IMG/VR virus record: IMGVR_UViG_3300014202_000453
Location: 1-27,742 of that record
Source of the DNA: a virus
Taxonomy: Duplodnaviria; Caudoviricetes
DNA: 27,742 bases
Reading direction: 5' to 3' (one strand)
Part shown: positions 1-27,742 of the stretch, one piece after another
How the letters are laid out: each line of letters begins with the position of its first letter
Numbering within the stretch: position 1 is the first letter of the stretch
Made by a program: the position numbers and the translations under genes
The notes under the pieces: model-generated
What the model saw: only the letters and a program-made list of their open reading frames with translations
The model's database searches: none
What the model was told of the DNA's origin: nothing

Positions 1-2
1 CG

Positions 3-59
3 ATCAAGTACGAGCACGAATCAAAAGCGAAAACACCGCATCTGCGGCTGGTAAAGTGA
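3..59 (+). CDS. 3' end of a gene truncated by the window edge (...IKYEHESKAKTPHLRLVK*)
   Basis: Frame open from position 3 to TGA at 57-59; an imperfect inverted repeat follows (AGAAGACACGC / GCGTGTTTTCT, ~105-158). Confidence 0.45.
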   Translation: MKYEHESKAKTPHLRLVK

Positions 60-267
60 TCTGTGGGCGTCGTCCCAAAAGAGCCGCACCCTAATGATCT
101 GTGAAGAAGACACGCTAGGAAGTTCCTTTATGGGGCTTAAATCCGGGGCGTGTTTTCTGTTGTTATTGGCAGGAGCGGGCCAGGATTAAAGTCACATTAT
201 TATAATTATTTTAGCTTTGGAAGATTTTTTACATAGTGATATGGAGCAAGTACTTTAGATTCTTGTG

Positions 268-296
268 TTTAGCTGAGATTAAGCAGTTGATATAAC
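268..296 (+). promoter_or_regulatory. Putative extended -10 sigma70 promoter
   Basis: TG-a-TATAAC at 288-296 with a weak -35 (TTTAGC, 268-273) at 17 bp spacing; predicted start ~302 coincides with the start of a structured leader. Confidence 0.45.
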
Positions 297-301
297 AAAT
301 T

Positions 302-420
302 TTGTTAACTTGCGGCTGCGCGAAGAAGTGTTTAGACTTCTCATCACTGACACAAGGTGTTAGGGATGGAGCGTAGCTCCGTTCTAGCGCGTGCTTTTAT
401 GACGCATTGGTCTTTAACAA
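302..420 (+). ncRNA. Structured 5' leader: three hairpins in a multibranch junction
   Basis: AGAAGT/ACTTCT (324-341), CTGACAC/GTGTTAG (347-363), GGATGGAGC/GCTCCGTTC (364-384); closed by GCGC/GCGC (318-321/387-390) and TTGTTAA/TTAACAA (302-308/414-420). G-U pairs work on the + strand. Confidence 0.5.
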
Positions 421-436
421 TTTGGAGGGAATTTTT

Positions 437-544
437 ATGAGCGACGAAGAATATCGCCGTAAGCTGCTTCTCTGGAAGGCTGTAGTCGAGATTGCCGGGA
501 AGCTGCTGATCGTGTATTTGTTCTCAACCGTGTCGAATGGTTAG
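437..544 (+). CDS. 35-aa small membrane peptide (MSDEEYRRKLLLWKAVVEIAGKLLIVYLFSTVSNG), type I toxin-like architecture
   Basis: GGAGG at 424-428, ATG at 437, TAG at 542-544; charged N-terminus then a hydrophobic stretch. Absent from the supplied ORF track. Confidence 0.6.
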   Translation: MSDEEYRRKLLLWKAVVEIAGKLLIVYLFSTVSNG

Positions 545-557
545 TTAACGCATCAAC

Positions 558-603
558 CAATTGGCCTATCGGATGTGTCAGATCTGGTAGGCCGATTGCT
601 TTT
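558..603 (+). terminator. Intrinsic terminator-like hairpin
   Basis: CAATTGGCCTATCGGAT (558-574) pairs with ATCTGGTAGGCCGATTG (582-598), followed by CTTTT. Confidence 0.6.
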
Positions 604-900
604 CCGGCAATCCCAAACTCTCAAATCATTTGCAAGCTCCTTACTCAACCGTCCCACTTGAGTAAGCCACCCGTTTATACACGAAGCGATCTCTAAAATA
701 AAGTTTGACTTTACTTTCTAAGGGGAGACAGCCAATAGCCATTCCTACAACCTCTTTTATATCATAGGCTTAGAATTATTATTGAAACAAATAATTATTT
801 ATTGTTTCACTTTCACACCACGAAGTCCTGTACTAAAGTCACATAAACTATTGAGCAGATTCAACTTGGCAGTGTGTTACAAGTCTTGCGCGTATCTCTT

Positions 901-909
901 TGTGGATAA
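901..909. promoter_or_regulatory. Perfect DnaA-box consensus (TGTGGATAA)
   Basis: Exact reverse complement of TTATCCACA in an intergenic region; only one copy here, so function is uncertain. Confidence 0.3.
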
Positions 910-985
910 ACGACTTGTAAGAACTACTGGAACTGCTAGACTAAGTTTACCTAGTTGCGTAGGTGAAAAAAGAGTTTGAACTTTT

Positions 986-1021
986 GCCCCTCGATGGATA
1001 CGCAACTATCTATCGGGGGGC
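986..1021 (+). other. Strong leader hairpin
   Basis: CCCCTCGATGGATA / TATCTATCGGGGG form a 14-bp stem with G-U pairs, upstream of the probable true start at 1092. Confidence 0.5.
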
Positions 1022-1091
1022 TTCTCAATTTACAAGGTCGCCGCCCGTGGCCTCGGTCATGCGCCACATTTATCAGCCAATCAAATCACAA

Positions 1092-1415
1092 ATGAGTCCA
1101 ATATTTTTAGGGGCCTGCCTTGTGGCCGCTGTCCTGATTCCGGCAATCGTCTCGTCTTCCAAAAAGAGACAGCCTCAGCAAGATCGCCTTGAAACCGTCA
1201 AATGCAAAACCTGTAATTGCCTTCTTTTAGAAGCCGACTCGGTGAAGGTCAAAAATGGCGGTTATGTCAATTTTGAAATAGAGCACTACTGCCTGATCCA
1301 TAAGCCGCCGTACGATGAAATTATCTATGAGGAGTATTACAAGGTCGTTCCGGCCCACAAGATTCAAGTCACCGAAGACGGTAAAGAGATAAAGAAAAGG
1401 GAGCGCTCGGCGTAA
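1092..1415 (+). CDS. Membrane-anchored protein with putative Zn-binding motif (CKTC...CLIH)
   Basis: Part of track ORF 963..1415; ATG at 1092 precedes a hydrophobic N-terminal helix (IFLGACLVAAVLIPAIV) followed by KKR. Confidence 0.6.
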   Translation: MSPIFLGACLVAAVLIPAIVSSSKKRQPQQDRLETVKCKTCNCLLLEADSVKVKNGGYVNFEIEHYCLIHKPPYDEIIYEEYYKVVPAHKIQVTEDGKEIKKRERSA

Positions 1416-1457
1416 CGCTGGGCCTCCTTCCCTCATCAGTAAAATTAAGCATTAGGG

Positions 1458-1488
1458 GGGACTCGTTAGCCCCTAGTTAGCGAGTCCC
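1458..1488 (+). other. Intergenic hairpin upstream of the SSB-like gene
   Basis: GGGACTCGTTAGC / GTTAGCGAGTCCC 13-bp stem with no U-tract. Confidence 0.55.
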
Positions 1489-1503
1489 GCTATCAATAAA
1501 TTT

Positions 1504-2031
1504 ATGTCATTCCTCCCCAGCAATTACACACGAATTCCAAGCAATTCAAATTATTTCAAATTCAAAGACGGCGAAAATAATTTCCGTGTCCTCTCGCCTG
1601 CCATTGTCGGCTATGCGTATTGGAATACTGAAAATAAGCCAGTGCGCTCCCGCGAAGCGATCAGGACTATCCCAAACGATATAAAGCTTGATGAAGATGG
1701 CCGATTCTCAATCCGCCACTTCTGGGCGTTCGTCGTCTGGAACTATGACGAACAAAGCCTCCAAATCCTTGAGGTCACGCAAAAGCGAATCATGACCGCG
1801 TTGAAAGCACTCGTTGAAAGTCCAAAGTGGGGCGATCCAACAAATTACGATATTACGATCTCTCGCTCCGGCAGCGGCTTTGATACTGAGTATATCGTCC
1901 AGGGCAATCCACCTGCGCCGCTGGATGACAAAGTTGCCGCTCTTTATGACCTCGCGAAAATCAACCTTGAAGCCTTGTTCGATGGCGGCGATCCGTTTAT
2001 GCCGTCCTCTTCAGATCAGCCCGAAGCATAA
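1504..2031 (+). CDS. Phage single-stranded DNA-binding protein, T4 gp32-like OB fold
   Basis: Motifs YFKFKDGENNFRVL, FWAFVVWNYD, GDPTNYDITISRSGSGFDTEYIV and an acidic tail. Confidence 0.65.
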   Translation: MSFLPSNYTRIPSNSNYFKFKDGENNFRVLSPAIVGYAYWNTENKPVRSREAIRTIPNDIKLDEDGRFSIRHFWAFVVWNYDEQSLQILEVTQKRIMTALKALVESPKWGDPTNYDITISRSGSGFDTEYIVQGNPPAPLDDKVAALYDLAKINLEALFDGGDPFMPSSSDQPEA

Positions 2032-2064
2032 TCATTAAACTGCTGGCAACATTCTGCCGTTCAA

Positions 2065-2688
2065 ATGAATGATGAAACACCGGATGACAAATTAGGAGAA
2101 ATCGCAAAAGACATTGAAGTGATAACAGCGGAAGCGGACACCTACACAATCCAAAGCCCACAAGATGTAGCCGTTGCAACCGAATTCCTCGTAAAAGTAA
2201 AAGGCCGGGCCAAGCGAATCGAAGAATTGAGACTGTTCTTCGTGAAACCGCTCAACGATCAGGTGAAGGCTATAAACGACCGTTTCAAGGCAAGCCTAAA
2301 ACCTCTTGAGGATGTAGAAGCAAAGGTGAAACGATTGATCGGCAACTACACCCTTGAACAGGACCGTATACGCCGGGAAAAAGAGCGAGAGTTGCAAGAA
2401 GCGCACGCCAAAGAAATGGCTAAGCAGGAAAAAGAAGCGGATAAGGCAGGAACAGATTTCGTTCCGACTGTGGCCCCATCAATTGTTAGATCAACTCCTA
2501 CAATCAAAACCGAGTCCGGCAAGACAACCACAATAAAGGTTTGGAAGTTTGAGATTGTGGATGCTGCAAAGGTGCCGAGAGAATATTTGGAAGTGAACGA
2601 ATCGCTTGTTCGTAAAGCTGTACAAGCCGGGGCAAGAGAGATTGCCGGTGTGCGGATTTACGAAGATGTACAAGTGAAAGTTGGCTAG
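2065..2688 (+). CDS. Coiled-coil phage protein with Gp157-like C-terminus
   Basis: Long helical region, then FEIVDAAKVPREYLEVNESLVRKAVQAGAREIAGVRI; adjacent to the SSB-like gene. Confidence 0.55.
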   Translation: MNDETPDDKLGEIAKDIEVITAEADTYTIQSPQDVAVATEFLVKVKGRAKRIEELRLFFVKPLNDQVKAINDRFKASLKPLEDVEAKVKRLIGNYTLEQDRIRREKERELQEAHAKEMAKQEKEADKAGTDFVPTVAPSIVRSTPTIKTESGKTTTIKVWKFEIVDAAKVPREYLEVNESLVRKAVQAGAREIAGVRIYEDVQVKVG

Positions 2689-2803
2689 TGGACTGAAGAC
2701 AGAACCCATAATATGACTAACGCACCGGCTATCAATAAACCAATGAGTATGAGAGCTACTATTTTGAGTGTTTTCATTGAAACGTATTTTAGCCGGATAG
2801 AAG

Positions 2804-2827
2804 AAACCGCCTGGAGGGGCGGTTTTT
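2804..2827. terminator. Bidirectional intrinsic terminator between convergent arms
   Basis: AAACCGCC-tggagg-GGCGGTTTTT between the + strand gene ending at 2688 and the - strand gene ending at 2829. Confidence 0.75.
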
Positions 2828-2828
2828 G

Positions 2829-3800
2829 TTAAAATGGAATCTCGTGGTCTGGGTCATTGTCGTATGCAAACACCCACTCATCATCCCAATCATTACCAGA
2901 ATAAATTCTCAGCTTATCGTGTGAATCGAATATCTGACTTTGTAGAAATTTTATTCCCATCTTCTTATTTCTCTTATAATGATAATCGGCAAATTCACCT
3001 TCACCCACTCCTACCATGGACTGTACCTCATCTAAAACTAACCCCCTCGATTCAAGCCAAGCCATCAATTCGTCTTTATCGGTAAAAATGATTCTGTATT
3101 TAGTTTGTGTGACCTGTGCAAATCTTCGGAATGCAGGATGGTTGATTGTTAAGATATTTTGTATAACCTCATCTTTGTTCTGCCCTGACGCTGTTAAATA
3201 ATCAACCATCTTTCTTAGTGTTGAGGCTACTGATTTCATTTCATCTAATATTCGTAATTCAGACATCCTCTGTTGTTCTTGCAAAAACCTTTGAAACAGC
3301 CCAGCCCACTGAAGTTGTAATTGATTGATAATATCTTTCGAAGTATCAAAGAATGCTATTGGATTATTGTTTGGAAGCCCGTAGATTTCCTCTATAAACT
3401 GATAAATGCGTACGTTATCAACGAATCCGTATTTTATATCTTTATTATCTTTATTAAGCTTATAAGTGTTATATTCACTGGAGACGCCCTTTTCGATAAA
3501 TATAAATACCTGTATTCCTTTTTCTATAGCTGTTCTAAGTTCTTGCTGAGAAATCGAATATGGACCTGCCTCAGAGGCTTCAGTGCCAAAACGTCCTCCA
3601 ATTATTGAAATCAAGATGTCGCACAATTCAACTTCCCGATAAGCATATTTCTCTGGCCTTTCTTCCTTCCCGTAGGGGATGTTGCCTGCCTCATGTCTAA
3701 CTGGTTCATAACCAAGCTCCCTAATAAATCGCTCCATATCTTCTCGAACCTGTTTAAGATCGTAAAAGGTTGAACTGATAAATACTCTTGGGATAGCCAT
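2829..3800 (-). CDS. DUF4062 (TIR-like) domain protein, candidate defence moron
   Basis: N-terminal RVFISSTFYDL...R, CDILISIIGGRFG and SISQQEL are DUF4062 signatures; AGGAG RBS; visibly AT-richer than the structural genes. Confidence 0.85.
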   Translation of the reverse strand: MAIPRVFISSTFYDLKQVREDMERFIRELGYEPVRHEAGNIPYGKEERPEKYAYREVELCDILISIIGGRFGTEASEAGPYSISQQELRTAIEKGIQVFIFIEKGVSSEYNTYKLNKDNKDIKYGFVDNVRIYQFIEEIYGLPNNNPIAFFDTSKDIINQLQLQWAGLFQRFLQEQQRMSELRILDEMKSVASTLRKMVDYLTASGQNKDEVIQNILTINHPAFRRFAQVTQTKYRIIFTDKDELMAWLESRGLVLDEVQSMVGVGEGEFADYHYKRNKKMGIKFLQSQIFDSHDKLRIYSGNDWDDEWVFAYDNDPDHEIPF

Positions 3801-3845
3801 TAATCGCTCCTGGAAAAAAGATTTTATGGGTCGGCTGCGTGGCGG

Positions 3846-3873
3846 ATTCTACAGGAAAGTCCTTTAGAGTCAA
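3846..3873 (-). promoter_or_regulatory. sigma70 promoter for the DUF4062 gene
   Basis: Minus strand TTGACT-16 nt-TAGAAT. Confidence 0.65.
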
Positions 3874-3874
3874 T

Positions 3875-3907
3875 AAAAAGACCGTCAACTTTTCAGTCGG
3901 CGGCTTT
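3875..3907 (-). terminator. Intrinsic terminator after the 109-aa gene
   Basis: Minus strand GCCGCCGACT-GAAA-AGTTGACGGT-CTTTTT (imperfect stem plus U-tract). Confidence 0.6.
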
Positions 3908-3921
3908 CAAATTTCCCCATA

Positions 3922-4251
3922 TCACAATCCATAATCTTCCATCATCGCGGCAATTCCATCCTCGTCGTCGCCCAAAAGGTCTTCAAGAACGGATTTCATT
4001 GCAACCCGCTCTGGATCAGCCTTCGCGTCTTTCGGACAGGCGGGACAGCGAATCACGTTGATGACACTTCTGCCAAACTGCCAGCCGTTTGACGCGAATT
4101 TCTGCCGGTAGCGGTCGTTGAGCTTTTGGGCCTGTGGAAGATCAACCCACGCTTCGCACTCTTCTTCTGAAAGATCGGTTTCGTAAATCTCGTCTTTCCA
4201 TAGGTGGTGAACATCCCACGGCTCATCGCACGTCGAACATTTTGTATCCAT
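3922..4251 (-). CDS. Hypothetical acidic protein with two CxxC motifs (putative Zn-binding)
   Basis: CSTC and CPAC; AAAGGAG RBS; own terminator. Confidence 0.8.
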   Translation of the reverse strand: MDTKCSTCDEPWDVHHLWKDEIYETDLSEEECEAWVDLPQAQKLNDRYRQKFASNGWQFGRSVINVIRCPACPKDAKADPERVAMKSVLEDLLGDDEDGIAAMMEDYGL

Positions 4252-4629
4252 AGTTCTCCTTTGAAAAAAGAGACTCGTAAAAGTCTCTTGAGTTGATCCC
4301 TATGTATTTGGCGGGAGGGATTTAGGTGTGGTGTGTTGGTAGGTCTAAACGGAGCTTATAAGTGCGCGGCAAGGAAACCCCTGCCGTGTTCTGCGCCGCA
4401 TCAACAGCTAATGCCCGCTGCCGGAGCGTTGTGCAGAAGTTGGCGAGACCTCTCAGCCTTTAGAGCGTCGGCGTTGCCTGACATCTCCGCGAGCCTTAAG
4501 GCCCCATAAATCAGAACCTGAGTCGGCATAAAAGTTTGAAGGCTAAGTTGAGTTTTGCGAGCTTATCGAAGCAGCGGGAGCAATATCGCTTTGAGGTATT
4601 CAAGTGCTGATAATGCCCAGAAAAAAGCG

Positions 4630-4785
4630 CTACGTGGCATTCTTCGCATTGCATGGGCCTCCTCTATCAAGAGCGTGGAAGCTCTTTGATGGGTAGCAGA
4701 ATAGGTGGTAGATCCAACTAGGGTTAGCTGGATGACGTGCGAAATTGCCTATGATGACTTCACTGCACTTTCTACAACGGTGCAT
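4630..4785 (-). CDS. 51-aa putative Zn-finger microprotein (MHRCRKC...YHLFC)
   Basis: AGGAGGT RBS before ATG at 4785; C-terminal part of track ORF 4630..4875. Confidence 0.55.
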   Translation of the reverse strand: MHRCRKCSEVIIGNFARHPANPSWIYHLFCYPSKSFHALDRGGPCNAKNAT

Positions 4786-4793
4786 AACACCTC

Positions 4794-4973
4794 CTAGTAG
4801 TCCAGGTCGTCGTAGACAGGTTCTTGGCTTGCCTCTAAATGGTATTCCAAGTCGCTGTCTATTGCCTCTATACATTCAGAGCATAAAACCATCCCTTGAT
4901 AGGGAAGATTTGCGGTTGGTGTATTGCAGATTTTGCAACGCTGAGCTTCGGTGGCCTGAGCTTTGTTAGACAT
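4794..4973 (-). CDS. 59-aa putative Zn-finger microprotein (CKIC...CSEC) with acidic tail
   Basis: GAGGAGG RBS before ATG at 4973; C-terminal part of track ORF 4794..5174. Confidence 0.6.
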   Translation of the reverse strand: MSNKAQATEAQRCKICNTPTANLPYQGMVLCSECIEAIDSDLEYHLEASQEPVYDDLDY

Positions 4974-4974
4974 A

Positions 4975-5058
4975 TCAGCCTCCTCTTCTGGGTTTTGGAG
5001 TTTGATTAGTCTTGTGTTTCCGTGAGACTCGTTTGAGGTTCTTTGCTTTGTTAGCCAA
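4975..5058 (-). CDS. 27-aa highly basic peptide (MANKAKNLKRVSRKHKTNQTPKPRRGG)
   Basis: GGAGGTG RBS before TTG at 5058; its TGA lies 1 nt before the next ATG. Confidence 0.45.
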   Translation of the reverse strand: MANKAKNLKRVSRKHKTNQTPKPRRGG

Positions 5059-5362
5059 AACAACACCTCCATGAATATAGGGTTGTCATTCTTGCCTCCA
5101 TAGATTTTGAAATGAGCGGGAAAAGCGCACCTACAGCGAGACACTAGGGAAACACCATAGTTCTGTAGGCACACTCCACCCGCCTATGCGAGTAGAGAGC
5201 GTCTATAAGGGCCTTAAATGCCCTGTCTTCCGATGATGAAGTTGTTTGTGTAATGCCCCTGGCAAATAGATTCCGCAACCGTGTACGGGGCAATTAGAGG
5301 GCTTAGGATCGAAGCGGGGTATCTGTGCAAGGATTCGTCTGAGTTTCTGGAAAGCCCGGATG

Positions 5363-5554
5363 CTACTGGGTTTTCGGGGCATTAGATGGGAACCACACGC
5401 GCAGAATAACAGTGATTAGTGATTTCGCGGTTGTGGTGTAGATTAGGTACTTAGGTGGCAATACGCCTTCTAAGACTGCTGCGACTTCAATAAGCGTGAC
5501 TAAGGTGTTGAAGACAGCGATTTTTGAATCTAACGCTGCGAGGAGCTTGTTCAT
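5363..5554 (-). CDS. Small two-TM membrane protein, holin-like
   Basis: Two hydrophobic segments separated by PPK; downstream of the endolysin; probable ATG at 5554. Confidence 0.55.
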   Translation of the reverse strand: MNKLLAALDSKIAVFNTLVTLIEVAAVLEGVLPPKYLIYTTTAKSLITVILRVWFPSNAPKTQ

Positions 5555-5705
5555 ATTGTTGATCGGGCTACCCAAACGTAGAAGGAGAATAAGTATTGTC
5601 GCCGGTCGAGCCTAGCGGTTTTCGTCCTTATTCCTTTACTGAGTAAGTAGCCTTAATTAAATAATGATATTTTGTTGAATAATTGCAAGCGTAGCTGTTG
5701 ATAAC

Positions 5706-6467
5706 TTACAGGCTGAAAGTGATTCCGGCTTTGGCTTGCCCGATTTTATTTGCGTCTACCTCTGCCCTTGAAACGACTGGCAATACTTTTCCTTCAAGCC
5801 CGAATATCTTTGCGACGGTTGGGTAAAGTTCTGGTGAGGTTGCGAGTTCAAAATACTGACCGTTATCGTTTTTGCCGACGATTGTTTGTTCCCCTCCGAC
5901 TTGGAAAAATTCCATATAGCTTTCCTTGATGAACTGCCACGGGTCAATTCTTCCGCCGTGACCGTTGTTAATGTCTTGTTTAATTCCGTTCTTATATCTG
6001 AACATATCCCAATGAGTGTGCGGCCCCGTCGAGAATCCGGTATTCCCTGATTTCGCTATTACCTGTCCTCTCTTCATTGGATACTTCTTGAGGCCGAATT
6101 CCCAAGTTATGTTGTCGTATAGGGAGTCTGAGAGGTGGCCGAATGTGTGTACATAGGTCTCTGTAGAATCGAGCATTGAAATTCGGTATCCGTAGTTTGC
6201 GCTCTTCTCGTATGACTCGATGATCCAGCCATCGCACGGGGCAAGAATTTCTGTGCCGATGGGACAGACAATATCTATGCCGCTATGTGATACCCAGCCA
6301 TATAAGGATAGGTACACATTTTGTCCTTTACGTAACTGGACTCCGTTTACCACCATATCCCGGTCAGCGATCCAGACCGTATTAAACCCTTGTGATATAT
6401 ATTTTTCTCCTCCTACTGGTGCGATGGGTCTTGTTTGAATGCCCTCAATTGGTTTTATGAGTCTCAT
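5706..6467 (-). CDS. M23 family peptidase, endolysin
   Basis: HSGID (HxxxD), FGHL and SGNTGFSTGPHTH (HxH) motifs; follows a holin-like gene. Confidence 0.9.
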   Translation of the reverse strand: MRLIKPIEGIQTRPIAPVGGEKYISQGFNTVWIADRDMVVNGVQLRKGQNVYLSLYGWVSHSGIDIVCPIGTEILAPCDGWIIESYEKSANYGYRISMLDSTETYVHTFGHLSDSLYDNITWEFGLKKYPMKRGQVIAKSGNTGFSTGPHTHWDMFRYKNGIKQDINNGHGGRIDPWQFIKESYMEFFQVGGEQTIVGKNDNGQYFELATSPELYPTVAKIFGLEGKVLPVVSRAEVDANKIGQAKAGITFSL

Positions 6468-6757
6468 GTTCTTCTTAATGCATCTCGCATATCCTTCGTA
6501 GCCTCCGTATTAAGGTCTATGGATTTTGTTAATTGTTGTTGGGTGACTGAGAATTTTTCTAGCGTTCCAGCGTGAGTCCGTACCAAATCAAGCATTGCGC
6601 TACGTTCTTCCCGAATTTCAGTGAGGAATGCCTCGGTCTTTTCCTTGTGCATTTTGCCGGTTTCCTGGTGGCTCTTGATTAAGACGTACGCGAAGATCAC
6701 GGATACGGCAACCGCTGGGGTAAGGGTTGAAAGCGTTTGAAGGGTGTTTGGCTCCAT
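6464..6757 (-). CDS. Holin-like protein (single N-terminal TM plus coiled coil)
   Basis: TM segment AVAVSVIFAYVLI then a helical tail; 4-nt overlap with the endolysin. Confidence 0.6.
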   Translation of the reverse strand: MEPNTLQTLSTLTPAVAVSVIFAYVLIKSHQETGKMHKEKTEAFLTEIREERSAMLDLVRTHAGTLEKFSVTQQQLTKSIDLNTEATKDMRDALRRT

Positions 6758-6758
6758 A

Positions 6759-6947
6759 TCACTTTTCTTTATTTATGGTATTTAGGTGAAGACTTAGCTG
6801 CCGTAATTCTTCTAACGATTCAATCGGCCTGCCTGCTGTGTTGCGTGATTTACACTTGTCGCAATACCCGTAGACATAACCGAACTTGAAAGCGCGGGTG
6901 CGTTTTTGATCAATCTCAAGGGGGACAAAGGTGTGGTTGTGGGGCAT
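6759..6947 (-). CDS. Hypothetical 62-aa protein, possible Zn ribbon
   Basis: HNH...CDKC; stop 1 nt before the holin start. Confidence 0.55.
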   Translation of the reverse strand: MPHNHTFVPLEIDQKRTRAFKFGYVYGYCDKCKSRNTAGRPIESLEELRQLSLHLNTINKEK

Positions 6948-6981
6948 GGGCGTTAATTGCTGGCTATTAAGATTTGGTAGG

Positions 6982-7009
6982 TTGACGGCTGCTGTGGCTG
7001 ATGTAAGGT
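6982..7009 (+). promoter_or_regulatory. Antisense sigma70 promoter giving a leaderless mRNA
   Basis: TTGACG (6982-6987), 16 nt, TAAGGT (7004-7009); ATG at 7016. Confidence 0.5.
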
Positions 7010-7015
7010 AAACGT

Positions 7016-7090
7016 ATGATATTCTTGGTTATACTTATCGTAATTTGCGCCATCGCATATAAGGTTGGTAGCTATATTGACTCCCGCTAG
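7016..7090 (+). CDS. 24-aa single-TM peptide (MIFLVILIVICAIAYKVGSYIDSR), candidate superinfection exclusion factor
   Basis: Hydrophobic N-terminal helix and polar tail; opposite strand, with its stop overlapping that of the 671-aa ejection gene. Confidence 0.55.
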   Translation: MIFLVILIVICAIAYKVGSYIDSR

Positions 7091-9102
7091 TCTTTATTCT
7101 TCGCTATCGCTAATCCGACTGCTGCGGTGCCTGCGGCCTTGACTGTGTACTTTAATCCCTGCCTCTGAAGCCACGCCGTCCAGTCCTTCGCATCGTCCAT
7201 TGACAGGTTTTTCAAGACCTGTGTTTTTCCGTTTTGATCTTTGTACGTGACGGTGCGCTTACGTGCCTTGGTTGATAAGCCGGGAGTTGATTCGTTGAGA
7301 GCGTCCAAAGCTCGCCCTGCTGCTTTCCGCACTTTTGGCAGGAATGTTGTTCCGAGCGGGCTTCTGAACTCCTTAACTTGATCCGTGATGGGTTTATCTT
7401 CCTTCCCGGAACTCAGGAAAGTGCGCTTGAATTTACCGGTGCCGACATCTCTGCCAGTAGACTTGTCAGCCGATAATATTTTCATCGGTTTTTCTTCAAT
7501 CGTCCTCGCCCCTGCTGGAATGAAGGATGGTTTCGGTAGCGCTGGCTGCTTTACGAAGTCGCCAACATTGTTCTTGATAAGCGTTTGGAGGGCTTGTTGT
7601 GCCTGAGCGTATGCTGGGCTTTCTTTCGGAATACGGGCTAGAATCAGTTTCTTTACCGGATTCGCAATGTAATTGGCCTGCATTATGTTTGAAACGGCGT
7701 CTCCCGTAACCGCACCTACAATGCTTCCTAACGGGCCTGCCTTTGCTCCCGCCACTGCCCCAATTGTCCTCGCAAAATATCCGCCGAGTCTGCCGCCTTT
7801 CACCGCGTTGCCGTCAATCCTGCGCAGGCTGTCGAGCGCATCATAGTGATCGCCCAAAATTGAATTGAACATTCGTATGTCCGCTTCAGGGATATTGTCT
7901 TCAATGAGGTCTTTAGCGACTCTGCCGAAGTTGTAATTTATGTCGCTGGAAAACGCGGGCCTCGTTGCATCAAAAACCTTGCTCTGCTTCCACTGGCCGC
8001 GCTTAATAAGGTTCGACTGGCTCAAGGTTATCTGATCGCCAAATTGCTGTTTGAATTCATTGATCAGCCGGTCAACCTCTTTATTCATGTTGCTCATCTC
8101 GCCGCTTGCTTTGTTGGATGAAGATGCAAGCCGTGATTTTACCCGTGCGCCAAGCTGGTTAAGCGGGATGTACTGATCTGCCCTTAAATAACGGTCTTTT
8201 TCTTGCAAAATTCCATCAAACACTTCTTCAAGCGTATCGGCGTCCTGACTGACCTTTTGCATTACCGGCTGTGAATTTATCTTCCCGTTTTCAATATCAA
8301 TAATATCGCCGCGCTCAGCTAAGAAGCGAGATGGGTTCTTACCGGCCCGCTCACTCTTCACGAATCCCTTTTTAGCGGCTTTCGTGCTGGTAAACACCTC
8401 GTCGTATTTTTGAGCAAGTTTTTCCACTTCCTTTTTGACGAGCGATTGTGTGACGTTTGACTTAATAGAGGGAGCCGCGCCTTTGAGCCCTTTAACCACG
8501 TCTATTGCTCCTCCGATGGCAGGAATCCCGGCTCCAATGGCCGTACCGAGTCCAGGTTTGAGAATATCCGTACCCGACTTTCCCTGATTGAGATTGGATG
8601 CAACGTCTGAGGCATACCCTGATGCTGCCCCTGCCGCGATTTTTGCGCCTCGTGTCGCTACCTTTGCGGCTGTTGAGGCCAGAGGACCGGCTTTCGGGAT
8701 TGTGGGCGCCGCAAGATATGTAGCGCTGCTGAGCGCATCTGCTGCCACCTGCTTTGCTCCTTCCACGCCTGACTTTTGGGCGGGAATGTTGAAATCGCCT
8801 AGCACCGGAATGTTGATGTTGTAGTCCTTCTCCGCGAATTGTTTGCCTTTCTCGCCGCCAAATAAAGCAATGCCGGCCTGGGCTGCGCGAACGCCCGGTT
8901 TAACGATCAACGTCTTTACCGGGTCTTTCACGAGGGACTTTAGGAAACCATCGCCTTTGGGTTGTTCGGCGGTGGGTTGAGTCTGCGGCGGTGGGGCTGC
9001 TGACTTCTGTCGGACAAACTCAACATAGGCATCCTCTTTGGCCTTGTCGTAGCCTCTTGCCCGTGCCTGCATGCGTAATTGTTGTTCTTGCTGTGGGTTC
9101 AT
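7087..9102 (-). CDS. Putative DNA ejection / internal virion protein
   Basis: 671 aa, Ala/Gly/Lys-rich with glycine-zipper-like segments (GTAIGAGIPAIGG, GAVAGAKAGPLGSIVGAVTG); last gene of the tail module. Confidence 0.65.
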   Translation of the reverse strand: MNPQQEQQLRMQARARGYDKAKEDAYVEFVRQKSAAPPPQTQPTAEQPKGDGFLKSLVKDPVKTLIVKPGVRAAQAGIALFGGEKGKQFAEKDYNINIPVLGDFNIPAQKSGVEGAKQVAADALSSATYLAAPTIPKAGPLASTAAKVATRGAKIAAGAASGYASDVASNLNQGKSGTDILKPGLGTAIGAGIPAIGGAIDVVKGLKGAAPSIKSNVTQSLVKKEVEKLAQKYDEVFTSTKAAKKGFVKSERAGKNPSRFLAERGDIIDIENGKINSQPVMQKVSQDADTLEEVFDGILQEKDRYLRADQYIPLNQLGARVKSRLASSSNKASGEMSNMNKEVDRLINEFKQQFGDQITLSQSNLIKRGQWKQSKVFDATRPAFSSDINYNFGRVAKDLIEDNIPEADIRMFNSILGDHYDALDSLRRIDGNAVKGGRLGGYFARTIGAVAGAKAGPLGSIVGAVTGDAVSNIMQANYIANPVKKLILARIPKESPAYAQAQQALQTLIKNNVGDFVKQPALPKPSFIPAGARTIEEKPMKILSADKSTGRDVGTGKFKRTFLSSGKEDKPITDQVKEFRSPLGTTFLPKVRKAAGRALDALNESTPGLSTKARKRTVTYKDQNGKTQVLKNLSMDDAKDWTAWLQRQGLKYTVKAAGTAAVGLAIAKNKD

Positions 9103-9104
9103 AA

Positions 9105-9725
9105 TTATGCGTAGTTTTTAAGCATTGCCAAGGCGGTGTTCATCTCTCCCTTCGGCCCGAAGAAGCGATTCTTGACGGCGCTTTGAACCTGCTTCGTGGA
9201 ACTGGCAAACCGTTTTCCACCGCTCCATCGTTCATCATAGATCGCTCGGATAAGCTGTTCTTCGTTGGCGTTCTTACCGATTTTAGCGAGCGCCTTGGTA
9301 ATCACGTCGGTATTTGGCCCGTGCTGGACTGCGGTGCTGAAGATCACTTCATTCAAGACTGGGCTGTACTTGGTTAGATCATATCCGGCTTTACCTATTT
9401 TAGTGATCTGGGGACTGAGGTGGGTTTGCTTGATGTATTGATCCTGCGCAGCTTCAAATCCCTTGGGGTCCTTCTTGGCAATTTCTTTCCACTTATTCCT
9501 GAACTGGTCGGAATTAAACGCGATTCCCTGGAATTCGCCAGCGTAAGGCGATTGCTTGATGAACCTGTCGGCGTTGTTGTGGGCTAGTTGATATTTGCCG
9601 TAACTCCATCCGCCGGTTGAATCCTTGCCGATAGCGTCTATCCGTCCTCCTGACTCATATTTTGCCGAAAGAGACGGGCCGACGAAGTTTTTATCTCCGG
9701 GCTTCGGCGCTGGCGCTGGCGTTAT
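9105..9725 (-). CDS. Lysozyme-like peptidoglycan hydrolase domain (VgrG3 C-terminal type), probably made as a -1 frameshift extension of the 9722..11362 gene
   Basis: Frame open for 206 codons: ITPAPAPKPG linker, then LSAKYESGG...DSTGGWSYGKYQL...F...W...DPKGFEAAQDQYI...EVIFSTAVQHG...LIRAIYDER. No ATG/GTG/TTG before 9356, which is past the putative catalytic motifs. Confidence 0.8.
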   Translation of the reverse strand: MTPAPAPKPGDKNFVGPSLSAKYESGGRIDAIGKDSTGGWSYGKYQLAHNNADRFIKQSPYAGEFQGIAFNSDQFRNKWKEIAKKDPKGFEAAQDQYIKQTHLSPQITKIGKAGYDLTKYSPVLNEVIFSTAVQHGPNTDVITKALAKIGKNANEEQLIRAIYDERWSGGKRFASSTKQVQSAVKNRFFGPKGEMNTALAMLKNYA

Positions 9726-11362
9726 TTTGGGTTTGCGCCTTCGCTGCCTCCGTATTGGGTTTCAAACTCCTGCATTGTGGACTGGTTCCCAACGTTAATA
9801 ATGTTCTGAAACTTGGTCTGTTTATCACTTAACTCCATAGCCAGGTTGTCGAGTTCGCTTAGAAGCTTATTCTTATCGCCATCTCGCCTGAGAGCCGTAG
9901 CGGAATTGGCAAGCAACTGTTGCTCGGCGTCAGAGATTGCACCTGTTCCTTTCAGCTTTGAAATACTGTCGAGGCTCAAGAGGGCTTTTAATTGATCGAA
10001 TTTGGCCACAAAGTCCCGTGAATTGCCAAATATATTGATCCGAGAACCGATTACCCCTGTAGCGCCGTCTAATCCTTTGTGGGTCTTGAGTTCATTGATC
10101 AGCGAGAGGGCTTTTTGCATTGTTGTTAATCCAGACTCTGCTTGTGCAATCTTTTCCTGTGAGCCTGGAATTACCCCAGCCGCTCCGGCTTTGGTGGTTC
10201 CATATGGAACACCGAGCTTATTGGCTTCTTCAACGCTCAACATGCCGTCTCCATCGCCTTGGGCAATATCACTTAAAAGCTTTTGTATCTGCGCTTCCTT
10301 ATAGGCTTGTTCGTACGGGTCGGCGAATTCTCCCTTACCACTCATCACACGAGCCTCGCCGGTGTTCTTGTCATACCCAATGACTGTGCCATCCGGCGCG
10401 ATCTGCATATTCCAGTCCGGGGGCAGATCAACCTTTATGTTTTTAGTGATAAGCTCTCCGGTGGTTGGATCAATGCCGTAAAACAAGCCCTGCCCGTCTG
10501 CCAATTTTTCAAATTTGTAATCAATCTGCTGGGCCTTCGGCTTCATCGCGTTATAGACGAGTTCGCCAAAGGCTTCATCGTCATATCCGGCTTGACTAAG
10601 CAGGGCGGACTTTTGCTGCGGATTAAGGGATTCAAGTGGAACACCGCTTTTGGCCAACATCTGAAGATCTCCCCGCGCCTTTTCCTGTTCCGCCTGATAG
10701 TCCTCCATCTCCCGGTTGTACTGGCCTAGTGACTCCTCTTTCTTTCGGGCGATTTCGGCACCTGCGCGATCTTCAATGTTCTGCAAAATGGCTTGCACCT
10801 GGGCATTCTTCTGCGCTTCTATGGCTTGCACCTGGCTGGTATTAAACTGTCGTGTTTTCTCGGTCGTGGCCGCGCCGAAATCACTTCCCATAAGTCCTGA
10901 CCGGGCATTTACGGCGCGTGTCTGCCCCATCCGGTCGTCACCGGCCACATTCTCCTGGGAGATCATCGAGGCAAATGAGGCATTGATTGCGTCCACCTGG
11001 GTCTGCATTCGCTTTCGCGTCTCTTCTCGGATTGCGTTCTCGTCTACGGCTTGCAGAACTGGTTTGGTGGATGCCGGGGCTGTCACTGTCGCTGGGGGAG
11101 TGACAGAAGGCGGCAGGGCGGAAGGTGCGGGAATGCTTGTAGGTGTTGGTACTGGTTGGGAAGCAGGCGGAGCGGTTGGGGGGGCTCCTGCGGCGATCTG
11201 TGTCGCTTCATTATTAAGCCCGGTTTGTCCTTTTCCTGCGCCGACGTACCGATAGACTGAACCATCATCAAAACCGTACTGCTGGTCTTGGTTGACGGGT
11301 TTTGTTCCAACGGCTGGACCTCGCGGCATAATGGGGACTGTCGGTTGTACGTATGTTGCCAT
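9722..11362 (-). CDS. Putative DNA ejection / internal virion protein
   Basis: 546 aa; Pro-rich N-terminus, Gln/Ala-rich coiled coils, ARSGLMGS and LKGTGAISDAE segments; lies directly after the tail fibre. Confidence 0.65.
   Translation of the reverse strand: MATYVQPTVPIMPRGPAVGTKPVNQDQQYGFDDGSVYRYVGAGKGQTGLNNEATQIAAGAPPTAPPASQPVPTPTSIPAPSALPPSVTPPATVTAPASTKPVLQAVDENAIREETRKRMQTQVDAINASFASMISQENVAGDDRMGQTRAVNARSGLMGSDFGAATTEKTRQFNTSQVQAIEAQKNAQVQAILQNIEDRAGAEIARKKEESLGQYNREMEDYQAEQEKARGDLQMLAKSGVPLESLNPQQKSALLSQAGYDDEAFGELVYNAMKPKAQQIDYKFEKLADGQGLFYGIDPTTGELITKNIKVDLPPDWNMQIAPDGTVIGYDKNTGEARVMSGKGEFADPYEQAYKEAQIQKLLSDIAQGDGDGMLSVEEANKLGVPYGTTKAGAAGVIPGSQEKIAQAESGLTTMQKALSLINELKTHKGLDGATGVIGSRINIFGNSRDFVAKFDQLKALLSLDSISKLKGTGAISDAEQQLLANSATALRRDGDKNKLLSELDNLAMELSDKQTKFQNIINVGNQSTMQEFETQYGGSEGANPK
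9725..9731 (-). other. -1 ribosomal frameshift slippery heptamer C CCA AAA
   Basis: Reads AAC CCA AAA TAA in the zero frame; X XXY YYZ pattern correctly phased immediately before the stop. Confidence 0.7.
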
Positions 11363-11375
11363 ATAGGGTCTTTAT

Positions 11376-12650
11376 TTAGCGGATTCTTTCTAAAATCGCT
11401 GATTTGAGCGTGACGGTTCCTGATAACGTGCTGACGTTTTGGGATTGTGTCGTAACGACTAAATTCAGAGCGTTGGCGCTGTTCTCGGCTGCGGTTCCTG
11501 AGCCACTGTATGCAATACCCGATACAGAAACGCCGTCTGTAATAGCGCGTATCTGAGCAAAGCCTTCCTGGGTCGTGGCCGCGCCGGTCCCGAGGAGGAC
11601 AAATTCCAGATGCCCTTTACCGTTGGTGATTGAGGTTGTGGCTACGGTCAGCGTTACGACCGTGGTTGAGCCATATTTGAGGCGAAACGTAAACGTGCCG
11701 TTGGAGGTCATGGTAAACGTGTCGAAGTAGATTTTCAGCCGAATCGCGTTGTTGGTTCCCAGAGTCGCGGCGGGAATTGATTTGGTGTACAGCGTGTTTT
11801 CATTCGTATCGGACGGAGAGGTTACGTCGGTGTAGACGACATCCAGTTTCTGGCCAAGGTTTGAGTCTACATACGACTTACTCGCTGCGTCGGTGGAATT
11901 TGTCGGGCTGGCCGGAACGGTTATATCTCCAGTCGCGAGACGACGGGCAAGTTTGTTGGCTGTCGCTGCGGTTGCGGCATCAGCAGCATCAAGCAACTTA
12001 TTTGAGCCAGAAACTGCGGTTCCTGATTGCCCGGCGATGGCTGCTTTTTCATTTGCGGTGGGAAGCCGCGTTCCATACTTGGAAGTCGCCAGCGTGGACG
12101 GATTGATCGCCAATCTTGCGCTTGTGCCACCGGCTGCGGTGTCAGCGTCAATTTCCGCCTGGGTCGCTTCTTCAACAATTCCCTTGACGGTCGTGGATGC
12201 GTTCGCCGCGCCTGCGTTGGCCGTATCTTCAACAAACTTTACGGTTGCCAGTTCATTTGATCCGCTATTCCAGGAAGGGTTTGAGGCGTAAGAGAGCTTG
12301 TTTGGCAGTGTGTCGTCACCATTCAAAATATTTCGCAAGATTGCGAGGATCGGGAAATCAGTAATGACAACTGGCGCACCTCGGCGGTGAGGTTGTTTGT
12401 TTGCTGCAACCTCCGTATTAGGCGCATCGGCATCAATGCCGCGAAAAACGACAGTCGCCGTGTTGCCGGAAATGGTAACGATGGAATCCTCAACGTTTGA
12501 ATTACCAACGTCTATGGTCAATCCGTATAAGCCTGAGAGGGCGTTACCGTCTTCATCGGTGGCGCTTTCCAGGGTGAAACTTGTGCCAGCGGCGGAGAGG
12601 GCAGAGGCCAGGGATGTCTCGAACCGTTTGGTGATTTGGGGGATGTTCAA
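11376..12650 (-). CDS. Tail fibre protein
   Basis: Ala/Thr/Ser-rich; ASTTVKGIVEEAT and DAASKSYVD fibre motifs; beta-rich C-terminal tip. Confidence 0.7.
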   Translation of the reverse strand: MNIPQITKRFETSLASALSAAGTSFTLESATDEDGNALSGLYGLTIDVGNSNVEDSIVTISGNTATVVFRGIDADAPNTEVAANKQPHRRGAPVVITDFPILAILRNILNGDDTLPNKLSYASNPSWNSGSNELATVKFVEDTANAGAANASTTVKGIVEEATQAEIDADTAAGGTSARLAINPSTLATSKYGTRLPTANEKAAIAGQSGTAVSGSNKLLDAADAATAATANKLARRLATGDITVPASPTNSTDAASKSYVDSNLGQKLDVVYTDVTSPSDTNENTLYTKSIPAATLGTNNAIRLKIYFDTFTMTSNGTFTFRLKYGSTTVVTLTVATTSITNGKGHLEFVLLGTGAATTQEGFAQIRAITDGVSVSGIAYSGSGTAAENSANALNLVVTTQSQNVSTLSGTVTLKSAILERIR

Positions 12651-12664
12651 AGTCGTTATGTTAA

Positions 12665-14524
12665 TTATCTATATTTGAGAGGTAATTTTTCTCCATAGGT
12701 AAGGATGTCCATGTAGGTGTATTCCGAAACCGAGACGTAGCCGATTCGCGTGGCAACAAACCTGATTTTGACCTTATCGTACTTGCCCTGGCTGAGTTTG
12801 ATCTGTTTGACGTAGGTGTACACGTTGTCTGTCACTGTCCCGCCGAGAGTGACAGAACCGATGGAAGCGGAGCCGATGATGGGCCTAGCTGAAGTGTCTA
12901 CATTGCTGTCCGTGCCGTTCTGCGTGCCGACCAGCACGAATGCGCCGTTATCAACTGAGAGGTAAATCTGTAGGGTTTGATTGCGTGCAATCTCGCCGCG
13001 TACCCACAGCCGCTTGGTTTTCTTGAGTCCGGCAATCTCATGGCCTGAAAGGCTGCCTTCCCAATAATTGCTTATCTCGCTGCCGTTATCGTCAAACCCG
13101 GAAAACAACTCCATCACGTTATCGGTCAGAGAATCGCCGACGACTAACGCGCCGTTGTATTTGGTCGCGCAGGAAAACGCGTAGTCGAGCCGGTCAAAAC
13201 ACTTGTACTGTTTGTCATAAATAAAAGTGGTGTTGTTGACGGTCGAATCTTTATGGCGGCACTCGAAGAAAATCAGGTCCCCGAACTCGCCGGAAACGCC
13301 TTTATCAAATCGGTAATCGGCGAGATTCAGGGCATCCGATATTTCCTTTGGGACGACAGCCGTGGAACTGCCATTAAGTGTTACAAGTCTGAATTTGGGG
13401 TCTGTCTGGTCTAAATCATCAATGATGTAAATGCCGTCGCCGGTCCCAACGGCTGCTCGCCAATTCGGAATGCCGACATTCTCACGGAAAATGAGGTTCG
13501 TCGCGTTCGTATCGGTCGCGGTGAGGGTTAGCGCCCAGGTCTTTAGCTTATGGAAACAATACTCCGTATCGCCAAAGCTGTGAGCCATCATATTGTCGCC
13601 GCCGCCATCATCCTGCCGGAATACATACCCTTGTCCGGCTGTCCGTGTCGAGGATTTCGTAAAATCCGTGATCCCATTACTGTTTGAATCTTCGTACTGA
13701 TAGTCCGCGACAATTGGATGCGTGTTGCCTGGGGCGGTGCCGAAAGTTATGTCATACGCGCCTGTGGTGTAATTGATCGTGCCTCGCACCACTCCGCTGG
13801 AGTCTTTCAGATTGCCGTTGTAGTCGTCAGTAAGTGTGACAGCGCCGTTGACCTTAATGGTCACGGCAAAGCACGTTCTCAGCGCACTGCCGCCCTTAAA
13901 AGCCAGAGTCCCCGAAAACGTTGTGTCCGAGCCGTCGCCGGTTCCGATGGCTTCTGCGGAAACTGTTGTATAGACCGCCGCATCAATGTACGAGCCATAT
14001 TCACCGGTCTTGTCTTCATTCCGGTAGCGCAGAGTCATGCGGTTATTCGCGATCTTGATATAGCCTTTGAAATTCTTGGCCGGATCAGTGAGGTCGGTGT
14101 ATGAGCCAGGATTTGCGGTCATGATCTTGTACATCCCGGAATTGGGGGAAGAAACAAACATCTGGTTCCCAGCCAGGGAAGCATAATTGGCAAAAGACGC
14201 CTCGTCCGATGCGGCGGCAAGCGGGAAGAGATCGGTGCCAACTTCCACCCAATCACTTGTAATCGTGTCGAAATATTCGAGCTTTCGGCCTCGTTTCCTG
14301 AATAGAATCTGCGTTCCATCCGCCTTAAACGCCGTATGAAGGCCGTCAATGCCGCCAGTTCCGCTCTGCTCCGTGCCGTAAATCTGATGACCAAGCCGAA
14401 GTTCGATCTTGTCGCCGCGTGTTAGCCAATTCAAAGAACGTGAGGCTGCTCCGTCTTCTATGCTGTAATCCTCAATTGAATCTATCAGACCTCTGACAAA
14501 GTTTTTGATGGTCTGGAACCTCAT
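12665..14524 (-). CDS. Tail nozzle / head-stabilisation protein (P22 gp10 / T7 gp12-like)
   Basis: 619 aa, beta-rich; N-terminal NFVRGL...LNW...IELRLG and C-terminal KKTKRLWV...KIRF patterns; follows the adaptor. Confidence 0.7.
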   Translation of the reverse strand: MRFQTIKNFVRGLIDSIEDYSIEDGAASRSLNWLTRGDKIELRLGHQIYGTEQSGTGGIDGLHTAFKADGTQILFRKRGRKLEYFDTITSDWVEVGTDLFPLAAASDEASFANYASLAGNQMFVSSPNSGMYKIMTANPGSYTDLTDPAKNFKGYIKIANNRMTLRYRNEDKTGEYGSYIDAAVYTTVSAEAIGTGDGSDTTFSGTLAFKGGSALRTCFAVTIKVNGAVTLTDDYNGNLKDSSGVVRGTINYTTGAYDITFGTAPGNTHPIVADYQYEDSNSNGITDFTKSSTRTAGQGYVFRQDDGGGDNMMAHSFGDTEYCFHKLKTWALTLTATDTNATNLIFRENVGIPNWRAAVGTGDGIYIIDDLDQTDPKFRLVTLNGSSTAVVPKEISDALNLADYRFDKGVSGEFGDLIFFECRHKDSTVNNTTFIYDKQYKCFDRLDYAFSCATKYNGALVVGDSLTDNVMELFSGFDDNGSEISNYWEGSLSGHEIAGLKKTKRLWVRGEIARNQTLQIYLSVDNGAFVLVGTQNGTDSNVDTSARPIIGSASIGSVTLGGTVTDNVYTYVKQIKLSQGKYDKVKIRFVATRIGYVSVSEYTYMDILTYGEKLPLKYR

Positions 14525-15181
14525 CTACTCAATGTTTAATGTATCTGTGCTCCTTCGCGCCTGTTCTCCATAGGGAGTTGCCCCGCCAATACTTGCCAGC
14601 TTCCATTGGTGGTCCCAATCAATGATGGCGTTCTTGGTGCGCTGATAGAACGCTTCCCATTCGCCGAGCCACGAACGGCCTTTCTCGCCCTGGTCAATGG
14701 CAAACCAGATGCGGGCCATGTGCATTGGGATGATGATGTGTGTACCGGATGGATATTTGAGAACCGTCTGATCGTTTGCGGCAATGGAAGTGCCTTTAGT
14801 GATGTATGGAAAGGTGATCATCGCCCCTGCCGGTGGGGTGCCGGTCAAATGGAATGTCCCGGCGTACAAATTCACGTACCAATAGCCGGTTTCATTCTTA
14901 TACTTTTCACGCTCTTCAAACTCTATGCCGGTGTAGGGTTCAGTGCCAACGTAGATGATGGGGCCGGACGGCACGAGGATGTCTGAGGCTAAATTGTACG
15001 AAGTCGTGTATATGTTGCCACTCTGTACCGTCTGGCTGGTGTCCAGGCGCTTTGAACACTGCAACCGTAGCTCTATTTCAAGCTCGGTCCGGGCCTGTTC
15101 CGCGAGCGAAATCTCGATACCTTGGTCGAGGGAATCGCCAACGAACTCTTCAAATGTGGTGAGGGTTTCGTTTCCGGTCAT
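14525..15181 (-). CDS. Head-tail adaptor (P22 gp4 / T7 gp11-like)
   Basis: 218 aa with helix/beta/helix layout, directly upstream of the nozzle; assignment is largely positional. Confidence 0.6.
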   Translation of the reverse strand: MTGNETLTTFEEFVGDSLDQGIEISLAEQARTELEIELRLQCSKRLDTSQTVQSGNIYTTSYNLASDILVPSGPIIYVGTEPYTGIEFEEREKYKNETGYWYVNLYAGTFHLTGTPPAGAMITFPYITKGTSIAANDQTVLKYPSGTHIIIPMHMARIWFAIDQGEKGRSWLGEWEAFYQRTKNAIIDWDHQWKLASIGGATPYGEQARRSTDTLNIE

Positions 15182-15191
15182 TTAGGTGAGA

Positions 15192-16580
15192 TTATTTGTA
15201 GAAGCTTTCTACCTCGTCAAAATGCGCTCGCTTGCTGAAGTCGCTGTTGATGAGTGGTTCGCCAATACCATCCGGGCCAAACTGCCAGTAATTTACGCCC
15301 TTAATCCAAGACCTGGCTGCAAATGCTCCAAAGGCGTCATTTACGGCCTGTTCAAGCTGCGCGTTCGTACCGCCGCCAATTGTTCCCCATTCTCCGATGA
15401 AGAAATCAGCGTTCGGCCAGACTGCGCGGGCCTCGTCTAGGTCAGTCGCCATTGAATCGCCACCGGATGGGTAGTGATCAATCGTGATGAGGTTGTCCAT
15501 CGCGGCTACGGTTGCAGCTTCGATCTTCGATGTTCCCAAGTGATCAGGATTATTGTTGCCCCACACAAGGAAGCCGTCAAAACCCCAATAGCCGACTTTC
15601 ACATCGGCAATGTCATTGGCTTGGAGTGCAAGTTTTGTGGTCAGCGTGGCAAGGCGCAGCCATTCGTTGAAATCTGCGGTGGAAGAAAATTGGCAATAGC
15701 TTTGCGGGCAATAGGTGACACCGGAGATCCCGCCGTTCTGTGGCTCAGCTTCGGGAGTGAAGATGTCGCCTGCCTGAAGCAAGGCCGGGTAAGTGGCATC
15801 AAGAGCGATGAAATCGGTGATGTTCTTCAGGTGTCTGTAGCCGTCAGGGCTGCGGTGTTTTGAATTGTTATAGTTGCCTTCAAATTTTACGTTCGGGTGA
15901 CGGTGCCAGACTTTTAGGTTATGGGCGCGAATCGAATTCACCCACTTCATTGTGTAATCAATCGCGCTCACATTCTGACCGTTACAGGTCACGTCCTGGT
16001 AAGTGGTGGAAATAGGTATGTGTGTTGCGCCAATCTCCACTGCTCGATCAAGCCAGCTATCAATAAAAGTCTGCGTGTGCTGGTTGCACATCTTGTCTTT
16101 CGTGGCTTTCATCGCGTCAACAGCTTGGATCGGCCACGTTGGTTGGATCGTATCAACGAGAATGGCACTGGTGATGTCTACGGTAAACGCGGAGCCGTGC
16201 CAGAAACGGACATGAAATGTGCCTACGTTCTGGGAGAGATTTAGACCCGCTGATACCCAAGCGGAAAGCGGAATCGTCACAGTCTGAGAGCCGTTCAAAC
16301 AGTTCTGACCGTAATTTGAAAGCGGTACATATTTCCAGCCGTTCTGGTCAAAGATAAGCGCAGAAGCGGTGCCGCCACCAAAGCAGGTGCCGTGCAGGTC
16401 GTAGGTTATGCGTAGGCTCGCCTTATTGGCGATATTACCGACGCTTGGGCCATAAGCCTGAGCATCACCGTTACTACCGGTTAAATGCCAGGGAGAGCTT
16501 ACAAGCTCCGTGTCCGCTGCCGTGACTGGAAGCGGAAAGGCAAGCACTAAGGCTGCCAAAAGACAGAAAAGTTTCTTCAT
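15192..16580 (-). CDS. Secreted glycoside hydrolase-like protein (signal peptide, CBM-like domain, clan GH-A-like TIM barrel)
   Basis: MKKLFCLLAALVLAFPLPVTAA signal peptide; EAEPQ, TIDHYP, FIGEWG and GVNYW resemble GH-A acid/base and nucleophile motifs. Confidence 0.7.
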   Translation of the reverse strand: MKKLFCLLAALVLAFPLPVTAADTELVSSPWHLTGSNGDAQAYGPSVGNIANKASLRITYDLHGTCFGGGTASALIFDQNGWKYVPLSNYGQNCLNGSQTVTIPLSAWVSAGLNLSQNVGTFHVRFWHGSAFTVDITSAILVDTIQPTWPIQAVDAMKATKDKMCNQHTQTFIDSWLDRAVEIGATHIPISTTYQDVTCNGQNVSAIDYTMKWVNSIRAHNLKVWHRHPNVKFEGNYNNSKHRSPDGYRHLKNITDFIALDATYPALLQAGDIFTPEAEPQNGGISGVTYCPQSYCQFSSTADFNEWLRLATLTTKLALQANDIADVKVGYWGFDGFLVWGNNNPDHLGTSKIEAATVAAMDNLITIDHYPSGGDSMATDLDEARAVWPNADFFIGEWGTIGGGTNAQLEQAVNDAFGAFAARSWIKGVNYWQFGPDGIGEPLINSDFSKRAHFDEVESFYK

Positions 16581-17344
16581 CGAAGTATTCGATTTAATGT
16601 TAATGCGTTTAGATTAGATAAATTGTTGAGGCCGTAATTGTTCGGAGCAGTCGCGGCGGCGGCAATAACAGCGGCGCCTGCTTTGGCAATCTGAAAAGAC
16701 TTGCGGAATGAGGTTTGAGGCGCTGGCGGGTCTGGGTAACGGAGAGTACCCGTAACGGTCATATCGGAACCATTTCTGAACGGCTTCTCGACTGCGCCTT
16801 TTCCATAGAGAGGGTGATATTCATTAAGACTTTGTGGAAGCTGATATGGTTTGATTATTCCCTTCGTTAAGGCAATTAGTTCAATATCGCTCAATCCCCG
16901 GCTCCATAATGCGGGATGCGCGAGACCGCCTTTAGCTGGAGAGCTGCTCACGCCACTGCTATTAACCGATGCTCCGATTGTGTAGTAACCACCTATCGGG
17001 AAAGGGGCGCTGCCTGCGAGCGTTGAGCCCTTTTTCCCGTTCACAAACATCATGTGGGTGCCGGAACGGCGGACGTAACCTATGGCATTCCATTTATTCT
17101 TTTTCAGTCTTAAATTGCTATCAAAGTCAGCAACGAAAGAAATATCCACATGAACTTCTAAGGTGGCATCAACATAGAGGCCATAACCAGCCCCAGCGCC
17201 GACGTTATAGCCGTTTGTGAGAAGGAAGAATGACGACAGGGATGTTGGCTTTACCATTATGAACATACTGTAATTGTCCGTAGCGGTATTGCCAGCACTT
17301 GTCTTTTGAATTTTGTCGGTCGAGGCGGAGAAGTGTCGAGCCAT
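16577..17344 (-). CDS. LamG / concanavalin A-like lectin domain protein
   Basis: YSMFIMVKP, NKWNAIGYV, MFVNG, YTIGA and LWSRGLSDIEL follow the LamG pattern. Confidence 0.75.
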   Translation of the reverse strand: MARHFSASTDKIQKTSAGNTATDNYSMFIMVKPTSLSSFFLLTNGYNVGAGAGYGLYVDATLEVHVDISFVADFDSNLRLKKNKWNAIGYVRRSGTHMMFVNGKKGSTLAGSAPFPIGGYYTIGASVNSSGVSSSPAKGGLAHPALWSRGLSDIELIALTKGIIKPYQLPQSLNEYHPLYGKGAVEKPFRNGSDMTVTGTLRYPDPPAPQTSFRKSFQIAKAGAAVIAAAATAPNNYGLNNLSNLNALTLNRILR

Positions 17345-17350
17345 AATGTT

Positions 17351-17809
17351 TTATTGAACTTCTGGGACGTAATAGGTGTACCCGTAAGCGTGGTCGGCCT
17401 CTGTAGAAGAAAGCGCATTGCCTGAGGAGTTCTTGATCGCGATTCCCCAAGTTGGACCAAGCGGGCCAAGTGGCGAGGTATCAAACACACCAAAGAAAGC
17501 TTTAGCGGTCGTCGCTGTTACCACGATGGTTCCGAGTAGTGGTGCGTTTTCTATTGTGATCGCGGCATCGCTTGCGCCTGCATTGTCATCGGCAACTGTT
17601 CCATCACTGCGTAATAGATAGACTTCGTAGACAGTCCCGGCGGTAGGCGCAGCCCCGCCGGAAGTGATCTTCACATTCACCAGCGCTGCCGGATAATCGT
17701 TGGAGTTTGAGACCAACGTAGATTGCCTTGCTGACCCGTTTGCGAGCGATGCAAGGGTTAGGGTAAATCCTGCACGAGCAATGTCTTTGGTTCGTATTTC
17801 GTTTGCCAT
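17351..17809 (-). CDS. Putative virion structural protein (beta-sandwich)
   Basis: 152 aa, Ala/Thr-rich, between the capsid and LamG genes. Confidence 0.55.
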   Translation of the reverse strand: MANEIRTKDIARAGFTLTLASLANGSARQSTLVSNSNDYPAALVNVKITSGGAAPTAGTVYEVYLLRSDGTVADDNAGASDAAITIENAPLLGTIVVTATTAKAFFGVFDTSPLGPLGPTWGIAIKNSSGNALSSTEADHAYGYTYYVPEVQ

Positions 17810-17810
17810 A

Positions 17811-18143
17811 CTATTTTTCGATTACTACTAATTTCGCTGAAGCTGCTTCCTCAATAAACTGCACAGAGGTTTGATCACGGGGAACTACGTAATGCCGAGT
17901 TGATCCCGCCGCGATAAATTCATCGAAGTCGCTGCTTGTAGCCGTTGCACCCCATTTCATAAAAATGCCTTTGTCTATTGCGGTGACTTCTATGATTCTG
18001 GTGGCTTGGTTGAGTGTTATTGCTGTTGAAGCACTAATTGTTGCGTCGTAGTGCTCATCGAGTGCCACAGTAGGCGGTGTCAGCGGGAGAGGCGCACCCT
18101 CCCGGTCACGGGGAACCGCTGGGGTCTCAAAATTATCTGCCAT
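17811..18143 (-). CDS. Putative capsid spike-base / decoration protein
   Basis: 110 aa, beta-rich; positional assignment. Confidence 0.5.
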   Translation of the reverse strand: MADNFETPAVPRDREGAPLPLTPPTVALDEHYDATISASTAITLNQATRIIEVTAIDKGIFMKWGATATSSDFDEFIAAGSTRHYVVPRDQTSVQFIEEAASAKLVVIEK

Positions 18144-18165
18144 AAAATGAAATATTAATGTCTAA

Positions 18166-18196
18166 GCCAAAACCCGCACGAATGGCGGGTAATGGT
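18166..18196 (-). terminator. Terminator-like hairpin after the capsid and decoration genes
   Basis: Minus strand ACCCGC-CATTCGT-GCGGGT-TTT. Confidence 0.5.
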
Positions 18197-18203
18197 TTGA
18201 AAC

Positions 18204-18638
18204 TTAGGCTTCTTTGGTCACGACGCCGGAATAGCCGGTTACGACCCACTGCACACCGTCACAATAAAGGTCCGCGTAATTCCCAATCACGCCTGCGATA
18301 TTGAGATATTTGGTGACAACTGCCGATCCATTAAGGTTTACGGCCTCGCCGGTCTGTGGAAGACAGCGGATGATTTGAGCGGCGAATGCGTGGATCGTGA
18401 GGGCTTTGCCCGCGTTTCCCTTGACGGATGGAAGCGTAAATACAACGGTGCCGGATGCGCCGGTATTGTTATAGATTTGGTCCTGTGCTGAAAAAGGAAT
18501 TGTAAAATCAGCGGTCTTGGCGGTCGAGGTGGCTGTGCGGCGATTCACCTTCGGGTATACCGGATTGTCGAGCAATTGGAATCCTTCACCGGGCGACGCG
18601 TCCTGAACCTTAACGCCACGATTATAAACTTTTGGCAT
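18204..18638 (-). CDS. Putative capsid decoration protein
   Basis: Directly after the capsid gene; TVVFTLP...G..LTI and YADLYCDGVQWVV beta motifs. Confidence 0.55.
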   Translation of the reverse strand: MPKVYNRGVKVQDASPGEGFQLLDNPVYPKVNRRTATSTAKTADFTIPFSAQDQIYNNTGASGTVVFTLPSVKGNAGKALTIHAFAAQIIRCLPQTGEAVNLNGSAVVTKYLNIAGVIGNYADLYCDGVQWVVTGYSGVVTKEA

Positions 18639-18733
18639 ATTTGTCCTTTTGGGAGGAGTACTCTAACCAGAGTCTCTTACCATAAATTATTGAAAGGGGA
18701 TTTAACCCAATCCCCAAGGGGCTGAATCACAGC

Positions 18734-19981
18734 TTAGGTAATGGTGGTTGTGTTCACCTTTACGTTAACCAGCTTCTTGGCACCGTCTGCAAAGGTCTTC
18801 TTGCCGTACATCATGAACGGCTTGATCTTGAATACTTTGATTGCATCCGGGTCTTTGTCTATATCAAGTTGGATGTCTTTCTGCACCACGAAGTCCACAG
18901 CGCCTTTCACACCGAACATACAGTGGGAAATATTCTTTCCAGCGGAAGCGCTGGCGATATTCCATCCGTCAGTGGCGGCGGTAAGGCTGCTAGAGACAAT
19001 CGGAGCACCAACACCGCGCCAGGTAAGGGTCAAAAGATCCGTACCGGCAGTGTATGTAGCGGTCAGACCGTACAAAGCGAAGTGCTGATCGCTTCCGGCT
19101 ACCCAACCAACCTGTGTCGAGTTGGTAGTGGTCGGAGCGTTTAAGAGCGCAGCAAGGTTTGCACCCGTGGCGTCATTGTCACCGCCGATTAACACATTAC
19201 CGGATGTGGAGCCAATCGAGCTTACAAAGGTAATAGTGAGGGTGGTTGCGCCAACTTTGATGGTCAGAGTGTTGCCATTAGACGGGTTGGTGGCAAGTTT
19301 CAAAGTTCCGGTCCAATAACCTGCGTTATGCACGAACAGGTCAAAGCCCATAAACTCGGAAATTGCGCCATCTTTGGAAACAGCGTCACCGAATGCGGAC
19401 TCTTTGTATCCAACTGCCTCCTGGAGAGCCTGGAACACATCCGGGGTGATGTTGGCAAACATATCACCCTTTTTAAGGGTGTTTGTTCTCTTGAGCTTCA
19501 TAAACACACGGGAGAATATCTTGAGAACGTTTGCCGGGGTTACGTCTGCACCCAGGCCGGCAGTACCGCCGAAATCAGATGCATCAATGCTCTGACCGGC
19601 ATTTGCGACTTCTGCGAGGTAGCTACCGTTTAAGGAAAGCTTGAGGCTGTCCATAAACTTCTTGGTGTAGTACTCGCGTTTACCAACGTACATCTGGATT
19701 TCGTCCAGTTCGGAAATTTTGAACGGCACGGTTTCAATCGTGTTTACGGTCAATTCTTCTTTATCGTTGGTGATGTCACCGAAGGTGACGGCAGCGTATT
19801 TATCGCTGACTGACTGAGGAACGCCATTGTTCCCATAAACGCGGCTAATGGACGAACCCATTACCAACTCTTTTTCAAGTCGGAAATTGGCTTGTCCGCG
19901 CACGACTACTTCGTTATAGAAGTATTCCTGCATTTCCCGCGACCATAGGGCTCGCTTGGCGTCATCTAAATTGTTGGCCAT
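18734..19981 (-). CDS. Major capsid protein (HK97 fold, P22-like) with an inserted domain
   Basis: ALWSREMQ, LTVN...F.ISELDEIQ, ITPDVFQAL, GAISEFMGFDLF and MMYGKKT; follows the scaffold gene. Confidence 0.85.
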   Translation of the reverse strand: MANNLDDAKRALWSREMQEYFYNEVVVRGQANFRLEKELVMGSSISRVYGNNGVPQSVSDKYAAVTFGDITNDKEELTVNTIETVPFKISELDEIQMYVGKREYYTKKFMDSLKLSLNGSYLAEVANAGQSIDASDFGGTAGLGADVTPANVLKIFSRVFMKLKRTNTLKKGDMFANITPDVFQALQEAVGYKESAFGDAVSKDGAISEFMGFDLFVHNAGYWTGTLKLATNPSNGNTLTIKVGATTLTITFVSSIGSTSGNVLIGGDNDATGANLAALLNAPTTTNSTQVGWVAGSDQHFALYGLTATYTAGTDLLTLTWRGVGAPIVSSSLTAATDGWNIASASAGKNISHCMFGVKGAVDFVVQKDIQLDIDKDPDAIKVFKIKPFMMYGKKTFADGAKKLVNVKVNTTTIT

Positions 19982-20001
19982 TTGTGAGGGAATTTAATTG
20001 G

Positions 20002-20889
20002 TTATCCAATAAGAGGCTTTCTAAGCGGCTCTTGCTGGTGTTCCAATTGCCATGCGTGGAATTTCTTGAACTGCTCGCTCGTGGCTGTTTCGGCAAACTC
20101 CGTGAGTTTGGCCGGATCGTTGGCGATTTCGGCGAAGTCCACAACTTTCCCTCCGGCTTTACTACCACCCTTTAGAGGCTCGGCGGATTGTCTGCCGGGT
20201 TCCACTTCGGGCTTTACGTAGTTCATATAGAGTTCGTACAAAGGTTTTTTGTAGAACTCCTCACCGTCAGGGGCCTTATCCGTTGAGTAGGCTAATTCCT
20301 GCAATTTCTGCTGCACGTCCGGCTTGGAAAGCAGTTCGTCTTTCAGCGTTGTTTGCAAGCGGCCCACATCGGCCTTGAAAGCCTGTTCTTCGGCCTTGGC
20401 CATCTGATTAGCCTTGTGTTCGGCTAAGAGGCTGTTTAGCTCTTCTGGGAGTTGTGGCGTAACGGTTTTCTGGATCGCAGCGACGAGATCATTGATAAAA
20501 TCCTTGTTGGCGTCATCAATGCCGTGCTTTTCCAAAATCTCCTGGATGTTGGAGGCCGTTACTTCGCTGGGCTTACCCTGGGAGAATTTTTCGAGTTCGC
20601 TTTTCAGCTTATCGTTTTCTTCCCTTAGGTTGTGCCGTTCTTCCAGCAATTTGGCAATTGGTTTTGGCTTTTCCCGTTTCGCGGGTTCAGACTGCGGCTC
20701 CTGTTCAGGAATTTTAGTCTCCGTCTCTGCCTTTGGCGGTTGCTCATCGTTTGTTTGGGAAGCCGGTTGAGCTTCTGGCTTTGGATCGGCTGGCTGGTCT
20801 TTAGGCGTTTCAGCTTGTAAATCAGCTACAGCTTCTGCTGGGAGATTGGTTTCCATTGTGGAACCATCTTCCATTGCGACTTCGGTCAT
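20002..20889 (-). CDS. Capsid scaffolding protein
   Basis: Acidic, Pro-rich N-terminus and coiled coil, immediately upstream of the capsid gene. Confidence 0.75.
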   Translation of the reverse strand: MTEVAMEDGSTMETNLPAEAVADLQAETPKDQPADPKPEAQPASQTNDEQPPKAETETKIPEQEPQSEPAKREKPKPIAKLLEERHNLREENDKLKSELEKFSQGKPSEVTASNIQEILEKHGIDDANKDFINDLVAAIQKTVTPQLPEELNSLLAEHKANQMAKAEEQAFKADVGRLQTTLKDELLSKPDVQQKLQELAYSTDKAPDGEEFYKKPLYELYMNYVKPEVEPGRQSAEPLKGGSKAGGKVVDFAEIANDPAKLTEFAETATSEQFKKFHAWQLEHQQEPLRKPLIG

Positions 20890-20981
20890 AATTGTTTGGG
20901 TTGCCTAAACCGTAGGCAATAATCGGCAGGCTGACGTGCTTACCTGTGTCCCGAACTGGTTTTGGGTTGTGCCAGTTAAAC

Positions 20982-21006
20982 AAAAAAGAGCACCCGATTG
21001 GGTGCT
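20982..21006 (-). terminator. Intrinsic terminator upstream of the scaffold gene (part of a candidate attenuator)
   Basis: Minus strand AGCACCC-AATC-GGGTGCT-CTTTTTT. Confidence 0.7.
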
Positions 21007-21106
21007 TTGTAGGAGCTTCTAAGGAAGAATACCGGGCGGCAAACTTCTTAGGAGCTTGTACAATGCCCCCAACGTTTGCCCGGTATTTTTTTGTGTTGGT
21101 AAGGTT

Positions 21107-21592
21107 CTAAGCCGTTACCGTCCAGCCTTCGTGACCGGATGCGAATGCCTCTGCCTGCTTTTTCGCTTCTCCGTGATGATCATTCTCGTGGAAAGACTTC
21201 ACGAACTCGCTTTTTTCATTCCAGACATACCAGCAAACCACTGGCTTATCTGGATCGGTGCTTGGCTCATCGGCCTTGGCATCTTCTGCGTTATCCACAG
21301 CTTCCGACGTGGTTTCTTGTGAAACTTCCGAGTCTGAAGCTGATCCATCGCCACCCTCCTCACCTTCGACCTGCCCGTCTACTGCTGGTATTTCGATCTC
21401 ATCGCCAACTTTTATTCCCCTAGATTCAAGCTCAGGGTTATTCAACATATCTTCCTCGGTGACGATATGCTTTATAAGTTTCCCTGATACTGGGGCTGAC
21501 TTAATCAATTCTTCTAACTGAGGTACGGTTTCCTGGCCCGTAAGCTTTACGCCAAGCGATTGCGCTTTAGCGATCAAATCGGCTTTTGCCAT
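21107..21592 (-). CDS. Acidic multi-module hypothetical protein (N-terminal HeH/Rho-N-like motif)
   Basis: KADLIAKAQSLGVKLTGQETVPQLEELI, then KHIVTEED...NPEL...GIKVGDEIEIP, an acidic linker and a small C-terminal domain. Confidence 0.7.
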   Translation of the reverse strand: MAKADLIAKAQSLGVKLTGQETVPQLEELIKSAPVSGKLIKHIVTEEDMLNNPELESRGIKVGDEIEIPAVDGQVEGEEGGDGSASDSEVSQETTSEAVDNAEDAKADEPSTDPDKPVVCWYVWNEKSEFVKSFHENDHHGEAKKQAEAFASGHEGWTVTA

Positions 21593-21594
21593 AT

Positions 21595-21846
21595 TTATTC
21601 GTTAATGTTTTTTTGAATAAGTTGACCGACAGCCGTTAAGAAGCGGTCGGCATGCTTTTTATACTTATCATTCCCCTTCAATAATTCGCGCATCGTATTG
21701 TCGTGAAAATAAGCGGACTTCACCTTGCCCTTGTAGCTGACATACAGCACGTTCTTTTTCGGGAAAGCCTGAATGATGAGCGTGTTGCCTTTGCTGGTGA
21801 AAATTTCGACGGGCTTACGAAAAATCGCTTTCAGCTTTTGGAGCAT
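21595..21846 (-). CDS. Hypothetical basic protein
   Basis: 83 aa, tightly packed in the operon. Confidence 0.65.
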   Translation of the reverse strand: MLQKLKAIFRKPVEIFTSKGNTLIIQAFPKKNVLYVSYKGKVKSAYFHDNTMRELLKGNDKYKKHADRFLTAVGQLIQKNINE

Positions 21847-22177
21847 TGAGGTCGAGGTAATGCTTAATTTCGGTTTCTACTTTGCTGGCGGGTTTGAAGT
21901 ATTTGAGAAAGTCGCGGCAGGCTTCTTTTCGTTCGTGCAGTTGTATGCGCTGGCGTTCGGTGAGTTCAAGTGTTCGTTCGGCTAGGGACTGTTTACACCG
22001 TTCTATTTCTTGCTCTAAGTATACCACATAATCTTGGACAGCCGGGATCGTCAATAGCTTTTGATCAGCGATGGCCCTTTGGTATCTTTCCTCAAGCCTT
22101 CGGACTTCCGCTTTGCTCTCTTCGTCGTAATCACCGGAGTAGATAATGCTTCTCAATTTTTCCAATTCTGTGTTCAT
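21815..22177 (-). CDS. Hypothetical helical protein after the portal
   Basis: ATGA overlap with the portal stop. Confidence 0.7.
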   Translation of the reverse strand: MNTELEKLRSIIYSGDYDEESKAEVRRLEERYQRAIADQKLLTIPAVQDYVVYLEQEIERCKQSLAERTLELTERQRIQLHERKEACRDFLKYFKPASKVETEIKHYLDLNAPKAESDFS

Positions 22178-24159
22178 ACGGTTGGGGCAAGATTAGTCAT
22201 TTCCTGAGATGCGCTTTGCGTCCCGCCAGCAGTGTTTGGCACTGGCTGATCGGTAGGCTGGCCGTATAGCTGCTCGGTTGCGCTTGGCTGCGGTGCTGGT
22301 TGGAGCTTTCCTTTTTGCGCCATTACCATTGTTGCTTTGCGAGCGGCGTTTTCCTGGGCAATAGGGATATGTTCTTCTGCAATTGCCATCAACTTTTCAT
22401 ACTTTTCCATCGGCAGGTCGTTATCCGTAGCAAAGTCGATTATCTTCTGCACAAACGTGGTGTTTGCGCCACGGAATGGTTTGTATTTCTTACCCTCCAA
22501 ACAATCCTGGATCATCTTGCTGGCTCTGGAAAGCGCTTCCATCGTGCTTTCGTCGCTTAAATCAAATGCGAGTCGCTGCTCATCGTCTGGAATGTCCAAA
22601 GACTGCATTTTGACTTTAAAGCGCCATTTCGGACTGGTCGCCGCCAATTCATCCGGCGTAAGGGTCTTGAACATCTCGGCCAACTGTTTTTTTTGAATGG
22701 CGTCTTTCTCTTTGTCGTCGTCAATTCCGCTCACCTGCACGTCCCATTCGGGATTGATCTCAAAACGATGCAGCTTATCTTCTTCGTAGCCCTTCTCTCC
22801 GATAATGCGGACAGCTTCCGGGCCGCGCATATGCTCGGACAATCCCCATATAAATCTACGGCCAACGGCGATCCAGCATTTGGATTTTGATTCAAAGGTT
22901 AGGCGGCTGCGTTCGGCTGACTGTTGCACGTTCAAATAAGCGATTCCCACTTTGGATTGGTCGCTTTGGCCCTGCGCTTCGGAGTTTACGCCGGTCTTTT
23001 CTTTCAGCATGTTATCAATCCAGTTCGCAAGCTCGATGGTCCCGGAAAGCGAGTCGGTCTTGAATTGGTAAATGGCCTTGCTCATATCACCAAGCATTTG
23101 AGCGCTGCCGGATTTGAAAGCAACCAAACCATCTGGCCTCCATTCAAGTTGTGACGGGTCAGGGATGATTGACGGGTCGTACCCACGCATTTCGTAGTTT
23201 TGTTTATTGCGGTTATCAAGCTGCTGGTTAACCAAAACGCGAATTACTTCAGCCAGGGGGACCATATCCTCACACGGACTCTTGGATAGGAAATTGAAGA
23301 TGTCGCGGTTTGTGTGCCACGCGGTGAGCGGCCAGAGGTTGGATTTGAAATCCTCTTTGAGCGGTACGGCGCGTAGCCAGATGCCGGTGTTGTATTCATA
23401 AACCACCCGGCATCGCTTGCCGTTCCAGTATGTGTAAGCCTCTTTGAGCTTATAAAGACTTTGGCCAGCGTAATTGTACGAAATGCCGTTGAGGTTGAGC
23501 GCCATCAAACGGTTCTGCTTGCTCTTAAACTCGGTATCGTTATCCACCAGCTTATCGTTTGTCGTCGCGTTGATAAGCTTTTCTACCTGTCCTGGGTCGT
23601 ACAAGCCACTCTCTGCGCCTTCCTTCAAGTCTTCTTTGTTTTTGAAAATGTTATCAAGCTGCAAAAACTTGTGGCGCTCCAAAACCCCGCCGCCCATCGG
23701 GTCAACGATCAAATCGTAAGGATCTATCAGATCGAGGTGAGAGGAAAAACCGCCTGCGCTCTGCGCGTAATAACGATAGGCCGCAAAACCGTACATACCG
23801 GCCAGCTTCGTGCCGTCGGTTTCGAGCATGTCCCAATCGTAATCATCCTTGCCGCGAATCTTCTGATAGAAGGCTGTGGCTTTCTTGGCCGCTCTGTAAT
23901 CGGCGTTATCCACACCCTGATCGAAGTTGAGCGTGATGTGTTTTGAGATTTTGGACTGCCACGTATCCACAAAGCCGGGGATGATCGGCACGGGCACGTT
24001 GAACTTGCCCTTGATGTTCTTCTTCACCCGGTTGAAGTAAAAATCCTCGATGATCTGCCAGGCTTTTTCCCGGTCGCGCCGGTACATAAGTCCTGCTTGA
24101 TACTCCTCCCGGACTTGCAGCGTAATTTGTCCGGCTTCGCGTTTATCGAATTGTGCCAT
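22174..24159 (-). CDS. Portal protein (P22 gp1-like)
   Basis: 661 aa between TerL and scaffold; IDPYDLIVDP, TGVNSEAQG and a Gln/Pro-rich tail. Confidence 0.85.
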   Translation of the reverse strand: MAQFDKREAGQITLQVREEYQAGLMYRRDREKAWQIIEDFYFNRVKKNIKGKFNVPVPIIPGFVDTWQSKISKHITLNFDQGVDNADYRAAKKATAFYQKIRGKDDYDWDMLETDGTKLAGMYGFAAYRYYAQSAGGFSSHLDLIDPYDLIVDPMGGGVLERHKFLQLDNIFKNKEDLKEGAESGLYDPGQVEKLINATTNDKLVDNDTEFKSKQNRLMALNLNGISYNYAGQSLYKLKEAYTYWNGKRCRVVYEYNTGIWLRAVPLKEDFKSNLWPLTAWHTNRDIFNFLSKSPCEDMVPLAEVIRVLVNQQLDNRNKQNYEMRGYDPSIIPDPSQLEWRPDGLVAFKSGSAQMLGDMSKAIYQFKTDSLSGTIELANWIDNMLKEKTGVNSEAQGQSDQSKVGIAYLNVQQSAERSRLTFESKSKCWIAVGRRFIWGLSEHMRGPEAVRIIGEKGYEEDKLHRFEINPEWDVQVSGIDDDKEKDAIQKKQLAEMFKTLTPDELAATSPKWRFKVKMQSLDIPDDEQRLAFDLSDESTMEALSRASKMIQDCLEGKKYKPFRGANTTFVQKIIDFATDNDLPMEKYEKLMAIAEEHIPIAQENAARKATMVMAQKGKLQPAPQPSATEQLYGQPTDQPVPNTAGGTQSASQEMTNLAPTV

Positions 24160-24174
24160 TGGTTTATTCGTTAA

Positions 24175-25752
24175 TTACCCGATGTATAAGCTGTTTGGCT
24201 CAGCTTCTGGCTGTTTATAAGGCTTCGTATCTTTCTTTGATTTGAGTCTGGCGTGGTCTTTCAACTGCCAAGCGATGGCGGCGGCGATCAGAAGGTCAAA
24301 ATGCCGTGTCGTCAGCCGTGGGTCAACTTCCGCATCCATCAAATCATTTCTGGTATATGAGCGACACTCGGCAATGAGCTTGGGACAGTTGAGGGCAAGA
24401 AGCCCATCATCTACGGCTTTGGCGAGAGCGAACAGCATCTTAGGTTTGGTAAGTCCGTTCGTGTTCCAGCCATATTCGGTGATCTTGCCTGCTTGAACTC
24501 TCGTGCTTGGCTTTTCTGTATTATATATCATTTCGAGCGGGTAGATTTGCTTCAGCCGCCCGATGGTCGAATCAAACTTATTGTTCTCCGGCGCAATTAA
24601 ACATTCACCGAATTTCTCACCTTGCCGTGCAAGCTCATCACCAAACACTTCCGGCTTAATTTCGTTATTGTCATACGTGGCGGCAACTTGGGCCGGGATG
24701 GTGTCAAAATCAATGAATACGGATGCGGAAGAGTCGAGGCCAACGCCGCCTGCGACATCCGCGCCTGCTCCGAATCGGTGTGATGGGTCAAACTCCTTGT
24801 AGATTCTGAACCCGGCCACTTCCTTAATCGGCTGAAGCTTGGCCTGTGCGTCAATCTGTGTGCGGTCAAAAAGCACGTCTTTGCCCAATGCCGGTTGGCA
24901 CAAATATTCACCGGCAAAATCATCCGCGTCGGCTTCAATGGCGTTTATGTCCTCGATTGTGTAAGCGTTCCAAGTGGGTTTGCCATCTTTTTTGATCGGC
25001 GTGATAAGAACTTTGCGCTGCCCGCCTTCACGCTCCACGAGCTTATGCACATTGCCGCGCTCTGACAGGTAATTGCAGGTATAGATTGCACCGCCGTCCT
25101 TGGCTAGTCCGTCTTTCGCCTCTTCCATATTGTCCCAGATGGATTGCGTTTCGACGGCGCTTCGCAGCGTCTTGCGAGTTTCAAAGTCATCAAACCAAAT
25201 AAAGTCCGGGCGTGAATCTTCTTGAATATCGCCGCGCTGATCTGTACCGACTGTATCAGAACGCATTTTGACGCCTGTGGCTGTCGTGAAGGAGGCCATT
25301 GTCTCTTCACGCTTTTCCTGCGTTTTCTCGAATATCTCAGGGTAGTAATGGAACAGCCGTTGGTTGATGAGCAGGTTGTATACATCGGTCACGCTCTGCT
25401 TCGCGTTGTTCCGGTCCTCGCTCAAGACTTTGACGTACTTGCGGAAGTGATTGGCATCGTTTGAAACGGCGTAGGCAATGAAAAGCTTTGTCCTCGTGGT
25501 CTTGGCCGCACCACGAAACGCTATATCAACAAAAAACTTGAGCGAGCCTTGATAGACTTTGTAGTTGAATTCGTCTATTTCGGCGTGAAACGTCGCGTCC
25601 TCCCGCTTATAAAACTTCGGGAAGAAGTATCTCCCCCATACATTAAACTTGAAAACCGCCTCTTCTACAGAGTCGGTTCGATCAAGTTCAAACAGCGGTC
25701 TAATTTTTCTCTTGTCCCCCGTTTCCAGGATTCTTTCGAGCGATGAACTCAT
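24175..25752 (-). CDS. terL: Terminase large subunit
   Basis: Walker A AFRGAAKTT, Walker B FIWFDDFE, nuclease motifs GADVAGG, APENN and FDLLIAAAIA. Confidence 0.92.
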   Translation of the reverse strand: MSSSLERILETGDKRKIRPLFELDRTDSVEEAVFKFNVWGRYFFPKFYKREDATFHAEIDEFNYKVYQGSLKFFVDIAFRGAAKTTRTKLFIAYAVSNDANHFRKYVKVLSEDRNNAKQSVTDVYNLLINQRLFHYYPEIFEKTQEKREETMASFTTATGVKMRSDTVGTDQRGDIQEDSRPDFIWFDDFETRKTLRSAVETQSIWDNMEEAKDGLAKDGGAIYTCNYLSERGNVHKLVEREGGQRKVLITPIKKDGKPTWNAYTIEDINAIEADADDFAGEYLCQPALGKDVLFDRTQIDAQAKLQPIKEVAGFRIYKEFDPSHRFGAGADVAGGVGLDSSASVFIDFDTIPAQVAATYDNNEIKPEVFGDELARQGEKFGECLIAPENNKFDSTIGRLKQIYPLEMIYNTEKPSTRVQAGKITEYGWNTNGLTKPKMLFALAKAVDDGLLALNCPKLIAECRSYTRNDLMDAEVDPRLTTRHFDLLIAAAIAWQLKDHARLKSKKDTKPYKQPEAEPNSLYIG

Positions 25753-26179
25753 GGATTGCTTGCTTAGCTAACAATCGTGTCTCTTCGTCAGCAACTATAG
25801 GCTGGCCGCCTGACGTAACGTCTGTTCTGTCTGAATACCCGTGTTTGGTAAGAATCAGTTTGGCTATGGTTGGGTTGTAGTCGCCGGAAAGCCCCATATT
25901 TACGAGCCTTTGCGCTTGCTCTGCGAGTATCTTCTCTAAAATGTCGGAAAATTCCTCATAAGTATCAGCCCACTCATAAACAGTTGAACGATGAATGCCT
26001 AAGTAAAGAGCTAGGCCTTCAATTGATGGCAGCTTAACTTTGACCCTGTGTTCGTATGAAGTTGATTTGTCTCCTTGCGATTTTACCCAGTCTTCCTCTT
26101 CGTCAACGCAATTTTCTAAGTATTCCTGAGCTTTCTTGAGGATTGCTGGCTTATATTTATTTGGTCTACCTGCTGGCAT
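25700..26179 (-). CDS. terS: Terminase small subunit (P22 gp3-like)
   Basis: MPAGRPNKY, PSIEGLALYLGIHRSTVYEW HTH, and a C-terminal DVTSGGQPI; overlaps TerL. Confidence 0.88.
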   Translation of the reverse strand: MPAGRPNKYKPAILKKAQEYLENCVDEEEDWVKSQGDKSTSYEHRVKVKLPSIEGLALYLGIHRSTVYEWADTYEEFSDILEKILAEQAQRLVNMGLSGDYNPTIAKLILTKHGYSDRTDVTSGGQPIVADEETRLLAKQAIHEFIARKNPGNGGQEKN

Positions 26180-26243
26180 TATTTCTTTTGGCTTAATTAA
26201 AAGGCGTTGTTAAGTAATGGTAACTAGGTGGGGATAACGTACC

Positions 26244-26272
26244 TGGACAGAATATAACTATAGGTATATGCT
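26244..26272 (+). promoter_or_regulatory. sigma70 promoter of the rightward arm
   Basis: TGGACA-17 nt-TATGCT, divergent from terS. Confidence 0.55.
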
Positions 26273-26299
26273 TAGTGTATAAGAAGTAACGAACAGCCA

Positions 26300-26434
26300 A
26301 TGCTCAGACAAACAGAGAAGCAGCAAAAGATCATTAAGCTTATTAAAAAAGGTCGAAGCTTAAGTGAGATCGCCAAACTTACCAACTCATCCTACCTGTA
26401 CGTTTGGAAAATCAGTAAACAAATAAAGAAATAA
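26300..26434 (+). CDS. 44-aa helix-turn-helix protein (MLRQTEKQQKIIKLIKKGRSLSEIAKLTNSSYLYVWKISKQIKK)
   Basis: G.SLSEIAK.T..S...V is an HTH pattern; first gene after the promoter; absent from the ORF track. Confidence 0.7.
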   Translation: MLRQTEKQQKIIKLIKKGRSLSEIAKLTNSSYLYVWKISKQIKK

Positions 26435-26435
26435 T

Positions 26436-26576
26436 ATGACCCTCAAATTCTATCGCGGCTCGTCTTATCTTTATGCAATGGCTCTATTCAACCCCTGGCT
26501 GAATATGGGCCGTAAACCGAGGATGACCTACGACTCACACGACGGTATGTACTTTGTCCGCTTCTATATTAAGTAA
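26436..26576 (+). CDS. 46-aa hypothetical protein
   Basis: ATG 1 nt after the HTH stop; TAA at 26574-26576. Confidence 0.55.
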   Translation: MTLKFYRGSSYLYAMALFNPWLNMGRKPRMTYDSHDGMYFVRFYIK

Positions 26577-26585
26577 ATCGAGTTT

Positions 26586-26672
26586 ATGACTATCTGTCAA
26601 CATTGCCTAAAGACTTATGCACAAATCGGAGAGCTATGCCGGTCGTGCTGGCTGCTCTTGGAGGGGAAATAA
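26586..26672 (+). CDS. 28-aa CxxC...CxxC microprotein
   Basis: MTICQHCLKTYAQIGELCRSCWLLLEGK, packed between its neighbours. Confidence 0.5.
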   Translation: MTICQHCLKTYAQIGELCRSCWLLLEGK

Positions 26673-26691
26673 CTAATAACATATATATTCT

Positions 26692-27309
26692 ATGCAAACA
26701 CTCTGGAAATCCTACAAGCAAGGATTAAAAAACGAACACGGTAAAGTTAAATGGGAGATCGGCAAGTGGCAACAGCAAACAGGTACTATACAAACCTGTA
26801 AAAACGGCTTTCACGCTTCAAGCCGGGCAATAGATGCAATGCGCTATGTCAATTGCGAAGTTCTCGCCATCGTGGAAGTTAAAGGTAAGAAAGATGAAGA
26901 GAAGGACAAGTCGGCTCACGAATATATGCGGATAAAGAAAGCATATATCTGGAAAAAAGGAGACTCTATAGCCCTAGCTATCTACGCCGCTGAACTTGTT
27001 ATAGGTGTTTACGAGAAGAAATTTCCAAATGATGACAGGCCTAGAAAAGCTATTGAAGCCGCAAAAGCGTACCTAGAGAATCCCACAGGCGCAGCAGACG
27101 CAGCAGCATACGCAGCAGCATACGCAGCATACGCAGCAGCAGACGCAGCAGCATACGCAGCAGCAGACGCAGCAGACGCAGCAGCATACGCAGCATACGC
27201 AGCAGCATACGCAGCAGCAGACGCAGCGGCAGACGCAGGTAAAATACTAGACCAATGCGAAGCGTTCATCCAGAAAAGAATTAAGACCTTAGAGGAGATA
27301 AAACAATGA
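26692..27309 (+). CDS. Phage protein with N-terminal C..GFHA domain and Imm5-like helical domain with Ala repeats
   Basis: WEIGKW...CKNGFHAS; LAIYAAELVIGVYEKKFPNDDRPRKAIEAAKAYL; poly(AAD/AAY). Confidence 0.75.
   Translation: MQTLWKSYKQGLKNEHGKVKWEIGKWQQQTGTIQTCKNGFHASSRAIDAMRYVNCEVLAIVEVKGKKDEEKDKSAHEYMRIKKAYIWKKGDSIALAIYAAELVIGVYEKKFPNDDRPRKAIEAAKAYLENPTGAADAAAYAAAYAAYAAADAAAYAAADAADAAAYAAYAAAYAAADAAADAGKILDQCEAFIQKRIKTLEEIKQ
27091..27237 (+). repeat. Coding tandem repeat (GCA)1-3 plus GAC or TAC
   Basis: About 147 nt built almost entirely from GCA, GAC and TAC codons. Confidence 0.9.
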
Positions 27310-27470
27310 CACTAGAATACGAATATATTCTGACAATGCCTGAGTTAGTAAGCCAGATAGACGAATGTGAAGGTAAACATACCCAGCAAGCGATATTCTC
27401 AACGTTCCATGGAGCGCTGACACAAATATGCTTTGGCTGCCTTAAAGTAAGAAGCACTATAAAACGATAA
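27306..27470 (+). CDS. 54-aa hypothetical protein (C...H...CFGC)
   Basis: ATGA overlap with the previous gene; TAA at 27468-27470. Confidence 0.6.
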   Translation: MTLEYEYILTMPELVSQIDECEGKHTQQAIFSTFHGALTQICFGCLKVRSTIKR

Positions 27471-27498
27471 ATAAACTAACAAAAACAAAAAAACCAAT

Positions 27499-27742
27499 AT
27501 GAAAGTAACCTCAATCAATAAAACCCCTATGCCACTCATACCTGAGACTAATGATGACCCTCCTAGTAAAAAGCGTAAGACCCTATGGCAACGCTTCTAC
27601 GCTTGGATAATCGGAAAACTTAATACCGCAGCTTTCCACCTCTCCCACTTCTATTTCTGGACAAAGCTTAACTGGCTCCTTCCTGTCCTTGCCCTCCTCG
27701 CTATCACCTGGCTCTTTGCCTTCTGCGCCCTTGAAAGCTGGT
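27499..27742 (+). CDS. Probable membrane protein, truncated by the window, reading frame ambiguous after ~27615
   Basis: ATG at 27499 after an A-rich leader; a TM-like segment is encoded in the -1 frame downstream. Confidence 0.4.
   Translation, partial: MKVTSINKTPMPLIPETNDDPPSKKRKTLWQRFYAWIIGKLNTAAFHLSHFYFWTKLNWLLPVLALLAITWLFAFCALESW

Follow-up and report, generated by a model that had tools for sequence, protein, structure and literature searches.

A predicted -1 ribosomal frameshift joins a likely phage DNA-ejection protein to a hidden VgrG3-like hydrolase domain, with relatives of mostly opposite polarity

Main finding

The window, by which we mean the whole stretch of 27,742 nucleotides of virus DNA analyzed here, contains a gene for a 546-aa protein that ends on a slippery heptamer placed directly against its stop codon, and a -1 frame that continues past this stop and encodes a VgrG3-like domain. 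We favor, with a probability of about 0.78, the explanation that a family-wide -1 frameshift yields short and long forms of an ejection protein, and that the window represents the reversed polarity of this system. Ribosomes on CCA-AAA that face the TAA would re-pair at CCC-AAA and go on with ATA, and the slip would append a 206-residue VgrG3-like domain, giving a protein of 752 aa beside that of 546 aa. The stop codon that comes next would aid slippage, and an upstream GGAGG might also contribute. In the relatives, the same -1 shift would end the protein and produce the short form, and unshifted reading would give the in-frame hydrolase, which may be of the CHAP, M23, glucosaminidase-like, VgrG3-like or another type. 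Both forms would presumably be packaged, with the wall-cutting domain on part of the ejected subunits.

A first-pass annotation of this DNA had proposed the frameshift. Frameshifting is still the best explanation, and the protein products remain predicted; what that annotation missed was the wider family system and the minority, reversed polarity of the window. As an isolated case, the window is of less interest to us than as the probable reversed form of a switch shared by the whole family.

Results

The junction of the 546-aa gene

The features of the junction region are as follows, all on the minus strand.

9722–11362, minus strand: 546-aa ORF, the zero-frame short product, likely a DNA-ejection (injected virion) protein, from the ORF and a phrog_2534 match
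9725–9751, minus strand: junction motif coding for GGSEGANPK, conserved at the nucleotide level in divergent relatives
9762–9764, minus strand: closing TGA of the -1 frame, located 10 codons upstream of the heptamer
9747–9751, minus strand: Shine-Dalgarno-like GGAGG, a possible stimulator located 15 nt upstream of the heptamer
9725–9731, minus strand: slippery heptamer C_CCA_AAA, in phase, in the last two codons of the 546-aa ORF
9722–9724, minus strand: zero-frame stop TAA, overlapping the first -1 codon, ATA
9675–9725, minus strand: Pro-rich linker, residues 1–17 of the -1 frame
9105–9674, minus strand: -1-frame domain predicted, from PF21277 and a fold match, to be a VgrG3-like peptidoglycan hydrolase (lysozyme/chitosanase fold)
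7087–9102, minus strand: next gene, 671 aa

The 3' end of the 546-aa ORF (11362–9722) reads GCA AAC CCA AAA TAA, so that C_CCA_AAA at 9731–9725 stands in phase against the TAA, as had been claimed from the sequence. This is the only strict heptamer in the 546 codons of the ejection-type gene, and the gene is the only one among the 24 window genes checked that terminates on such a heptamer. The TGA that closes the -1 frame (9764–9762) lies 10 codons upstream of the heptamer and not eight, as first counted. The remainder of the first description held on recheck: the -1 frame has 206 open codons from 9725, its stop (9107–9105) is located 2 nt before the next ATG (9102), and GGAGG is found at 9751–9747. 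An in-phase X_XXY_YYZ heptamer is thus present in an overlap of two frames, which is the arrangement expected for a -1 frameshift.

The start-codon scan agreed with the claim that the -1 frame has no ATG, GTG or TTG until 9356, which corresponds to residue 124. Near-cognate codons occur early in the frame (ATA at 9755, ATA at 9725, ACG at 9722, ATA at 9641 and ATC at 9632). Among the 24 genes checked (window 2829–26179, minus strand), 22 start with ATG and only three have a Shine-Dalgarno-like motif before the start, the upstream regions being A-rich.

An indel at the junction, a concern raised by the first-pass annotation, is unlikely because a 151-nt contig of run X3 crosses the junction (9637–9785) with no differences and no gaps, a result at the contig level (contig depth 2) and not from raw reads. 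No contig across the junction was obtained from runs X1, X2, X4, X5, X6 and X7, and X5 covers only the two flanks. The protein record P0003 has the same C-terminus as the 546-aa protein and is found on five JGI contigs, although these are possibly not independent of it.

The hidden frame encodes a VgrG3-like domain

The hidden frame is genuine protein-coding sequence. It follows the codon bias of the genome, also 5' of the TTG, with a score of 0.168 (remaining two frames, -0.30 and -0.48). Strain variants were identified at 17 sites, of which 16 are synonymous and 12 lie upstream of the TTG, in contigs from three runs, none of which reaches across the junction.

The translated frame matched PF21277 with an E-value of 4e-45 and 154 bits (cut-off 27) over residues 18–188, and a further VgrG3 sequence comparison gave an E-value of 4e-35. 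The AlphaFold model of the product (9725–9105) has an overall pLDDT of 87, falling below 50 for residues 1–15. A fold search with this model retrieved the VgrG3 structures 4noo and 4nso (TM 0.77, 28–29% identity), followed by GH46 chitosanases, in agreement with the lysozyme/chitosanase type of fold. Glu24 and Asp35 are invariant in 17 aligned sequences; Glu24 aligns with the Glu of the KYES motif, and Asp35 is one column off the VgrG3 Asp. We take this acidic pair to be the putative catalytic residues of the VgrG3-like domain. The Pro-rich linker at the start of the frame, which had been noted on first inspection, resembles the in-frame linkers of the fused proteins P0019, P0024 and P0127. 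Thus, the profile match and the modeled fold confirm the first assignment of the domain as a VgrG3-like C-terminal hydrolase (PF21277), a predicted enzyme.

The 546-aa protein and its genome context

The 546-aa protein is likely a DNA-ejection protein, which we conclude because of one PHROG match and synteny. The match is to phrog_2534, described as 'released from the phage upon host infection' (E-value 5.5e-14, residues 402–526), which was also matched by 23 of the 61 aligned family members. PF16928 was the Atlas lead for this protein at 0.85, which is below the acceptance bar, and a search for solved structures gave no match to the protein. In the window, a virus record with a completeness of 73%, terminase, SU10-type portal and capsid genes are located upstream of the ejection-type gene, and no tape-measure-sized gene was found at this completeness. 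A position after the head and tail genes, without a tape measure, is the synteny expected for podovirus ejection proteins, a class for which we assume the label P22 gp20-like.

The relatives are located in Acidobacteriota bins and in small bins of Patescibacteria size. In most of them, the stop of the ejection gene lies within a few bases of the start of the next gene, as compared to a gap of 619 nt in the window, which identifies the gap as the place of the hydrolase. Elsewhere in the window, we observed a separate M23 peptidase, likely an endolysin (5706–6467, minus strand), a DUF4062 protein (2829–3800, minus strand) and a DUF7666/Imm5-like protein (26692–27309, plus strand).

In-frame hydrolase fusions in the relatives

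A Pfam hydrolase is present in frame in 36 of 78 homologues (24 CHAP, 11 M23 and 1 SLT), the window's own record being left out of this set, and a lysozyme-like tail motif was identified in 14 more. Among the 40 closest homologues, 38 have a hydrolase or lysozyme-like tail in frame, and the two exceptions are on contigs of about 2 kb. The first-pass annotation had named in-frame fusion in all homologues as an observation that would speak against a frameshift. This is nearly what was found, but it does not refute the frameshift because the slippery site and the -1 stop are retained at the same junction; an in-frame homologue is insufficient to exclude frameshifting.

In 114 of the 120 best long matches, the VgrG3-like domain occupies the C-terminus, and 26 of these 120 also match the ejection-family profile. 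No second split locus was found at the DNA level: every intact, close C-terminal hydrolase locus that was fetched is in frame, and the six intact new loci with ORFs read are all long single ORFs. The records P0047 and P0005 look like truncations at contig ends. A scan of IMG/VR with the 546-aa protein directly gave no confirmed loci, and a scan with the hydrolase alone gave 41 distant loci (31–37% identity) and one linker-only match. In GenBank phages, 81 records were matched, with at most 41% identity among the 25 matches listed. In genome samples, the hydrolase profile was found in 0 of 401 and the ejection profile in 2 of 401 and 6 of 401.

Several loci differed from the common arrangement. 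In L232, P0167 and P0255, the VgrG3-like domain is near the N-terminus or ends a different long virion-type protein, with no evident slip motif. The homologous frames of L311 (around 3001), L050 and L051 are broken by TGA codons, which suggests phages that read TGA as a residue. In L079 (2816–3700), L095 (3887–4771) and L323 (1495–2379), which may be one source, the ejection gene ends at 294 aa with a common, unrelated-looking tail, possibly an insertion. L045 contains a 156-aa ORF (5257–5727, minus strand) between two ejection-type genes, which by eye we take to be HNH endonuclease-like.

Slip signals at the junctions of the relatives

Of 15 fusions, 11 have a strict heptamer within the 45 codons that precede the hydrolase; the comparison values are 22 of 183 windows taken from other parts of these genes and 39 of 357 windows from 33 genes that lack a fusion. 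The 15 fusions were picked by protein homology, and eight of them had already been seen when the criteria were set. When T_TTT is allowed as well as a heptamer, and a -1 stop is required within three codons, 12 of the 15 fusions qualify, as do 25 of 183 windows. L081 fails the slip-site rule in this set, and L076 and L077 fail the three-codon stop rule. Among the later loci, all 15 C-terminal fusions have a slip site with a -1 stop within three codons (39 of 191 comparison windows), or 15 of 18 loci when three non-terminal M23 genes are counted; these 18 were fetched after the idea of a frameshift had been noted, seven are common to the earlier 15, and the L318 junction had previously been seen. 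No slip site was found before the internal M23 domain of the long genes L315, L316 and L317. The significance of the junction enrichment is overstated since the loci are related.

Not included in the counts were duplicates or near-duplicates (L231, L233, L306, L310, L312, L319 and L321), loci with a non-terminal domain or unclear tail (L047, L056, L232, L307 and L320), loci with TGA-interrupted or short frames (L050, L051, L092 and L311) and loci below 46% identity; five motif-selected loci are displayed but uncounted.

At least six heptamers are in use (C_CCA_AAA, G_GGA_AAA, C_CCT_TTA, A_AAT_TTT, G_GGT_TTT and A_AAA_AAA), and this diversity points to selection acting on slipperiness at the junctions. 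The motif F[NKS] is the trace that TTT and an ensuing -1 stop leave in the protein. Within the linker of 30 residues, it was present in 68 of 87 VgrG3-like fusions after dereplication, as compared to 279 of 1,708 windows. All six family-like matches of the degenerate F-N pattern use T-TTT. Thus, the conserved site that the first-pass annotation suggested looking for is found in the homologues, as a slip site with a -1 stop before hydrolases of varied families, but the split polarity is absent in the fetched DNA.

Elements downstream and upstream of the slip site

In the register of the slip site, the relatives have a 6-nt spacer followed by a small H-type pseudoknot-like element (2–3 bp plus 4–6 bp) at 19 of 31 junctions, as counted by a rule fitted on the same sequences, and such a fit occurs at 0.6% of background positions. 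Covariation in 12 junctions aligned in one register showed 97.6% of the cells paired and five of seven pairs changed on both sides, with a score that was reached by none of 500 shuffles. From this comparison, the predicted helix of 4–5 bp is well supported and the first helix weakly so. The junctions of L077, L093 and L322 have plain hairpins. A search of four loci against Rfam, with E-values up to 1, gave one weak, chance-level match only. A terminator was considered for the element of the relatives and rejected, the T run being 5' of the structure and the spacer 6 nt long.

No 3' structure was found in the window (z -0.57; no pseudoknot fit), including at 5–9 nt downstream, and the frameshift efficiency may therefore be low. 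The class V_VV.A_AA.R, which covers C_CCA_AAA, is described as one of the most efficient classes in E. coli (PMC4066793). Shine-Dalgarno-like stimulators of -1 frameshifting are given a range of 9–14 nt upstream (PMC5009743). The GGAGG of the window, at 15 nt, is just beyond this range; GGRGG is in the same place in L043, L076 and L305, and a role as stimulator is possible.

Discussion

The junction class of the window and alternative explanations

At the nucleotide level, the window shares the pattern GGRGG-n-AGC-nnn-GGC-RCA-AAC-CCA-AAA with L043, L076 and L305, and L077 keeps the heptamer. In 22 of 23 protein records, the residue after the junction motif is Ala or Val, whereas P0059 (46% identical) ends exactly at NPK, like the window; the pattern matches in P0090 and P0192 are not junctions and are outside the 23. 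P0143 and P0209 have a junction motif of the window type joined in frame to a VgrG3-like domain. A slip signal of the same polarity as in the window is seen only in the protein record P0059, and the DNA of the relatives has the opposite polarity. In the hydrolase records P0203, P0204, P0210 and P0211, the initial Met corresponds to that of the LSM..G motif found in the linkers of in-frame fusions. These four and P0059, known as protein records alone, may be further split loci.

The records with an initial Met would also suit the initiation of a separate hydrolase protein at the ATA (9725–9723) that overlaps the TAA in an ATGA-like manner. The same geometry occurs in the ATGA overlaps of the window and its relatives, and weak AUA initiation behind a Shine-Dalgarno motif is described in E. 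coli constructs (PMC4066793). We nevertheless consider such a start improbable: the genes checked in the window use ATG with two exceptions, the Met of the four records falls within the linker motif, the first residues of the hidden frame correspond to an interdomain linker in the fused relatives, and the conserved heptamer would be left unexplained.

Just as improbable is a recent mutation or module swap that put the hydrolase out of frame, with little or none of it made in this lineage. In-frame fusion is the family norm, the two states differ by one base in an A run, and the synonymous variants are on contigs that are unlinked to the junction, all of which would suit a recent break. However, the same junction is present in another run and all 206 codons of the frame are intact. 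The in-frame relatives have Ala or Val after NPK or DPK, never the Ile implied by a simple loss of one base, P0059 terminates at the same place, and the break would have to coincide exactly with a site that is slippery throughout the family.

Slippage of RNA polymerase, which would add a base at the junction, is expected to give the same two products and has a precedent in Thermus dnaX (PMC5009743). It is very improbable here, given a run of only four As and relatives in which codon-phased heptamers of varied bases are followed by a structure 6 nt 3', which is a ribosomal pattern. An artefact of sequencing or assembly at the A run, which would make the gene a single ORF of 752 codons, is hardly credible in view of the gap-free X3 contig and the five contigs of P0003, even though the junction contains a short homopolymer and is known from an assembly.

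Beyond the -1 frameshift itself, we lean slightly towards the broader reading that the slippery site, the 6-nt spacer and the mini-pseudoknot form a portable cassette at the joint between the ejection protein and an interchangeable hydrolase in a large, uncultured, podovirus-like family. The cassette would set the number of armed channel subunits, and lineages like that of the window would have flipped its polarity and inverted the ratio of the products.

If the family-wide frameshift is real, hundreds of ejection genes annotated as plain fusions yield two proteins, and the split members carry an unannotated enzyme. It would also add a new class of genes to phage recoding and provide a naturally occurring -1 stimulator of very small size, with numerous variants for testing. 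Moreover, it would offer an explanation, open to testing, of the way in which structural subunits and a restricted number of wall-cutting domains are combined in an ejected channel.

Comparison with known systems

General background is available in PMC5221750, PMC10885494 and PMC9927483. The first-pass annotation knew of no described case of frameshifting in an ejection gene, and our search of titles and abstract openings, mainly of openly accessible papers, likewise found none.

A close analogy is dnaX of E. coli, a single gene from which a -1 shift yields both a long and a short product (tau/gamma), with a Shine-Dalgarno-like 5' element and a 3' structure (PMC5009743). Both polarities have been described for dnaX: in the usual form the shift leads into a near stop, and in the rarer form, proposed for Chlorobium and others, the stop directly follows the site and the shift leads into an extension (PMC5009743). 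Unlike dnaX, the gene studied here is a phage virion gene, with several heptamers instead of A_AAA_AAG, with interchangeable enzyme domains, and with a pseudoknot-like element that is predicted in the relatives and absent from the window.

The slippery site of Lactobacillus phage A2 is CCCAAAA. Gene 10 of T3 and T7 and the genes of Lactobacillus phage A2 and Listeria phages A118 and A500 are similar to the present case in that some copies of a virion protein receive a C-terminal domain through a -1 shift at the end of the gene (PMC5009743). These capsid and tail extensions are mostly Ig-like domains on the outer surface, whereas here the extension would be enzymatic and the protein that carries it is likely ejected; the relatives mostly have the opposite polarity.

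T7 gp16 and the phiKMV-like Ar-KM gp42 are likewise ejection proteins with a fused wall hydrolase, the position of which varies (bioRxiv 10.64898/2026.05.18.726046). These are plain in-frame fusions, unlike the junction of the window, and the word 'frameshift' does not occur in the available text of that paper (bioRxiv 10.64898/2026.05.18.726046). Finally, the C-terminal effector of V. cholerae VgrG3 (PF21277; PDB 4noo and 4nso) resembles the predicted domain in both sequence and fold. The VgrG spike and the T6SS are absent here, and in phages the domain often forms the C-terminus of long proteins.
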